The notes under the pieces: model-generated
The model's database searches: none
What the model saw: the letters and a program-made list of their open reading frames with translations, nothing else
What the model was told of the DNA's origin: nothing
Virus record (IMG/VR): IMGVR_UViG_3300005805_000042
Source: a virus
Direction: 5' to 3' (one strand)
DNA length: 64,000 nt
Part shown: positions 1 through 64,000 of the stretch, piece after piece
Layout: each line of letters begins with the position of its first letter
How positions within the stretch are numbered: the stretch's first letter is position 1
Position numbers and translations under genes: made by a program

Positions 1-1370
1 TGTCCCTGAAGAGCCACTTGTACCCGCGGTACCATCACTTCCTGATGTACCGTCACTACCTGAAGAACCTGAGGTTCCTGATGAACCACTAGTTCCTGAA
101 GTACCATCTTCTCCAGAAGAACCTGAAGTTCCTGAAGTAGCACTTGTTCCTGATGAACCAGAGGTACCAGCTGTACCATCGCTACCCGATGTTCCATCAT
201 CACCTGATGAACCAGATGTTCCTGATGAACCACTCGTTCCTGAAGTTCCATCTTGACCTGCTGAACCAGAAGTTCCACTCGTGCCTGTTGTACCCGATGA
301 ACCTGAAGTACCTGCTGTACCATCACTTCCAGAGGAACCTGATGTACCACTAGTGCCATCGGTTCCGGAAGTTCCATCCTTTCCTGAGGAACCTGAAGTT
401 CCCGATGTACCATCATTACCTGAAGAGCCAGAGGTTCCTGATGAACCAGATGTGCCAGCCGTACCATCAGAACCACTACTTCCATCCGAACCGCTTGAAC
501 CTGAAGTTCCTGATGAACCATCAGCACCGGAACTACCTGATGTACCTGCCGAACCTGAAGTTCCTGAAGTACCATCCGTTCCATCAACGCCACTCAATCC
601 AGAAGTACCATTAATACCTGATGTACCGTCTGAACCTGATGAACCTGAAGTTCCCGAAGTTCCATCACTACCAGAGGTACCATCATTACCCGACGAACCA
701 GATGTACCTGCGGTACCATCGCTACCAGATGAACCTGATGTTCCTGAAGAGCCACTGGTTCCTGCCGTACCATCACTTCCTGACGAACCTGAAGTTCCCG
801 AAGTTCCATCACTACCAGAGGTACCATCATTACCCGACGAACCAGATGTACCTGCGGTACCATCGATACCAGATGAACCTGATGTTCCTGAAGAACCTGA
901 AGTACCTGCGGTACCATCGCTTCCTGATGAACCCGATGTTCCTGAAGTACCATCACTTCCCGATGTACCATCTACACCTGAAGAACCTGAAGTACCTGCG
1001 GTACCATCACTACCTGATGAACCACTTGTTCCTGATGAACCCGAAGTACCTGCGGTACCATCGCTACCTGATGAACCACTTGTTCCTGAAGTACCATCAC
1101 TTCCCGATGTTCCGTCGCTACCTGAGGAACCACTCGTTCCTGCTGTACCATCACTACCTGATGAACCACTTGTTCCTGATGAACCCGAAGTACCTGCGGT
1201 ACCATCGCTACCTGATGAACCATCTCTACCACTAGTCCCTGAGCTTCCAGGTATACCACTAGTACCGGAGCTACCACCTATACCACTTGTTCCAGAACTA
1301 CCTCCAAGACCTGAAGTTCCACTTGAGCCAGATACCCCTGAACTTCCACTTGTTCCTGAAGTACCAGTAA
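1..1370 (-). repeat. In-frame Gly-X-Y triplet repeat tract with 144-bp higher-order unit
   Basis: Gly is every third residue almost throughout. 641-748 is nearly identical to 785-892, and the block at 1001 recurs at 1145 (both offsets 144 nt). Confidence 0.9.
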
Positions 1371-2277
1371 CACCTGTCACAACAACAGATGTTCCATCAC
1401 TATTATTTAAAGTTAAATTTCCAGTACCTGAATTATATGTACCGCCAGTCAATACGCCAGTAAATCCTGAAATCGAAACTGTACCTCCCGTTGAATTATA
1501 CAACTCTAAAGTTGTCGAAGCAGAAAAATAGGTACCACCCGTAACCGTTGTTCCGCCACCCGAAGTGGTGATTCCTGTAACGGTTACCGATGTACCATCG
1601 CTATTGTTTAAAGTTAAGGCTGAAGTTCCTGAGTTGTAAGTACCACCGGTGACAGTTCCTGTAAATCCTGTGATGGTAATTGTACCACCAGTACTATTGA
1701 ATAAATCTAATTCAGTTGTTGCAGAATAATATGTTCCCCCAGTGATTTGGATATCTGTCCCAAAAAATATTCTCCATCTAGCATTTTCCCTTGTAACACC
1801 ACTCTGTCCTTCAATAGTAGAACCTGTCCAAGCCGCAATTAAGGCTTGTCCACCTGCGGTGCTCGTACTAATAGTTGTACCGAAACTACCCTCATTTGTT
1901 GACCCTGAAGCCGCATTAAAAAGTGCATCATAGTTTGGGATTGTGTATTGGTAAACAGTATCATTTTCTTGAACATGTACCTGCATGCCCAATCTCCTTC
2001 TTCCTGAAGAAATATTATCGTTATTAAGTGTTAAAACATCGGGTAAAAAAGATAGTGTTCTTATTGCCAACTGAACCGGAATTGTATTTCCTGAAAATTC
2101 AACAGTTCCTGTTGTACCTGAGGGGATAGAATACACTAAATCATTCAAAGAATAAACTTCTTGATACCCACCAACTTGCAAAACACTAAAATTCGTGCCA
2201 TAAGTTACATTCCTATTTACGGAATCTGGACCTGTTAGTTGTGTTGCCGAAACCGGATTTTTGTAAATGAATGCCAT
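1..2277 (-). CDS. Collagen-like (Gly-X-Y) fibre protein, 3' end beyond left window edge; absent from ORF track
   Basis: Manual translation from ATG at 2277 (MAFIYKNPVSATQLTGPDSVNRNVTYG...) found no stop; the frame is still open at position 1. Four TGGTY repeats are followed by about 450 aa of GTS/GSS/GSD/GTA triplets. Confidence 0.9.
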   Translation of the reverse strand, partial: MAFIYKNPVSATQLTGPDSVNRNVTYGTNFSVLQVGGYQEVYSLNDLVYSIPSGTTGTVEFSGNTIPVQLAIRTLSFLPDVLTLNNDNISSGRRRLGMQVHVQENDTVYQYTIPNYDALFNAASGSTNEGSFGTTISTSTAGGQALIAAWTGSTIEGQSGVTRENARWRIFFGTDIQITGGTYYSATTELDLFNSTGGTITITGFTGTVTGGTYNSGTSALTLNNSDGTSVTVTGITTSGGGTTVTGGTYFSASTTLELYNSTGGTVSISGFTGVLTGGTYNSGTGNLTLNNSDGTSVVVTGVTGTSGTSGSSGVSGSSGTSGLGGSSGTSGIGGSSGTSGIPGSSGTSGRDGSSGSDGTAGTSGSSGTSGSSGSDGTAGTSGSSGSDGTSGSDGTSGTSGSSGSDGTAGTSGSSGTSGSSGSDGTAGTSGSSGVDGTSGSDGTSGTSGSSGSDGTAGTSGSSGTSGSSGIDGTAGTSGSSGNDGTSGSDGTSGTSGSSGSDGTAGTSGSSGTSGSSGSDGTAGTSGSSGNDGTSGSDGTSGTSGSSGSDGTSGINGTSGLSGVDGTDGTSGTSGSAGTSGSSGADGSSGTSGSSGSDGSSGSDGTAGTSGSSGTSGSSGNDGTSGTSGSSGKDGTSGTDGTSGTSGSSGSDGTAGTSGSSGTTGTSGTSGSAGQDGTSGTSGSSGTSGSSGDDGTSGSDGTAGTSGSSGTSATSGTSGSSGEDGTSGTSGSSGTSGSSGSDGTSGSDGTAGTSGSSGT

Positions 2278-2293
2278 TTTTGTGTTTTTTTAA

Positions 2294-2300
2294 ATAAATA
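2294..2300 (-). promoter_or_regulatory. TATTTAT late-gene motif
   Basis: 16 nt upstream of ATG 2277. Confidence 0.6.
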
Positions 2301-2307
2301 CTTTTTT

Positions 2308-4017
2308 TTATGCGACAGTATTACCTTTGAAGTAAATTGTCGTTAGAGAATTATTAAGATTAAATGAAGGGTCATTGAAAGTTGTATAAAGTCTATATGT
2401 TCCAACTGCGAAAGCCCCACCAGGATTTGTCACAGTGTAAGTATAAACACTTGCTGATGTGTTTTTAGCACTAAAAGTAGTTGGACCAGTACCAAAAGAT
2501 AAATCAATAACCGTTTGTCGGTTACCTGAACTTGTACCACCTATTGACTCATCAGGAATTACCCAAGTATACCAAGCATTTTCATTAACAGTTCCCGCTG
2601 CAATTTCGGTTGTTAAGAAATTGTACTGAATTATCGCATTGGTAAATGAATCATTCCCACCAGTTGTTTGAGGAATCGTTTGAGTAATTATTGCCGGAAC
2701 TCCTCCTGTACCTGCGTTAGCGGTAAAGTAATCTAAATAAGCCTCTATGTCAAAATTACTCGTTGGGGGTAAACTATTTGTAAAACCATAAAAGCTTGCG
2801 CCAACACCATTCATATAAGTACCAATGTTAGCAGCAATTGATTGTGGTTCAATTAATAAGTAAGCTGGTGACACTCCCGAGCCAGGACTTGGTGTTGGAG
2901 TACTTGTCGTTGTCGGTGTTGGTGTAGTGGTTGGTTCAGCTGTTGGGGTAGAAGTTAATGTTGTTGTTGGCGTTGGAGTATTAGTTGGGGTTTCAGTATT
3001 AGTTGGAGTATTGGTTGGTGTACCAGTTGGAGTTGTTGTAGGGGTTGGTGTTTCGGTACCAGTTGGAGTATTTGTTGGTGTACCTGTAGGAGTTTCTGTA
3101 TTAGTTGGAGTATTGGTAGGAGTTTCTGTGTTAGTTGGAGTTGGGGTTGGCGTTTCAGTACCTGTTGGGGTGTTTGTTGGGGTGTTTGTGGGAGTTTCCG
3201 TATTTGTTGGAGTATTTGTTGGGGTACCTGTTGGAGTCGGAGTTGGGGTTGATGTCTCCGTATTAGTTGGCGTATTTGTCGGAGTTTCAGTTGGAGTTGG
3301 CGTAATAGATGCCGTCACAGAAGGAGTCGGCGTATTACTTGGTGTCATTGTTGGGGTAATTCCAACAGTTACACTTGGTGTAGGAGTTTGAGTTGGAGTT
3401 CCTGTTGGTGTCTCAGTTGGAGTGTTCGTTGGGGTTTCCGTCGGTGTTGGGGTTTGAGTTTCAGTTGGTGTATTTGTAGGTGTTTCAGTTGGAGTGCTTG
3501 TTGGTGTTTCAGTATTAGTTGGTGTCGGAGTATTTGTTGGAGTTTCACTCGGGGTGTTTGTTGGTGTTGGCGTTTGAGTTTCAGTTGCAGTTGGTGTCAA
3601 TCCAATAGTTACCGATGGCGTTGGTGTCTGTGTTGGACTAGCAGTATTTGTTGGGGTTACAGTGCTAGTTGGTGTAACGGCAGGAGTTCCCGTTGGCGAA
3701 TTACTTGGCGTAGGTGTTGGAGTAGAAGTGTTTGTAGGGGTAGGTCCAGGAGGTGTTGGCGTAGGTGTCGGTGTTGGAGTTGCCGTTGGTGTACCGAGAC
3801 ATAAAACAACACCATTAATCAATTCATTTCTTGTAACAGAAACAAAATAAGGGGTGGCACCAGTTGAATTTATGTAGATATCAAAGGGTCCAATCGCGTT
3901 AGATGTGTTTGGAAGTCTAATGATAAAACACTCCGAGCCGGTAACATTTACCTGTTGTTCAACGGAAGTATCACACCCATCCGCCCTGTTGACACATATA
4001 ATAGTTTCTAACGCCAT
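2308..4017 (-). CDS. Pro/Thr-rich (mucin-like) virion surface protein with small N- and C-terminal domains
   Basis: 569-aa ORF with about 300 aa of [11 protein letters not shown] repeats between two non-repetitive domains; located in the structural cluster. Confidence 0.75.
2890..3790 (-). repeat. PT/TPT coding repeat tract
   Basis: Plus strand shows degenerate gttggtgt/gttggagt repeats encoding T-P-T. Confidence 0.9.
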
Positions 4018-4028
4018 GATTTTCTATA

Positions 4029-4035
4029 ATAAATA
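4029..4035 (-). promoter_or_regulatory. TATTTAT late-gene motif
   Basis: 11 nt upstream of ATG 4017. Confidence 0.6.
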
Positions 4036-4081
4036 CTAAAGACTACCCCTTTTTAATTTTTATTGACACCAATTTTTCATT

Positions 4082-4450
4082 TTATAAAACTAATTCCAAT
4101 GTTGGTTCCGCAACACAAACCGTTTCAACAACCGTAGTTTCGAATGTACAAGTTGATTCTGTTACGGTCATAGTTACCACACAACTTGCAGATTCAACTG
4201 AAATTGTAAATCCACAACCGAATGAACAATCTAAAATTTCAAATTTTTCACACCCATTATTATCAATAAGGGTAACCATAATCTGCGGTGCAGAGTTAAA
4301 TAATGAAGGTGGATAAAAATGTGCCGCAGGAGGAATTACCCCTGTGTTTGTTATTGTACCAATTAAAAATGAATTGTTCCCATAAATGTCGGAAACATAT
4401 ACACTTATTGGTATACTACCTGAAACCGCTTCAATTCTTATTTGTGTCAT
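4082..4450 (-). CDS. Small Cys-containing beta-rich structural protein
   Basis: Start reassigned to ATG 4450 (MTQIRIE), which forms an ATGA overlap with the upstream stop. Confidence 0.7.
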   Translation of the reverse strand: MTQIRIEAVSGSIPISVYVSDIYGNNSFLIGTITNTGVIPPAAHFYPPSLFNSAPQIMVTLIDNNGCEKFEILDCSFGCGFTISVESASCVVTMTVTESTCTFETTVVETVCVAEPTLELVL

Positions 4451-6663
4451 GTCAAGCAAATAATGTCATATACTATAATTAGTTTGACACTCAATTCTTG
4501 ACCGATGATTGAACTATTTGGATTAGCGGAAATTGAAATTTGATTGGTAAGTGGGTCAATCGTAACCGATGACACACCACTAACACTCTGAAGTAAGTTT
4601 GTTATTTCAGTAAACCATGTGTTGTCACTTGGGACATCCATCAGTGTAGTTCCTGTGTAAAAGGTACTATTAATTACCGTATTTTGTGGTTGAATTTCTA
4701 CTTGTGCCGTATAAACCGCAGATAATAAATTACAACTTGTATTACCTGAAGTGAGGTCATTGAAACCTTCAACCAAAATTTGATTTATTCCGTGTTTGGT
4801 CGGAGAGAGAATATTGAATACCTCAGAACCCATAGTGTAGGTCTGATAAGTAACACACTTAGCATTACATTCAATACTTGTTTGTCTGGCAAGTGAACAC
4901 CCATTAACATCTTGAACTATTAAGGTGTAAGTCCCCCCCGTTAAACCCGTAACAGAAATACTCTGTGGGTTACCTTGAATATTATTACTCCAAGTGAAGG
5001 TATATGGTGCAATTCCTTGGGTGATAAATGCCGTAAGGGTACCTTCACTCCCTGAACCACAAGATGTGGAATAAAGTGAGAAGTCCACCGCAGGGGTGGA
5101 TGTCATCGTAAATGGTGTTGAGAGGGTACATCCCGAAGCATCTGTAATACTCAAGAGGTGTTGACCCACAGTGACATTTGAGAATGTTACAGTGGTTAAA
5201 AATGAACCAACAATATTGTTTGTTCCGTCAATTGAATATGTAACGGGTAGGGTTGCTCCTGAGGAGATAACCACATTTAATATACCTTGGGGATTTCCGC
5301 AAGTTGAACCTGTAAGGGATAGGGTTGTTGTGAATTTTTCCTCAGCAATCAGAGTAACCTCAGTTGAATAAACACAACCTGTGGTGTCTTCAACAAAAAC
5401 TGTGTATGTTCCCGTCTCTAAATTTGGAAATACTTCGGTTGTTTGATTACTTGTTACAACATCGGTATTTGCATTGGGGTCAATTAAGGTATAGGTATAT
5501 GGTGATACTCCTCCGATTACCTGAACAGTGATACTACCGTTTGTTGAGGAACATACGGAATTTGTTGTCGATACATTGACCGATGATATTCCACCTGGGC
5601 TTGTTATGGATGTGGTAGCGTTAAAACTACAAAGTGCCGCATCGGTTACTTGGAAAGAATAGTTCCCACTTGATAATCCTGATATGGTAAGACTTGTTGC
5701 ATATGAAATTTCAACATATCCCGTACTTGCAGAATAGTAGTACGGTGCTGTCCCCCCCGTTAAGGTAATGGTGACACTTCCGTTTGCTTCGAAACAAGTG
5801 GGAGGTACTGAGGTAAATGCCCCAAGGCCAACGGGTTCAACTTCCGTGACAAGAGCATTTTGTGTTAACTGACATCCGTAAAAGTCGGTAACCTGAACCG
5901 AGTACACTCCAGATGTCAACCCTGTAATACTACTTGTTGTTTGTCCGCCATTCCACAAATAGGAGAACGGTGGGGTACCTGTTACGCCCGTTACAAATAT
6001 TTTACCAATTGGAAAGGTATTACACGAAGCATCAGGGACAACATACAATCCATAGTTAAGAGAGGAGGATTGCTCAACAATAAAGTTTTGACTGTAACCT
6101 GTTGCACCCCCTAAATCAAATCCGTATAGGTAGTAAGTACCGGCAGATAAACTTGTAAATTCAACAGTACCTGTGTTTGTGACCGCTGAGGTGATATAGG
6201 TGTCATCACCTGTGTATAGATAGTAGTTCGTTGTGGCAAAAACCGATGAAGATGTCCCCGTTACCGAACCATTGTCCAATCCACAAGTGGTAGAGTTTAC
6301 ATTTAAAACCGAAACACATAAACAATCCGATACAATGATGTTAATAAAAAACTCACTGTTGACTGGAAGTTGTGAATCGTTGGCTCTAACAAAATAAGTT
6401 CCCGCTGGCAGGTTATCTTTAAATGCCCCAAGACCCAATTCAGGATTGTACCAATCAAAGGTATATGGTGGAACCCCTCCCAATGGCTCTATAAGGACGG
6501 CTCCAAATCCAGTTTCACAAGCTCCCGTTACATTTAAGGTGTAATCAAAAACTAATCCATTACCAAATGCCGGTAAACTTGAGGACGGCGTAGGGGTAAC
6601 AGATGGTGGCGTCGAAGACGGTGTTACAGGAATTGTGGTTGAAGTGGGGGTAGGAGTCGACAT
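4447..6663 (-). CDS. SprB-repeat-containing adhesin-like virion protein
   Basis: Repeated GG(T/V)xPY(T/S)(F/Y)xW...G.Y.V.V.D..GC units, e.g. GTPPFSYLWNGGQTTSSITGLTSGVYSVQVTDFYGC, match the SprB repeat pattern. Confidence 0.75.
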   Translation of the reverse strand: MSTPTPTSTTIPVTPSSTPPSVTPTPSSSLPAFGNGLVFDYTLNVTGACETGFGAVLIEPLGGVPPYTFDWYNPELGLGAFKDNLPAGTYFVRANDSQLPVNSEFFINIIVSDCLCVSVLNVNSTTCGLDNGSVTGTSSSVFATTNYYLYTGDDTYITSAVTNTGTVEFTSLSAGTYYLYGFDLGGATGYSQNFIVEQSSSLNYGLYVVPDASCNTFPIGKIFVTGVTGTPPFSYLWNGGQTTSSITGLTSGVYSVQVTDFYGCQLTQNALVTEVEPVGLGAFTSVPPTCFEANGSVTITLTGGTAPYYYSASTGYVEISYATSLTISGLSSGNYSFQVTDAALCSFNATTSITSPGGISSVNVSTTNSVCSSTNGSITVQVIGGVSPYTYTLIDPNANTDVVTSNQTTEVFPNLETGTYTVFVEDTTGCVYSTEVTLIAEEKFTTTLSLTGSTCGNPQGILNVVISSGATLPVTYSIDGTNNIVGSFLTTVTFSNVTVGQHLLSITDASGCTLSTPFTMTSTPAVDFSLYSTSCGSGSEGTLTAFITQGIAPYTFTWSNNIQGNPQSISVTGLTGGTYTLIVQDVNGCSLARQTSIECNAKCVTYQTYTMGSEVFNILSPTKHGINQILVEGFNDLTSGNTSCNLLSAVYTAQVEIQPQNTVINSTFYTGTTLMDVPSDNTWFTEITNLLQSVSGVSSVTIDPLTNQISISANPNSSIIGQELSVKLIIVYDIICLT

Positions 6664-6664
6664 A

Positions 6665-9600
6665 TTATGCTACGATTAGTTCTTCCTCTAATTGACTTTG
6701 AATTACTTCAGGACAATCAAGACTTATGTTTATTCCCACACTAAGGGATACCTCTTGTAAAGAATTCTCCAACACACAATTCAAATTGGTAATTGTAAGA
6801 AAGTTTCCATTTAAAGTATAAGTGTATCCGTACTGATATAAATTATTAAGATTATTAATTAATGTTTGTCTCCATAGTAATGCTGTTGGTACATCATTGA
6901 TACCATAACCTTGATAGAGGGGAACACTTATAATAATTTGGTTTCCGATGGTTAAATTAAGTGACCATTCAGATGAAATTGAATTAGGATTGTATAACCC
7001 TTGGTTCGACCCTATCGAAATCAAATAGTTATTGACCCTATTTGTTAGAATGGATTGGAAGTCAGAAACTGTGACATCACCATTTAACCAAGGAAAAATG
7101 AAGAAGTCCACATATTCAGTATTACAATCGTAATCGAATATGTTGGAGATAATAAAACAAGGTTGTGATTCAACAGGAATCAACTGACAACCCCTTTGTC
7201 TACGATAAACGAACTTCTGTTTGTGGAAAATAGAATTTTCCAATCTTGTTCCTGCGTTCCAAAGAGTAGTGGCGGCAATCATCTGTTCAATTAACTTGGG
7301 CCAAAAAGGACCCATAGCATCAACATACTCAATTAACTTTTGATAGGTATATTTGTTGTTTGGTAAACCAACAGTCTGTTCAGATTGGATGTACTTCCAA
7401 AAGATAGATTGAAGTGTTGGATAACCCCCCGTTTTACCATCGGTGATATAAAGACGATTACGGGTGTTAATCATATTTTGCCAAAATGTCTGATAAAATT
7501 CAAAGAATGTTTTCTTCTGTGGCTCAGGGTCAATAAAGGTATCATCGATTCCACCGGGTGAGGGAAAGTTAGCCGTGAAACCTGACTCAGGAATTGGGTA
7601 GTTGTACAACCTTGATTGATTCCAAACATCATACGCCAATCCCTGACCGACATTCATAAATAAATCTATGTTCTTAACATTAAGAACAAGTTTTTCATCA
7701 TCGGTAAAGTAATAAGCCTCATAACCTGATTGAGTATCAACTCTTAGCCTGTTGTCAGTTTGTAGCCAAGATTTTTTGTTATCAGGAACTTTTCTCAGTT
7801 TGTAGGAATCCGTCATATACGGAAATTGTTCATACCTTTGAAGGTATATTCCACCATATGTGAAGGGTTGAAGTTGAGTTTGAACATCCACATTTTGACC
7901 GGTAAAGACATCGCCTGTCACTGTGACTTGGTTAGGACTTCTGTGGTCGGGGGTTTGCTCATACCAACCAGCACCTTCTTGGAAGAACACACCGTTGGTT
8001 CCAGTTGGGTTAGGGGATTGAGGAAAACCAAGTTCATCGACAGGATAGTCGTTTCTTCGGATATTAACAGTTTGGAAAGTTGTAGATGTAGTGTAGGCAG
8101 TAAAAAGTTGACCTCTTATTGAGAATGTATTACCAGGTGATAGTGCTGGTTGTTCATTTATGAATGTTCCCCCCGATAACTGAGCAAACTGAGAGTTAAA
8201 GTTTTCCATATTAACTCTTTGGTCAGCCAAGTAGATGTACTCATTAAAATCTATAAGTGCTTCGGGTGCTCCGATTAAACGAAGTAAAAATTCAATTGAC
8301 CTTCTTGTACCTTTTGATTTAAAAAGGTATGCCGAGTTTAATACTAAGTTTCTGTAGAATTGATAATTTAATTCAGTCGGAGTCTGAGCCCTTGAAAAAC
8401 CGGGGTATTCAATTTGTGTGGTATTACCAAATACACTCGAAAGAAAATCTTCATTTGTAATTGGTGAGAAATTGTTACTCCACCCTAAGGTTTGAGATAA
8501 GTTAAATAACAATTGGGAGGGAATATCATTTTGTGGTACATAATGAACTGAGTTCATGTTTGCTAACGCATCGATATATTGTTTGATTTGGTCAAAACTC
8601 CTGCCGTAAATCTGAAGGATTTTTTCAACCTTTTGACCTAAGGTATCAAATTCTTTGATTGAATCTGTTACCAAAAATCTTGAAATAAGGTTTGTCTTGT
8701 AGGTGTCCAAATCTTCCGCAACATCGGCAAGTCTTGTAAGATAATTGTCAAATCTAAATGAACTAATATCTAAGTTATAGTTACCATCTTTAGGGAAAGT
8801 TACTTGAACATAAGATGTGTAGAACTGACCCCCTTGGTTTTGTGCCGGTACTTGGAAATTTGCGGTGTATTCAGGACGGATAAGACGGTTCATTAAAAAC
8901 TGTTCAACCTCGTCATAGTTTTCTTGGAAGACTTTATCAACAATGTAATTGCTTGGTCTAATCAAAAAGTCCTCGTCAGTACTTGAAACACCCGAAGCAA
9001 ATGCAGACCCCGAAACAACAAACTCCAAATTTCCTGAAATCTGTGTGGCTGGTGCAACATAATCTACAACAGGATATGTCTGTCCTTGGTAATCTAAAAC
9101 ATAATTTAAAAAACCACGAGTTAGATTTCTGTATTGTGAGGTTTCAATCTCCCTCACCATCATGTTAGTTGTAGCACTCTGTGAGAACTCTATCTGAAAT
9201 GGATTGTATACACTACCAACAGGAATTAGGAATGTTGTTTCATCTTCGATAGGGTCATAGGATATGTTTGTTGCAGTTTGACCTGTTGTAAAATCTGGCA
9301 TCACCTTACGGATATCCAAAGCAGCAGGAAAGAAATTAATAATATGTGTAACCGAAACCTGTAATCTCTTGGCTAATGAACCATATAAAGAAAAGTTAAG
9401 AACTTGTGAAACATCATAATTTGGATAAACTCTAAATTGTGATTGAATGATTCTTCTACTTTCCTCCATGGAGTTTATATCCAAATCCTCTAAAGAAATC
9501 GGATTGGAGAATGTACCAATAGAAAAAGTCCTATTTACCTTTTCAGTTACCGAGGTGGTAAAGTCAAATACCGACGAAGTAAGTCCGCCCCCTTCGACAA

Positions 9601-9685
9601 GTTGAAAACCAACTATGTCGTCAAACGCACCCGTACCGTTACCAGGTGCTGGAGGATAAAAAAACTTCGTCGTATTAACCGCCAT
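6665..9685 (-). CDS. Baseplate wedge protein (T4 gp7 / P2 gpI-like core)
   Basis: Segment LVLNSAYLFKSKGTRRSIEFLLRLIG resembles the gpI/gp7 KGT motif; baseplate context. Confidence 0.55.
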   Translation of the reverse strand: MAVNTTKFFYPPAPGNGTGAFDDIVGFQLVEGGGLTSSVFDFTTSVTEKVNRTFSIGTFSNPISLEDLDINSMEESRRIIQSQFRVYPNYDVSQVLNFSLYGSLAKRLQVSVTHIINFFPAALDIRKVMPDFTTGQTATNISYDPIEDETTFLIPVGSVYNPFQIEFSQSATTNMMVREIETSQYRNLTRGFLNYVLDYQGQTYPVVDYVAPATQISGNLEFVVSGSAFASGVSSTDEDFLIRPSNYIVDKVFQENYDEVEQFLMNRLIRPEYTANFQVPAQNQGGQFYTSYVQVTFPKDGNYNLDISSFRFDNYLTRLADVAEDLDTYKTNLISRFLVTDSIKEFDTLGQKVEKILQIYGRSFDQIKQYIDALANMNSVHYVPQNDIPSQLLFNLSQTLGWSNNFSPITNEDFLSSVFGNTTQIEYPGFSRAQTPTELNYQFYRNLVLNSAYLFKSKGTRRSIEFLLRLIGAPEALIDFNEYIYLADQRVNMENFNSQFAQLSGGTFINEQPALSPGNTFSIRGQLFTAYTTSTTFQTVNIRRNDYPVDELGFPQSPNPTGTNGVFFQEGAGWYEQTPDHRSPNQVTVTGDVFTGQNVDVQTQLQPFTYGGIYLQRYEQFPYMTDSYKLRKVPDNKKSWLQTDNRLRVDTQSGYEAYYFTDDEKLVLNVKNIDLFMNVGQGLAYDVWNQSRLYNYPIPESGFTANFPSPGGIDDTFIDPEPQKKTFFEFYQTFWQNMINTRNRLYITDGKTGGYPTLQSIFWKYIQSEQTVGLPNNKYTYQKLIEYVDAMGPFWPKLIEQMIAATTLWNAGTRLENSIFHKQKFVYRRQRGCQLIPVESQPCFIISNIFDYDCNTEYVDFFIFPWLNGDVTVSDFQSILTNRVNNYLISIGSNQGLYNPNSISSEWSLNLTIGNQIIISVPLYQGYGINDVPTALLWRQTLINNLNNLYQYGYTYTLNGNFLTITNLNCVLENSLQEVSLSVGINISLDCPEVIQSQLEEELIVA

Positions 9686-10593
9686 TACCCGACTATTGTT
9701 GTGAAGTTTTTAGTAAAATCAATGTTAGCACCCCTATCTTGACGAACCTCATATAGAAGTGCGTTAAACTGGTCACGAATCTCAAATAAGTTGTATTGTT
9801 TGTAGATATTGTTATCACTGTCGTAGATAGTGTAAACTCCATCTTCAATACTCTTGGTTTGATTTCCATAAAGGGCAATTGCCAGAGATGAAATATCGTA
9901 CTCAACCATGTCAACCTCAATGGTTACAGGGTTAAAGAAAGTATTCGAAATAATAATGTTTTGAGCAGGTTGACCAATAAATGGTGTCGCGTTCGGTTTA
10001 TTGGTCGGTGATGACGATGGTGAAACCGTACAGAACATAAGGTTAGTAACCCCATCAACATAACGATAACGAATTGCTTTCTGCGTTGTATTAACCTGAT
10101 TGACAACTACCGGCTCACAAAAGAAATTCGAAGTTATTATTCTAAAAAAGTTTGGAATCTTAGACCCGTCAGAGTTTAAGTATTCCACCCTAAAACCAAT
10201 CAATCCTTGTGGTGTAAACTTATTCCTAAATTGGCTTGGCACATTAGTAAGGTCAATAATAATACCTTTAACATTGGGAAGTGCCGACAACACACCACAA
10301 TCTGTAATTGATGTTCTGATTTGTGCGGGTCTTAACATCATAGTGTATATCCCCACCTGATTAAAGACATCAGCTGGTAGGGTAAGGTTGTATAACCCAC
10401 CCAAAACTTCCACATTAGCATTACCGCCAGTGGTTGCGTTATTAAAGTAAGGTCTGAGAACCGATGGTGCGTCCAATGATGTTAACACAAAATCAGCAGT
10501 TTCATCCCTTGAGGGTGTATAATTCAAGATGATTTCTACATCTTCAGGAGATACATCCGCCGTTCTTAGTGTGCCGTAGGTTCCGATTGCCAT
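9685..10593 (-). CDS. Hypothetical structural protein
   Basis: 302-aa ORF with TATTTAT motif upstream, coupled to the downstream gene. Confidence 0.6.
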   Translation of the reverse strand: MAIGTYGTLRTADVSPEDVEIILNYTPSRDETADFVLTSLDAPSVLRPYFNNATTGGNANVEVLGGLYNLTLPADVFNQVGIYTMMLRPAQIRTSITDCGVLSALPNVKGIIIDLTNVPSQFRNKFTPQGLIGFRVEYLNSDGSKIPNFFRIITSNFFCEPVVVNQVNTTQKAIRYRYVDGVTNLMFCTVSPSSSPTNKPNATPFIGQPAQNIIISNTFFNPVTIEVDMVEYDISSLAIALYGNQTKSIEDGVYTIYDSDNNIYKQYNLFEIRDQFNALLYEVRQDRGANIDFTKNFTTIVG

Positions 10594-10612
10594 TTGAAAA
10601 GTTTCTTATTTT

Positions 10613-10620
10613 TATAAATA
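10613..10620 (-). promoter_or_regulatory. TATTTATA late-gene motif
   Basis: About 20 nt upstream of ATG 10593. Confidence 0.6.
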
Positions 10621-10622
10621 GT

Positions 10623-11693
10623 TTATCCCTTATTTTCTATGGTGTAATATCTATAACCATAGTTTATTAACCCTGAAAGGGTAGATACCTCACCCAACCT
10701 TTGAATTTGTTGGTAAACAGTGTTTTTACCCCTTTCAACAAATACAGTGGTGATAATCTGTGGTTGGTCCTGAATTTTAATTAATAATTCGTCCTTTGTT
10801 ATCGGCACGGCAGTTAACATATCACTTGTGAACCCACTACTGTTTTGGAAATAGATACTCGACCCATCCGAATAGTCATAGTAATTTGTATCTTGAATGG
10901 TATACGCTGTAAACACCGAATTCATATCGGTAATCACCCCATAAGGTTGAGCGTTTTGGAAAACAGGAACACCAACTTGGTATTCAACAGGTCCATACAA
11001 TGCAAGTTCCGATACCCTTGATGATGTTAATCCCGAAACAACAAAAGGGACTTGAGTATATCCTGAAGAAATTTCACTCTCCACAGTGTTAACCGCATCT
11101 CCTGAGAAAATGTAATCGTAACTCACAGGTGTGTTAGCCCAACTTCCACCCAAAGGAGTAAAAAACGCCCTACCTAACGGGTTATAAATAACCGCATTGG
11201 TAAATGGTACTTGGACAACCTTTGAAACCGTATTAACCCCAAACGGAGTGGTCTGTTTCATAGTAATTGTATACCCCGAAGTTGTATTAGGATAAACATG
11301 GGATAAAGTATCACCAGTGAAAATCTCGTCGGGGGTATTATCCCCCCAGTTTATCGTATAGGCGGCAAGTCCCAAGTAAGTGGCCGCCCTATCGGAAGAA
11401 TTGTAAACGGTATAGACATAGGGAGAGGTTGTAGCTGCCGTGAAAATAAAATTCGTCACCACATCTTTCTGCTCTGCGGCGCCATCAAAAGGGGAGTAAT
11501 ACCCCAAATCAATGGTGGTCTCGGTGAGCATAATACACAAACTAAGTCCCGTCATAATGGAACTACCGTTTGTACCCCCACTTAAAATCTGAGACATTCC
11601 TGAGTAAACCCCAATGGTCTCACCACTTATATCAACAAAAGATAAATCTGATGTGATATTCGCTGGTCCAACAACAAAACGATAATCAGCCAT
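10623..11693 (-). CDS. PKD/Ig-like domain structural protein
   Basis: YTINWGDNTPDE...LSHVY...YTITM matches the PKD WxxGD...HxY signature. Confidence 0.55.
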   Translation of the reverse strand: MADYRFVVGPANITSDLSFVDISGETIGVYSGMSQILSGGTNGSSIMTGLSLCIMLTETTIDLGYYSPFDGAAEQKDVVTNFIFTAATTSPYVYTVYNSSDRAATYLGLAAYTINWGDNTPDEIFTGDTLSHVYPNTTSGYTITMKQTTPFGVNTVSKVVQVPFTNAVIYNPLGRAFFTPLGGSWANTPVSYDYIFSGDAVNTVESEISSGYTQVPFVVSGLTSSRVSELALYGPVEYQVGVPVFQNAQPYGVITDMNSVFTAYTIQDTNYYDYSDGSSIYFQNSSGFTSDMLTAVPITKDELLIKIQDQPQIITTVFVERGKNTVYQQIQRLGEVSTLSGLINYGYRYYTIENKG

Positions 11694-12525
11694 TTGGTCC
11701 TACATATTCATACCATTTTATGGGAGTTGTTGTACCTACTCTATCAAAGGTTATTATGTCATAAACGACATATTTTTGGCTCGGATAATCTAACTTATAC
11801 AAGTAATAAAAATTGAAAGTATTATTCACCGAAAAAGAATTGATGTTCTGAAGACTCTGCGGACGATTAATCATCCTAACAAATTGACCTGTCTTAGCAT
11901 TGTAAAACTTGCAAGAAACATAAAACTCATCCAAGTTAATGTATTCCCTAGATTTCAACCAATACAAGAAAAACCCATCAGTATCACCAACAAAATCCAA
12001 AGAATATGCCGGTTTGTTAATTAAAACATTCTCACCTTGCATAACAACCGGCATCTGTTCTCCCTGAGTGGTGGGGATAATAACTGTCAGATAATTGGTC
12101 TGACCTACCTGACTTGGTGAATTGTAAAAGTCTAACTTAAAGAAACTTTTACTAAACGCATTTGAATAGTAATAAATTTCATTGTAGGTAAACCCCTCGG
12201 CATTGTAATCACTTACCCAATTCTGAGTTGACCCCGTTCCATTGATTGTCCCACCCGAGAAGAAATTAAACTCGTAATTAATACTTGTTCTAATTGTTGA
12301 GGGGGGTTGAATTACATTTGTGGTGGGAGGAATAAAAGTATATCCCGAGTGAGAAAACCTTGTTGTTTCAAAATCAATTCCTAAACCAGCAATATCCTGA
12401 TTGATTTGAGCCTCTAATTTATTAATCTCATTTTCAGTATCCAACAATTCCCAATCGAGCATAACAGGAATCTGAAGAACTTTGTCTTCATTGGTTAAAC
12501 CCAATTTAATCTGATACTTATTCAC
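11686..12525 (-). CDS. Hypothetical structural protein
   Basis: 279-aa ORF overlapping both neighbours by 8 nt. Confidence 0.6.
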   Translation of the reverse strand: MNKYQIKLGLTNEDKVLQIPVMLDWELLDTENEINKLEAQINQDIAGLGIDFETTRFSHSGYTFIPPTTNVIQPPSTIRTSINYEFNFFSGGTINGTGSTQNWVSDYNAEGFTYNEIYYYSNAFSKSFFKLDFYNSPSQVGQTNYLTVIIPTTQGEQMPVVMQGENVLINKPAYSLDFVGDTDGFFLYWLKSREYINLDEFYVSCKFYNAKTGQFVRMINRPQSLQNINSFSVNNTFNFYYLYKLDYPSQKYVVYDIITFDRVGTTTPIKWYEYVGPNG

Positions 12526-14212
12526 AATCGTCTATTATTGGTTGAACTGCAATGTTAAATCCACTCAACAGATTTTGGAAGTTTCCACCCTCAGGAATCA
12601 ACCTGAATATCTGATTTGAGAACGGATAATGTGCTCGGTTTAGGTATGGGAAGTTAACTCCTCGGTCTAATTCATCAAACTCCCCATATAAATAAGGTTC
12701 TCTAAATCTAAAAGTTTGGTCCTGAGAAGAAAAAAATGCCCAATTTGGAATGTTTTCAACTCCTTGGGCTGGTGCGGTTTCGATATAATCTGAAAATACC
12801 TTGACCACCATAGGATTATGGGGGAGGTAATAGTACCCTTGAGAATTAGATGTTGGGATTGACTCTGTTGTAAAAATATCTTGATTGAAATTAATTTTTT
12901 GTACATATCTCGACACCACCAACTCTGTTTGAGTGTAGTCGTTCCACTCACAATAATCACCATCAATTAATTCACCCTCATTTAATACCCTGTTGTAGTA
13001 GAAAGTTTCAGTTGTTCCGTTGGTTAGTGTATAAGAATCAACAGGGATATTAGTGTAACAATCTTGATTGCCATCTGACCACCAACTATCAGAGATATTT
13101 TGTATATTAAATACCCACCCCTGTTTTAACCCAACCCCATTATTTGGCTTGTTAAAATACCCACTATAACCTTTGTTCACTACTGACAAAAATATTTCAC
13201 CAACAGGACGATTTTGGTTATCGGTAATACCACTTAATACTACATCTTGTGATACGGTAACTGTGTAAGTTAAGGAGCTCGTTTTTTGTGAAATCCTTGT
13301 GATATTATTGGGGGTAATTGAACTGTATTCTAATTTTCTTTCATTAGTAAATGCGTTGAGTTCAAACCCTGTTTTATTAACGATTACATTATTCTCATTT
13401 AATAATATTCTGTTTTTTCTTACATAATATTTTGAACGGGTTTCGATTAGATTGTTCGGGTCTAAAACCCTTTTAAAGGTACCAGTTCTACCATCCGCAA
13501 AAGTATTTCCTGTATAACCTATATTCAAGATATTGAATACAAAATTCGAACTATCATAATTTGAATTACCAAATGAAAAGACTTCGAAGACGGTCTGTTG
13601 GTCATAACCAAATGAAAGTTCAACAAAATTTCCTTCAATCAAGTTATGTGGCATTAAACATTGAAATGATATGATATTTGCACCACCTTGTGTGGATGCC
13701 GATACTATAAAAGGGATACCATCACCCGACAACCAATTTATTGTGGTGTTTTCATATGTTCCCTCCATGGGTATGTCATAATCGTTCAGAGCGGCATAGG
13801 TAATATAGTAAGACCAGTTGTAGGTATACGCACTCGAAGCCTGATAGTCAAAATGTCCATCACGGACATTGGGACGGAACATATCGAATTCATAAAACTG
13901 AGGAAATCCCCTCCAAACACCACTTAGTCTAGATTGTGTTGGGTCGACATAATATAAATTGTTCTTAAATGGATTATACTCGGTGGTACCTGTATATGTA
14001 TTATCATACAAATATTGAATCTTAAATGTCGGTCTAAATCTCTGTGATGCTTGTCTTTCATCATCATACAACTGAGGTAGAGAAATTGCGTTGTTTCTTA
14101 CATATTGTGTCAACTCTTTTTGAGTTTGATTCAAATCTATAGTAAGTTTTTGGTCAACGATTGGTGCCGACTTAAATTGTAATTGAGATGGGATAAGTTC
14201 AAATCTATTCAT
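12518..14212 (-). CDS. Hypothetical structural protein
   Basis: 564-aa ORF in the coupled baseplate operon. Confidence 0.6.
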   Translation of the reverse strand: MNRFELIPSQLQFKSAPIVDQKLTIDLNQTQKELTQYVRNNAISLPQLYDDERQASQRFRPTFKIQYLYDNTYTGTTEYNPFKNNLYYVDPTQSRLSGVWRGFPQFYEFDMFRPNVRDGHFDYQASSAYTYNWSYYITYAALNDYDIPMEGTYENTTINWLSGDGIPFIVSASTQGGANIISFQCLMPHNLIEGNFVELSFGYDQQTVFEVFSFGNSNYDSSNFVFNILNIGYTGNTFADGRTGTFKRVLDPNNLIETRSKYYVRKNRILLNENNVIVNKTGFELNAFTNERKLEYSSITPNNITRISQKTSSLTYTVTVSQDVVLSGITDNQNRPVGEIFLSVVNKGYSGYFNKPNNGVGLKQGWVFNIQNISDSWWSDGNQDCYTNIPVDSYTLTNGTTETFYYNRVLNEGELIDGDYCEWNDYTQTELVVSRYVQKINFNQDIFTTESIPTSNSQGYYYLPHNPMVVKVFSDYIETAPAQGVENIPNWAFFSSQDQTFRFREPYLYGEFDELDRGVNFPYLNRAHYPFSNQIFRLIPEGGNFQNLLSGFNIAVQPIIDDCE

Positions 14213-17200
14213 CGGCTAAGTATTTTGATTTGAACCTATCCAGAGCACTAGCCCCATTTATTAGTCCAAAATAGAAATGATTTGGTGCCCCCACGGCATA
14301 AATACTTGGGTAGTTTCCTGCAGTGGCTGAGTTATTTCCATTTGCGTCAACATTGAACAGATAACCTCTTGCGTATACATCATTGAGTTGTGAGTTAGAA
14401 CCCAAGAAATAGGATGGTTGTGATGGGTCTGTTCTGTCTAAAGACTGATAATTTTTACTGAATATCTCTGAGTTATCTGTCGCCCAATTGTTACTTTGAG
14501 TACCAAAAATTCCAACGGAATTACCTAAGTTAAGGACAGTCCCAATGGTATTTACCCATGAAGCGACATCATCTCTTTCCCAACGATAAAAAGGGACTCT
14601 TTGTGATTTCAAATCGTAATAGTAAGGGAACGCGTTGGAATTGGGTGTTGGTCTAAAATTAATTCTACCCGGTGATAAATAATCTTTGTACTGAAGGTCT
14701 TCTGTTGTTGAAGAGAAAAACACTCCCATAACGGAGAACCCATTCGGATTTCGAGATATAAAAATCGGATTATTCAGACCATTAGGGTCATCTTGATAAT
14801 TTTGAGAACTGAATTTGAGAACGCCAAATTCAGAATTAATTGATAATAATTGGGTTATATCCCCATCTAGTCTTCTTTCTGGCCTCGAAAATAAACTGTC
14901 GATAGCCAAGTTAGTACCAACCACTCCCGGGAAAACAGTTGTGATATATCTTAGATAGAATGAGTTAGTCATTCTAGTTATCACAAATAAATTTAACAAA
15001 TCTCCTGTGTCTCCATAACTCGTGGGATTTAAAACATCCATAACAAATCCATCATCAGATGGATTTAGAGTAAGTTCTTTGAAGATATCAGTTTTAGGAC
15101 CAAGATTCATAATTGTTACTGGCATCTGTAAGCTGTAGTCATTTATTGAACCTGTAAGAGAACTATTAAATTTACCAACAAATACATCGGATGTTGGGCT
15201 ATAGGGACTACTTCGATAGTAAAAATTGTTACTATCATCATTGTAATAAATTAAATCTTTACAAAAAACTCGTCTCGAAATTTGATTATTTCCCCCATAT
15301 AATGTCCTTATCGCAAAAGGAAAGGCATAGAGTGTTCCATTTACCCAATTATTGGAAAATGTTTGTGAAACAACTCCTTGACACAAAGCATAAAAAAAAC
15401 GATAACGGAGTCCCCATTCATTAAAATTAACAAGGTCTTTCGGTAAATCTATAATTAGTCTTCTCGCAAAGACATAACACCCTTGGTCTACTGAATCTGA
15501 CTCTGGACAATTAGGTTCTATAGTAACGGTCGAACCTGAATTTGAATAACAATTTAGACTTACCATGTTGGCACAGGAAAAAGTGTCTAACACATTCAAT
15601 GCATCGGGTAAATCTTCGATATCGTTTCCAACAATGTTTGCGCCTGCACCATAAGTTGTGGTTACCAAATCCTGTCCACCAGCTTCAATAATGTACATTG
15701 TAAAACCTCTATTCATTTGAAGTACCGGCACTATGGAATTAAAATCCTCCCCGTCTAAAAAGTCAGATGATGGGAGTCTATCTGTCCGTAAAACATTTAA
15801 TGATTTGTTAGACATATTAATTTGGTCGTTGGGTGCTGTTACTGTCGGTAGTAATGAGAAACTAAAATAGACGCTACTACACTGATTGGGGTTATTCGGT
15901 GGCCCCGCCGAAGTCGGTGGGGTATTTCCACCACCCAATTCTGTAAAATAAAAATCAGCCCCCGATAAGTCCTCAACCGCATCATATTTAGCGGGATTGG
16001 GAGTTGAACTGAATGACTTATTTGCGTTATTACTAACAACAATTTCAACTGAGTTTAAGTTGGGTGTGTTCAAATAGTTAGAAACAAATCCAAATGTTCC
16101 TGAATCATTGGGATAAATAGAGTAGTTTCGATTACCATCAATTGCACTATAGTAACCAACATTACTTGTTGTAAAAGCCGAATAACCATTACCTCCTTCG
16201 AAAAAATATGAAGGGTAAAAAATATTATTCTGTGATGTGTGTTGTTGGACAGAAATATTATTAGCAGGTAAAGATTGAATGGGAATGTTTAATCTTGTTT
16301 GTGCGGTAAATGTAAGAGAATCTGTATTCGGTAACCCTAAAATACTACCAATACCATAACGATTCACATATAAGGGAGAATAAGGGTCAACACCTCTTTG
16401 TAAAATTAAAATATATTGGTCATCAAACCCACTGAAAAAGTCTCTTGTTTTAATATTCAAAGCAGTTTGAGACTCCCAATTTCCTAAATCTCTTCGTGAC
16501 CAATATATTTCGGTAGATGAATTTAATATTTCTAAAAGTCCTTGATTATTAGGTGCAAGAGCAAAAGCATCTGAGACAGTAATTGCTGTCAAAACTTGGT
16601 AATATTCCAAGTCTGCTGGAAATTTGTAATTAGTTATTGTTGAACCGGTATTTAAAAAGTAAGTTTCACTAGCATTTGTAGTTTGGTTTACGGCATAATT
16701 GACAGTAATTGAACCAGCACCTGACTGTAATGTTACACCTGAAATACCATTAAAGTCTGAATTCCCCGAAAATCTAAAGTTTACATCAGTTGTATTTTCA
16801 ATACCCACACAAGTTAATAAAGTTCCTGGTTCTAACGAACTTTGGGATAAAATACTCAAAGTGTTGTCATAGTGTTTCGTCGTAGTATTTGACGGATAAT
16901 CAAAACTTACACTTATTCTATTAACCCCATCAAAATATTTTTTTCTAGTATTAAAAATATTAATTCTTTGAGCCATTGGAATGTCCGAGGAAATCGCAAA
17001 AACTTTTTTTGGAACACCAAATGTGTTTGTGGTGTCGGGTAATCTTTGAATTTGTGATTGTGTAGACCGATTCTGTAAAATTTTATCTGCAGGACCAGTT
17101 CTTGTACCTATTGCCTCAGAAAAGATTAAAGATAAGACAGAAACATTTGCATCACTTGGTTCTCCATCATCACCAATTTTTTCCGGTGGTAATCCTGAAT

Positions 17201-19190
17201 AATCTTCAATAGATTCAAAATATAACCCACTAGTTGTTAATGATGTTAATAATGATGTAGGAGTCGCGTCTCCAACCCCGTCAAGTCCAGCTGTGTTACA
17301 TTCACAATTGGAACATTCGGGATATGTAATCATTGGTAATTTTAAGGGTTTGAATTTCAAAAATTGAGCGAATCGTTGAATTCCCAAAGAGAGTCTTGTA
17401 CCACCAGCCAATAAACCTGCGCCAATAATAATTAATGGGATTCCTGCACCACCAAAAATTGCTAATATTGACCCTATAGCTATTAAGACATATCCAAGTA
17501 TGTTTTGAAATCTTACAACAAGATTTAGTATAAAAACTACGATTTGGACTATAGCCCCTAATAAATGATAGACAACCAAAAATGGTGTGAATATTACTTG
17601 AATAAATTGCATCAAAATTGAAAACAAGAAAAATGACAAACTAAAGTTTTTTACACCATCATTAACTGGAAATTTGTTAACTGTTGTCGCGCAATCATTG
17701 TCACCGATTTCCTTTACCCCAATAAATCGACCTCTATTAAATCCCCTCTTGTATTGGTCTATTAAACCTGATGGTGTGTAAACTTTGTTATACTCCATTT
17801 CGTAGAAGGTGTCATCACAATTAATTGCCGTCTGTAGTTTTTGATTAGATACTGTTGCAGATTCAGCGTCAGTATATCCTGTCCAATCAAGTCCAAAATA
17901 ATAGGAACTAGCAAGCTCCCGATTTGTATTTAACGCATTAGAGTAATTTGGGTCTATAATCGGGGTTCTCCATCCCCACTCTCTAACATTTGGCAATAAA
18001 AAATAACCTCTTTTTACAGGGTCAGTGTCAGTGGGGGACTGTTGCCATTTAACTTTAAACCTGTATTTTCCTTTTGTTGGAATTCCAACCCTTGGGTCTC
18101 TTGAGAAAACTCTTTGGCCATCTTCATTTGTGGTTACATAATCCAAATTCATTGGGACCTCAACCAACCACGCTCCATTCTCATCAATTACATTTCCAGA
18201 GTTTTCAAGTCTATATTCTTCTAAAATGGGTCTGCCTTGGTCATCTTGAACTAATGTTTGTCTAACTGATAGTAACTGACCAGGTCCAGCAGTTAAATCA
18301 CATAGGTTACCCATATTATCTTTTGGTTTACAGCCAGCAGTGAGTAATGAAGGAGGGTCGTTTCCAAATCCCAATGGTGCCGGAATCATAAATTCATCTG
18401 TAGTTGAAAAAAAAGAACCCATAAAAACCGCAGTGGGTTGTATGTCAATATTTGCCTCATCTCTAAGGTCAAAGTCAATACGACTAATTGAGGATTGACA
18501 AATTTCAGGTTCACCCCAAAAAGGTGCTACTTCGAAAACCTTGGTGATATTAACAATTTGGGGGAGAGTATCTAAATCTGATGAAGTTCTAAAAGTATTT
18601 CCCGCAACTTGTGCTTCTGTAGCACGACCGATTCTGATTAAATCTTGCGGTGTTAGGGAAAATTCTCCAATATCACTAAGGTCCAAATCCATAACAATGG
18701 TTTGTTGCCCCACAGGAACTCCCAATATCATGAAATCACCACTTTCATTTGTCTTAACGGTAAATCTGTAATACTTGTCGTAGATATCCACAACAACTGG
18801 GTCTTCTAAAACATCCTCTCTTGATGGGAATGTTCCTGTGGCTGCGTGTGAAGAATATGATTTTAAATAAGGTAGGAGATTAAATCTATACCCATCAACA
18901 TTTTTATCATTAGGTTGAGTATATGGATATAGTTCAACAATCCTGTCATTAAGAGAATCAACCTCACTTATGGGTATAAAAATCGAAACTTTCGAATTAG
19001 GTATGCCGAATCCACTATTTGCGACAACCCTACCTACGACAACACCAAAATCCGCACAATCCCTTGGATAAACATCATTCTGTGAAATCTGTAATGATAG
19101 AATTTCTAAGAACTCAAAATCTTGGTCTAATTGAAATGTAAGGTTTCTATCTACACCAACTTGTGTGTTTATTCTAAATGATTGTCCCAT
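14205..19190 (-). CDS. Giant baseplate-associated protein with internal hydrophobic (TM-like) segment
   Basis: 1661 aa. N-terminal VVGRVVANSGFGIPNSKVSIFI beta-sandwich-like start; hydrophobic run at about 17400-17645; directly downstream of the gp6-like gene. Confidence 0.6.
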   Translation of the reverse strand: MGQSFRINTQVGVDRNLTFQLDQDFEFLEILSLQISQNDVYPRDCADFGVVVGRVVANSGFGIPNSKVSIFIPISEVDSLNDRIVELYPYTQPNDKNVDGYRFNLLPYLKSYSSHAATGTFPSREDVLEDPVVVDIYDKYYRFTVKTNESGDFMILGVPVGQQTIVMDLDLSDIGEFSLTPQDLIRIGRATEAQVAGNTFRTSSDLDTLPQIVNITKVFEVAPFWGEPEICQSSISRIDFDLRDEANIDIQPTAVFMGSFFSTTDEFMIPAPLGFGNDPPSLLTAGCKPKDNMGNLCDLTAGPGQLLSVRQTLVQDDQGRPILEEYRLENSGNVIDENGAWLVEVPMNLDYVTTNEDGQRVFSRDPRVGIPTKGKYRFKVKWQQSPTDTDPVKRGYFLLPNVREWGWRTPIIDPNYSNALNTNRELASSYYFGLDWTGYTDAESATVSNQKLQTAINCDDTFYEMEYNKVYTPSGLIDQYKRGFNRGRFIGVKEIGDNDCATTVNKFPVNDGVKNFSLSFFLFSILMQFIQVIFTPFLVVYHLLGAIVQIVVFILNLVVRFQNILGYVLIAIGSILAIFGGAGIPLIIIGAGLLAGGTRLSLGIQRFAQFLKFKPLKLPMITYPECSNCECNTAGLDGVGDATPTSLLTSLTTSGLYFESIEDYSGLPPEKIGDDGEPSDANVSVLSLIFSEAIGTRTGPADKILQNRSTQSQIQRLPDTTNTFGVPKKVFAISSDIPMAQRINIFNTRKKYFDGVNRISVSFDYPSNTTTKHYDNTLSILSQSSLEPGTLLTCVGIENTTDVNFRFSGNSDFNGISGVTLQSGAGSITVNYAVNQTTNASETYFLNTGSTITNYKFPADLEYYQVLTAITVSDAFALAPNNQGLLEILNSSTEIYWSRRDLGNWESQTALNIKTRDFFSGFDDQYILILQRGVDPYSPLYVNRYGIGSILGLPNTDSLTFTAQTRLNIPIQSLPANNISVQQHTSQNNIFYPSYFFEGGNGYSAFTTSNVGYYSAIDGNRNYSIYPNDSGTFGFVSNYLNTPNLNSVEIVVSNNANKSFSSTPNPAKYDAVEDLSGADFYFTELGGGNTPPTSAGPPNNPNQCSSVYFSFSLLPTVTAPNDQINMSNKSLNVLRTDRLPSSDFLDGEDFNSIVPVLQMNRGFTMYIIEAGGQDLVTTTYGAGANIVGNDIEDLPDALNVLDTFSCANMVSLNCYSNSGSTVTIEPNCPESDSVDQGCYVFARRLIIDLPKDLVNFNEWGLRYRFFYALCQGVVSQTFSNNWVNGTLYAFPFAIRTLYGGNNQISRRVFCKDLIYYNDDSNNFYYRSSPYSPTSDVFVGKFNSSLTGSINDYSLQMPVTIMNLGPKTDIFKELTLNPSDDGFVMDVLNPTSYGDTGDLLNLFVITRMTNSFYLRYITTVFPGVVGTNLAIDSLFSRPERRLDGDITQLLSINSEFGVLKFSSQNYQDDPNGLNNPIFISRNPNGFSVMGVFFSSTTEDLQYKDYLSPGRINFRPTPNSNAFPYYYDLKSQRVPFYRWERDDVASWVNTIGTVLNLGNSVGIFGTQSNNWATDNSEIFSKNYQSLDRTDPSQPSYFLGSNSQLNDVYARGYLFNVDANGNNSATAGNYPSIYAVGAPNHFYFGLINGASALDRFKSKYLADE

Positions 19191-19204
19191 TCAAGGTTTT
19201 AATG

Positions 19205-19211
19205 ATAAATA
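19205..19211 (-). promoter_or_regulatory. TATTTAT late-gene motif
   Basis: 14 nt upstream of ATG 19190. Confidence 0.6.
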
Positions 19212-19286
19212 TTTATGGTGTTTTTTTTTGAAAAAAACAGTTTTACTTAAATAAAATATACCCCGATTGGAAATTAAATAAAGGTG

Positions 19287-21125
19287 TTAAGAAAAAGAAA
19301 CATTTTGTAAGTTTTTAACCCTCACAATAATATCTTTTTGAGGATATCTAACTTGATATATCTGATTTGGCTCAGCAAAAATTGTGTCATCAATTGGTTT
19401 TATAATCCGTAACTCGGGGTCCGAATATGCCATTGATGTTTCTGAGGAAGAATATTGTCCGCCAACTTTGTTTTCGATTGTAATATCTGCAACTGTAATA
19501 ACACCTGTAGTACCTTGTACAATACTTCTAAGTTGGGATAGGTAAACATTTCCACCCAGTTCTCTACTAAGTGGATTAAAGTAATCCGAAATTTTATTTA
19601 CAACTTCTGAAATAATTTGTCCCGAGTTTTGTGTTGCGTCCAAAACCACTGAAAAATCAACACCCAAATCAATTACATCCGCAGTTGTCACCTGAATGTA
19701 GTCATTTATCATACGATAGTTTGACAAATAATCGGCAACATTCTGTCTGAGTGTATTAGAAACAATATTAGTTAATTTACCTGAAGTGTCATACGACAAA
19801 AGATTAATTAAAATCTTGTTATTATTTTCAGTAATAGATACCTTTGCGGGAGCACCAAATTGACTTGGCATATTCCTCAATAACGATTCGTAATCATTAA
19901 CTGTCACCGCTCTTTTTTGTGCTGAGAAATTAAATGATACATAGTTTCTAACTTCTTCGGTTGTGGGAACATTTGACCCACCAATTGCAGCGGTAGGATT
20001 ATTACATCTTAATGAATTGATTACCGAACTGTTAATGGTTTGTGACGGTCCATTCACAAAAAATGAAACAGTTCCAATTTGATTAATAACATTTGTACCA
20101 ATGTTAGTTGCCAATCCACCACCGATTCGGTATTGTACAAATAGAGTTGAGTTCGGAATCAAAGTTGAACCGAGTGAAAAGTTATTAGATAAAGATTGTA
20201 AATTGACTGGTGTACCCAAGTTTGTAAACGCATTCAATTGGTCTTGTGCCGAAGTTGTTCCACCACCAAAAGTTAACTTTAAAAACCCTTCAGGCGTATA
20301 TTCAGTAATAAATCTGTTGTTAGTTTGAATATATCTACCAACTTTAAGACCTGGTTGGTCAGAAACTTTAGTGGGGTCTTCAATAAAAACTCTGTCTTCG
20401 GCAAGTGCGTCGACTTCTAATAATCGGTTTTCTAAACCAATAAATTCGGATGCTGTTGGAACATTTGTGTAATTGGTTCCTGATTTTTGGAGAACACTGG
20501 TAACGCCCAATACATTCTTTTCGGGTAGAAATAATTCAAAAAATGGTCTGACATCACTTGCATTAATAACTCTTTTGAATACTTTAGTAATACCATTAAC
20601 AACAAGTTCTCTTTTAGTGATTGTATAATTAATTAAATTTCCGTTAGCATCAAAGTTTGGAATTTTCGTTCTGTTTGGAAATCCTGAGCTATTATATGGG
20701 GAAGCAAAATCCACATCATTTTGATTTTCAAATGCAATACCGGCCCCAAAAACCTGAGAACCTCTTGTCAATATACCAAGATATCTTTCATCTTCTTTAT
20801 CACCAAAAGCAGGTACTGTAATCGAATAATCAACCAATGCTACAGATGGTCTTTGACCTGGAATCTTAAGACCATATGTTCTTGCAATATTATAAATTGA
20901 TGACCTTTGTTGTGCAAATTGGAGTACGGTTTCTTGAATACTCCTATCAATGTTATAATGTAAGTTATCGGCAACAGCGGCATTTAAATCTAAAAACACC
21001 GAAAATACTGACGCATCGTTAAAATCTTGAATTAGTTCAGGGTAATAAGACCTGACATAATTTTGTAATTCGATTCTAATACTTTCGTAATCTCTCGCAG
21101 TATAGGAAATTCTGTTGTTAGCCAT
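19287..21125 (-). CDS. Baseplate wedge subunit (T4 gp6 / baseplate J-like)
   Basis: ISYTARDYESIR N-terminus, GG...EEVRNY...AQKRAVTVNDYE motif; adjacent to gp25-like gene. Confidence 0.85.
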   Translation of the reverse strand: MANNRISYTARDYESIRIELQNYVRSYYPELIQDFNDASVFSVFLDLNAAVADNLHYNIDRSIQETVLQFAQQRSSIYNIARTYGLKIPGQRPSVALVDYSITVPAFGDKEDERYLGILTRGSQVFGAGIAFENQNDVDFASPYNSSGFPNRTKIPNFDANGNLINYTITKRELVVNGITKVFKRVINASDVRPFFELFLPEKNVLGVTSVLQKSGTNYTNVPTASEFIGLENRLLEVDALAEDRVFIEDPTKVSDQPGLKVGRYIQTNNRFITEYTPEGFLKLTFGGGTTSAQDQLNAFTNLGTPVNLQSLSNNFSLGSTLIPNSTLFVQYRIGGGLATNIGTNVINQIGTVSFFVNGPSQTINSSVINSLRCNNPTAAIGGSNVPTTEEVRNYVSFNFSAQKRAVTVNDYESLLRNMPSQFGAPAKVSITENNNKILINLLSYDTSGKLTNIVSNTLRQNVADYLSNYRMINDYIQVTTADVIDLGVDFSVVLDATQNSGQIISEVVNKISDYFNPLSRELGGNVYLSQLRSIVQGTTGVITVADITIENKVGGQYSSSETSMAYSDPELRIIKPIDDTIFAEPNQIYQVRYPQKDIIVRVKNLQNVSFS

Positions 21126-21131
21126 ATAATC

Positions 21132-21602
21132 TTAAATATTCAGTATGACAAAATCACTTTGTGCAAAAGTGTTGTTATCCACAGCATAATCAATTCTTAC
21201 CTTTGCGGTATATTCCGAAGTACCTTTACCAGGGACTTTAAAGATATTATCTCGATTTTGACCAGGTAATGGTTCACCTTTTGCCAACGGAACTTCTTCA
21301 GAAGGGTCAGCAGGTTCAATCGTGATATTATTAATTAATAAATTTGGCATGAATTGTTCTACAGAATCACGAATGTCCGCTTCAATAGCATCGAAGGTTA
21401 AACCATCAAAAGGCTCAAATAAAAATTCATACAATCTTGTACCAAAAGTTGGTAGATAATACCTCGAACCCTTTTTAGTTAATAATAAATGAATTAAATC
21501 ACTTCTAATTTGTGCAAATTGTGTTTCAGTTAATAATAGAAAATCCCCTTTCGGCGAATCCTCAAAAGGAAATGCTAATCCATATGTAACACCTTCAGCC
21601 AT
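21132..21602 (-). CDS. Baseplate wedge protein gp25-like (GPW/gp25)
   Basis: IRSDLIHLLLTKKGSRYYLPTFGTRLYEFLFEP is the gp25 signature. Confidence 0.9.
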   Translation of the reverse strand: MAEGVTYGLAFPFEDSPKGDFLLLTETQFAQIRSDLIHLLLTKKGSRYYLPTFGTRLYEFLFEPFDGLTFDAIEADIRDSVEQFMPNLLINNITIEPADPSEEVPLAKGEPLPGQNRDNIFKVPGKGTSEYTAKVRIDYAVDNNTFAQSDFVILNI

Positions 21603-21607
21603 ATCAG

Positions 21608-21614
21608 ATAAATA
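21608..21614 (-). promoter_or_regulatory. TATTTAT late-gene motif
   Basis: 5 nt upstream of the gp25-like ATG 21602. Confidence 0.6.
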
Positions 21615-21640
21615 TACCCTTGTTTTTTTTATAAGAAATG

Positions 21641-21671
21641 AAAAAACCCGACACTTTCATGACGGGTTTTT
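21641..21671 (-). terminator. Rho-independent terminator after nrdA (possibly bidirectional)
   Basis: aaaaaacccg...cgggttttt inverted repeat flanked by A and T tracts. Confidence 0.65.
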
Positions 21672-21696
21672 CATTCAATACAATAATATCCCTCAA

Positions 21697-23409
21697 TTAT
21701 GCCTCACAAGCGACGCAGTGAAGGTCATTTAAGTTCAATTTCTTTCTTGCAAAAGCTTGAGCAGAATTCATTGAGTGCTGATAATAGAGTGTTTTAACAC
21801 CCAACTGCCACGCGTCAATCAAAAGTTTATTCACATCTTTAGTAGGCATGTCAGGTGATATCATCAAGTTTAAAGATTGTGATTGGTCAATGTAATCTTG
21901 TCTGATTGCCGCTTGGTTAATAATAGTAGATTGGTTAATTTCAGAAAAAGTTCGAAACACTTCTTTTTGCTCATTAGTCAAAAACTCAAGGTGTTGAACT
22001 GAACCATCATGTTTTTTGATACTCTCCCAAGTACTTTTGTTATCTTTACCTAAGTCCGCCAAAAGTCTTTTCAAAACAGGGTTTTTGATAGTTACCTTCA
22101 ATTTTGCGACATCTTTGACATAACAATTAGACCAAATTGGTTCAATTGATTGAGATACTTGTCCTAAAATGAATGCTGATGAAGTTGTTGGTGCAATCGC
22201 ATTTAAAGTAACATTTCTCCTACCATATCCGATTAAAGTTTCAGGTTCACCAAAAATTTGAGCTAATTCTTGAGATGCTTTGTAAGATTTATCTTTGATT
22301 AATTTGAAAACTTCAACATTCAATCTTGCGGTGTCTCTACTATCGAAAGGTAGATTTTTAGATTGTAGTAATGAGTGCCAACCTAAAACGCCCAATCCAA
22401 GAGCTCTTTGTCTTTTGGCAAAGTTATATGCTTTTTCAAGGTAAAAGAACGCCCTTTGTCCTTCGATGGTACCATTGTTTCTGATATTATCGATTTTATC
22501 AATAAACTCTGAAACAACAGCATCCAAGAAATATACCATCATCTCAACCGCGTCGGTGTCTTTCCACTCTTCATAATGCAAAAGATTCATCGAAGAAAGA
22601 ACACAAACAAAAGACTCTTCTTCTGAATTGTGGAGAGCAATTTCAGAACAAAGATTAGAATTATAAATCTTCATATCTTTGTCTTTGTAAACCTCAGGTG
22701 CCTTATTGTTCATAGTATCTGTAAACATAATGTAAGGGTAACCAATTTCCCCCCTTCTTTGAATTACTTTTGCCCATGTTGCTCTTTTTTGTTTATCACC
22801 AGCAATCATTTTTTCCATGAATTCGTCAGTCACAGTTACTGCGTGAGTTAAGTCTTGAATTGGAAACCCTTCAGTTCCGATTTCTAAAAACTCTTTAATA
22901 TCAGGATGTTCAATTGGTAGGTATGGTGAAAAACGACCTCTGCGGGTTGAACCCTGTGATATATTATCAACAACACTTTGAAACAAATTCATAAAATGAA
23001 CCGCACCAGGTGCATGTCCATTATCTGTAATCTCCGCACCTCTTTCACGAATATTACCAAAATAACCAGATGTACCACCACCCATTTTACTCATTTCTCC
23101 AACTTCAGCTTGGGTGTACAAAATTGATTCTATGTTATCTCCAACATTTGAACCAAAACAACTTACGGGAAGCCCTCTCTTTTTACCAAAGTTCGCCCAT
23201 ACAGGTGAAGATAAAGAATACCAACCTTTACCCATATACTCATAAAATTTATCTGCGAATCCATCGATACCGAGCAGAGTTTCTGCGTGGTCACAGATTG
23301 TTTTAATTCTTTCAAGTGAATCTTCACCATCACTCAAGTATCCACGACGGAGAAAAGTAATGGACTCCTCGTTAATCCAATCGAAAGGTTTTCTATCTTC
23401 CATTATCAT
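21697..23409 (-). CDS. nrdA: Ribonucleotide reductase alpha subunit, short NrdAi-type without ATP cone
   Basis: LPVSCF, SNLCSEI active-site motif, AIAPTTSS, C-terminal CVAC pair. Confidence 0.95.
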   Translation of the reverse strand: MIMEDRKPFDWINEESITFLRRGYLSDGEDSLERIKTICDHAETLLGIDGFADKFYEYMGKGWYSLSSPVWANFGKKRGLPVSCFGSNVGDNIESILYTQAEVGEMSKMGGGTSGYFGNIRERGAEITDNGHAPGAVHFMNLFQSVVDNISQGSTRRGRFSPYLPIEHPDIKEFLEIGTEGFPIQDLTHAVTVTDEFMEKMIAGDKQKRATWAKVIQRRGEIGYPYIMFTDTMNNKAPEVYKDKDMKIYNSNLCSEIALHNSEEESFVCVLSSMNLLHYEEWKDTDAVEMMVYFLDAVVSEFIDKIDNIRNNGTIEGQRAFFYLEKAYNFAKRQRALGLGVLGWHSLLQSKNLPFDSRDTARLNVEVFKLIKDKSYKASQELAQIFGEPETLIGYGRRNVTLNAIAPTTSSAFILGQVSQSIEPIWSNCYVKDVAKLKVTIKNPVLKRLLADLGKDNKSTWESIKKHDGSVQHLEFLTNEQKEVFRTFSEINQSTIINQAAIRQDYIDQSQSLNLMISPDMPTKDVNKLLIDAWQLGVKTLYYQHSMNSAQAFARKKLNLNDLHCVACEA

Positions 23410-23421
23410 TAGTTTTTATTA

Positions 23422-24702
23422 TTAGAATAAATCATTTAAAGTTATTGATTTTGATTTTTTGCTGTAGTTAATACTTCTTTTATTAAAAAAGTCTGTGTGT
23501 TTTGTTGTTAAAATTTCATCATCAAACCATTCGGTAGTTTCTAACATTATCTCATCAACTGAGAAAACATTATCTATACCAATAGCATTCAATGATAGAT
23601 TGAATCTGTGTTTAATAAATTCAATTGTCTGTTGTTTGGTCAAAAAGTCTAAGTCACCGTATTCAAAAATCCAATTTACTATCTCCTCCTCGGCTTCAAA
23701 AGCTTCTTTGGAGGCATCAATTAAATCGGAAATCAAATCTTGTGTCCACCATGATGGGTTTTCTTTTTTTATTAAGTTTACCAAAGTAAATCCAAATTCC
23801 GCGTGTATATTCTCCTCCTTTGATGTCGCTTCTACAGCATTACTCATTCCCTTCAAAACATTTTTATGTTTGTTAAAAGACATAATAACCAAGAATTGTG
23901 AGAACAATGAAACATTCTCAACAAACATTGAGAAAAGAACAACAGACTCAAAATAATCTCGATTCTCAACTGATTTAGAGTTAGCAATAGACTTCTCCAA
24001 ATATTTAATTCTTTTACGAATTGCCGGTACTTCAAGTAAATTTTCAAACTCACTGTTCAAACCTAACACTTGAATCAAATTTGAGTACGCATCCGCGTGC
24101 CGGACTTCAGACTCCGCAAAAGTTGCCCCAACATTTCCTATTTCAGGTTTTGGTAATTTTTTATAGATGTCACCCCAAAAGTTCTTGACAGCAATTTCGA
24201 TTTGTGAGATTGCCAACATTGCTCTTTGTACCGAAGTTTTTTCCTTTTCATTTAAATGAACTTTAAAATCTTGAATATCAGAAGTAAAATTGAACTCAGT
24301 ATGAACCCAATATGAATGTCGGATTGCATCAACATATTCAACTAAATCAGGGTACTCATAGGGTTTTAGATTGGTTCTTTTGGTAAAAATATTTGGTTGG
24401 TGTTTCGAACGATAAATAATATACTCTTTTGCAACATCATTCAAACCATTATCCATAAGTTTATTTTCTACCATATCATGAATCTCGTCAACATGAGGTA
24501 CATGATATTTGTTTCCTCTGAAAATTCCTTTGGTAGTTAACCTAGCAATTTTATCCGCCATATCGTCATCAGTCTTTCCAACCGATTCCATAGCCTTTAG
24601 AATTGCTTTTTTTATTTTTTCAGGTTCAAAAAGAACTTTCTCACCGCTTCTTTTTATAACCTGACGAGATTCGTCTATACTGATATTATTTATATCATCC
24701 AT
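23422..24702 (-). CDS. nrdB: Ribonucleotide reductase beta subunit with N-terminal ATP-cone (NrdBi / class Id-like)
   Basis: VIKRSG...FEPEKIKKAI...EIHDMVENKLM...VAKEYIIYR ATP cone. Dimetal ligands QIE, ExxH (EVRH), E (FVEN), ExxH (ENIH). Confidence 0.93.
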   Translation of the reverse strand: MDDINNISIDESRQVIKRSGEKVLFEPEKIKKAILKAMESVGKTDDDMADKIARLTTKGIFRGNKYHVPHVDEIHDMVENKLMDNGLNDVAKEYIIYRSKHQPNIFTKRTNLKPYEYPDLVEYVDAIRHSYWVHTEFNFTSDIQDFKVHLNEKEKTSVQRAMLAISQIEIAVKNFWGDIYKKLPKPEIGNVGATFAESEVRHADAYSNLIQVLGLNSEFENLLEVPAIRKRIKYLEKSIANSKSVENRDYFESVVLFSMFVENVSLFSQFLVIMSFNKHKNVLKGMSNAVEATSKEENIHAEFGFTLVNLIKKENPSWWTQDLISDLIDASKEAFEAEEEIVNWIFEYGDLDFLTKQQTIEFIKHRFNLSLNAIGIDNVFSVDEIMLETTEWFDDEILTTKHTDFFNKRSINYSKKSKSITLNDLF

Positions 24703-24727
24703 AATTTAGATTGTTTTTGATTTTATT

Positions 24728-26131
24728 TTAAATTGGGCTATTATTTTGTTCTTGACGAGCCTTTCTCTTTTCTAACAATTCTTTGATTCTTTCTTGTTTT
24801 TTTTCAACCTGTTGTTCTTCGAAACCTAAGAAGGTAACTGAAGACTCAGTATCGATAATTAACAATTCATTATCAAATTTGCAGTTTTCAAAAACAACAC
24901 CATCTTGACCCAAGCGCGATTTAGTAATTGCCATGGTTGCTAACTTCATTTCTTTTTGTTGAAGAGTTTTAGCAACTGAAATTATAACATGACCAACTTG
25001 AGCTTTCTTGATTGAACCCCCCATTTGGTCGGTGGTTACAACTTCTGAAGAAATTGATGACCGATTACCTTGTGTTGCGGTCCATCCTGCTAAGTTTAGT
25101 TCATGGCACATAGCCTCGAAGTGTCTCATTACAGAACCTTCAGCTTTCCATTCATCGGTCTTAAGGTTGTCAGGTACCACACAATCGATGTAATCTAAAG
25201 TAACCATATCAATCTTAATTCCATCAGCAATCATTTTTCTTACCTGAACTTTGATTTGATTCATTGTCATAGTATCAGACGGGAGTTTTTTCAGAATCAG
25301 TCGGTTTGGCATTGAGTTCTGAACTTCCTGTACTTTTTCCATTACATCTTCTTTCATCAACGATAGGTTATCGGGTTCAATACCAGTCCAAAGGGTAATG
25401 TGTTTTCTTTGAATTATTTTTACATTATCCTCAAAGAATATCTGAAGAACATTGTAACCAATATTGAAAGCAGAATTTGCAATTTTGGTCATCAAAGTAG
25501 TTTTTCCCACACCAGTTGGTGCCAGAATAACACCTATTTCACCTTTCGCCAAACCACCTTTTAACAGTCTATCAAGACCCGCAATACCCATTGGGATAGG
25601 ATGTCTGTAATCATCGTTTAAAACATCATCTAAACCAGTAAAAACATCTAACACACCAGTTTCTCTTTCACCTACTTGTAGGGCTTCTCGTACCATGTTT
25701 TCCACTTGGTCGTATGATTCGAAATCTCCCTGAGTGATTATTTTTTGTGCTTTATCCATCGCCTTTTGAAGTTCTTGTTGTTTACAAAACTTCAACGCCT
25801 TTTCTTGAACAAACACGCTACCATCAAACGGAGCATTTTGAATTTGTTTCAGAGTATCTAAAACAATCTTTAAGACAAGTTCTTGAGAAATTTCTGATTT
25901 AGAAATTTGTTCTAAAGTGTCAAAAGTTGGTGTTGATTGATATTTCCCATAATATTCTCGAATCATTTGAACAACAATTTTAAAGTATTTGTTGTCAAAA
26001 TATGAGGGTTCTAATACATCAACAATGGACTGTGCGAATTCTTTATCTACGATAATTTGGTTTAAAAGTTGTATTTGAAATGTGTTACCGAGATAGTCAA
26101 AATTCTTAGTCATATAATTGTGTGTATTCAT
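24728..26131 (-). CDS. dnaB: Replicative DNA helicase (DnaB / T4 gp41-like)
   Basis: Walker A APTGVGKT, FFED, LDYID, WTATQGNR motifs. Confidence 0.93.
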   Translation of the reverse strand: MNTHNYMTKNFDYLGNTFQIQLLNQIIVDKEFAQSIVDVLEPSYFDNKYFKIVVQMIREYYGKYQSTPTFDTLEQISKSEISQELVLKIVLDTLKQIQNAPFDGSVFVQEKALKFCKQQELQKAMDKAQKIITQGDFESYDQVENMVREALQVGERETGVLDVFTGLDDVLNDDYRHPIPMGIAGLDRLLKGGLAKGEIGVILAPTGVGKTTLMTKIANSAFNIGYNVLQIFFEDNVKIIQRKHITLWTGIEPDNLSLMKEDVMEKVQEVQNSMPNRLILKKLPSDTMTMNQIKVQVRKMIADGIKIDMVTLDYIDCVVPDNLKTDEWKAEGSVMRHFEAMCHELNLAGWTATQGNRSSISSEVVTTDQMGGSIKKAQVGHVIISVAKTLQQKEMKLATMAITKSRLGQDGVVFENCKFDNELLIIDTESSVTFLGFEEQQVEKKQERIKELLEKRKARQEQNNSPI

Positions 26132-26137
26132 TAAATA

Positions 26138-26590
26138 TTACTTAGACAAGTCGTATTCCAAGTACTCGTGAGATAAATTCTCACCTGAAAAAATGTCAGT
26201 TAACCCTTTCAAAATATTTTTTAGGCTGGGGCGTACATCAACCGTATATCTGACTTTAGGTGGGAAAAGTTTACCATCGAAAATTCTGTGAAAAATTTTT
26301 TCTTCACCTAATTTGACATACATATGGAAGTTCTCAGGACCATCAGTATTTGATGTGTTAAGAACCTCAGGGTCCAAGTAAATTGATTCTTGGTTGTCTA
26401 ACATGTATGTGATAGTTTTTAGTTTTAAATCTTGAACTAAGTCATCTTCAACTTGTTGCATAAATTCAACAAGGTCTACGGAACGACCAGCTTTTGGATT
26501 GTAGTTTCTAACATTGTAGAATCTTTGAACTACAAAATTATCGTTAAGAGTCAAAAGGAACTCCATTTTGGTAATTGATTCTTCTTTCAT
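26138..26590 (-). CDS. Hypothetical protein in replication cassette
   Basis: 150-aa ORF between exonuclease and helicase, with an ATGA overlap. Confidence 0.7.
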   Translation of the reverse strand: MKEESITKMEFLLTLNDNFVVQRFYNVRNYNPKAGRSVDLVEFMQQVEDDLVQDLKLKTITYMLDNQESIYLDPEVLNTSNTDGPENFHMYVKLGEEKIFHRIFDGKLFPPKVRYTVDVRPSLKNILKGLTDIFSGENLSHEYLEYDLSK

Positions 26591-27606
26591 AATTGATTTT
26601 GATTAGATTGATTAAATTTTCTTTTTTCTTTTCTTGTTAATTTTAAAAATGGTTTTAAGAACTCAACGAACGCTTCGTCATTCTTAGGGAGATACTTAAA
26701 GAATCCATCGTTCATCATCATTGATATAATATTCTTCCTGTCTCGACCTTCAGGGTCTAAACTCTCTGAGTAATACAATGTAACAACTTCTTGACCCTCT
26801 ACAGTTATCATAGGATTAGCTAAGTCCATAATCCTTTGATTAATTGAGTAAAATTTATCCCCGAATTCACCATCTTTTGTTTGACCATTTACGATATTTT
26901 TTAAAACATTGAGTTTATTATTTTCTTTAATTAATCTCTTTGTTCTTGTTAAAATATCATCAACATTAAGTGTTGTTTCAAGTACCTCAGGGAAAAATTT
27001 TACAAAAGTTTTTTCCCCTAATCTTACAATACCTTGGATGTTATCACTCTTGTCCCCCATAAAAATTTTCACCGTCAAAATGTTTTGATGGGGAATATAA
27101 TAATCTCCAAACTTCACCTTGTCACCCATACGGTATGTGTATCTCTGAAGGGGTGAATAAAGACTTGTCGTCTCGTTAATTAATTGCAGTAAATCCTTAT
27201 CTGAGGAAAAGATAATTTTGTTTTCGTCAGTTGCCATTTGACAGTAAAACGCAATTAAATCATCAGATTCGTTTTCGTCGACCTCAATTTGTCTCACAAA
27301 ACACTCTTCAAGATATTGTTTTACCCTATCTTTTTGTGTGTGGTATGACTCGAGTTTTTCCTCAGTCATATCATTTTTGCGATTTAATTTGTAGTTAGGA
27401 TATATTTCGCGTCTATACTTGGAGTTCTGCTTTCCGTCCCAAAATACGATGACTTTATCGTACTCGTTGTCGACCAACTGTCTACGAAGAGTATTGAGGA
27501 AGTGAAAGACTCCCCCAATATGATTTCCCTCGACAAATAATTCTCGGACTCCGTGGAATCCAATTTTGAATAAATTATCTCCATCTACTAATAAAGTTTT
27601 TATCAC
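26587..27606 (-). CDS. 5'-3' exonuclease / flap endonuclease (T4 RNase H-like)
   Basis: LLVDGDNL, R...YP.YK.NR, ESDDLIA, SSDKDLLQL, GDKSDNIQG motifs; GTG start. Confidence 0.92.
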   Translation of the reverse strand: MIKTLLVDGDNLFKIGFHGVRELFVEGNHIGGVFHFLNTLRRQLVDNEYDKVIVFWDGKQNSKYRREIYPNYKLNRKNDMTEEKLESYHTQKDRVKQYLEECFVRQIEVDENESDDLIAFYCQMATDENKIIFSSDKDLLQLINETTSLYSPLQRYTYRMGDKVKFGDYYIPHQNILTVKIFMGDKSDNIQGIVRLGEKTFVKFFPEVLETTLNVDDILTRTKRLIKENNKLNVLKNIVNGQTKDGEFGDKFYSINQRIMDLANPMITVEGQEVVTLYYSESLDPEGRDRKNIISMMMNDGFFKYLPKNDEAFVEFLKPFLKLTRKEKRKFNQSNQNQL

Positions 27607-27644
27607 TTCTGTGATTTTAAATTGTGAATACCTTGTTGTCTTTT

Positions 27645-28652
27645 TTAATTATCTTCTTTTTCTTCTTTTAAATCAAAATCACCGTCTGTACCAATAATTT
27701 CTTTCCAATATTCTGCATGTTCTGTCTTATACTTTTCAATAGAAGTCTTTTCTTCTGCAGCTTCTTTACCCGCTAAAAACCCGTGTGGTGTTACAATTAT
27801 TTTACCATCCTCATAACCCAAACCATTAATGTGATTTTTCATTACAGATACTTTGGTTCTAATGGCAAACTTGACACTTCTCTTATCTTTGGTTGCCGTA
27901 ATTTTGTTTGTACCCGATTCTTTTTGATTACCAAATAAAAACACCAAAGAAGAATTTAACCAAATTGCCTCACCACCCTTACTTTTAATTTTAGGTTGAC
28001 CAAATGGATTGTCTGGAAGACTTACCCATGGTTGATTAATTATAACTAAAGTATTTTCGAACTTTGATTCAGACTTCCGACTTCCTGAAATACGCTGGTT
28101 AATACCCATTCCAATTTTATCGGCTAATACACCAGCATTCTGCATTTTTCCACCTCGACCTTCGTAAGTCATCTTACAAGGAACTGAACCAACTGAGTCC
28201 CATAAAAATAGTAAATTATATTCCAATTCACCCTTTTCCTGTGCGTCGAGTAAGGAATTAATATAATCAGTAATTTCCTCAATATAATTAAAACCATTAT
28301 TGAAAATGAAAAACCCATCCCAATCTATTTCTCCAGTTGTTTCATCAACAACTTCTTCACATTGAAGTCCCATAAGACGAGCATGTTCAAAACTCCATTT
28401 CTGTTCAGTAATAATAAAGACAGGAAGGATTTCCTTTTTTTGTGAATCTACGGCAGTTTTAACTAACGCAGTTGTTTTCCCTGTATCTGAGTGACCTAAG
28501 AACATATTAATATGACCAATCGCAGGACCCGGAAGACCACTCGCGTCCAAAAAGTCAGGGCCTAAATCAAAAAATCTTTGAGGTTTGTATTTTGCCGAAG
28601 TAGAGTATTTCTTCTTAAAAGAAGAAAAATCAGTTGTTTTCTTTATCGCCAT
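27645..28652 (-). CDS. uvsX: RecA/UvsX-like recombinase
   Basis: Walker A GHSDTGKT, WDSVG Walker B, INQPW, GG..IW motif. Confidence 0.88.
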   Translation of the reverse strand: MAIKKTTDFSSFKKKYSTSAKYKPQRFFDLGPDFLDASGLPGPAIGHINMFLGHSDTGKTTALVKTAVDSQKKEILPVFIITEQKWSFEHARLMGLQCEEVVDETTGEIDWDGFFIFNNGFNYIEEITDYINSLLDAQEKGELEYNLLFLWDSVGSVPCKMTYEGRGGKMQNAGVLADKIGMGINQRISGSRKSESKFENTLVIINQPWVSLPDNPFGQPKIKSKGGEAIWLNSSLVFLFGNQKESGTNKITATKDKRSVKFAIRTKVSVMKNHINGLGYEDGKIIVTPHGFLAGKEAAEEKTSIEKYKTEHAEYWKEIIGTDGDFDLKEEKEDN

Positions 28653-28866
28653 TGTATTTCCAAAATTCTGTTAATACTTGAAGCTTGTCACTTGCATTTG
28701 CCAACTTTTCCACCATATTGTCCATTTCTTCCAAAATTTGTGGGTGTTCACCAATACCGGCAGCATTTTCAAGATAAATCATTAGAGTTGCTTCCGCCTC
28801 CAAGATTTGAGCCTCATACTTTTTTTTGAGACTATCGATTGTTTTTTGTCTTGTTTCTTTTGTCAT
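28630..28866 (-). CDS. Small helical hypothetical protein
   Basis: Start reassigned to ATG 28866 (MTKETRQK); the longer start lies within a terminator hairpin. Confidence 0.7.
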   Translation of the reverse strand: MTKETRQKTIDSLKKKYEAQILEAEATLMIYLENAAGIGEHPQILEEMDNMVEKLANASDKLQVLTEFWKYNGDKENN

Positions 28867-28879
28867 ATTCTTAAGAATT

Positions 28880-28903
28880 AAAAGGGTGGGGGAAACCCCA
28901 CCC
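28880..28903 (-). terminator. Rho-independent terminator after SSB gene
   Basis: gggtgggg-4 nt-ccccaccc 8-bp stem followed by TTTT on the minus strand. Confidence 0.8.
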
Positions 28904-28915
28904 AACTAACTTAAA

Positions 28916-29770
28916 TTAAAATGGTAAATCTTCATCAGGAGTCGCGTTAGCTTGCGGGTCTGTGTAGTTAGAACTACTATTTGACAAACCACCGAATGAT
29001 TCGGTTGCTTCGTCATCAGAACCATAAACATAACCACCCTTGTCAGAATCCCAACGCGGAACTTTGCCACCAGCAATTGCCTCCAAGTATTCGACTGGTT
29101 TCTTAGAATAGACATCAAGCCAGGTTAACTCGTCATTAACCCATGAGTCCATAGTTGTCTTGTCTTCGTGGATAGCTTGTGGGTCGTCGTACATAATTGT
29201 TGAAACAGTTGTGTATGCGGCACCCTTTGGGGTTTTTTGTTTGGTGAGTTCAATGATGAGGTCACGACCTTTTTCTGGGTCTGTAATATCACCTTTATTA
29301 CGCCAAATAGGAATAATCTTATCGAGGATACCTTCATTTTTATAATTGTGTTTGAATCTCCAAAACTTTACGCCGTCTTCTTCGTGGTCACGGTCGATAA
29401 CTTTTACAATATAAAACTTTCGTGATTTGTATTGTTTAGCCAACTCCTTATCAGAGTCCCGTCCTGTTGACATAAGTTCTTCGTAAACCTCATTTAAAGG
29501 TGAACGCTCATTGTCATTTTTGCCTGGGTCGTAAAACTTTTGCCATTTACCACCCACTTGAATCTCGTGATACCACGCCTCTTTAAAGGGTGAACCACCA
29601 TCTTGTGTTGGAAGAATTCGGACACGGCGTGTTCCTGAATTCGATTTATCGTCCAAAATGAGGGCGAAGTATTTCTTCATTCTCTCATCCTGAGACATTT
29701 TTCCTTGGCCAACATTACTGTTTTGTTGGGCCTTTTCGTATTGTGCAAGTACTGCGTCTAATGAACTCAT
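28916..29770 (-). CDS. Single-stranded DNA-binding protein (T4 gp32-like)
   Basis: RRVRILP...PF...H, K...Y.V.VI.R...GVKFWRF, DPEKGRDLII pattern; acidic tail ending DEDLPF; replication context. Confidence 0.8.
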   Translation of the reverse strand: MSSLDAVLAQYEKAQQNSNVGQGKMSQDERMKKYFALILDDKSNSGTRRVRILPTQDGGSPFKEAWYHEIQVGGKWQKFYDPGKNDNERSPLNEVYEELMSTGRDSDKELAKQYKSRKFYIVKVIDRDHEEDGVKFWRFKHNYKNEGILDKIIPIWRNKGDITDPEKGRDLIIELTKQKTPKGAAYTTVSTIMYDDPQAIHEDKTTMDSWVNDELTWLDVYSKKPVEYLEAIAGGKVPRWDSDKGGYVYGSDDEATESFGGLSNSSSNYTDPQANATPDEDLPF

Positions 29771-29836
29771 AAAAAAAAATTAATTTAGGTTAGTGTTATA
29801 AAGATGTAAAATCATAGTTTAATAGTTAAATAAAAT

Positions 29837-29860
29837 AAAAAAGGTTGTGTTTCCACAACC
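29837..29860 (-). terminator. Rho-independent terminator
   Basis: Minus strand ggttgtg-GAAA-cacaacc-tttttt. Confidence 0.8.
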
Positions 29861-29886
29861 CTAATAATAGTAAACTTTTTCAAAAA

Positions 29887-30525
29887 TCAAAACTTATATG
29901 GTAATTGATTTTGTTGGTTCGAACCGAATGTCTTCTTAATTTCTGCGGGACTAATGTCCTCAACCTCGTCACTTGTTAAGATATACTCGTGTTTTCCCGA
30001 TTTTTCCCAATCTTCTTTCTTGTCGTCAAAGAAATCTGAAAGTTTTTTGTTAAATGGTCCTGAATCAATAGTTCTAAGTTCTAATTTTTCCTCTGCGGAT
30101 TTTGGTCTGAATTTCTCAAGTTTTACCTCAATGTCATTTAACTTATTTACCAAGTTATCCATGTCCGATAGTTTTGACTCCAAATTTTGTAGATATCCAA
30201 ATAAATTTTCGAAATATTCTTCTTGTTTGTTTTCAATATTTTTCTGAGCACTTACCAATTCGGTAACATCTAATTCTTGAGTTCCAGTTTCCTCGGTGCT
30301 ACCACCTTCGTTATCAATCTTTTTTACTTCAGTATCAGTTGCTAAATCAATCTTTTCAGGTGTTCCCGTTGGAGCCACTTCAGGATTTGCCGCAGGCAAA
30401 TTATCTTCAGGTTCTGTGGGTCCTTCTAAACCTGGTACAATATTTCCTGCCGCTTGCTCAGAAATATAGTTATTGATTCTATGATGTCTTTGAATTTCTT
30501 TTAATATTTTTTTGTCGATAGCCAT
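29887..30525 (-). CDS. Acidic/coiled-coil hypothetical protein, possible internal head protein
   Basis: 212 aa; Pro/Glu-rich linker and coiled coil. Confidence 0.6.
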   Translation of the reverse strand: MAIDKKILKEIQRHHRINNYISEQAAGNIVPGLEGPTEPEDNLPAANPEVAPTGTPEKIDLATDTEVKKIDNEGGSTEETGTQELDVTELVSAQKNIENKQEEYFENLFGYLQNLESKLSDMDNLVNKLNDIEVKLEKFRPKSAEEKLELRTIDSGPFNKKLSDFFDDKKEDWEKSGKHEYILTSDEVEDISPAEIKKTFGSNQQNQLPYKF

Positions 30526-30529
30526 AGGA

Positions 30530-30754
30530 TTATCCGTTTAATAACTGTTTAATTCCGTTTGGTGTTTCTACACGAACTCTACGATTAAGAGTTACATCGT
30601 GACCGGCTCTTTCTATAAGACCATCTCTTTCTCTGACGGTATAGCAATCTCCAGTGTCTAAGTCACAAACTTGTTTGGTACCATCACCATTATCTTTTTG
30701 TGAGATTCTGGTTTGTTTACCCAAATACTGGTTCAACATTGAATTAATATCCAT
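30530..30754 (-). CDS. Small hypothetical protein
   Basis: Start reassigned to ATG 30754 (MDINSML), 14 nt after a TATTTAT motif; contains CDLDTGDC. Confidence 0.65.
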   Translation of the reverse strand: MDINSMLNQYLGKQTRISQKDNGDGTKQVCDLDTGDCYTVRERDGLIERAGHDVTLNRRVRVETPNGIKQLLNG

Positions 30755-30768
30755 AATTCTTTTTCTTA

Positions 30769-30775
30769 ATAAATA
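30769..30775 (-). promoter_or_regulatory. TATTTAT late-gene motif
   Basis: 14 nt upstream of ATG 30754. Confidence 0.6.
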
Positions 30776-30800
30776 TACAACCAATAAGAATAATCACTTT

Positions 30801-33800
30801 TTAGGTACAAGTGGGAGTAACAGTATTAATTACATTTATGTTATTCGGTGCTGGAGTGGGTGTTATTCTTGGTGTGAATATTTGAATTGTGGTTGTAAGT
30901 CCAAGTTGTTTTGCCAAATTTACCGCAGTAATCAAATTAAGTTGGAGTGTGGTATTTTGTGTTTGTGAGGTACCTCTCGGATATGGCCAATTCTGTAAGA
31001 AATATGTTTCTATACTTTTTTGTCTGATTTCACCCAACGAATTTGTTACTCTATCTCTAACAAAATTAATGTAACCAAGAGCAGAATCAAACACCGCAAA
31101 AGGCATAGAAACTTCTGTAGTATTTTCGGTTTTCATCCTTCTACAAGCGTAAGTTCTCAAGAAGTATCTGTCTGCAGTTGCCCCATAATCGTAGTTAAGT
31201 GTTATCTTACCATAGTTGTTATTCGATGATACAAACTTATTATCAACACCTGTTGAGGCAAAGGACAGAACAAAAATTACAAACTTTATATCCGCGTCGT
31301 CGGTTGATTGATTCAATAACGAAACAAACCCTGCGGTGTTTAGTGAGGTACTAACACCAGCGATTGATTCATAACCTAAAGTATTCAAGTATGGTTCCTC
31401 AAGAACTTTAGACACACAAGAATTTTGAGTATCAACACTTGTACGAGTATCCGTTGATAGGTTTGCATTATTACCTTGAGTGGTGGTTGTAGTTGTCCCC
31501 CTTGAAGTATCTTTTTGTTGTTTTACATTCTTGAGTAGTTTAGTAACCAAGTTCTTGTTAATACTCTGTAGATACCCATCAAGGACAGGCAATGTAAAAA
31601 TACTTTGTCTAACACCATTAAACTTTGTTTGGAAGGTACCTGGAGCAATGGTATGTTGAACATCTGTAATCATATAAGACCCATTGAATAGGGGGACATG
31701 TCTTAAGTTAAAATACATCGTTGGTTGAATAAGAGCGTTACCAAAAGAGATGACTTCACACTCGTAACTCATATTCTTGTATATGTTATACAATGACACA
31801 TTTTGAGTTGCGGTGGTCCTTCCCGCAGCACTTGCCGACATCAAATTGATTTGTTGAATTGATTCAGAAGTTGCTTTACCCCCATTTTGAGAAATACTAA
31901 ATGAGTAAAATACATTTTGATTTCTTGTTCCAATATCAACATTAAATCCTACAACCCTGTTAGATAACGCCCAATCAGTTTTGTTTGTTTGGTCCTCAAT
32001 TAAAGGATTCAACTGTGATTCTCTTAAATCAAAAGCATCACTTCTAAACATATAGTTTTTGTTTTCACTCTGCATGTCTAAGTAAGTCGAAGGTCTTTCG
32101 GTGTAGAAACAAACCAGTTTTGGTCCTGAGTTTCTGTAATCTACATTCAAGAAGGTACCCCACATACTATTTGCGAAATCGCGTCCAGGTTCTATGTTCG
32201 GTTGTGCGGTGGCAGATACTTCTTGTACATTGTAAAAATTTACAAATGCCGGCATTGGCATTACCGAGAAATGGTTTTCAGTGAGTATACCACTAATAAA
32301 CACAAACACACTCATGTTGTAATTGAGATTGTCAGGGTTTACTAACTTCTGTAAATTAAAAATATCCAAGATAATCTTATCACCCACATTTCGTGAAGCC
32401 CTATCTAAGAACAAAATGTCTTCGAACAAAGTTTGGTTTGTGAAATCAGAACCCGCAATCCATTTATCGTTAAGCGCTTTAAAAGTCTCGTATAACTCAA
32501 CCTTACTTTGTTTAGAATCAAACTTAGATTGAATTGTTCTCTCAGGGAGTTCAGTAATATTTGGTAATTCTCTTCTTACCAAAGTCAAAGTATTATTTAG
32601 TGCGGTGTTTTGAAAACTCAAATTTACCGACAGATAATTTTGAACTGATTGCGCAAAACTTGTGCTGGTAATCGATGGGTCGTCGAGTTTTTGTGTGGCA
32701 TACATCTTAATCAACGGAGCTAAGAACTCAACATTTTGTTGGGTAAAAGCAATGTTGTTGTCAACAAAGAAATCCGTTAGGTATGACCCCCCATTTGTAT
32801 ATTGTAATTCAGGAATCTGTGAGAACCCAACATTTTCCCTCAAAGCAATCCACGCCGAAGGATTGTCAATTTGCGACTGAATTAATGTTGTGGTACCCCC
32901 CACGGTGGGCAAAGACCCGTTGACATAGGGTTGAAACGGGATGGGGTCAACAACAATGTTATTTCCTGTGATGTATGTCAGATAAGAATCGGTTTCTCTT
33001 CTTTTGTATTGCGTTGGGTTACCAATTCTAAGTGCAACATCAAATTCCATAAGATTTTGAATCTCACTAATTGACTTAGAGAATTGGTCATCGATAATTT
33101 TTTTGAATAGGTCTTCTTGGGAGGCAAATGTTACGGGTAGGGGAACACTCATTAGTTCTCTAAAGAGAAGTTGAAAGTTTCTATAGGATTCGTTTGTTGA
33201 GTTTCCTTGTGGGCTCACCCCCCTTGTAGATGCTGTTGATTCATCGATAATAAAGTCACCGTCTCCCACTTGTGTGTCAAAATTGAGAACTGACTGAGAA
33301 AACTTAAGATATTCCCTTTCGAATAGGTCGAGTGTCTGTTTTTCGAATGTCCCAAGTAAGTCATCTATTTTTGAGTAATTGTCAGAGACTAAAGTGCTTG
33401 TGGTGTTATTAATAAATCTAAATGGTGCAACATCCCCCAACAACGGAATTAAGTTTATGTATGCGTCATAGTCGGGTCTTTGAATATCGGTTGTGTCCAA
33501 ATATCCGTAGTTTGGCATCTTCCAAAAAGTTCTTACCGAACCATTATACAGGGAAGGGTTGTTAATTAAATCCTCGGTCAACACACCCGCTTGATTGAAT
33601 GCCACCTCACGAAACTGATTTTGGTTGGTACCAAAGGAAGGAAGAACATAATAATTTGTTTTAGGTGTAGAGGGTGGGGTGTTACAAACCAACTGATTTG
33701 GATTAGAAGGTTCTACCGTATCAGGAATAATGGAACTATATGTGTTGAGGTTTACTATTCTATCTAACCCTGTTGTATCAACTGTTGAAACAAAGATATT

Positions 33801-36800
33801 TGACTCCGATAGGTTTTGTACTTTGAAACCTTGAGCTAAAGACTGATTGATTTCACTATCGCTATAGTTAGTCCAAAGGTCTACACCATTTAGGAAGTAG
33901 TTAAAATCATTAATTGTCTTGGGGTAAAATCCAATTTGAAGTTCATCATACTGCGTTGTACCATCAAATTCAGTCTCTTGAAGGGTGATAGTACCCACCC
34001 CATTAAGGGTGTAACTGGTGGTTGTTGAACCACTAACGGGGTCATAGTTGTTAATGTAATCAAAGTCAGTCCATATGGGACTCAAAATATCCTGTCCTGT
34101 CTGAATAAACTCCTTGTATCTGTGCCAAATGGAACCATACTTTAAAATCCAAACATATGGTAGTCGGTGTACCGCACCGAACTTCTTCATACTCGCAAAT
34201 ATAAAGTCAAGTGGGAGTCCCGAATCTAAAGTCTTGTATCTCTCTTTAAGGGTCGCCAAGGGCAATGAATTTAGAAAAAGATATGCGGCTTGTTTGTAAG
34301 GAGCGGTCACACTGTTCTTTTGATTTTGAACACCATACTGAATAGCGTTGATAAAATATGGCGTGTTCAACATCGAAGTTGTTGTACGACCAATTGTTCC
34401 TAATTGATTTGGAACAAACCCTTCCGTTGGTAAGAGTTCCGATGCCCCTCTCCCTAAGAAAAACTCTGCCAGTCCGTCTCTCAAATTGGGGGATTCAACT
34501 TCCAAGTAAGAAAAAGTTGTTACTGGTCTAACAGAAGTCTTGTCCAAAGCATCTTCGAAGTTGGTAATCAAGTTTTTCGGACCGTATACCTTGTATGTTC
34601 TTGTGGTGTTAAACACACGATTATAATCACCAGTGAACAAGTAGTTGTTTAGATAAGTTGCGTTCCACAGAGTGTCTGTAAAGGGGTATGTGTCAGTTAT
34701 TTGAGGTAGATTGGTATTGGTAGTTGAGAGAAGTTGTTCAAGATACTGAATCTGTGGTAATGAAAAGTTTTGAGTTTGAACAGATGTTGATAAACTATTC
34801 ATCGATAAAATCGACGAGCTGTTGTTTATCTCATCTCTTAAGTATCCTGTAATGTAAAAATCACGAACAAAATTGTTCCAATCCCTACCTGTTCCATCAT
34901 TGGATATGGTAGATAGGAATTCTACATAATTGTTAGCGGTAAGTGGAAAGTTTTTTAATTTTAAAATGATATAGGGAGCACTAATCCCCAAACTTGAGAC
35001 AATATTGTTGGATTCTACATTCGAAACAAGTTCTGAGACACCAGTTTCCAACGGTGTCCCAACCACTCTTGCCAATCCCGTATATCTTGGATATATGAAA
35101 CTTCTCTCGTAAATCTCATAGAAGAATCTTACTTCTTCTTTGTTGAGGTACGCAAAGTTTACATACGGGAACTCAAGAGCATTGATGTTTAATACCGAAG
35201 TCACCTGCCCACTATTCTCCAAAGGAGGTTGAGTAATTGACGGTTGGAACTTCTGAGCAACCCCCTTGAGGTATTCTTCAACAAATTCAACCTCAGGCCA
35301 CTTGTCGTACAGATACCCCTTTGTAAGATTTACAATCGATGGGTCACCAGGATACGCCAATTCGTACCTGTTTTTCTGTGGGTTAAAGTTCCCACCAGCA
35401 ACACCGGTACCAGTAATATTATTTTCAATAAAAACCTGTGGCCATGGGTAGACAGGTTCTTCAGAGCTTCGTGCCGCATCGGATGCGTTAGCGGCATACT
35501 GAACATTTCTACCCGTGTCGGAATTGGGAACCGTAGTTGAATTATTAAACACAACACTTCTTCTAACAGGGTCCGTTCTAACATCCCACGACTTTCTATG
35601 AACCTCATCCATTAATCTAATAAATGCTTCGGTGGACGCAAACATAACCGCCATCACATTTCTTACCGTAGGAACAAAACCTAATCCGTTTGTAGAGGCA
35701 ATTGTCTCAGCTAGTTTTGCACTTATTTCAGTCTCGAGATTCGAGACCTTTTTGTCCAAGTCAGCTTGCATGGTTCTAATTAAAGTATCAAACCTACCAG
35801 GTCCTTCAAAAATGAAAAAAGGTTTTTTAACCTCTTTAATACCCTGAGGAGTTATTTCTACGGTGACATTAAATTGATTTTTTAAAAGTTGTACAAAAAA
35901 GTCCGCAGTCTGTCCTGATGTAGGATTAACAATCCCTGTCTGTTGTCTTAGTGTCCGAATAACATCGACTTGGCTTGGGTCAATTGTTGCAATAAAAGTT
36001 TTTTGAGTGATAGAGTTATCAATCTTTAAATTTTTTACTCCTCTTGTCTCACCAAAGGTTCTGTTTTCATTTAATCTTAAATTAAATGAATCAACCTCAG
36101 CCTTTAGTTCAGTTAAACCTTGTTCTCTTTCTTGGGGACCTAACTCTGTTTTAAAACCAAAAACAATTGTCTCGTCCTTTAGAACATACGGATTTGGATT
36201 GATGTATTTTGTAAACCATGAATTTTTATCACCCCTTAACTTTTTGAAGTATTCATCCAAGTATTTTCCATAAGAAGTTGCATCGGTTAAAGGTTGTAAA
36301 TCCGCCTTACCCTTAAACTCATCTAACAAATCTTGTTCGAGGTGTTGAAGTTTGTACGCCATCTCCGCAACGGTGATTTCAGGGAAATCAAGAGGAATCA
36401 ACCCCTTAGCCTTATACTCCCCGTACATCTCCTTAATTTTTTGCATCCCCCTCTCAGAAATGGACTCAATACTCGTTTGAGTACTCGACACCGTCGCATC
36501 TCCCGTTAAGTTACCCTCAGACAACGCTTGGTTGATAACACTCCTATCTTGAAGACCAACATCAGTTTGTGTGATGTTAAAAGTCTTACTATACATGTGA
36601 GGTGTCGCAATCAAATGTCCTAAGGAAATTTCATTGAGGATATTGTATTTATATCCGTAAAACTGACAGGTGATTTGGTAGTTACCACTAAAGGTGTTAA
36701 ACCTCGCATCAAACTTGTGAAGATTTAATTGATATCTAATGGCTTGTCCGTACCATCCCTTCATTGTCAGGTAAAAGGGGGGATAAGGTAAATTAAAAAA

Positions 36801-37373
36801 CGCAGCATAAGGTGATTGGTCACCCGATTCAAATAACGCTTTACCCTGTATGTCTTCGAGTTCTATCGTTACTTCAGGGATAAATGACATAGTGGTTCTT
36901 ACTTGAATACTAGTAATACCAAGTAAACCTGGGTCTATTACTCTACCTCTGTTGTCCGTTGCAGTGAATTGTTTGTAAAACTTTTGTCCATTTTGGTCGT
37001 TACTAACAACTGTTTCATATCTCTGAAGTCTTGCCTTACCTTGATTCGAGTTTTGTCCCGTTAGGTCGTCATAGTAACCAGTATTGAGAAACTCATCATC
37101 ATTTGGTTTAAGAAAGTTAATTGAGGCGATAGAAATTGTTCTAAGGTTGTCTTGGGGGGTACCTCCGATGGCAAGTTTTGTTCTTGGCAGAACTTGTGCT
37201 TCCAAGTTAGCGTACATAACTAAATTTTCGTGGTCAACAAGTCTTTCCTCAATAATGTTTTTTCCACCATTACCGATTCGTGAGGTTTTGTTGGGGTCTA
37301 CTAATATTATGTTATTGTAATCTGCCTCAACAAATATGTTCCCCGAGTTGTCCCCGAATACATTACCTGCCAT
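30801..37373 (-). CDS. Giant baseplate hub / tail-associated protein
   Basis: 2190 aa. N-terminal GITSIQVR...PEVTIELED and later FGNALIQPTMYFNL...GSYMITDVQHTI...FQTKFNG resemble gp27/gp44-type hub folds; follows a LysM gene. Confidence 0.6.
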   Translation of the reverse strand: MAGNVFGDNSGNIFVEADYNNIILVDPNKTSRIGNGGKNIIEERLVDHENLVMYANLEAQVLPRTKLAIGGTPQDNLRTISIASINFLKPNDDEFLNTGYYDDLTGQNSNQGKARLQRYETVVSNDQNGQKFYKQFTATDNRGRVIDPGLLGITSIQVRTTMSFIPEVTIELEDIQGKALFESGDQSPYAAFFNLPYPPFYLTMKGWYGQAIRYQLNLHKFDARFNTFSGNYQITCQFYGYKYNILNEISLGHLIATPHMYSKTFNITQTDVGLQDRSVINQALSEGNLTGDATVSSTQTSIESISERGMQKIKEMYGEYKAKGLIPLDFPEITVAEMAYKLQHLEQDLLDEFKGKADLQPLTDATSYGKYLDEYFKKLRGDKNSWFTKYINPNPYVLKDETIVFGFKTELGPQEREQGLTELKAEVDSFNLRLNENRTFGETRGVKNLKIDNSITQKTFIATIDPSQVDVIRTLRQQTGIVNPTSGQTADFFVQLLKNQFNVTVEITPQGIKEVKKPFFIFEGPGRFDTLIRTMQADLDKKVSNLETEISAKLAETIASTNGLGFVPTVRNVMAVMFASTEAFIRLMDEVHRKSWDVRTDPVRRSVVFNNSTTVPNSDTGRNVQYAANASDAARSSEEPVYPWPQVFIENNITGTGVAGGNFNPQKNRYELAYPGDPSIVNLTKGYLYDKWPEVEFVEEYLKGVAQKFQPSITQPPLENSGQVTSVLNINALEFPYVNFAYLNKEEVRFFYEIYERSFIYPRYTGLARVVGTPLETGVSELVSNVESNNIVSSLGISAPYIILKLKNFPLTANNYVEFLSTISNDGTGRDWNNFVRDFYITGYLRDEINNSSSILSMNSLSTSVQTQNFSLPQIQYLEQLLSTTNTNLPQITDTYPFTDTLWNATYLNNYLFTGDYNRVFNTTRTYKVYGPKNLITNFEDALDKTSVRPVTTFSYLEVESPNLRDGLAEFFLGRGASELLPTEGFVPNQLGTIGRTTTSMLNTPYFINAIQYGVQNQKNSVTAPYKQAAYLFLNSLPLATLKERYKTLDSGLPLDFIFASMKKFGAVHRLPYVWILKYGSIWHRYKEFIQTGQDILSPIWTDFDYINNYDPVSGSTTTSYTLNGVGTITLQETEFDGTTQYDELQIGFYPKTINDFNYFLNGVDLWTNYSDSEINQSLAQGFKVQNLSESNIFVSTVDTTGLDRIVNLNTYSSIIPDTVEPSNPNQLVCNTPPSTPKTNYYVLPSFGTNQNQFREVAFNQAGVLTEDLINNPSLYNGSVRTFWKMPNYGYLDTTDIQRPDYDAYINLIPLLGDVAPFRFINNTTSTLVSDNYSKIDDLLGTFEKQTLDLFEREYLKFSQSVLNFDTQVGDGDFIIDESTASTRGVSPQGNSTNESYRNFQLLFRELMSVPLPVTFASQEDLFKKIIDDQFSKSISEIQNLMEFDVALRIGNPTQYKRRETDSYLTYITGNNIVVDPIPFQPYVNGSLPTVGGTTTLIQSQIDNPSAWIALRENVGFSQIPELQYTNGGSYLTDFFVDNNIAFTQQNVEFLAPLIKMYATQKLDDPSITSTSFAQSVQNYLSVNLSFQNTALNNTLTLVRRELPNITELPERTIQSKFDSKQSKVELYETFKALNDKWIAGSDFTNQTLFEDILFLDRASRNVGDKIILDIFNLQKLVNPDNLNYNMSVFVFISGILTENHFSVMPMPAFVNFYNVQEVSATAQPNIEPGRDFANSMWGTFLNVDYRNSGPKLVCFYTERPSTYLDMQSENKNYMFRSDAFDLRESQLNPLIEDQTNKTDWALSNRVVGFNVDIGTRNQNVFYSFSISQNGGKATSESIQQINLMSASAAGRTTATQNVSLYNIYKNMSYECEVISFGNALIQPTMYFNLRHVPLFNGSYMITDVQHTIAPGTFQTKFNGVRQSIFTLPVLDGYLQSINKNLVTKLLKNVKQQKDTSRGTTTTTTQGNNANLSTDTRTSVDTQNSCVSKVLEEPYLNTLGYESIAGVSTSLNTAGFVSLLNQSTDDADIKFVIFVLSFASTGVDNKFVSSNNNYGKITLNYDYGATADRYFLRTYACRRMKTENTTEVSMPFAVFDSALGYINFVRDRVTNSLGEIRQKSIETYFLQNWPYPRGTSQTQNTTLQLNLITAVNLAKQLGLTTTIQIFTPRITPTPAPNNINVINTVTPTCT

Positions 37374-37686
37374 AATAATAGAAATAGTTTTCCACAGTCA
37401 ATTTATAGTCCTGAAGAGAAGTTATTAAAGGATATGGAATATTCAAGACAGCGCCATCGTATATGTTATTTTCCAATCCACCAAATTCAGGATTAGCTTG
37501 AAGAATTAACCAAGAAAAAAATGGTGTACCATAATATTCTTGAGATACCGTGTCCAATCTACTTCTTCCGACTTTGTAAATAAAAATTTTGTCTGAAGGT
37601 TTTGGTGCAAGTGGAACAAACGGAACAATGGTGGTTTGTCCGTTTATTTCAAAGGGGGTATATCGATTATAATAATTAAATGCCAT
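37363..37686 (-). CDS. LysM-like baseplate protein (T4 gp53 / P2 gpX-like)
   Basis: RLDTVSQEYYG...WLILQANP...GAVLNIP; start reassigned to ATG 37686 (TAATG overlap). Confidence 0.8.
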   Translation of the reverse strand: MAFNYYNRYTPFEINGQTTIVPFVPLAPKPSDKIFIYKVGRSRLDTVSQEYYGTPFFSWLILQANPEFGGLENNIYDGAVLNIPYPLITSLQDYKLTVENYFYYYGR

Positions 37687-40600
37687 TATAATAATTGTGC
37701 CTTTCCAATTATAACATTTGCACCAACTGAAGTGGTCCAAGATGTTGTATTGGAGTCAATGTTATTTTTATTACCCAAGTTTTTAATTAATTGTATTTGT
37801 TCAGCTGTTGGTTGTAAAATGGTTTCGTAGGTAAATACCCTTTCTTTGTTAAGATTAAATGGCGTAAAGTTCAAATATTCCCTCAAAGCATTTGTTTGGA
37901 AATCTGTTAAGAAGGTATTTGTTGCTGCGTTCTCCGATAGATATGCAGGTCTTGCCACACCCTTCCAATAGTTATCGAATGATTGTTCAACTTGAACAAA
38001 AGTGACATTACCCAACACCCCTTGGTTATCTCTTAAATTACCGATAATAGATTCCTTGAAAGTGTTGTAACGATTTTCATCTAATATTTGTTGTGACAAA
38101 ATAAAGTATTCCCTTCTATTTGCCTCACTATCCCAAAACACATCATCAGTGAATGGTTCAAATACTTGTGATTTAACAGCATCTTGGTCAGGAAGGTCCG
38201 TCGTAAAATATCCTGTGTAAACTTTACCACTTACATTTGCAGTATACTGACTTTCAATTACATTATTAAATTCGGTAAGTGCCGAAGCAACCACTCCAAT
38301 ATCTTGAATAAGTTCTTCAAGAGTATTTGTCACCCCTGCAGAGGAAGCTGATATTGCCGATGTTCCTGAGATGTTTATAACAACGGCATTACCCTTTGTG
38401 GTTTGAAATCCGTCCATACCTAAGGTTGGGTCACTATCGAAATATGGAATTACATTCGCCCTTGAAAGTGTTTGAATATATGATGTTTGAGTATCAACTA
38501 AGTTTTGAAGAATTGTTGTTGCCCCGTTTTGGAAATCACCTCTGAAGTTAGCTACATAATCTTTGTAATTATTTTTTATTGCTCTTATAGTTTTATTCGA
38601 AAATATTCTAACATCATCAACTAAATATTTTATAAATCCATCTTGGTCATTAGTAATGTCCGAGGTAAATGACTCAAAAACACTATTAACATCACTTTCA
38701 AATTTTGATGGTTTACCAAACAATGGTACATCATATCCAGCACCAGTTACCAACATTTCGCCATCAGTGTATCTTCTTGAAAAACTAAATTGTTGCCTCA
38801 CGGCGTTGTTATATTGTAAATTTAAATCTCTTATCTTATTGTTAACGGTGGTAAAATAGGTTTGCGTTTGACCCACTAACAGAGTCATAAAGTCTTGGTA
38901 AGCAATCGTACCTATATCACCATTAGGGGTATTTGTAGTGGTCAAAATACGACCAATCGTTTCTAAATTACTACTAGGTTGTGTAGATTGAACTTGGTTT
39001 AATGTTGGTGGTGGTACCTTAAGATTAAGTTGTTGAATGAACTCTTGGTCTAATACTTTGTAACTATCGTCTGTTGCATCCGCCCTATCGTCGTATATTT
39101 CAGTGTTCGCATAGAAGTTGAACGACAACGCATTTTGAAGTTTGTCTACCGATTCTTTTAAACCTTGACCACCAACAAATTGAAATGAAAGTGTTACATT
39201 AGCAATCATCGGTTGAACACCAATCCCTTCAGGATTTAAATCTAAATCTTCATAAGTAATCGATAAGTTTTCTGGTATAATCTTAGAATGAAAAAAGTCA
39301 CCAACTCTCAATACTAATACGGGAGGTGCTCCGAAGGCTGTGTTCACCGCATTATTATACTGAAGACTGGTTCCACCTTGTTTGTCAGTTTTTACAGTTG
39401 GAATTGTGTCTCCAGGTCTCATACACTGTTGAAGGAATGTCAATCTTGAATTGAGACCTTCAGGTGTTATAGAGTGGAATGCAGGATGAAAGAACTTTAG
39501 TTTTTCTTTTAAACTGTCATAGACCATTGGGGTTTGTTCTTTGATTACTTCAAAGTAATCACACTCAGATAATAAACTACGAAGAACTCTTTTAGTGATG
39601 TTGTCTCTAAAAACAGTTTCTTCAACCACTTGTGTGACAGGTGGTTTCGGTCTTCTTTGTTCAATGATTTGTTCATCATAGAATGGAATTTCTTCAGGAA
39701 CATCAATATCAGTAGTAGGTGGAACTTGTTTGAACTCAATGTTTGTAATTGCCGTTCTACGACAAGCCATCGCATTTACACTATAAACTTGTGATGTTCT
39801 TGAAAGAGAATCTTGACCAGTACATTGATAAGTACCAAAAGCACGACCGTCCAAACCAACAGGTTTCACATCTTTGGCTAATTCTCCTTGTGTAATTTGA
39901 GTGATAGTTAATCTTTTAGGGGAAGTTTCCATAAACTTTTTTAATTGACCAATACTTTCAATATATTTGATTGCGGAAACCATTCTTCTTTGTGAAAGAA
40001 GTTCGTTGTATGGCACTGTTTGAGGGTTAGAGGCACTACTCTCTAAAACTAAATGACATGTTGCCGTCTCATCGTTTTCTAAATCCTTACTAAGTTGGAT
40101 TAACATTTCCTCAATAGCGCTTTTATTTCCCTCAACAACTTGAGTGAAAAATTCTGAAACTTGAGTTTGTTCATTTATTTTTGAACTCTCAACTGAATAT
40201 ATTTCTTTGTTTGCAGAACTAGTATAAGTACCATAATAAACCTCATAATTATTTACCTCTATATTTGGTTTAGGTATGTCATTTTCAAAATACAAACCAT
40301 AATTCTGAAGTTTTAAATAATCAAACCCTGATGTAGTGAAACTTGATTGAGAACCTGATGGACTATATCCTCCACCAGCAGTTCCACCGGCACTAGTGTC
40401 AAATCCCCCACTTTGAACACTTCTTACATAGTACTCCACATCCTCCCCTGAAACATTTTTTGTTTCTAATCTTTGTTGAATCTCAAAAATATCACTTGGG
40501 TTCACCGTGTAATACTTTCTTGCTAGTTCATACAAATCATATTTTCTACAACCGGCAAAAAATGAATCTAATATTTCATCAGCCCTTTGACTTAAGTTTG

Positions 40601-42743
40601 TGTCGTTTAATACTCTATTAACCAACATGTTCATAACAGAAGGGTGGTCAACCACAATTTTCCATTGTAGGGAACCTGACCTTGAACTATTCGCATAAGT
40701 AAAAACTGGTTCAGGTCTACCAATAAAATCGGTCTGTTTAAAACTGGCACGGGTAGATTCGTTGAAAGTCAATCCATATGGTGGAAACCACATTACCCGT
40801 CCACCATTGGGACCCCTTTCACAAACCGGTAAATCAGAATAAGTCAAACCAGGTCTATTTGAGGTTCTCCAAGCAAGGTTTTCCAATGAGAACATATATT
40901 TTTTAGCATATCCATTAGGTCCGCCAATGATATTGGTTGAATCTTGTCCACCTTCTCTTTTGTTAGGTGCGATGTTTAAGTTGTAGGTCTTATCAAAAAT
41001 AGAATAAGAAAATCTTCTACCTTCGGTTGTTATACCATCTTGTTTTTGTAAGTCATTGTACTGAAGATATGGTGTATCTTTTTGAAATATTCTACAGTAT
41101 TCTGCCCCTACTTCAGCACCAATAGCACCAATATATCTTTTTACTCTTGAACCTTTTGTAATTTCTTTGTATCCGTCATTAAATACTTTTGATACTTGGT
41201 CTATAGCATTTCCCGCATGTTGTAGTCTTCTACCTCCTCTTGGTTGGGAATCAATAATTCTTTGAGTATCGTCCAAAATAGAACCTTGTCTGAATTCAAA
41301 TTCAGTTGATTCCGTAGCCTGATATGCCGAGGGTCTAAAATCAGGGTCCTCAGCAATAATTTCCCCACCAATACCAACAAATTTACCGGCATTACCCTTA
41401 AACTTAGGTGACACCCAAGTAAATCCACCCACGACATCACCACCACTACTATATGTTGGTCCGTTAGCACCCAAGTTAAGTGCTTGACCTGGTCCTTCAT
41501 ATAGTTGAGCCAGCTCTTGTGGTCCATAAACAGGAGATTGGATTTCTCTACCGAATCTGTCAACCGGAACATCACCCGAGGGTGAAAATACTTGTGAAGG
41601 TTCACTTTTAACACTACCAACATAGTATTCACCATTGTTGGTATTTCTACCCTGAAGTGCTCCGGCAACCCTATCAAAAATAGGTCTATCGTAACCTGGT
41701 TTGTAAAGGTTGAAATCTAAGTTTTTGAATAACTGAGACCTTTGACCGCCACCAGTATTTTCCAAAAGTAATATTGACCCTCTTAGATTTGATTGTGAAT
41801 TTAATCTAGCGAAGAATCTTCCAAGTCCTGCCGCCGCATTTGCACCAAGAAAAGCTGAGGCTAATTGTTGACCTGTTGTTGGTATACCACTATTGATTTG
41901 TGGGTCAAAGTAATTTCCAGGAATAACAGAAAATGGAGCATATGCACCCGAGATTCTATTCAACAGACCAGCTGCTGCTCCAACAATTGTTGAACCTTCG
42001 GTTATTGTGAAGTTTGGTTCTAAAAGGGGTACTCTTCCATTGATAAATGCTAAGATGTCCTCCCCCCCGTTCACATTAAGGAAATTTGCCCTCCCTATGG
42101 TGTTTCTCCTAATCTCACGACCAATGTTGTATTCAATTTGCCTCCTAAGATTTGTTGCTCCGAGCTTCGCTAAAAAAGAGTCACTCGATAAAGGACCATT
42201 TGAACCCTGTGGGTCGGGGTTCAACATTATACCTATTGTAGGATAAGAAGATGCATTAAAATTTGGGTATGGTTGTGCATTAGTTGTGCGACCGTTGTTT
42301 TGAGTCAATATTTCTATTGAACCAAAAAACTGTGCAGAATCTAATAGTTGGTCCGTACTCGCATACGCATTGAGGGGTTTCCATGCTGGTGCAATACCAG
42401 GAAATCCAATTTGTGCGGCAGTAAATCCTTCGTCAATGATATTAGCGTCTTGAAAACCATACTCACCCTCATTTGAGTTGGTGTTATTTAACGCCCCAAT
42501 AAAAGGAACTTGTTTATACCCACCCTCGGCACCATATTGGTTCAAAGGGTATAGTAAATTTGCAAGAATAGGGGTGTCGATTAAATTATCATCGGTATCG
42601 ACCGGTGATAAATCTCGTTGTATGGTCTCGTAGTTATAGGGGGGACTAGGAAATTTAGGAGACTTCTGATAAGGTTTTAAATTCCTTACTACAAGTTTCT
42701 TCCTAAAACCCTCTGAACTTGGAAAATCAAGTGGACTACCCAT
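37686..42743 (-). CDS. Tube-initiator/baseplate hub protein with inserted OmpA-like domain
   Basis: 1685 aa. MWFPPYGLTFNES...FIGRPEPVFTYANSSRSGSLQWKIVVD is tube-fold-like; SASNPQTVPYNELLSQRR is OmpA-like. Confidence 0.6.
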   Translation of the reverse strand: MGSPLDFPSSEGFRKKLVVRNLKPYQKSPKFPSPPYNYETIQRDLSPVDTDDNLIDTPILANLLYPLNQYGAEGGYKQVPFIGALNNTNSNEGEYGFQDANIIDEGFTAAQIGFPGIAPAWKPLNAYASTDQLLDSAQFFGSIEILTQNNGRTTNAQPYPNFNASSYPTIGIMLNPDPQGSNGPLSSDSFLAKLGATNLRRQIEYNIGREIRRNTIGRANFLNVNGGEDILAFINGRVPLLEPNFTITEGSTIVGAAAGLLNRISGAYAPFSVIPGNYFDPQINSGIPTTGQQLASAFLGANAAAGLGRFFARLNSQSNLRGSILLLENTGGGQRSQLFKNLDFNLYKPGYDRPIFDRVAGALQGRNTNNGEYYVGSVKSEPSQVFSPSGDVPVDRFGREIQSPVYGPQELAQLYEGPGQALNLGANGPTYSSGGDVVGGFTWVSPKFKGNAGKFVGIGGEIIAEDPDFRPSAYQATESTEFEFRQGSILDDTQRIIDSQPRGGRRLQHAGNAIDQVSKVFNDGYKEITKGSRVKRYIGAIGAEVGAEYCRIFQKDTPYLQYNDLQKQDGITTEGRRFSYSIFDKTYNLNIAPNKREGGQDSTNIIGGPNGYAKKYMFSLENLAWRTSNRPGLTYSDLPVCERGPNGGRVMWFPPYGLTFNESTRASFKQTDFIGRPEPVFTYANSSRSGSLQWKIVVDHPSVMNMLVNRVLNDTNLSQRADEILDSFFAGCRKYDLYELARKYYTVNPSDIFEIQQRLETKNVSGEDVEYYVRSVQSGGFDTSAGGTAGGGYSPSGSQSSFTTSGFDYLKLQNYGLYFENDIPKPNIEVNNYEVYYGTYTSSANKEIYSVESSKINEQTQVSEFFTQVVEGNKSAIEEMLIQLSKDLENDETATCHLVLESSASNPQTVPYNELLSQRRMVSAIKYIESIGQLKKFMETSPKRLTITQITQGELAKDVKPVGLDGRAFGTYQCTGQDSLSRTSQVYSVNAMACRRTAITNIEFKQVPPTTDIDVPEEIPFYDEQIIEQRRPKPPVTQVVEETVFRDNITKRVLRSLLSECDYFEVIKEQTPMVYDSLKEKLKFFHPAFHSITPEGLNSRLTFLQQCMRPGDTIPTVKTDKQGGTSLQYNNAVNTAFGAPPVLVLRVGDFFHSKIIPENLSITYEDLDLNPEGIGVQPMIANVTLSFQFVGGQGLKESVDKLQNALSFNFYANTEIYDDRADATDDSYKVLDQEFIQQLNLKVPPPTLNQVQSTQPSSNLETIGRILTTTNTPNGDIGTIAYQDFMTLLVGQTQTYFTTVNNKIRDLNLQYNNAVRQQFSFSRRYTDGEMLVTGAGYDVPLFGKPSKFESDVNSVFESFTSDITNDQDGFIKYLVDDVRIFSNKTIRAIKNNYKDYVANFRGDFQNGATTILQNLVDTQTSYIQTLSRANVIPYFDSDPTLGMDGFQTTKGNAVVINISGTSAISASSAGVTNTLEELIQDIGVVASALTEFNNVIESQYTANVSGKVYTGYFTTDLPDQDAVKSQVFEPFTDDVFWDSEANRREYFILSQQILDENRYNTFKESIIGNLRDNQGVLGNVTFVQVEQSFDNYWKGVARPAYLSENAATNTFLTDFQTNALREYLNFTPFNLNKERVFTYETILQPTAEQIQLIKNLGNKNNIDSNTTSWTTSVGANVIIGKAQLL

Positions 42744-42756
42744 TTATTGTTTTATT

Positions 42757-42764
42757 TATAAATA
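42757..42764 (-). promoter_or_regulatory. TATTTATA late-gene motif
   Basis: About 14 nt upstream of ATG 42743. Confidence 0.6.
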
Positions 42765-42773
42765 GGTTTTTAA

Positions 42774-44501
42774 TTATTTTTTTGACAATTCTTTAATTGC
42801 CGCCTCTGTTTTAATCTTAACAATCTTATAGATATTATCTTTAATTTCAGGGCTATTGAATATATTAAAGATTTGTTGTTCACTCAAATTTGTTGGGGTT
42901 TTTACATCGATAGTAAAATTCCCATCAACATTAACATTTCCTGTGATAGTTTCTGTTGTTGAAGTTTGTTTTTGGTATTGTTCCCAATTCTGATATCTTG
43001 TGTCAGTCTGTTCCCCAATTCTTGAAATACTTTGAAGACTCTCTCTTTGAGCACTATTTTCACTATATTTAGCAAGAAAGGTCTGATATCTTTGAGCTAA
43101 GTCCAAACTTATTGTTTGTTCCTCTGAGGCTGTTTTCATTGTTGATAAGACATCTTCGATTGACCCTTCTCCTTTAAGTAAACTCATAATCGAAGTTCCG
43201 ACTACATCCCCGAAATTTTGAAATTCTTTCCTAAATTCTTCTCCCGTAGGTAATGCACCAGGACTGAAAGCCGCACCCGCAATTTTTCCCTCTTCTCTTC
43301 TGGCAAATTCTATGGCTCGGTTTAATCCCTCTTGACCGGCTAACGCGTAACTTAATCTCATGGGAAGTGCTGCTATGTCTCGTGATATTATATCACTAGT
43401 AGATAATTGACTTCGAGCAATATCTTCCATCGACTCGGGTCTATCTGCAGCTTGTTGTTTGATAAGTTCGAATTGAGACTGAGATAATTTGTCTAAACTT
43501 TCTGTTTGGAGTTTACCGGTTTCGTCTCTAAATTGTACTTCATAACGACCCCCCTCACCCATTTTAGACATGTTAGCCACCAACATTTTATCCTCTTCAC
43601 TACCTCTTATGTCGAAGGATATTTCACCTAATCGTTTATCCAAGTCCGCAGCCGCTAATGCTGTCTTTGAAAACTGTTCAAATGACATTCCCGCAGTCTC
43701 GGCAAGTTCCTTCATCAATCTTACTCCACCCGGATTGATTCTGAAATTACCCGTCTTCTCATCGAAGTAGGTAAATTGTTTGGTCATTTCAATTAATGAA
43801 TCCTGTAATCCTTTTGGGTCATTGATTGATTTATCCATTAAAATAAACGGGTCCACTAAATCTCCTGAGGCAACACCCAATCTTTGAAATGCCGCGGCCA
43901 TCTGTATTGCCCCTTCAGGATTCAATACTTTTTCTGCAAAATCCGAAGTTACTTGCATGTCAAACCTGAGCATCGAAGCTTGAGCAGCCATTTTGGTAAA
44001 TCCAACAACTCCATCTTGGAAATTGAAACGATTCATCATATCAACTTTGTTGACAACATCACCCATGATTTGAACCGCATTCAAACCTAACGATTGAACA
44101 TAACCTACAGATTCTTCAACACCTTCAGCAATATTGGAAAATTCTACTCCCGCAATCCCAAATTGCTCGACTAAAAAATCAACTTCTTGATTTAGATATT
44201 TAGCTGTGGCAAAAATTTCCTGTAAAGACTCTTGTGATGCAACAACATTTCTTCGTGCACCTTGACCAACTTCAGCAATCGTTTTACTTAACTCTTCAGC
44301 AGAACCACCAAGTCTAACGAAATCCGCAACCCCATCAGATACCGCAGTTGAAAATTCGAGAAACCTCGCACGAGATTCTCCAAAAGACCTATTAATATTG
44401 GTAATACCATCTTGTATCCTACCTATATTGCCCGCCAAATCAGCGGACTCACCAATAAGTGATTTTAAATTACCCAAAAACCCTAAATCCTCATCTGCCA
44501 T
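42774..44501 (-). CDS. Tape measure protein (probable)
   Basis: 575-aa helical A/G/L/E-rich protein directly after the chaperone gene; size is close to T4 gp29. Confidence 0.7.
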   Translation of the reverse strand: MADEDLGFLGNLKSLIGESADLAGNIGRIQDGITNINRSFGESRARFLEFSTAVSDGVADFVRLGGSAEELSKTIAEVGQGARRNVVASQESLQEIFATAKYLNQEVDFLVEQFGIAGVEFSNIAEGVEESVGYVQSLGLNAVQIMGDVVNKVDMMNRFNFQDGVVGFTKMAAQASMLRFDMQVTSDFAEKVLNPEGAIQMAAAFQRLGVASGDLVDPFILMDKSINDPKGLQDSLIEMTKQFTYFDEKTGNFRINPGGVRLMKELAETAGMSFEQFSKTALAAADLDKRLGEISFDIRGSEEDKMLVANMSKMGEGGRYEVQFRDETGKLQTESLDKLSQSQFELIKQQAADRPESMEDIARSQLSTSDIISRDIAALPMRLSYALAGQEGLNRAIEFARREEGKIAGAAFSPGALPTGEEFRKEFQNFGDVVGTSIMSLLKGEGSIEDVLSTMKTASEEQTISLDLAQRYQTFLAKYSENSAQRESLQSISRIGEQTDTRYQNWEQYQKQTSTTETITGNVNVDGNFTIDVKTPTNLSEQQIFNIFNSPEIKDNIYKIVKIKTEAAIKELSKK

Positions 44502-44516
44502 TATGGACTTTTATAT

Positions 44517-44524
44517 TATAAATA
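44517..44524 (-). promoter_or_regulatory. TATTTATA late-gene motif
   Basis: About 16 nt upstream of the tape measure ATG 44501. Confidence 0.6.
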
Positions 44525-44530
44525 GGGTTT

Positions 44531-44689
44531 TTATGATTTTTTTTGATTGTCTTCAACCCACTTATCCAAGAGATACTTTCGTATAAAAATCGGCATACTC
44601 ATAAAATCTGAATATGGTATTGAAAATATTTTAGACAAATAATAAAACTCGTCTATTTGATTTTTTCTATAATCAGAAGAAAGGACGAA
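44531..44689 (-). CDS. Frameshift extension (T segment) of tail assembly chaperone, +1 frame; absent from ORF track
   Basis: The +1 frame is open only from just after a TAG at 44698-44696 to a TAA at 44533-44531. It reads VLSSDYRKNQIDEFYYLSKIFSIPYSDFMSMPIFIRKYLLDKWVEDNQKKS. Confidence 0.7.
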   Translation of the reverse strand, partial: FVLSSDYRKNQIDEFYYLSKIFSIPYSDFMSMPIFIRKYLLDKWVEDNQKKS

Positions 44690-45416
44690 AAAAGTCTACC
44701 CCGAAGCCGATGTTAACCAATAGCTTTTCTCCTGACGGGGCAATAATCACCCGATTCATATCTAATCGAGGTACGTTTTCATTCATGAATTTTTTTATGT
44801 ACTTAGAATCCGCAAACGGCATTGTTTCAGCAAACTTTTGAATTTCTACTTTGTCTTGAGTACCATCTACTTCAACTATTTCTCTCTGTAGTCTCCAAGT
44901 TCTAATTGGTGCAACTCTTCCTTGAGGATAAGTTTCAGATAAATTATTGATTTCGGTGACTTCACCAAAATTGAGTGGTTTCAACTTTACGGTTTTTTCG
45001 GACACTGGAAGTTTTGTAGTAAAGGTACCGTCTTCATTTGGTTCATTACCACTCACAATATTAAGTTCATCAAGTCTTTCATTAGCCGTGAACTTTCTAT
45101 TTGTTTTTGGGTCAGTCAAATTCAATTCGATATTTGGTCCAAAAGCTGTGTTTCTAAGAAAAATGAGAATCGACTCAATGTCACCCTCCAATAAATCCTC
45201 GGGTCTTACACCAGGTTCGTATATCTTCGAACGAAGAAGATTGGTTGTCATGTCTTTACCACCCGCAATCAAAATGTTTTCATCACTAGCAGTCAAATAA
45301 CCAACCTTTAAAGAAGATTTTTTATTTTTATAAAACATTCCCTTGGATGGAAGGGGTACCACATCGTGTGGTAATGTAAATTGTTGTTGTCCGTAATTAA
45401 TAGTTTCTTGGTCCAT
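44673..45416 (-). CDS. Tail assembly chaperone / baseplate hub assembly protein (T4 gp26-like)
   Basis: VPLPSKG.FY, VGYLTA.DENIL, LL.GD...ILIFLR...FG pattern; lies between tube and tape measure. Confidence 0.8.
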   Translation of the reverse strand: MDQETINYGQQQFTLPHDVVPLPSKGMFYKNKKSSLKVGYLTASDENILIAGGKDMTTNLLRSKIYEPGVRPEDLLEGDIESILIFLRNTAFGPNIELNLTDPKTNRKFTANERLDELNIVSGNEPNEDGTFTTKLPVSEKTVKLKPLNFGEVTEINNLSETYPQGRVAPIRTWRLQREIVEVDGTQDKVEIQKFAETMPFADSKYIKKFMNENVPRLDMNRVIIAPSGEKLLVNIGFGVDFFRPFF

Positions 45417-45418
45417 AT

Positions 45419-45452
45419 AAAAGAATAACCGTAGAGTTTATCTCTACGGTTA
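45419..45452 (-). terminator. Terminator/attenuator hairpin between tube and chaperone genes
   Basis: Perfect 11-bp stem taaccgtagag/ctctacggtta with 5-nt loop, followed by TTCTTTT on the minus strand. Confidence 0.75.
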
Positions 45453-45487
45453 AATATAAAAGGTAATAAAAGTAAATAAAGACAATC

Positions 45488-45976
45488 TTAGTAAATCAAC
45501 ACACAACGGTCCATTCTCAAAGTTGCACCAATTGTCGCCAATCCATCTTGAGAGTAGTTTAAAGTGTTGAAGTTAACATCTGTGAGGAATGTACCATAGA
45601 GAATCCATTTTTCCACAACAACTCCTGTTGGGTCTAACATCTCTAAGTCAATATCTTTTTTGTATCCCGCCGCATATCCCATACGACCAGTTACTGATTC
45701 CGCGTGGAGACGAACCCACTCCATAAGAGCCTGTGCCGCAGACGGACCGATTGGGTCACGGAAGGTTACAGGAATAGTTTGCCAGTTAAATCTACCAGCA
45801 ACATAGGTTGAGGTGTTCAAAAACTGAATTTCTGTTGGGTTGATGATGATGTGGGGTCTTGCAGTAGATTCTACAAACCACTCATTTATACCCAAAGATG
45901 ATGGAAACCTTAATATGAACCTGTTTTGTCTTTTTGGTTCGTAAGGAATCGGCATTTTCATTAATAAATCCGCCAT
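45488..45976 (-). CDS. Tail tube protein (T4 gp19-like)
   Basis: EPKRQNRFILRF, YVAGRFNWQTIPVTFRD, W...GR.GYAAGYKKDI.L.MLDP.G..VEKW.L.G.F. Confidence 0.9.
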   Translation of the reverse strand: MADLLMKMPIPYEPKRQNRFILRFPSSLGINEWFVESTARPHIIINPTEIQFLNTSTYVAGRFNWQTIPVTFRDPIGPSAAQALMEWVRLHAESVTGRMGYAAGYKKDIDLEMLDPTGVVVEKWILYGTFLTDVNFNTLNYSQDGLATIGATLRMDRCVLIY

Positions 45977-46009
45977 GGTAATATCTTAATTTTTTCTTTT
46001 ATCTTTTAT

Positions 46010-46017
46010 TATAAATA
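46010..46017 (-). promoter_or_regulatory. TATTTATA late-gene motif
   Basis: About 34 nt upstream of the tube ATG 45976. Confidence 0.6.
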
Positions 46018-46085
46018 TACCCATCAGTATAATTTTTCTATTGACTTTATTTTTTAAAAATTTACTCTCTTATAGAGCTCCAGTA

Positions 46086-46913
46086 CTAGTATTCTTTTTT
46101 TATTCCTCCTTTAGTTGAATAAGTTTTAACTGGTTCTTTAATAGATTTAAAATAATCCTTAATTTTTTCTACATTCTTTTCGTCATCATCTGAAAATCCA
46201 ATAGTTGGCTTGCCTGGTACAAACTTATTAGCAATTCCTTTCTTTAGAAAAGCTGTTTTATGTAGCACAGCCGCCATTGATTTTACATAGTTTACAAAGT
46301 CCGCCATTGCTTTTACCTTTTCTTCTTCAGGAGACGAGGCACCCTTATCACTTCCGAAACTAACAGGGTTATAACGATTCAGTTCCAAGTAAGACCTAAC
46401 CATTTCTTCATCGGTCATTTCTTCTTCGTCAACAAAATCTCGATATTTTTTTAAATTTTTAATTAATTCTTTTTTGGAAATACCACCAAAATTCTTATCG
46501 ATATAGTTGAAAATAGCCTCTTTAATAGTATTTGGATTATGACCTCGAGCGGTAATAATTGCAAAAATCGAACCATTATTAATAGATTCTTTAAAATCGT
46601 TCCATGCCGGTCCAATTTTAGCCTTTAAACTATCTTTTAAAAATTGTTTGTCACCGTGGACCCCAAAAAAACGGAAAGGGTCTTCCGAGTAATCTACAAT
46701 AGTGTTACTTAAGTAATCAAAAGATGTTTTACCAATTTTCTCTCTATGAGTAGCAAAATCCTCGGTTGACATTTCCACTTCTTCACCCTTATCATTTAAC
46801 AAAATGATTTTGGTTGGCATGTGGACAATGTTATCGTCCCAATCAAAAGCATAGTATTTAAGGTCTGGAGTTCCAATTTTGAAGGGGTCGTTTATTTTAG
46901 TATTCATTTCCAA
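46086..46913 (-). CDS. HAD-superfamily phosphatase-like protein
   Basis: Motif I YAFDWDDNI, motif II IITARG, motif IV FSDDD. Confidence 0.7.
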   Translation of the reverse strand: MEMNTKINDPFKIGTPDLKYYAFDWDDNIVHMPTKIILLNDKGEEVEMSTEDFATHREKIGKTSFDYLSNTIVDYSEDPFRFFGVHGDKQFLKDSLKAKIGPAWNDFKESINNGSIFAIITARGHNPNTIKEAIFNYIDKNFGGISKKELIKNLKKYRDFVDEEEMTDEEMVRSYLELNRYNPVSFGSDKGASSPEEEKVKAMADFVNYVKSMAAVLHKTAFLKKGIANKFVPGKPTIGFSDDDEKNVEKIKDYFKSIKEPVKTYSTKGGIKKEY

Positions 46914-46920
46914 TTAGGCA

Positions 46921-46950
46921 AAAAAAGGGTGGGAATTTGTTTTCCCACCC
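46921..46950 (-). terminator. Rho-independent terminator after sheath gene
   Basis: gggtgggaa/ttcccaccc 9-bp stem followed by a T run on the minus strand. Confidence 0.8.
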
Positions 46951-46958
46951 CAAATATA

Positions 46959-49900
46959 TTAAATATTTTCGAAAGATGCTCCTGTTGGAGTAATTAAAAA
47001 CTCAATATCGATAAATTCAAGTGCTTTAGTTGGTTTCAAATATATTTTACCTGTCAAAGTATTTCTATCTAAATCTTCAGGAGTAGATGCTACAGTCACT
47101 CTAAAGTCATACAAACCACGGTCTCGTCTAATTGCATCCAAGATTGGGTTTACAGAATCCAAGAATTGTTGTCTTACAATTTCATCGTTTTGTTCGAACA
47201 ATAGTCTTACAGCAACCGCTGAAATCAATTTACGAGCCTGTAACAACAATCTTCTAACATTCAATCTGTTAAGAGCAGAATCTCTAACTTGTAAGGTTTT
47301 GTTACCCCAAATTACAGTACCTACATCAGAGAAGGTTGCAATAGGGTTTATTCTACCTTGGTAAAGAGTATCCCTGTCTTCCTGAGTAAGTTTTAATCTT
47401 GCTTTAACGGAGTTCACAAGACCTCTTGTGTAACCCGCGGATGCAAACCAAGGAAAAGAAATGTTATCAGTCAAAGCTAAGTTTCTACAAACCTGACCCG
47501 TTGCTGGTAGATATATCTGTGTATTGTTAACAGTATCTCTTTCTAAAATCCATGGGTAATAGGTTGCCGTATAAGATGAATCGATACCAGTTTGGTCTAA
47601 ATTATCTACCGCTTCCTGTGGATAAATAATCTCAAATTGAGAAGTTGCGTCTGAAGTAAACATGTTGTAATCAGGAGTTGTTACGACATAAACAGCGTCA
47701 GCCCTTTCATTTTCAACCATACCGATTGCCAATTCAGCGAGGTTTGAGTTATTCACATAATCAATACCCGGAGTTGCAAATACATTGATATTTGTGGATT
47801 CAGGATTGTTAAATGTTAATTGACCAAGTAAGTAAGCGTAATAATCTGTGTTTGCAAAATCTTGAGTGTTATCTCCAATAACGATTCGCTTGAAAGTACC
47901 ATCACCCGATGCTGTTGGGTATCTTTGGGTAGGTGTTGCCCCTTGTAAGTATCCCTGAGCTCCAAGAGCAAATCTGTCTTGGTTTGTTCTAAATTCTCTG
48001 TATATGTCCCATCCATCAAATCCTCCTTGGAAAACTGTTGTGAATTTTCTTGAGTACAAGAAGTAATATGGATTATCTTGAGAAGTTGGTTCACCATCAA
48101 AACTTGCCACACCACAATCAAATGCAGGTGTTCCACTTGTAACTTGAGAGTTGGCGATTGTAATAATCGTAGCTCCTGAGTCCATGTGGAATCCTTTTGT
48201 TTGGTAGTTCCAAGATTCTGAAGTTGTTGCTAAGTCCCAACCAACTACAGGGTTTTTCTTCCCTTTATATTGTAGTAAGTCACTATCGATTCCGAACTGA
48301 GTCGAGATACCTAAGTAGGTTCTTCTAACAATATCTCCTGAAGAACTTACAATATTACTACCACCAGCAGTTGTTCCGAAAGGTGGGTCATAAATTGTTT
48401 CTCCTGGGAAGAAGTATTTAGTTTTGATGATAGGGAAAGGAGAAGGGTTCGTTACACTTTCATAAACTCTTTCCTCCAATCCATAGAAACCACAAGGTAA
48501 TGCATCGATTGGATATTCATCCGAAAGTTCAATCATCACATACGCAGAATTCAAAGGATATTCACCGTCTACCGAACCAATTTTTTTAGCAACAAAACTG
48601 TTCGATGCTGGGTCCATTGTACAGTTTGTGAATTTTTCATAAACAACAGGATTAGCATCCGTATCAAAGAAGTCTCTTACTTGTACATCAAAGGTTGAGT
48701 TATTAAACGAAATATTCGCAATAGAAATTTTAACCTGAGTGTTAGCCTCAAAACCATCAGAAATCGTTACAAATCTGAATAGTTCATAAACTTTATTGCC
48801 ACGAAGTTCAGATACTAAGAAAGGGGTTTTTGGTGTTTGATATTGTTCCAAATTCCAAGCAATTGAAGTTGTCGAGCTTTTATCACGAGCCTCAGGGAGA
48901 GCAATCAAATCACACTTGACACCTCTAACATATCCTTTATTGAAACCATAGTTTAACATTCCTAAGTAAGATTCCTCAACATAAATTGGGACATCTTGTC
49001 TTGGTTTAGAAAAATTGGTGACGCCTAAAACTTTAGTTAAGTAATTAGCATTCGTTGAATCAAATGATGTGTCAAAAGTAAATGTATTACCTTCAAAAGT
49101 TACACCACTTAATTGGAAAGTTGCAAACGGACTTTGTGAAATTCCAGAATATGCACCAGTACAAATGAGGTTTAAATCAGTTAAACCAGTAACTTGATAT
49201 TGAGGACCATGGTCATTAGCGTTGTAAATTGAAATACCTCTTGAACGAAGAGTTGCTAAAATAAGATTATTCCAATCAGTATATGCGGTACCTGAATAGG
49301 TGTAAGTTTCCCCCGTGATAGTCCCTGAGAATGAACCTGATGCACCAGTTACAAAATTAGTAACATTGTAATACCATGAATAACCTGAATAAGAATTAGA
49401 AGTTGTTACATCAAAAGTTGCATAATACCAAGGGTCATTATTTCCATCGGTCAAATCTGCAAAATCCAAACTTAAGTCATCACATCCAAACACATTATCA
49501 AAAGTTGTGTATTGTGAGTCCAATACATCGTAATCAGATGTGGGAATAGAACCATAAACATTTACTGTTGAACCAGTCAATGAAGTATCTGCAGAAATAC
49601 TAATCATAAACCCAAACAGGTCATTATTGTAAGTTGATGTAGACCCATCAATCAAAGTGTAAGATGTATTCAACGCATTTGAAACCAACGAAGGAAGTCC
49701 CCCACCAAAAGTTAATGTATTACCAGTTGTGAAACCAGAAAATGTTGTGGTAAATGGAACAGATGCCACACCAGTGTCAATACCAACAGTGGTCCCATTG
49801 ACATTTGCAATCGCTTGTAATGACCACGAAGGTCCTGCGTCATAACCCGACAACCCCAAAATACGGGTTACAAATAATTGATTAGATTGTTGAAGGTACG

Positions 49901-50165
49901 CTTTGGCAATGTAAGCGGCTTCATATTTCGGTATTTGTGTTCCGATAAATTTTTCAGGTATGGTTCCCCCAAAGAAAGTCTGAAACTCATCGAAATTTGT
50001 TATAAAAATTGGTTCGAAGGCGGGACCTCTTAGAGTCTCCCCTACCAAACCTAATGTGGTTACACCCACACTTTGTGCTACAAACGATAAATCAGTTTCT
50101 GATGTATAAACCCCTGGGGATACAAAAACTTTTTGATTTGCTTGTGATGTTACTTGAAAAAACAT
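46959..50165 (-). CDS. Contractile tail sheath protein
   Basis: FVSPGVYTSETDLS N-terminus; PWFASAGYTRG, RINPIATF...GTVIWGNKTLQ...LNRLNVRRLL C-terminus; 1068 aa. Confidence 0.95.
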   Translation of the reverse strand: MFFQVTSQANQKVFVSPGVYTSETDLSFVAQSVGVTTLGLVGETLRGPAFEPIFITNFDEFQTFFGGTIPEKFIGTQIPKYEAAYIAKAYLQQSNQLFVTRILGLSGYDAGPSWSLQAIANVNGTTVGIDTGVASVPFTTTFSGFTTGNTLTFGGGLPSLVSNALNTSYTLIDGSTSTYNNDLFGFMISISADTSLTGSTVNVYGSIPTSDYDVLDSQYTTFDNVFGCDDLSLDFADLTDGNNDPWYYATFDVTTSNSYSGYSWYYNVTNFVTGASGSFSGTITGETYTYSGTAYTDWNNLILATLRSRGISIYNANDHGPQYQVTGLTDLNLICTGAYSGISQSPFATFQLSGVTFEGNTFTFDTSFDSTNANYLTKVLGVTNFSKPRQDVPIYVEESYLGMLNYGFNKGYVRGVKCDLIALPEARDKSSTTSIAWNLEQYQTPKTPFLVSELRGNKVYELFRFVTISDGFEANTQVKISIANISFNNSTFDVQVRDFFDTDANPVVYEKFTNCTMDPASNSFVAKKIGSVDGEYPLNSAYVMIELSDEYPIDALPCGFYGLEERVYESVTNPSPFPIIKTKYFFPGETIYDPPFGTTAGGSNIVSSSGDIVRRTYLGISTQFGIDSDLLQYKGKKNPVVGWDLATTSESWNYQTKGFHMDSGATIITIANSQVTSGTPAFDCGVASFDGEPTSQDNPYYFLYSRKFTTVFQGGFDGWDIYREFRTNQDRFALGAQGYLQGATPTQRYPTASGDGTFKRIVIGDNTQDFANTDYYAYLLGQLTFNNPESTNINVFATPGIDYVNNSNLAELAIGMVENERADAVYVVTTPDYNMFTSDATSQFEIIYPQEAVDNLDQTGIDSSYTATYYPWILERDTVNNTQIYLPATGQVCRNLALTDNISFPWFASAGYTRGLVNSVKARLKLTQEDRDTLYQGRINPIATFSDVGTVIWGNKTLQVRDSALNRLNVRRLLLQARKLISAVAVRLLFEQNDEIVRQQFLDSVNPILDAIRRDRGLYDFRVTVASTPEDLDRNTLTGKIYLKPTKALEFIDIEFLITPTGASFENI

Positions 50166-50202
50166 TTTTTTAAATTTTTCTTATTCGGTTTTATTTTATT
50201 AG

Positions 50203-50209
50203 ATAAATA
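50203..50209 (-). promoter_or_regulatory. TATTTAT late-gene motif
   Basis: 37 nt upstream of the sheath ATG 50165. Confidence 0.6.
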
Positions 50210-50289
50210 TTTGATTTAAAACCAAAAAACTTGACTTTTGAATATGTATTATTAAACGGTGAGAATTTTTTCTACCTTTTTTCTTCCTT

Positions 50290-50451
50290 ATGAAAAACAC
50301 CCCCAAGTCTATCAAGAACCTGAAAATATCAGAAAGTACCCATGAGGTACTAAAAAGTTATTGCGAAAAAAATGGTTTGAAGATGTATAAGTTCTTAGAA
50401 AAACTCATTTTAGACAACTGTAAGGTAACAAAAGACATCTACGGAGAGTAA
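50290..50451 (+). CDS. Small ribbon-helix-helix-like DNA-binding protein; absent from ORF track
   Basis: 53 aa, MKNTPKSIKNLKISESTHEVLKSYCEKNGLKMYKFLEKLILDNCKVTKDIYGE; the strand-helix-G-helix pattern fits RHH. Confidence 0.65.
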   Translation: MKNTPKSIKNLKISESTHEVLKSYCEKNGLKMYKFLEKLILDNCKVTKDIYGE

Positions 50452-51513
50452 TTAAACTAACTTACTTTCGAACTCAATTACCGATTCACCCGAAGTGTTT
50501 TTGGTAATATCTACGCGAAAAATATCACCGGTATTTAATTGTATAGTTGTGATATTTTCACCATAAAAATCATCATTAATAAAAACTTCGTAAGAAAGAA
50601 CATTCAAAGATGAAATAAATGTAAGGTCAACTCTATAATCAACTTGGTCGTCAATTAAGGATGTATTACCCGAGGTGTATAGAAGTTTGTAAGTAAATTC
50701 ATCAGGATTCGAAGGAGTAATTTCCGCTCTTCTACCTTTTGGAACTTGGGTGTCAACTTCAAATAATTGCACGACACGAGAAATTGCTGGTTTTACTTCA
50801 AATTCTTCCTCATCAATTAAGTAACCTAACATTGTAAATTCGTAACTTTGAATATAATAATTTCTTTTTTCAACATCGATTACTGATTCATCTGAAACAT
50901 TGTTCATTATTATTGGGACATACTGTCCTTTGATAAATGTGTACGCTTGACGAGAAGAAAAAGTTTGAAGAACATTTTTATTGAATGTATTCAACTCCCT
51001 CATTCTATTACAAATGATTTTAACACTGTAATTAATATCTACAGGAACGGGTTGAGGTATAGTATAAACATCATACCCTTTTTGGTTACCATTCCATGTT
51101 GGAACCGTGGCATAATAAAATTGTTTTCTAACAGGAATTGTATATTGAAGTGATGGATTTGTCCCGTATTTTACTTCAGGTTGTCTCACAAGAGTAATAA
51201 ATGGAAGTTGAACATTGAAATCATCATCTTTAAAGTTCCAAGTTTCAGTAAATTGTGACCATCTTTGATTTGTTATAATTTTGTCAATAACACTAATGTC
51301 TTTTCCCGAAACAATTGTCTTCAATTCATTTTTAACAAATTCTAACATCCCCCCATCCAAATCAGCATGAAGAACACTCTGAGGAAGATATGTTCCGTCT
51401 TCATTGATAAACTGTAGAAGTTGTTCTCTTCGGGCGGACAAAGTCTTTGGAGGAACCAAGTCAATATCCATCTTGATTTGTTTCTTAAAAATGGGGTTTT
51501 TAGGAAGTGCCAT
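50452..51513 (-). CDS. Tail completion / sheath terminator (T4 gp15-like)
   Basis: LPFITLVR, PVPVDINYSVKIIC...MRELN pattern; upstream of sheath. Confidence 0.6.
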   Translation of the reverse strand: MALPKNPIFKKQIKMDIDLVPPKTLSARREQLLQFINEDGTYLPQSVLHADLDGGMLEFVKNELKTIVSGKDISVIDKIITNQRWSQFTETWNFKDDDFNVQLPFITLVRQPEVKYGTNPSLQYTIPVRKQFYYATVPTWNGNQKGYDVYTIPQPVPVDINYSVKIICNRMRELNTFNKNVLQTFSSRQAYTFIKGQYVPIIMNNVSDESVIDVEKRNYYIQSYEFTMLGYLIDEEEFEVKPAISRVVQLFEVDTQVPKGRRAEITPSNPDEFTYKLLYTSGNTSLIDDQVDYRVDLTFISSLNVLSYEVFINDDFYGENITTIQLNTGDIFRVDITKNTSGESVIEFESKLV

Positions 51514-52028
51514 TATGTACCGTAAAATTCATTTTGACTTGTTGGGGTTGCAATGATTGTTCTGTAGAACGGTTTGTAACCTCCATAAGTGTGTTTATTG
51601 TCAGACACAACACGACCATCGTCAGATACGGTATAGTACCTAACTTTATCTTCGGATTCATAATACCCAAAGTAATCACCCATTTGAATATCAACACCTA
51701 ATTCTTCCAAGTAAGCACGGTAAATGGAGAACCTCATATTACCTGGCTCGTTTTGTTCTACACGAGATGTACCGAGTCTCTGAGCGGTGGGGGCTAAGAT
51801 TTGAACATAACCCTTAAGTTCAACAGGAGCAAGAAACTGAATACCTCCTTCTGGTGATTCTCCATATACATCATCGATACGGGTACGGTATCTATCGATA
51901 CGATACAATACCACAGTAAAGTTCATATCACCTTCTAACCATTCTTGACCCATGGAAATATCAAGGTTATAATCCTCCGCACCGAAGAACTTACCTAACC
52001 GCGTAATTGGAACTAATTTCTCTGCCAT
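51513..52028 (-). CDS. Neck/head-completion protein (T4 gp14-like)
   Basis: DDVYGES...F..PVELKGYV, GD...Y pattern; TAATG-coupled to the gp15-like gene. Confidence 0.6.
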   Translation of the reverse strand: MAEKLVPITRLGKFFGAEDYNLDISMGQEWLEGDMNFTVVLYRIDRYRTRIDDVYGESPEGGIQFLAPVELKGYVQILAPTAQRLGTSRVEQNEPGNMRFSIYRAYLEELGVDIQMGDYFGYYESEDKVRYYTVSDDGRVVSDNKHTYGGYKPFYRTIIATPTSQNEFYGT

Positions 52029-52041
52029 AGTAGTTATATTG

Positions 52042-52048
52042 ATAAATA
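52042..52048 (-). promoter_or_regulatory. TATTTAT late-gene motif
   Basis: 13 nt upstream of the gp14-like ATG 52028. Confidence 0.6.
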
Positions 52049-52081
52049 CCTCTTTTTAATTTATATTTTAAATAAAAAATT

Positions 52082-52477
52082 ATGGAACTTATTTTACCCT
52101 CAAAGATTACATTAAAATCTAGTGATGTTCATGGATTAGGTATCTTTGCAACAAAAAAAATAAAAAAAGGTGAAGTCATCGAAGAGAGCCCAATCATGAG
52201 ACTACCTATCGAGCCAGGAGAGAGTAGTCCTTTGTTTTCAAACTATCGATTTGCATGGCCTAAAGGAGAAGGATGGCATAGTCATGTTGTGGCTATGGGA
52301 TACGCATCGTATTACAACCACTCGGATAACCCAAATGCTGAATGGAACAACAATTTAGAAAACATGACTTTTATGTTTACCGCCCTTACGGACATCAAAC
52401 CTGGTGAGGAAATCTTTGTTTACTACGGACCAGAAACTTACTGGTTTGACGAGCAAACGAAGGTTGAAGGAAAATAA
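52082..52477 (+). CDS. SET-domain lysine methyltransferase
   Basis: HGLGIFATKKIKKGEVI, YNHSDNPNA, IKPGEEIFVYYG. Confidence 0.92.
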   Translation: MELILPSKITLKSSDVHGLGIFATKKIKKGEVIEESPIMRLPIEPGESSPLFSNYRFAWPKGEGWHSHVVAMGYASYYNHSDNPNAEWNNNLENMTFMFTALTDIKPGEEIFVYYGPETYWFDEQTKVEGK

Positions 52478-54231
52478 TGTCAGTTGGACTAACAATAGAA
52501 TCCAAAGCCATCTCCATATTGGAGAACTACTCGGGGGCTAACAACTATATCTTGGGGTTAAAAGTCAAACTTGACAAAAACTCCAAGTTTTATCCTACGC
52601 GTAGTCAATCAGAATACATCATTAATAATCATTCTAAGACCCCACTTGTAGCAAAGAAGTGGGTTGTCTTGGATTCTTATTTTGCTAATAAGATTGCCGA
52701 TGAGAGATTAATGATGACAATTCCCGAAAAGATTTGGATTGAAAAATTGTTGGCAGAAAAAGATAAAGCCTACCACATTTGGGGTAAATTCTCTGAGGAA
52801 GACCCCTTGACGGAGATGTGGATTCCTAAAGTAGCAATTATCAAAGATAACAAAGTTGAAATTGCCGAAGTTGATTACACAAAATATTCACATCGTCCTC
52901 CCCTTGAACACCAAAAGGTTGCCATCGAAGAACTCCTTAAAAATAAGAAGTACATCTTGGCGGATGATATGGGTTTGGGAAAAACTACCTCGACAATTAT
53001 CGCATCATTAGAAATGGGGGTAAAAAAGATTTTGATAATCTGTCCCGCCTCTCTGAAAATTAATTGGCAAAGAGAATATCAACTCTACTCTGAAAAAACA
53101 AGTTATGTCTGTGAGGGCAAAAACTACTCTGAAGAATCTGATATTGTGATAATGAATTACGACATTATCAAAAATTTCCACGATTCAAAAGACAGAAAGA
53201 ACTCGATAATTATGAAGTCCAATTTCGATTTAGTTATCATCGATGAGGCACACTATATTCAAAATGTACAAGCTCAAAGAACCAAACTAATCAACGACTT
53301 GGTTAGAGACATCGACCGATTGTGGTTATTAACGGGAACCCCTATGACCTCTCGACCAATTAACTATTTCAATCTTTTGTCGTTGGTTGATTCCCCCGTT
53401 GCCAAAAATTGGATGGCGTATGTTGTTAGATATTGTTCGGGATATCAGTTTAGGGTTGGTCCAAGAAAAGTTTGGAATGTAATGGGTGCGTCCAACTTGG
53501 AAGAATTAAGAGACCGAACCGGTGCAACTGTCCTTAGAAGATTAAAAGAAGATGTATTGGACTTACCTGAAAAAATTATCACTCCTGTATACCTTCGCCT
53601 TCGTTCGAAACTTTACGAAGAGGTTATGGGAGATTATTATAATTGGTATGAAAAAAATCCTGAGGAAAGTAAAAACCTTTCAATTCAGTTCACCAAACTA
53701 ACTCAGGTAAGACAGGTAATTGCTGAGGAAAAAACTCAACACACAATTGAACTTGCGGAAAACATTGTGGAACAAGGGAAAAAAGTTATCATCTTTTGTA
53801 ATTTCACCAAGTCACTTGAAACAATCGTTAATCACTTTGGTAAAAGTGCTGTGAGGTTAGATGGTTCGATGAATAAGACCCAAAGACAGGATTCCGTAGA
53901 TAGGTTTCAAGAAGATGATAATGTAAAAGTGTTTGTTGGTAACATCAAGGCTGCTGGCGTGGGAATTACCCTAACCGCAGCCGAAGCTGTAATTATGAAT
54001 GACCTTTCATTTCTTCCTTCAGACCACAGTCAGTCAGAAGATAGGGCATACAGATACGGACAAAAAAATAATGTTTTGGTGTACTACCCAATTTTCGAAA
54101 ACACAATCGAGGGTATCATCTACGACATATTAAACAATAAAAAAAGAATAATAGCTACAGTTATGGGTGATACTTCGGATGAGACAAATATTGTTGAAGA
54201 AATTTTAAAGAGTATAAATCAAAGGAGATAA
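52477..54231 (+). CDS. SNF2-family (SMARCAL1-like) helicase/ATPase
   Basis: LADDMGLGKT, IIDEAH, LTGTP, QSEDRAYRYGQ. Confidence 0.93.
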   Translation: MSVGLTIESKAISILENYSGANNYILGLKVKLDKNSKFYPTRSQSEYIINNHSKTPLVAKKWVVLDSYFANKIADERLMMTIPEKIWIEKLLAEKDKAYHIWGKFSEEDPLTEMWIPKVAIIKDNKVEIAEVDYTKYSHRPPLEHQKVAIEELLKNKKYILADDMGLGKTTSTIIASLEMGVKKILIICPASLKINWQREYQLYSEKTSYVCEGKNYSEESDIVIMNYDIIKNFHDSKDRKNSIIMKSNFDLVIIDEAHYIQNVQAQRTKLINDLVRDIDRLWLLTGTPMTSRPINYFNLLSLVDSPVAKNWMAYVVRYCSGYQFRVGPRKVWNVMGASNLEELRDRTGATVLRRLKEDVLDLPEKIITPVYLRLRSKLYEEVMGDYYNWYEKNPEESKNLSIQFTKLTQVRQVIAEEKTQHTIELAENIVEQGKKVIIFCNFTKSLETIVNHFGKSAVRLDGSMNKTQRQDSVDRFQEDDNVKVFVGNIKAAGVGITLTAAEAVIMNDLSFLPSDHSQSEDRAYRYGQKNNVLVYYPIFENTIEGIIYDILNNKKRIIATVMGDTSDETNIVEEILKSINQRR

Positions 54232-54246
54232 TCGGTAGTTGTCTAT

Positions 54247-54254
54247 TATTTATA
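54247..54254 (+). promoter_or_regulatory. TATTTATA late-gene motif
   Basis: 17 nt upstream of the SOD-fusion ATG 54272. Confidence 0.6.
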
Positions 54255-54271
54255 GAAAAATAATATAGACC

Positions 54272-55798
54272 ATGCAACACATACAAGAATCGGTAGAGAA
54301 GATTGAAAAACAAATTCTTCACGAACAAAAAAGAGAACAAGCCAAAGAACTTTTACAAGAAGGAAAAAAAATCGGAATAGAAAAATTACCCTACAGTTAC
54401 TCTGCGGTAAAAAGATTCATAGATTCCGAAACCATGAATGTCCACTACAACAAACACTACAAAGGTTATGTGGATAAACTCAACAACTTATTGTCAAAGA
54501 GAAAGGGAGACCATGACCTCGAAAAAATAATCAGAGGTATTTCAAAATACCCTAAAGGAGTAAGAGATAACGCAGGGGGTGCATTTAACCACGCTCTTTT
54601 TTGGAATATGTTATCCCCCCAACCACAAAGAATCGGTAAAGAGTTACTTCAACAAATTAAAAAAGATTTTGGAACATTCGAGAAGTTTAAAAAACAATTC
54701 GAAGAAGTTGCCATACAAAGATTCGGTTCAGGATGGGTGTGGTTAATCCTTACCAACAAAGGAACCCTAAAGATAATGTCAACTCCCAATCAAGATAATC
54801 CATTGATGAATGTAATTGAAGGCGGCGGATATCCAATTTTGGGCTTAGATTTGTGGGAACATGCATACTACCTCAAATACAAAAACAAAAGAGATGAGTA
54901 TATCAAAAACTTTTGGACCGTGGTCAATTGGGACTTTGTGGGAGATATGTATACACTCAAAACACAAACCAAGTTATTGGAGTCACAAGAAATGGGTAAG
55001 ATACTAATGGAAACAAAATCAGAATCGTGTACAAGGGGGGAAGTAGAATTCTTCAGAGTGTTGTTCAACAACAACCTACGCGCAAGAGACATCTATAAGA
55101 ATACAATTAATGATATTCTTAGAAACCTCTTTGCTGACAACTACCACAACAAAAGGGAGAATGGTGAAATACCTGGGGTTTACGATTTAGAAAAACCGGG
55201 TCGTAGTGTCATTAATTATATGAACACTAACTATTCCGTCTTTTGTATTATGGTAAGAGATTTAAATAGAGTGATTACCAAGTCACTCAAGGAAAAATCT
55301 GTAAACTTCGAAGGGAAGACCCCTGCAGAACAAATCACAGAAATGAAAAGACTCTGTAATTACATCGAACAATTCAGTTCAAGAATTTTTGACCCAAACA
55401 GTCAAACATTCCATTCTATTATGAATACCCTCAAAGAGAAGGATAATGTTGGTACCCGTAGAGAAAATATGGCACAGGTTCGTCTTCAAGAGAGTATTCC
55501 AAACGCTAAGGTAATTGTGACAGCAGGTGCTGGAAAAACCAAAGACGCAATTCAAAAAATAGACATGGAAATAGTTGTCGAAAACTCGAAACTTACTGCA
55601 CAGGTAAAAGGGTTCGATGAGATTTTGGAACAAAACGGTCGTTTGGTTGTGACCAAGACTGGTGAAGTCGCAAAATACAATGTTGATTGGATGGTATTTG
55701 TTAAGGGTAAAAAAGTGGTTGTCTTTGAAAACAAAGGTGAAATTGTCATGGGAAACTATGTTTTTGAGAAAACACAAATGATATACGATTTGAGATAA
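54272..55798 (+). CDS. sod: Fe/Mn superoxide dismutase (Mn-type signature) fused to C-terminal PD-(D/E)xK-like domain
   Basis: HYNKHYKGYV, NAGGAFNHALFW, FGSGWVWL, TPNQDNP, DLWEHAYY. About 270 extra C-terminal aa with G.RRE...D....ID...T.QVK. Confidence 0.85.
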   Translation: MQHIQESVEKIEKQILHEQKREQAKELLQEGKKIGIEKLPYSYSAVKRFIDSETMNVHYNKHYKGYVDKLNNLLSKRKGDHDLEKIIRGISKYPKGVRDNAGGAFNHALFWNMLSPQPQRIGKELLQQIKKDFGTFEKFKKQFEEVAIQRFGSGWVWLILTNKGTLKIMSTPNQDNPLMNVIEGGGYPILGLDLWEHAYYLKYKNKRDEYIKNFWTVVNWDFVGDMYTLKTQTKLLESQEMGKILMETKSESCTRGEVEFFRVLFNNNLRARDIYKNTINDILRNLFADNYHNKRENGEIPGVYDLEKPGRSVINYMNTNYSVFCIMVRDLNRVITKSLKEKSVNFEGKTPAEQITEMKRLCNYIEQFSSRIFDPNSQTFHSIMNTLKEKDNVGTRRENMAQVRLQESIPNAKVIVTAGAGKTKDAIQKIDMEIVVENSKLTAQVKGFDEILEQNGRLVVTKTGEVAKYNVDWMVFVKGKKVVVFENKGEIVMGNYVFEKTQMIYDLR

Positions 55799-55804
55799 TC
55801 GCGG

Positions 55805-55812
55805 TATTTATA
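55805..55812 (+). promoter_or_regulatory. TATTTATA late-gene motif
   Basis: 3 nt upstream of the gp13-like ATG 55816. Confidence 0.6.
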
Positions 55813-55815
55813 GGT

Positions 55816-56934
55816 ATGGCTGTATTACCTGAACCCGAAAGAAGTAGAATTTATACACGACTTCGTCACCAACTTGGTGCCCCTCTGAGAGCTGTAGAAC
55901 TTGAAGATGAAATGTTGGACTCCTTGATGGAATTATCCATTCAAGACTATGAACAATATACTTTGGATTGGCTTATTGAATCTAACTGGGTTAATTTGGT
56001 TAACCTAAATATGAACGAGAAATCAGTGGCTAGAGCTTTGGTTACCCGTACTTTTAATTTAGAAGACCAATTTACATATGCATACTCTAAGATTGTGGGT
56101 TTACAAACTACAGGTCCTTATGTGTTGAAAAAGGATTATTTTGTGTTAAGTGCTAACACCCAATCATACGAAATACCTGCAGGTAGAGAAATAAATGAGT
56201 TACTATGGTTTTCGAATCAACCTTTTCAGAACTTAGCTCTTTTTGGTACAACTGATTATGGGTTTGGTGGTTTGGGATTAGGAGCAAACCAAGCGGGATA
56301 CGCTCAAATTGGAAATGCGGGTTCTTATTTTATGCTAAGTGGCTTTGATTATCTACTTCGATTCCAAGAGGCAAATATTCTAAATAGAATTTTGGGTGGG
56401 GCGTTGACTTACAAAATTACGGGATTACCTGATGGTAAAAGATTAGTGACCCTCTACAACGCACCTGGTTCAAACTTTTCGTTTAGTAATTATTCCTCTT
56501 ACACCGGCAAAGCTGTTTGGTATTGGTATTATGATGTTGATGGGGACAGTCGTGCACAATGTATAAAAGACAATCCTGACATTATCAAATTACCGTCTGA
56601 TGTTCCAATCGAAGAACTTTCTTGGGAAGACTTAAATGTGCCAGCGCAACAATGGGTCAGAAAGTGGTTTACCGCATATTCTAAAGAAACATTATCAAGA
56701 GTTAGAGGAAAATATTCAGGAAATCTTAAAACACCTGACTCAGAGCTTCAAATGGACTATCAGTCGTTGGCTACGGAGTCCAAGGATGAAAAATCTAAAT
56801 TAGAAGAAGAATTGAAACTAAGGTTAGAAAGACTACGCCCTGAAAAACAAATGGAAAAAGAAGCACTATTGGCAGAAAATCTCAACAAACAAATGAAGTT
56901 TAGAGCAATGCCAAGACAAATCTATGTTGTTTAA
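55816..56934 (+). CDS. Neck / head-tail adaptor protein (T4 gp13-like)
   Basis: LRHQLGAPLRAVELEDE, WVRKWFTAYSKETLSRVRGKYSG...ELQMD pattern. Confidence 0.75.
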   Translation: MAVLPEPERSRIYTRLRHQLGAPLRAVELEDEMLDSLMELSIQDYEQYTLDWLIESNWVNLVNLNMNEKSVARALVTRTFNLEDQFTYAYSKIVGLQTTGPYVLKKDYFVLSANTQSYEIPAGREINELLWFSNQPFQNLALFGTTDYGFGGLGLGANQAGYAQIGNAGSYFMLSGFDYLLRFQEANILNRILGGALTYKITGLPDGKRLVTLYNAPGSNFSFSNYSSYTGKAVWYWYYDVDGDSRAQCIKDNPDIIKLPSDVPIEELSWEDLNVPAQQWVRKWFTAYSKETLSRVRGKYSGNLKTPDSELQMDYQSLATESKDEKSKLEEELKLRLERLRPEKQMEKEALLAENLNKQMKFRAMPRQIYVV

Positions 56935-56935
56935 T

Positions 56936-57313
56936 ATGGAAAACAGAGACCGTCTTAAATCAATTTTTGATTATCTTTTTAAATCGATAGATACCAATTT
57001 CAAAATAGTTGATACTAAACTATTTTTAACCCTCACCAAAGCAGGTGAGTTAGTTGCATATACTTTTGTGATAAAAACAACTCAAGATTTTGATGGTGTT
57101 GAATACCAACAAATGGCAAAAGACTTGGATGAGGCCGAAAACACATTGTCCGAAATTTTTTCCAAGAATATAATTACTAAAAATCTCAAAATGTCGAATT
57201 CTCAAAATTATCCTAACCTTTGGGTTGGAATTCTTATTAATAAGTTAAACGCAGATAATGTAAAAGGTCGTATGGATACTGAGTGGGAAATATATGTAGA
57301 TTTAAACGAATAA
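56936..57313 (+). CDS. Hypothetical protein
   Basis: Start reassigned to ATG 56936, just after the gp13-like stop. Confidence 0.6.
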   Translation: MENRDRLKSIFDYLFKSIDTNFKIVDTKLFLTLTKAGELVAYTFVIKTTQDFDGVEYQQMAKDLDEAENTLSEIFSKNIITKNLKMSNSQNYPNLWVGILINKLNADNVKGRMDTEWEIYVDLNE

Positions 57314-57320
57314 ATAAGTT

Positions 57321-57656
57321 ATGTCAGTAATAAAAAACACACCCTCACAAAGAGTTATCAATGGAAAAATGATAACTACATCTGAAACAGCAGTGGTTTC
57401 TGAGCCGTTTTATGAAACACACGGAGAAGCTTGTATTGTCATCCGTGGTGTACCTCAAGCAAAAGTCCGTTTGGATAGTATGTCTACCGACCATACAGTA
57501 ATCAAAGCGATGACAAAAGTTCTTATTGTTCCCGATATCGGCAGAATCGATGAAGATTACGATGAACTTTTAATTGAAAGAGGTGCTTGCGTAGAATTTA
57601 GATTCTGTGCCGGTGTGTGGTATATTATATCCTCTGACGGACTCAAGCAGTCTTAA
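57321..57656 (+). CDS. Small beta-rich hypothetical protein
   Basis: 111-aa ORF ending GACVEFRFCAGVWYIISS. Confidence 0.65.
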   Translation: MSVIKNTPSQRVINGKMITTSETAVVSEPFYETHGEACIVIRGVPQAKVRLDSMSTDHTVIKAMTKVLIVPDIGRIDEDYDELLIERGACVEFRFCAGVWYIISSDGLKQS

Positions 57657-57930
57657 GTGGGATATTTTTCAAGTCTCTAATCTTTATTGTCCTTAAATTG
57701 GTTGTACCCTCGGCCAATTTGACGAACACACCTTGGTTTGCCAAGAATTCAAAAACATAAAAAAGGTAATCTGCAAGTACCAAGTCAGGTCGAGTGACCG
57801 ATACTCCAATATGTTCGGGAGAATACTCTCGGGTGGGACGACCAACTTGTTTATCACTACCACGACGGATAATCCAAAAATCAGCCGCGGGATTGTCAAT
57901 GTTGAGGTTAACTATGTCTTTCAGTTTCAT
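57643..57930 (-). CDS. Stand-alone 95-aa protein resembling part of a type I R-M specificity (HsdS TRD) domain
   Basis: MKLKDI... start and DYLFYVFEFLANQGVFVKLAEGTTNLRTIKIRDLKNIPL end resemble TRD termini; start reassigned to ATG 57930. Confidence 0.5.
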   Translation of the reverse strand: MKLKDIVNLNIDNPAADFWIIRRGSDKQVGRPTREYSPEHIGVSVTRPDLVLADYLFYVFEFLANQGVFVKLAEGTTNLRTIKIRDLKNIPLKTA

Positions 57931-60709
57931 AGTTGTAAATATACTGCTCCCAACCTTCTTCGGCAAAATCATAGATATAATTTTCAGAAAGACCTCTCTT
58001 TTCCCAATATCTTATCTCACCATCAGATAAAGTCATTACCTCATCCAATTCGTCTTGGTCACCAAGACCCATAGGGTATCCGTTAATTAACTCACATTGT
58101 GTGTGGGTGAATATACCCATATCCTCAGGATTATTTACAATCAATTCCTTGCGAACTTCATCCTTAAAACAAACCAAAAGAGGTTCAATTCTTTTGTTAA
58201 ATGTTGTAACAGCTCGAGCTACATTGTAATCCCCCGTCATCTCAGGATTGTTTTCGAGGTCATCAGGATTTAGAATATAACAATTAAGGTTAATGTAAGA
58301 GGCAACATCTTGAAGAACCTCACCCGTTTTTTCAAAGATTCGTTTCTTTTGAAGGTCGGAGTACTTCTTAGCAGGAACCTTTTGAACATCACCATGAGAT
58401 GCTTTCTCACCGTTGTTAACATACATAATCAAATCCCCCAAGTTTACATTCATTTTATGGTGAATGGCAAGTTCCATATGTGCTTGACGGGACATTAAAG
58501 ACCCCGCTTTTGTGGTCTGTGTACACCGAAACTTGTAATCCTCAAGGGTCTGTTTAACTTTTGCTTTCTGAGCAATTTGAGCAAGAGGAATCTGTTGGTT
58601 GTAAATCTTCTCTAAGTATTCATAGTAGTAATCCACAAACTCCTTACCATTACCCTCCAATAACATCTTGATACCTTTGTCCAAGAATTTTTCGATGTAA
58701 CCGGGAAGTTTCTTAGATTTAATGGAATTACCTGTAAGTTTAATTTTTCCCTTATAATCCATAACCGCATAGTTCTTACGAGCAAGGTTAATACACGATG
58801 GCCATACACCATCGGTATCCAAAGCCATTTCCCCCCTCATAAAGATGTCATTGTATTCTGCAACATCCGCTTCAGGACCCTCATAGACCTTACCAAGTTT
58901 TACCTTCCAATTTAATCCACGACCAACATAACTGCGAGACTTTGCACCCTCAGGTAGGGAAAAGTTCACACCGTCCGTATCCATCACAAGGGGGGTGTAA
59001 CCACGAGCCATAAAGAACTTAATCATTTGACGAAGATATTGACGACCAGTACAGGTGATTTGCTCACCCATATACATGTCCCCCCATGCAAATACCTGTG
59101 GAGCAGAGAGTGCGCCGAACATAGAGTTAATAAAGATTTTGATAGGGAGTTGTTTGTTTCCGTATGATTCAGATTTCTTTCGGTCGGTTTCGTAAAATTC
59201 CTCAGCGAGTTCTTTGTATTTGATACGAGTGTCACGGAAATACTTTAACATACCTTTCATCGCTCCTGTTACATCACACTCAGGAAAAACATCATGTACG
59301 AGTTGAATAGAGGGGTACAGAGACGAGAAGTCGAGTTTAAGGACATCCTTTGAATATCCGACCTTTAAGAGTCGTGAGAGACCTCCTACAAAGTCTGTCT
59401 TACCTTGTTTGGCGGGAATTGCGAGATTGTTTTTATAACTCCATGCAAGCATTAACATTTTCCATAGAGTAGCGGTACCCATAGTAGATACCCTCTCATA
59501 AGTTGTGGGAATCATCGAGGCAAGAAGAAAAGAACCCTGATTGAATTCCTTATCAACCTTTAAAGTTTCTTCCAAGTCATCTTGGAGGTATCTCTCGACA
59601 ATATCGACACCGTTGGTAAGTAAATAAGTGTCAGGGAATTTTACATCCAAATCCACAAAATCACCTTTTTTACGATATTCGCCAGTTTTCAAGTTCAACC
59701 AATACTCATGGTTTTCAGTGTACATCTTTCCAATACTGTCGTGATTAATGTACACTCGGTCCGCTTCCTTAGCATTGATAAACTCAGAAATATACTTAAG
59801 ACCCGCACTTTTGATTGATGAGTTAATTGCCTGCGCTCGTCTAACAGCATGGATAATGTCAATTACATTATAACCCCAAATAGAGGTTTGCATAAAATCC
59901 TCAATCTCGTTTGCTAACTTTAACATATTTTTCTTTTGAGAAATGGAATGTTGGGGGTGAAGTGACTTACAAACCTTCCTTATATCAATCCCCAAAATAC
60001 GAGACCTCTCAAACAACCAATACCAGTCGAAGTTAGCTGAGTTGTAACCCCCAATGATACTAGGTTTTAACTGGTTAATGATATTGAAAAACTCAACAAT
60101 ACCTTTAACCTCATCTTCTTCGTTGACACACTCAATTATCTTGTTAAATCCGGTGTTGGTCCTAATACCAATCATAAAGATTCTACCATCTTTAGGTTCA
60201 AGTGAGGTTGTCTCTAAGTCATATACAAGTCGAGTTACCTCGTCATAGTCTTCATAACCCTTAAAGAGTCGTTTTTCTTTTGAGATAAAGTATTGCTCAA
60301 CGGGGGGGAGAATAAGAATTTTATCACGGAACTTCTCACCCCATGGGTCAGCACCCCCTTCTCGAAAAAATTGAATAAGATGACGATAACCCTTAAGGGA
60401 TTTAACTATAAAGGTTAACCCTTTTTCCATACGAGGGTCACCGTGGGTATCGAGTTTCTCGATAACAATACCATGTTTGGTCATTGCTTCTTTCTGTAAC
60501 CCTTTCGAGTTTTGATAAAAACCCATGTTATGAAGGTCACCTACCCAACAAAATGGAATGAATGTATCCTTACGGATTTCTTTTCCTTTTCCAGGTATTT
60601 CTTTAATTTTGTAAATGGAATCAGATGCGTAGTCAAATTCTACGGCTACGATAAATTCTTCAGGGTCATTACCCTCCAAAAATGACTTGATAACTTCTTC
60701 GTCAATCAT
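57908..60709 (-). CDS. polB: Family B DNA polymerase
   Basis: Exonuclease motifs DLETT, GYNSANFD, YLQDD; polymerase motifs DFSSLYPS, K...NSMFG, MDTDG. Likely start is ATG 60709 (MIDEEVIK). Confidence 0.95.
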   Translation of the reverse strand: MIDEEVIKSFLEGNDPEEFIVAVEFDYASDSIYKIKEIPGKGKEIRKDTFIPFCWVGDLHNMGFYQNSKGLQKEAMTKHGIVIEKLDTHGDPRMEKGLTFIVKSLKGYRHLIQFFREGGADPWGEKFRDKILILPPVEQYFISKEKRLFKGYEDYDEVTRLVYDLETTSLEPKDGRIFMIGIRTNTGFNKIIECVNEEDEVKGIVEFFNIINQLKPSIIGGYNSANFDWYWLFERSRILGIDIRKVCKSLHPQHSISQKKNMLKLANEIEDFMQTSIWGYNVIDIIHAVRRAQAINSSIKSAGLKYISEFINAKEADRVYINHDSIGKMYTENHEYWLNLKTGEYRKKGDFVDLDVKFPDTYLLTNGVDIVERYLQDDLEETLKVDKEFNQGSFLLASMIPTTYERVSTMGTATLWKMLMLAWSYKNNLAIPAKQGKTDFVGGLSRLLKVGYSKDVLKLDFSSLYPSIQLVHDVFPECDVTGAMKGMLKYFRDTRIKYKELAEEFYETDRKKSESYGNKQLPIKIFINSMFGALSAPQVFAWGDMYMGEQITCTGRQYLRQMIKFFMARGYTPLVMDTDGVNFSLPEGAKSRSYVGRGLNWKVKLGKVYEGPEADVAEYNDIFMRGEMALDTDGVWPSCINLARKNYAVMDYKGKIKLTGNSIKSKKLPGYIEKFLDKGIKMLLEGNGKEFVDYYYEYLEKIYNQQIPLAQIAQKAKVKQTLEDYKFRCTQTTKAGSLMSRQAHMELAIHHKMNVNLGDLIMYVNNGEKASHGDVQKVPAKKYSDLQKKRIFEKTGEVLQDVASYINLNCYILNPDDLENNPEMTGDYNVARAVTTFNKRIEPLLVCFKDEVRKELIVNNPEDMGIFTHTQCELINGYPMGLGDQDELDEVMTLSDGEIRYWEKRGLSENYIYDFAEEGWEQYIYNYETERHS

Positions 60710-60786
60710 ATTTTCAATTTTTACCGAGTGACACATTATCTTCCACAACTAAGTGGAGTTTGTCTTACTCATTCATCGATAAATAT

Positions 60787-60805
60787 AAAAAACCCGAATT
60801 GGGTT
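60787..60805 (-). terminator. Weak terminator after BppU-like gene
   Basis: aaccc-5 nt-gggtt stem plus T run on the minus strand. Confidence 0.45.
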
Positions 60806-60811
60806 GTCAAA

Positions 60812-61210
60812 CTAACAACAAGCTTGTTCCGAAATAAAACTATCTTCGATATTGATATAGAGTTCCTCACGGATGGGGACAATCAAACTTCCTTGTTGAG
60901 TACCGAGTAATCCACTGTTCTTAATTAAGAATTGTCCTTGATATCTCCCAGGGGTATCGGTTTGTCTTGAGGTAAACTGATAATAGATATAGTATTCTGT
61001 TGGTGCACCTGGTTCACTTGGTATTAAACTCACAATAGAACATGGTGCTCCCACAATTTTAGGAATTCCTGTTTTTACATCAACCATTGAAAAGAATATG
61101 GTGGCGAGTTCTAATAACTCCATAGTATCACCATAGGTACTTCTACCGTCTTGAACAACCTGCATTTTTAAAACTGGCAAAGTTGCATTTTTCCTGATAA
61201 AGAATTCCAT
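60812..61210 (-). CDS. BppU N-terminal-like (baseplate upper) domain protein
   Basis: F.IRKNATLPVLKMQV...IYYQFT..QTDTPGRYQGQFLI fits the BppU-like pattern; TATTTAT upstream. Confidence 0.5.
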   Translation of the reverse strand: MEFFIRKNATLPVLKMQVVQDGRSTYGDTMELLELATIFFSMVDVKTGIPKIVGAPCSIVSLIPSEPGAPTEYYIYYQFTSRQTDTPGRYQGQFLIKNSGLLGTQQGSLIVPIREELYINIEDSFISEQACC

Positions 61211-61216
61211 ACAAAG

Positions 61217-61223
61217 ATAAATA
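61217..61223 (-). promoter_or_regulatory. TATTTAT late-gene motif
   Basis: 6 nt upstream of the BppU-like ATG 61210. Confidence 0.6.
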
Positions 61224-61228
61224 CTTTG

Positions 61229-62899
61229 TTAGGACTCTTTTCTTAATTTACCGTCGTAAAATTCAAATCTGTCGTGCTCTGTTGGTGTTGCAAACAATAA
61301 AGCTGGTTTAATGTTTTCCTTTTTGGTTTCTTGATAAATGTAACTCATCCAAGTCTGTTCAAAAGGGCGTTCCCATTTAGTTGTAAGAAACATTTTTTCG
61401 TTTCCATATCTTGAAACTACTTGAGGCCAATTGCAATAATACACCTCACCAATTCCATAAGCTAACCCTTTGTAAGAACGAACTTCAGTAAATTTAGTTC
61501 TCGGAGCATTGGGGTCTAATCCTTGTACTGGGAGAGTAGATTTTTCGGGCCAATACTCCTCTCTAATATGCTGAGGTACATTATACCAAGACCATTGAGT
61601 ACCATTGTCGCCATAAAACTCAGTGAAATTTAGTTTTATAAAATCTAAAGACTCTTTTTTGGCTATTTGAATTGATTTGTTGTAGAGGTCAGGAATTTTT
61701 CTTACAAAACCATTTTTACAAGTTTCATTAGCGCCACCATAAAAAAACATATCATCTTCAAAGAACCAATAGAAATCAAATTTGTTTTCTTGGGAATGCT
61801 CGGCAATCCATTGTCTTCCACCACAAATTCCTAAGTTATCCTTTTTGATATGTTCGAAACCAAATTCATCACACAACTCTTTGTATCTTTCAGTTGTAGT
61901 CAAATCTGATGAATTATCTAACAAGAACTTTTTTGGTTTATCCAAAAAGTTTCTATCATACATTTCCATTGATTTAATTAATGTCTCAAACTGATTGGGA
62001 CTATTGAAAGTGATTACATATAATCCTAAGTTATCAATATTCAAATCAGAATATGCAACTTTGCCCTGAGTATTTTTAACTTTATGGGTGTTGTTTTTGA
62101 CATCTTCACAAAATTTACCGATAAGTCCGTTCGACTCAATTTCATAGTAGTCAAAAATATCGGGGTGCCGATAAAGAAGAATACTGAATAAAGATTCTTC
62201 TGTACCCATGAGACCATCTGATAAAGTTTGGTTCATCAGATTGTAATAGAGTCCATTGACATCAGAAATACTATCTTTACTACCACCGAAGATTCCACCA
62301 CGACACACTAATTTCACATGAGCACCTGCGTAGTTGTTAATTTTAGGATAAGTAAAACCATGAATTTCTTTTTCAGCGGCATAAGGAAAGGCAACAAACC
62401 CAAACTTACTGAAGAGGTTATGAAACTTATGGTGAATTTTATCATGAGTAAAATATCCAGGATGAACCGTATTTGTTATACCCGCATCAATCCAAAACAT
62501 ATGGGTCGAATCAAAAGAGTCAAAAATCCTCGCATCGTTAAGTAAAAACATTTTAGACATAACCAAAGGGTTATACATATCCAAACGAGACTGAGTTGAT
62601 TCGGGTAACCAACCTGATTGATTAAACCATTCAGGATTGGTTCTAATTTTTTGAATTTTGTCGTAAAAATCATTTTTAAACCAAGATTGGTCCCTAACGA
62701 TAAACTGAGTGTTTTCACGACCCCTTCTTTCCCAAACAAACCCTTCAAGTTCTTTTTCCCCAAAAATAATTAGGTTGGCGTCGATTTGTAGTAGTTGTTC
62801 AAATTTATCTAAATAGTGTTGAAATGAACGAGACCAACCCTCTTGAAGTTCGTCTCGTTTGATATTCCATAGACCAGTAACAAAAGTAACTTTATTCAT
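61229..62899 (-). CDS. Two-domain glycosyltransferase (HtrL/YibB-WlaTC-like plus GT-A domain)
   Basis: VTFVTGLWNIKR, SKMFLL..A...F..THMFWIDAGI; second domain with N.GICGGRQ and FFEDD. Confidence 0.75.
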   Translation of the reverse strand: MNKVTFVTGLWNIKRDELQEGWSRSFQHYLDKFEQLLQIDANLIIFGEKELEGFVWERRGRENTQFIVRDQSWFKNDFYDKIQKIRTNPEWFNQSGWLPESTQSRLDMYNPLVMSKMFLLNDARIFDSFDSTHMFWIDAGITNTVHPGYFTHDKIHHKFHNLFSKFGFVAFPYAAEKEIHGFTYPKINNYAGAHVKLVCRGGIFGGSKDSISDVNGLYYNLMNQTLSDGLMGTEESLFSILLYRHPDIFDYYEIESNGLIGKFCEDVKNNTHKVKNTQGKVAYSDLNIDNLGLYVITFNSPNQFETLIKSMEMYDRNFLDKPKKFLLDNSSDLTTTERYKELCDEFGFEHIKKDNLGICGGRQWIAEHSQENKFDFYWFFEDDMFFYGGANETCKNGFVRKIPDLYNKSIQIAKKESLDFIKLNFTEFYGDNGTQWSWYNVPQHIREEYWPEKSTLPVQGLDPNAPRTKFTEVRSYKGLAYGIGEVYYCNWPQVVSRYGNEKMFLTTKWERPFEQTWMSYIYQETKKENIKPALLFATPTEHDRFEFYDGKLRKES

Positions 62900-63773
62900 A
62901 AATTCTATTAAATTCTTCTAATATTCTATAAAAACTTTTGTTCTCTTCGAAAATTTTTGGATTAGTTCCAGAGGGGCAATTGTCTGTACACCACCATATA
63001 TCAAAATGTTTTCTTTCAAAAAGTTCCTGATGGTTATAATACATTACCGTCATCAAAACTTCTTCGTGATGTGGACGTTCTTCTGGTGTAATTTTCTCCG
63101 CATATTCCTCGAACAACGGAACAACTTTTTCCCACATTTCTTTTTTACCACCAAACAAACCACCAATTATATGAATTCGTCTATCGTACTCATTATACCA
63201 TTTAGGTTTGACAGTTCCGCTCCAAAAATTTCGGTCATTTTCCTTTCCAAGTAAAATAAATTTATCACCAGTATCTTCAATTAAATTTTTTAAAAAATCA
63301 TTATTAAATAAAGATGATTCATAATATTTTCGTTGGGGATGGTCACTTCCAACAAGGTATTTGTTAGGTATCAAACCACAATGAGATAACCCGGCATCAA
63401 TCCAAAAATAGTAATCGTAAGACTTATCTTCCAACCAATACCAAGTAAATTTTGCCCATTGAATTTCAAGACACCTATCACCACCTTTAGCAGACTCATA
63501 ATCCTTATATTTTTGAAATAGATATTCATGTTTAGTTTTGTGTAAGTCGAAAACTTTTAGTTCCAATTGTTTCTCAGAAATGTTGTGTTCATCGTAAAAG
63601 AATTTTTTCAAACGGTCAATTTCTCTTTCTGAAGTATAACACGTGAAATCAGCATTAGTCATTTTGAGTAGAGATAATAAGCTGTATTGATAGTGTCCGC
63701 CCCTGGAATGTCTACCACCTAATTCTGTACCGCTTAAATCACTGTAGATTGAGGTCAAAAATTTAATTTTCAT
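62892..63773 (-). CDS. HtrL/WlaTC-like glycosyltransferase
   Basis: YYFWIDAGLSH, IIGGLFGG, EEVLMT motifs shared with the downstream paralog. Confidence 0.7.
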   Translation of the reverse strand: MKIKFLTSIYSDLSGTELGGRHSRGGHYQYSLLSLLKMTNADFTCYTSEREIDRLKKFFYDEHNISEKQLELKVFDLHKTKHEYLFQKYKDYESAKGGDRCLEIQWAKFTWYWLEDKSYDYYFWIDAGLSHCGLIPNKYLVGSDHPQRKYYESSLFNNDFLKNLIEDTGDKFILLGKENDRNFWSGTVKPKWYNEYDRRIHIIGGLFGGKKEMWEKVVPLFEEYAEKITPEERPHHEEVLMTVMYYNHQELFERKHFDIWWCTDNCPSGTNPKIFEENKSFYRILEEFNRIYE

Positions 63774-63999
63774 ATAAAAAATCTAAATGTATTTTGTTAT
63801 TTTTTATTTCTTTATTTGAGGTCAAATTCAGAAGTTCATTTGGAATTTTAACTGGAGAGTATAAATTCCAATTGTAAGTTTGAGTGTAAAAATTATTATA
63901 AGTCCCGTGAGAAACGTCGGACCAGTCACTCAATTGAGGACCGATGGGCATAATTGGAGCATAGCTCTGAATTTTCGGCAAAATAAAGCGATATAAGTA
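63763..63999 (-). CDS. 3' end of a probable glycosyltransferase (GT25-like), truncated by window
   Basis: Frame is open to the window edge (YLYRFILPKIQSYAPIMPIGPQLSDWSDV...); P...Q....SD resembles the GT25 C-terminus. Confidence 0.45.
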   Translation of the reverse strand, partial: YLYRFILPKIQSYAPIMPIGPQLSDWSDVSHGTYNNFYTQTYNWNLYSPVKIPNELLNLTSNKEIKNNKIHLDFLYEN

Positions 64000-64000
64000 A

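Follow-up and report, generated by a model that had tools for sequence, protein, structure and literature searches.

Superoxide dismutases (SODs) encoded by phages are commonly regarded as plain auxiliary metabolic genes. Stand-alone Fe/Mn SODs are present in freshwater phage MW462191, Vibrio phage 2.275.O and phage PA5oct (EST35_0261), the GenBank note to the SOD-like gene of the latter reading ESI-MS/MS. A virus-encoded SOD that is produced late and carried in the virion has been described for the chlorovirus PBCV-1 (PMC7019647). For the packaging of proteins into heads, the precedents come from phage T4, in which propeptides and capsid-targeting sequences are known and the enzyme Alt is packaged (PMC9026906); like the internal proteins IPI-III, Alt is targeted to the prohead, processed by gp21 and ejected with the DNA. 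The T4 head-completion nuclease gp4 has a restriction-endonuclease (REase) fold according to Benler et al. 2020, cited in PMC7824862, where gp4 is presented as a virion-associated nuclease needed for packaging and morphogenesis. In the literature, no description was found of a phage SOD-nuclease fusion or of a virion SOD in jumbo phages.

The present study concerns such a fusion, currently labelled in databases as "superoxide dismutase" only, in a 64,000-nucleotide stretch of viral DNA (IMG/VR record IMGVR_UViG_3300005805_000042, hereafter the window), the source of which is a large freshwater phage. The main finding is that a conserved late protein of predicted nuclease fold has received, and long retained, an intact SOD as an insertion.

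Organization of the fusion gene

The gene and the parts of its product are located in the window as follows:

54272..55798 (stop codon included), + strand: 508-aa ORF; an identical protein (100%) is present in the nearest virus record
54272..54361, + strand: charged leader, residues 1-30, ending in L-Q-E30; [LIVM]xE at residue 30 in 55/55 fusions
54377..54955, + strand: Fe/Mn superoxide dismutase, residues 36-228, pI 9.6, assigned by Pfam, PDB, ligands and Mn-type signatures
54956..55027, + strand: acidic linker, residues 229-252, with L-L-E237 and L-M-E247, assigned by site conservation
55028..55441, + strand: helical domain with a conserved GVYDLEKPGRSVINYMNTNYSVFC block, residues 253-390, assigned from the lone-domain model
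55442..55795, + strand: predicted PD-(D/E)xK-fold domain, residues 391-508, assigned from the structure model, fold matches and residue conservation

A single ATG-to-TAA reading frame on the + strand encodes a protein of 59 kDa and pI 9.2, in which a 30-aa charged leader, a Mn-type Fe/Mn SOD, a 24-aa linker and a C-terminal part of 261 aa follow one another. The four-part layout proposed in the earlier note was thereby confirmed, and each of the protease-type sites that it had listed, I-Q-E (4-6), L-H-E (16-18) and L-Q-E (28-30) in the leader and two L-x-E sites in the linker, was found at its place. A translation start inside the linker was rejected, as homologs do not retain M241 and M246.

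The SOD is complete, as had been claimed. Both Pfam domains were recognized, Sod_Fe_N at residues 36-115 (E 3.9e-20, 72.5 bits, cut-off 27) and Sod_Fe_C at residues 123-224 (E 6.6e-41, 138.9 bits, cut-off 20.9), and the closest solved structure is 3tjt (E 3e-58, residues 30-227); bacterial MnSODs are about 46% identical to the domain. According to a script search and the alignment to 3tjt, the four metal ligands H58, H107, D193 and H197 are all intact, with the ligand motifs HYNKHY, NHALFW and DLWEH, and the script search also located the signatures A-G-G-A-F-N-H at 101-107 and N-Q-D at 173-175. The G-G before the second His and the active-site Gln (Q174) are taken here as marks of the Mn type, and the metal is a prediction only. 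The domain is basic in all 55 distinct fusion proteins (pI 9.2-9.8), in contrast to five stand-alone SODs (pI 5.1-6.5).

The C-terminal core

The earlier note had seen in the C-terminal region of about 270 aa a layout typical of PD-(D/E)xK nucleases. This reading stood for the last 118 aa, which model as a restriction-endonuclease-like PD-(D/E)xK fold; it did not stand for the remaining 138 aa, which are helical and have no fold match. The helical domain was modelled alone (pLDDT 92.3, pTM 0.85), and its comparison with solved structures provided no convincing fold (best Z 4.6, to IcmW; Foldseek E ≥ 0.9).

For the nuclease-like domain (pLDDT 86.7), the fold check suggested earlier led to matches with nucleases in both VIA-align and Foldseek. 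The top VIA-align matches were Hjc (2wcw, Z 7.9), I-Ssp6803I (Z 7.7) and NhoI (Z 7.5), with 92-106 residues aligned; these three, HhaI and DpnI matched model residues 157-274 at Z 5.8-7.9, middling values (<8) that therefore give support at the level of the fold only. Nearly all of the top 50 VIA-align rows were nuclease families of the PD-(D/E)xK fold, and in Foldseek the C-terminal model matched 2ost best (E 2e-3), with a probability of 1.00 for 2ost and 4tkd.

The key residues of this domain, E398, D425, D431, Q444-x-K446 and Y469, are nearly invariant. A script search located the motifs RRE ending at E398, KIDMEI at 429-434 and TAQVKG at 442-447; in the model, E398 lies on a long helix, D431 starts a strand and Q444-x-K446 lies in the next strand. 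Among 149 family representatives, with 119-128 aligned sequences per position, conservation of the E/D/D/QxK residues amounts to 96-100% (E 114/119, D 126/126, Q 125/128, K 127/128). The E...D...D...Q-x-K layout is Mrr-like.

At the sequence level, nothing significant was found for the C-terminal part in Pfam, PHROGs or the PDB, whether a single sequence or the profiles A2 and A4 were used. Among 70 core-family members scanned against Pfam, Mrr_cat_2 and RE_EcoO109I were each matched weakly and just once (E 0.0045), and no profile match above threshold was obtained for the named nuclease families (Mrr_cat, Hjc, RE_MjaI and others). The leads in the ESM Atlas were viral hypothetical proteins (0.91), followed by RE_MjaI, Mrr_cat and Hjc (0.83-0.84).

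Distribution of the core family and insertion of the SOD

As a stand-alone phage protein, the C-terminal 270 aa are widespread and form a family of 346 representative clusters. Of the best 149 representatives, 73 are 230-310 aa long and, except for the fragment P0089, have no SOD motif, while a SOD is present in 11, a minority insertion. A SOD-less ortholog (L052:5911-6795) occupies the same genomic slot and retains a related leader. The earlier note had taken the nuclease for a partner added behind the SOD, and the stand-alone family together with this ortholog contradicts that order of events: the 270-aa unit is an independent phage protein into which the SOD was inserted. In the core, a short leader is followed by a novel helical domain and then by a predicted PD-(D/E)xK nuclease-fold domain, and in one sub-lineage a complete Mn-type SOD has been inserted between leader and body.

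The protein clusters with the fusion number 58, and it is encoded in about 50 independent IMG/VR contigs; a 505-517-aa ORF is found in all 58 clusters, which derive from JGI, ENA, NCBI and Logan assemblies, and the architecture is kept at identities as low as 38% in the C-terminal part and about 45% overall. Such recurrence with fixed synteny disposes of the objection, raised beforehand, that the fusion might be an assembly chimera. The multi-domain gene product is real and belongs to an abundant large-myovirus lineage with T4-type heads, the capsid protein of which is matched by at least 598 stretches in metagenome-derived viral contigs.

In a tblastn search of GenBank phages with the whole protein and with distant family members, just SODs and the uncultured phage LR756501 (735 kb) were found, which alone among the GenBank phage records carries the core family; the same search found no cultured relative with virion proteomics. 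The contigs with stand-alone members are mostly too short for gene context, L076 excepted.

Gene neighbourhood and promoter-like motif

The surroundings of the gene are as follows:

52477..54231, + strand: SNF2-type helicase gene, invariant upstream neighbour (phrog_62, E 3e-110; synteny)
54247..54254, + strand: promoter-like motif TATTTATA, 18 nt 5' of the ATG
55805..55812, + strand: second TATTTATA motif, directly 5' of the neck gene
55816..56934, + strand: gp13-like neck (head-tail adaptor) gene, invariant downstream neighbour (phrog_211, E 6.7e-10)

The fusion gene is flanked in every locus by the SNF2 helicase gene and the neck gene, which has collinear BLASTP matches to T4 gp13 (E 2e-5 and 0.002), and the distant stand-alone homolog P0095 also adjoins a gp13-like neck gene. 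In the window, TATTTATA was observed 11 times against 5.7 expected, a count reached in 3 of 100 shuffles, and six of the 11 copies lie just 5' of gene starts. In all clades, and at 14 divergent loci, its ATTTATA core is kept in front of the orthologs of the fusion gene within otherwise diverging spacers. In the window, the same core precedes 14 genes, 11 of them tail/baseplate/neck genes, and PolB as well. The motif had been described as belonging to virion genes; it is indeed present, conserved and common to tail and neck genes, but its presence in front of PolB shows that virion genes are not its only carriers.

Candidate processing sites and the prohead protease

The idea of a capsid-packaged polyprotein presupposes a T4-type prohead protease. 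The head module is missing from the window and from its nearest record, both of them fragments, and the protease and capsid genes come from relatives: two close ones, G002 and G004, with fusion proteins 96% and 84% identical to that of the window, encode a Peptidase_S77 protein (81.9 and 88.9 bits, respectively; cut-off 27) and a gp23-like capsid protein, so that for close relatives this premise of the earlier note is borne out. Another Peptidase_S77 gene of the lineage lies at L073:11374-12090, on the minus strand. The capsid protein has five [LI]xE sites within its first 60 aa, with L-I-N-E|A invariant in 33 distinct N-termini. In G002, just 8 of 168 ORFs carry at least three [LI]xE within their N-terminal 42 aa; among them are the protease and an ORF of 235 aa, located between the genes for protease and portal, which may encode a scaffold protein.

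In the fusion proteins, the sites bordering the SOD are strongly conserved. Among the 55 distinct sequences, [LIVM]xE is present at 28-30 in 100%, at 235-237 in 96% and at 245-247 in 100%, with a varying middle residue; the two linker sites, L-L-E and L-M-E, lie within LLESQEMGKILMET (residues 235-248), and the linker is predicted with low confidence (pLDDT 48-65). The parts between the spacers are basic: in addition to the SOD, the C-terminal part has a median pI of 8.9 in the fusions, compared with a median of 5.4 in the G002 proteome, 8% of which exceeds pI 9. Four of the five more basic G002 proteins are encoded in or beside the head module or belong to the nearby small leader-bearing proteins. 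The leader and linker of the window protein are acidic, and across the 55 fusions the leader pI ranges from 4.9 to 10.3 (median 6.2).

The scheme that we consider the most likely can be formulated as follows. The precursor, made late, would enter the prohead, where a protease of the T4 gp21 type would cut after E30 and after E237 and/or E247, freeing two basic products, a SOD of 24 kDa and a nuclease-like protein of 30 kDa. These would remain with the packaged genome and pass into the cell alongside it, like T4 Alt and the internal proteins; the SOD would then clear superoxide from the vicinity of the phage genome, either within the virion or during entry, and DNA would be the target of the nuclease-like part. 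Partial, circumstantial support for the polyprotein idea comes from the protease of the relatives, the border sites, the basic SOD and the upstream motif. Prohead loading, cleavage at the SOD borders and virion carriage of both parts, taken together, come near to an even chance without reaching it; the complete scheme, in which the protease excises a basic Mn-SOD and a nuclease that both sit on the capsid DNA and are co-injected, is a tentative proposal, possible but rather improbable.

Several observations count against the scheme. By chance, about 2-3 [LIVM]xE are expected in 54 residues equally rich in Glu/Leu/Ile. The leader, beginning MQHIQE, is unlike the MKKxxxLTE leader of the small basic G002 proteins, which are the most internal-protein-like in that genome; a start of the form MKKxSxIxE is seen in some distant core-family members. 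The protease and capsid genes come from close relatives, the window and its nearest record, a fragment, having yielded neither. Moreover, if an active nuclease were packaged alongside the genome, the phage DNA would have to be protected or the enzyme kept inactive.

Alternative explanations

The strict linkage to the neck gene suits a head-completion role equally well, and a head-completion protein would not meet the prohead protease. The protein could then be an uncut head-completion or packaging nuclease, a functional counterpart of T4 gp4 or of a debrancher like Endo VII/Hjc, with the SOD tethered to it; it would act on portal DNA after packaging, together with the neck proteins, and the SOD would shield the DNA or the machinery locally. 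This explanation, the main rival, which we regard as doubtful, draws on the position of the core gene directly 5' of the gp13-like neck gene in all loci, that of the divergent P0095 included, on the promoter-like motif that the two genes have in common, on the Holliday-junction resolvases and small endonucleases among the top fold matches, and on the described role of T4 gp4. It is also consistent with the result that a search of G002, G004 and G005 for gp4, Endonuclease_7, Hjc and RuvC homologs gave nothing above threshold, the sole match being a sub-threshold Endonuclease_7 in G005 (14.4 bits, cut-off 23.6); these records are 25-73% complete, and the missing resolvases are therefore weak evidence. 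Against it, the hhalign comparison of alignment A2 with T4 gp4 gave a probability of 0.1 and no detectable sequence or profile homology, at the limited sensitivity of a single-sequence template, and an uncut protein leaves the border [LIVM]xE sites, the acidic spacers with basic domains and the SOD insertion itself unexplained.

That the enzyme is an ordinary late auxiliary SOD, host-derived, placed in frame in a late gene for co-expression and working in the cytoplasm to lower superoxide in the late phase, seems unlikely. The C-terminal part might in that case be a non-catalytic DNA-binding or structural protein. Stand-alone Fe/Mn SODs in other phages, the complete catalytic residues and the minority of core-family members with a SOD would all agree with it. 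However, the in-frame fusion has been kept with fixed borders down to about 45% overall identity, and the surface of the fused SOD, at pI 9.2-9.8, differs from that of the five stand-alone enzymes, which speaks for adaptation to a changed context; the strong constraint on the C-terminal E/D/D/QxK/Y residues argues against a merely structural role. Finally, an assembly chimera or a sequencing error joining two adjacent genes is a negligible possibility: nothing was found in its favour, and the ORF recurs across the clusters from several assemblies and the contigs from many samples. In one contig, L032, the gene is apparently disrupted.

Irrespective of the choice among these explanations, a new widespread phage protein family tied to the neck gene has been recognized, with the candidate active site E398, D431, Q444 and K446 and with no Pfam model, no PDB sequence match and no significant PHROG. 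Should release by the prohead protease prove true, the polyprotein would be a natural case of modular enzyme loading into T4-type heads and the first known phage delivery of an antioxidant enzyme along with the genome; enzymatic cargo could be spliced between the protease sites of a pre-existing head-protein scaffold, and oxidative damage to the packaged or entering genome would be a selective pressure.

Comparison with known systems

The SOD resembles other Fe/Mn SODs in both Pfam domains, the four ligands and the Mn-type G-G and Gln (174). Unlike the stand-alone enzymes, it has a 30-aa leader in front of it and a C-terminal extension of 280 aa behind it, and it is a basic protein (pI 9.2-9.8 against 5.1-6.5) encoded behind a motif common to tail and neck genes. 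The SOD of PBCV-1, A245R, is likewise virus-encoded, late and present in the particle; it is a stand-alone enzyme of the unrelated Cu/Zn class from a eukaryotic virus and has no protease-processing model.

With the small PD-(D/E)xK nucleases (Hjc, I-Ssp6803I, NhoI, DpnI), the C-terminal domain shares the predicted fold, the Glu on the long helix preceding the sheet, the Asp starting the second strand and the Q-x-K of the third strand; Mrr-type enzymes are comparable in motif layout. In contrast to these nucleases, it has no Pfam/PDB match at the sequence level, carries the additional invariant D425 and Y469, is all beta after the third strand and is fused to a 138-aa helical domain. T4 gp4 is comparable as a late phage protein of REase-like fold linked to head/neck morphogenesis genes, while the core described here is double the size, has a gp13-like neighbour instead of genes 2 and 3 and accommodates the SOD insertion.

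The closest parallel for the proposed processing is provided by T4 Alt and IPI-III, with which the fusion has in common the gp21-type protease of its lineage, a propeptide-like leader ending in (L/I)-x-E, basic predicted mature parts and enzymatic cargo. The leader has no similarity to the T4 capsid-targeting sequences, and the fusion would differ from Alt and IPI-III in that two domains would arise from one precursor by internal cuts.

Architecture of the SOD fusion protein

The earlier note had described one four-part ORF, with a leader, an SOD domain, a linker and C-terminal motifs, preceded by the upstream element TATTTATA, and every element listed there was located in the window, as follows:

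54247-54254: TATTTATA, 18 nt 5' of the fusion ATG
54272-55798 (+): fusion ORF, 508 aa, a single ATG-to-TAA frame
Leader: [LI]xE-type motifs I-Q-E (residues 4-6), L-H-E (16-18) and L-Q-E (28-30)
Residues 235-248: linker LLESQEMGKILMET
C-terminal part: RRE(398); KID(431)MEI; TAQ(444)VK(446)G

The SOD domain matched Pfam Sod_Fe_N over residues 36-115 (E 3.9e-20) and Sod_Fe_C over residues 123-224 (E 6.6e-41), and its closest solved structure was 3tjt (E 3e-58). All of the metal ligands (H58, H107, D193 and H197) and both the A-G-G-A-F-N-H and N-Q-D signatures are present. The pI of this domain (window 54377-54955) is 9.6, with a range of 9.2-9.8 in all 55 fusion proteins, compared with 5.1-6.5 in five stand-alone SODs from bacteria or phages. 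By sequence, the embedded SOD is intact, unusually basic and of the Mn type.

Recurrence of the fusion in related viruses

Residues 235-508, used as the query, matched 58 protein clusters with C-terminal identity down to 38%, nearly all of 505-513 aa and with both SOD Pfam domains, and two scans of viral contigs yielded approximately 50 independent fusion loci. The gene order was the same in every locus: sheath, p353, p171, (SET), SNF2 helicase, SOD fusion, gp13-like, p111 and PolB. An assembly chimera, named beforehand as one of the findings that would refute the reading, is ruled out by this recurrence of the same architecture in 58 clusters and about 50 loci of constant gene order; the SOD fusion is real. 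In far clades, the fusion protein retains 45-50% identity, against 67-70% for SNF2 and approximately 70% for PolB, and has thus diverged faster than its neighbours.

Some local variation was seen in this block. On one short contig (L032:865-2266), the SOD and C-terminal matches overlap in range, suggesting a frameshift or an assembly error in an apparently disrupted fusion gene. A 131-aa ORF at window 52082-52477, SET-like according to the earlier note, overlaps the SNF2 start; it is missing in loci L010-L023 and 46-75% identical elsewhere, and is thus not shared by all lineages with this gene block. One relative, the 215-kb contig L052, carries between its p171 and SNF2 genes a 253-aa ORF found only there (L052:3287-4048, -), the N-terminus of which is GIY-YIG homing endonuclease-like.

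Structure and conservation of the C-terminal part

The C-terminal 274 residues, modelled with AlphaFold2 from a 31-sequence alignment (pLDDT 86.7, pTM 0.81), form two parts. A 501-aa family member in UniProt, named only "superoxide dismutase" (A0A6J5L953), matched the model with a TM of 0.86. Model residues 157-274 (protein 391-508) aligned with the Holliday junction resolvase Hjc (2wcw; Z 7.9, 98 residues, rmsd 3.5), I-Ssp6803I (Z 7.7) and NhoI (Z 7.5), followed by HhaI, DpnI and tRNA-splicing endonucleases, and nuclease families of the PD-(D/E)xK fold supplied nearly all of the top 50 matches. Foldseek placed the same nucleases on top, with E no better than 2e-3, and against viral models it matched PD-(D/E)xK-annotated proteins. 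These middling Z values support the fold and nothing more specific, and no Pfam nuclease family matched the C-terminal part.

In the model, E398 lies on the long helix preceding the sheet, D431 starts a strand and Q444-x-K446 is in the following strand, a placement consistent with the PD-(D/E)xK fold; the D...Q-x-K layout is reminiscent of Mrr-type enzymes. Among 149 family representatives, conservation was 114/119 for E398, 120/122 for D425, 126/126 for D431, 125/128 for Q444, 127/128 for K446 and 128/128 for Y469, a constraint that points to a functional catalytic or metal-binding site. The modelled fold and the motifs therefore support the nuclease-fold assignment for residues 391-508, but not for the entire C-terminal region of about 270 aa to which it had originally been applied: the 138-residue helical domain (253-390), which holds the most conserved block, GVYDLEKPGRSVINYMNTNYSVFC, and was modelled by itself with a pLDDT of 92.3, resembled no solved structure convincingly (best Z 4.6).

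Insertion of the SOD into a neck-linked protein

A search of 1.84 billion representative proteins with the C-terminal profile (E ≤ 1e-3) found 346 clusters. Among the best 149 of these, 73 are proteins of 230-310 aa that lack the SOD motif, except for one fragment (P0089), 11 contain SOD and a few have extra length, their N-terminal regions being unannotated. In L052, the position of the fusion gene, between SNF2 and the gp13-like gene, is occupied by a 294-aa ortholog (5911-6795, +) with a related leader, linker and core and without SOD, a natural control for the SOD insertion. Directly downstream of P0095, a very divergent stand-alone member, lies a gp13-like gene 58% identical to that of the window, and the window gene downstream of the fusion matches T4 gp13 at both ends, as well as phrog_211. 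Taken together, the same-slot ortholog, the P0095 neighbour and the gp13 match indicate that the C-terminal unit is a neck-linked core gene of the lineage. Sequence comparison thus indicates that this unit is the older protein, into which the SOD was inserted, and not a partner appended to an SOD. The recipient protein is widespread in phages, uncharacterised and linked to the neck gene. Among GenBank phages, the core family occurs in one record alone, LR756501.1 (692897-693520, H31), an uncultured 735-kb genome, which ties the lineage of the window to the very largest phages.

The upstream motif

TATTTATA occurs 11 times in the window against 5.7 expected, in 6 cases just 5' of gene starts. 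A looser core, TATTTAT(A/C/T), is present in front of 14 genes, at distances of 4-45 nt:

Starts: 2277, 4017, 10593, 19190, 21602, 42743, 44501
Starts, continued: 45976, 50165, 52028, 54272, 55816, 60748, 61210

The name "virion-gene motif" holds for most of these, 11 of the 14 being tail-fibre, baseplate, tube, sheath or neck genes, but the motif is not exclusive to them: besides the fusion gene, PolB and one small ORF have it. It was absent upstream of the RNR, DnaB, exonuclease, UvsX, SSB and SET-SNF2 genes of the window. The ATTTATA core 5' of the fusion and neck genes is retained in all clades amid a divergent spacer, and the motif is therefore real. No Shine-Dalgarno sequence was evident at the 14 genes, and the 4-5 nt spacing at some implies leaderless or nearly leaderless mRNAs.

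Head processing and the possible role of the fusion

The head module is missing from the window. Two close relatives with partial genomes, G002 and G004 (96% and 84% identical at the fusion protein), encode a gp23-like capsid protein and, at 82-89 bits, a Peptidase_S77 protease of the T4 gp21 family, which bears out the premise of a gp21-type protease for these relatives. Both genes belong to a head module of T4 type, made up of terminase, portal, protease, putative scaffold and capsid. The relevant features are:

L073 (viral contig):7596-9389 (-): gp23-like capsid protein, five [LI]xE within the first 60 residues
L073:5383-5865 (+): small protein with leader MKK(I/V)(I/V)(K/R)LTE(S/T)D
G002 125705-126043 and 126638-127132 (inside L084): two small proteins with the same leader

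Upstream of the capsid segment aligning to T4 gp23, the site L-I-N-E|A does not vary among 33 distinct N-termini. This capsid protein is matched by at least 598 stretches of viral contigs, so the lineage is very common in metagenome-derived viral contigs. The leader common to the three small G002 proteins resembles T4-style capsid-targeting and cleavage leaders, so these may be candidate internal head proteins; the one G002 protein checked has a pI of 9.7.

The single most likely mechanism, which we advance tentatively from sequence and analogy, is that the prohead protease would remove an N-terminal propeptide and release the SOD and C-terminal parts, to be carried in the capsid. Five [LIVM]xE positions are conserved at a frequency of at least 85% in 55 distinct fusion proteins. 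Three border the domains, at 28-30 immediately N-terminal of the SOD (100%) and in the linker at 235-237 (96%) and 245-247 (100%), with the middle residue free to vary; the other two fall within the L-W-E-H motif of the SOD, which is catalytic and buried, and within a helix of the core domain. At least three [LI]xE within the first 42 residues occur in just 8 of 168 G002 ORFs, among them the fusion protein, the protease and a possible scaffold protein, a 235-aa ORF flanked by the protease and portal genes. The basic charge is a further hint of a packaged polyprotein: the C-terminal part is likewise basic, the leader and linker of the window protein are acidic (leader pI 4.9-10.3 across 55 fusions, median 6.2), and in G002 the median pI of all proteins is 5.4, with only 8% above 9. 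Of the five G002 proteins more basic than the fusion, four are encoded within or next to the head module or among small proteins with leaders that follow one another nearby.

Against protease processing, approximately two to three such motifs are expected by chance given the Glu/Leu/Ile richness of the segments, and the fusion leader is dissimilar to the MKKxxxLTE leader of the small basic proteins in G002. Strict linkage to the neck gene would suit just as well an uncut head-completion or debranching nuclease in the role of T4 gp4, described as a virion-associated REase-fold nuclease (PMC7824862); such a protein acts once the protease is done. No homolog of gp4, Endo VII, Hjc or RuvC was found above threshold in three partial genomes (G002, G004 and G005). 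The fusion has no detectable homology to T4 gp4. We consider this alternative only slightly less likely than the processing model.

Comparison with known systems

No description of a phage SOD-nuclease fusion was found in the literature; the related known kinds are phage SODs, PD-(D/E)xK nucleases and T4-type head processing. Pseudomonas phage PA5oct, a cultured jumbo phage, encodes an SOD-like protein annotated as hypothetical (EST35_0261; L173:186-734, +), 27% identical to the window SOD domain, the GenBank note of which reads ESI-MS/MS, the label for proteins detected in the virion preparation of this phage (PMC7318152). In the chlorovirus PBCV-1, SOD is made late and packaged in the virion (PMC7019647). 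The T4 enzyme Alt is packaged like the internal proteins, in which a basic mature part is cut from an N-terminal targeting propeptide (PMC9026906), and this is the pattern that the fusion protein would follow.
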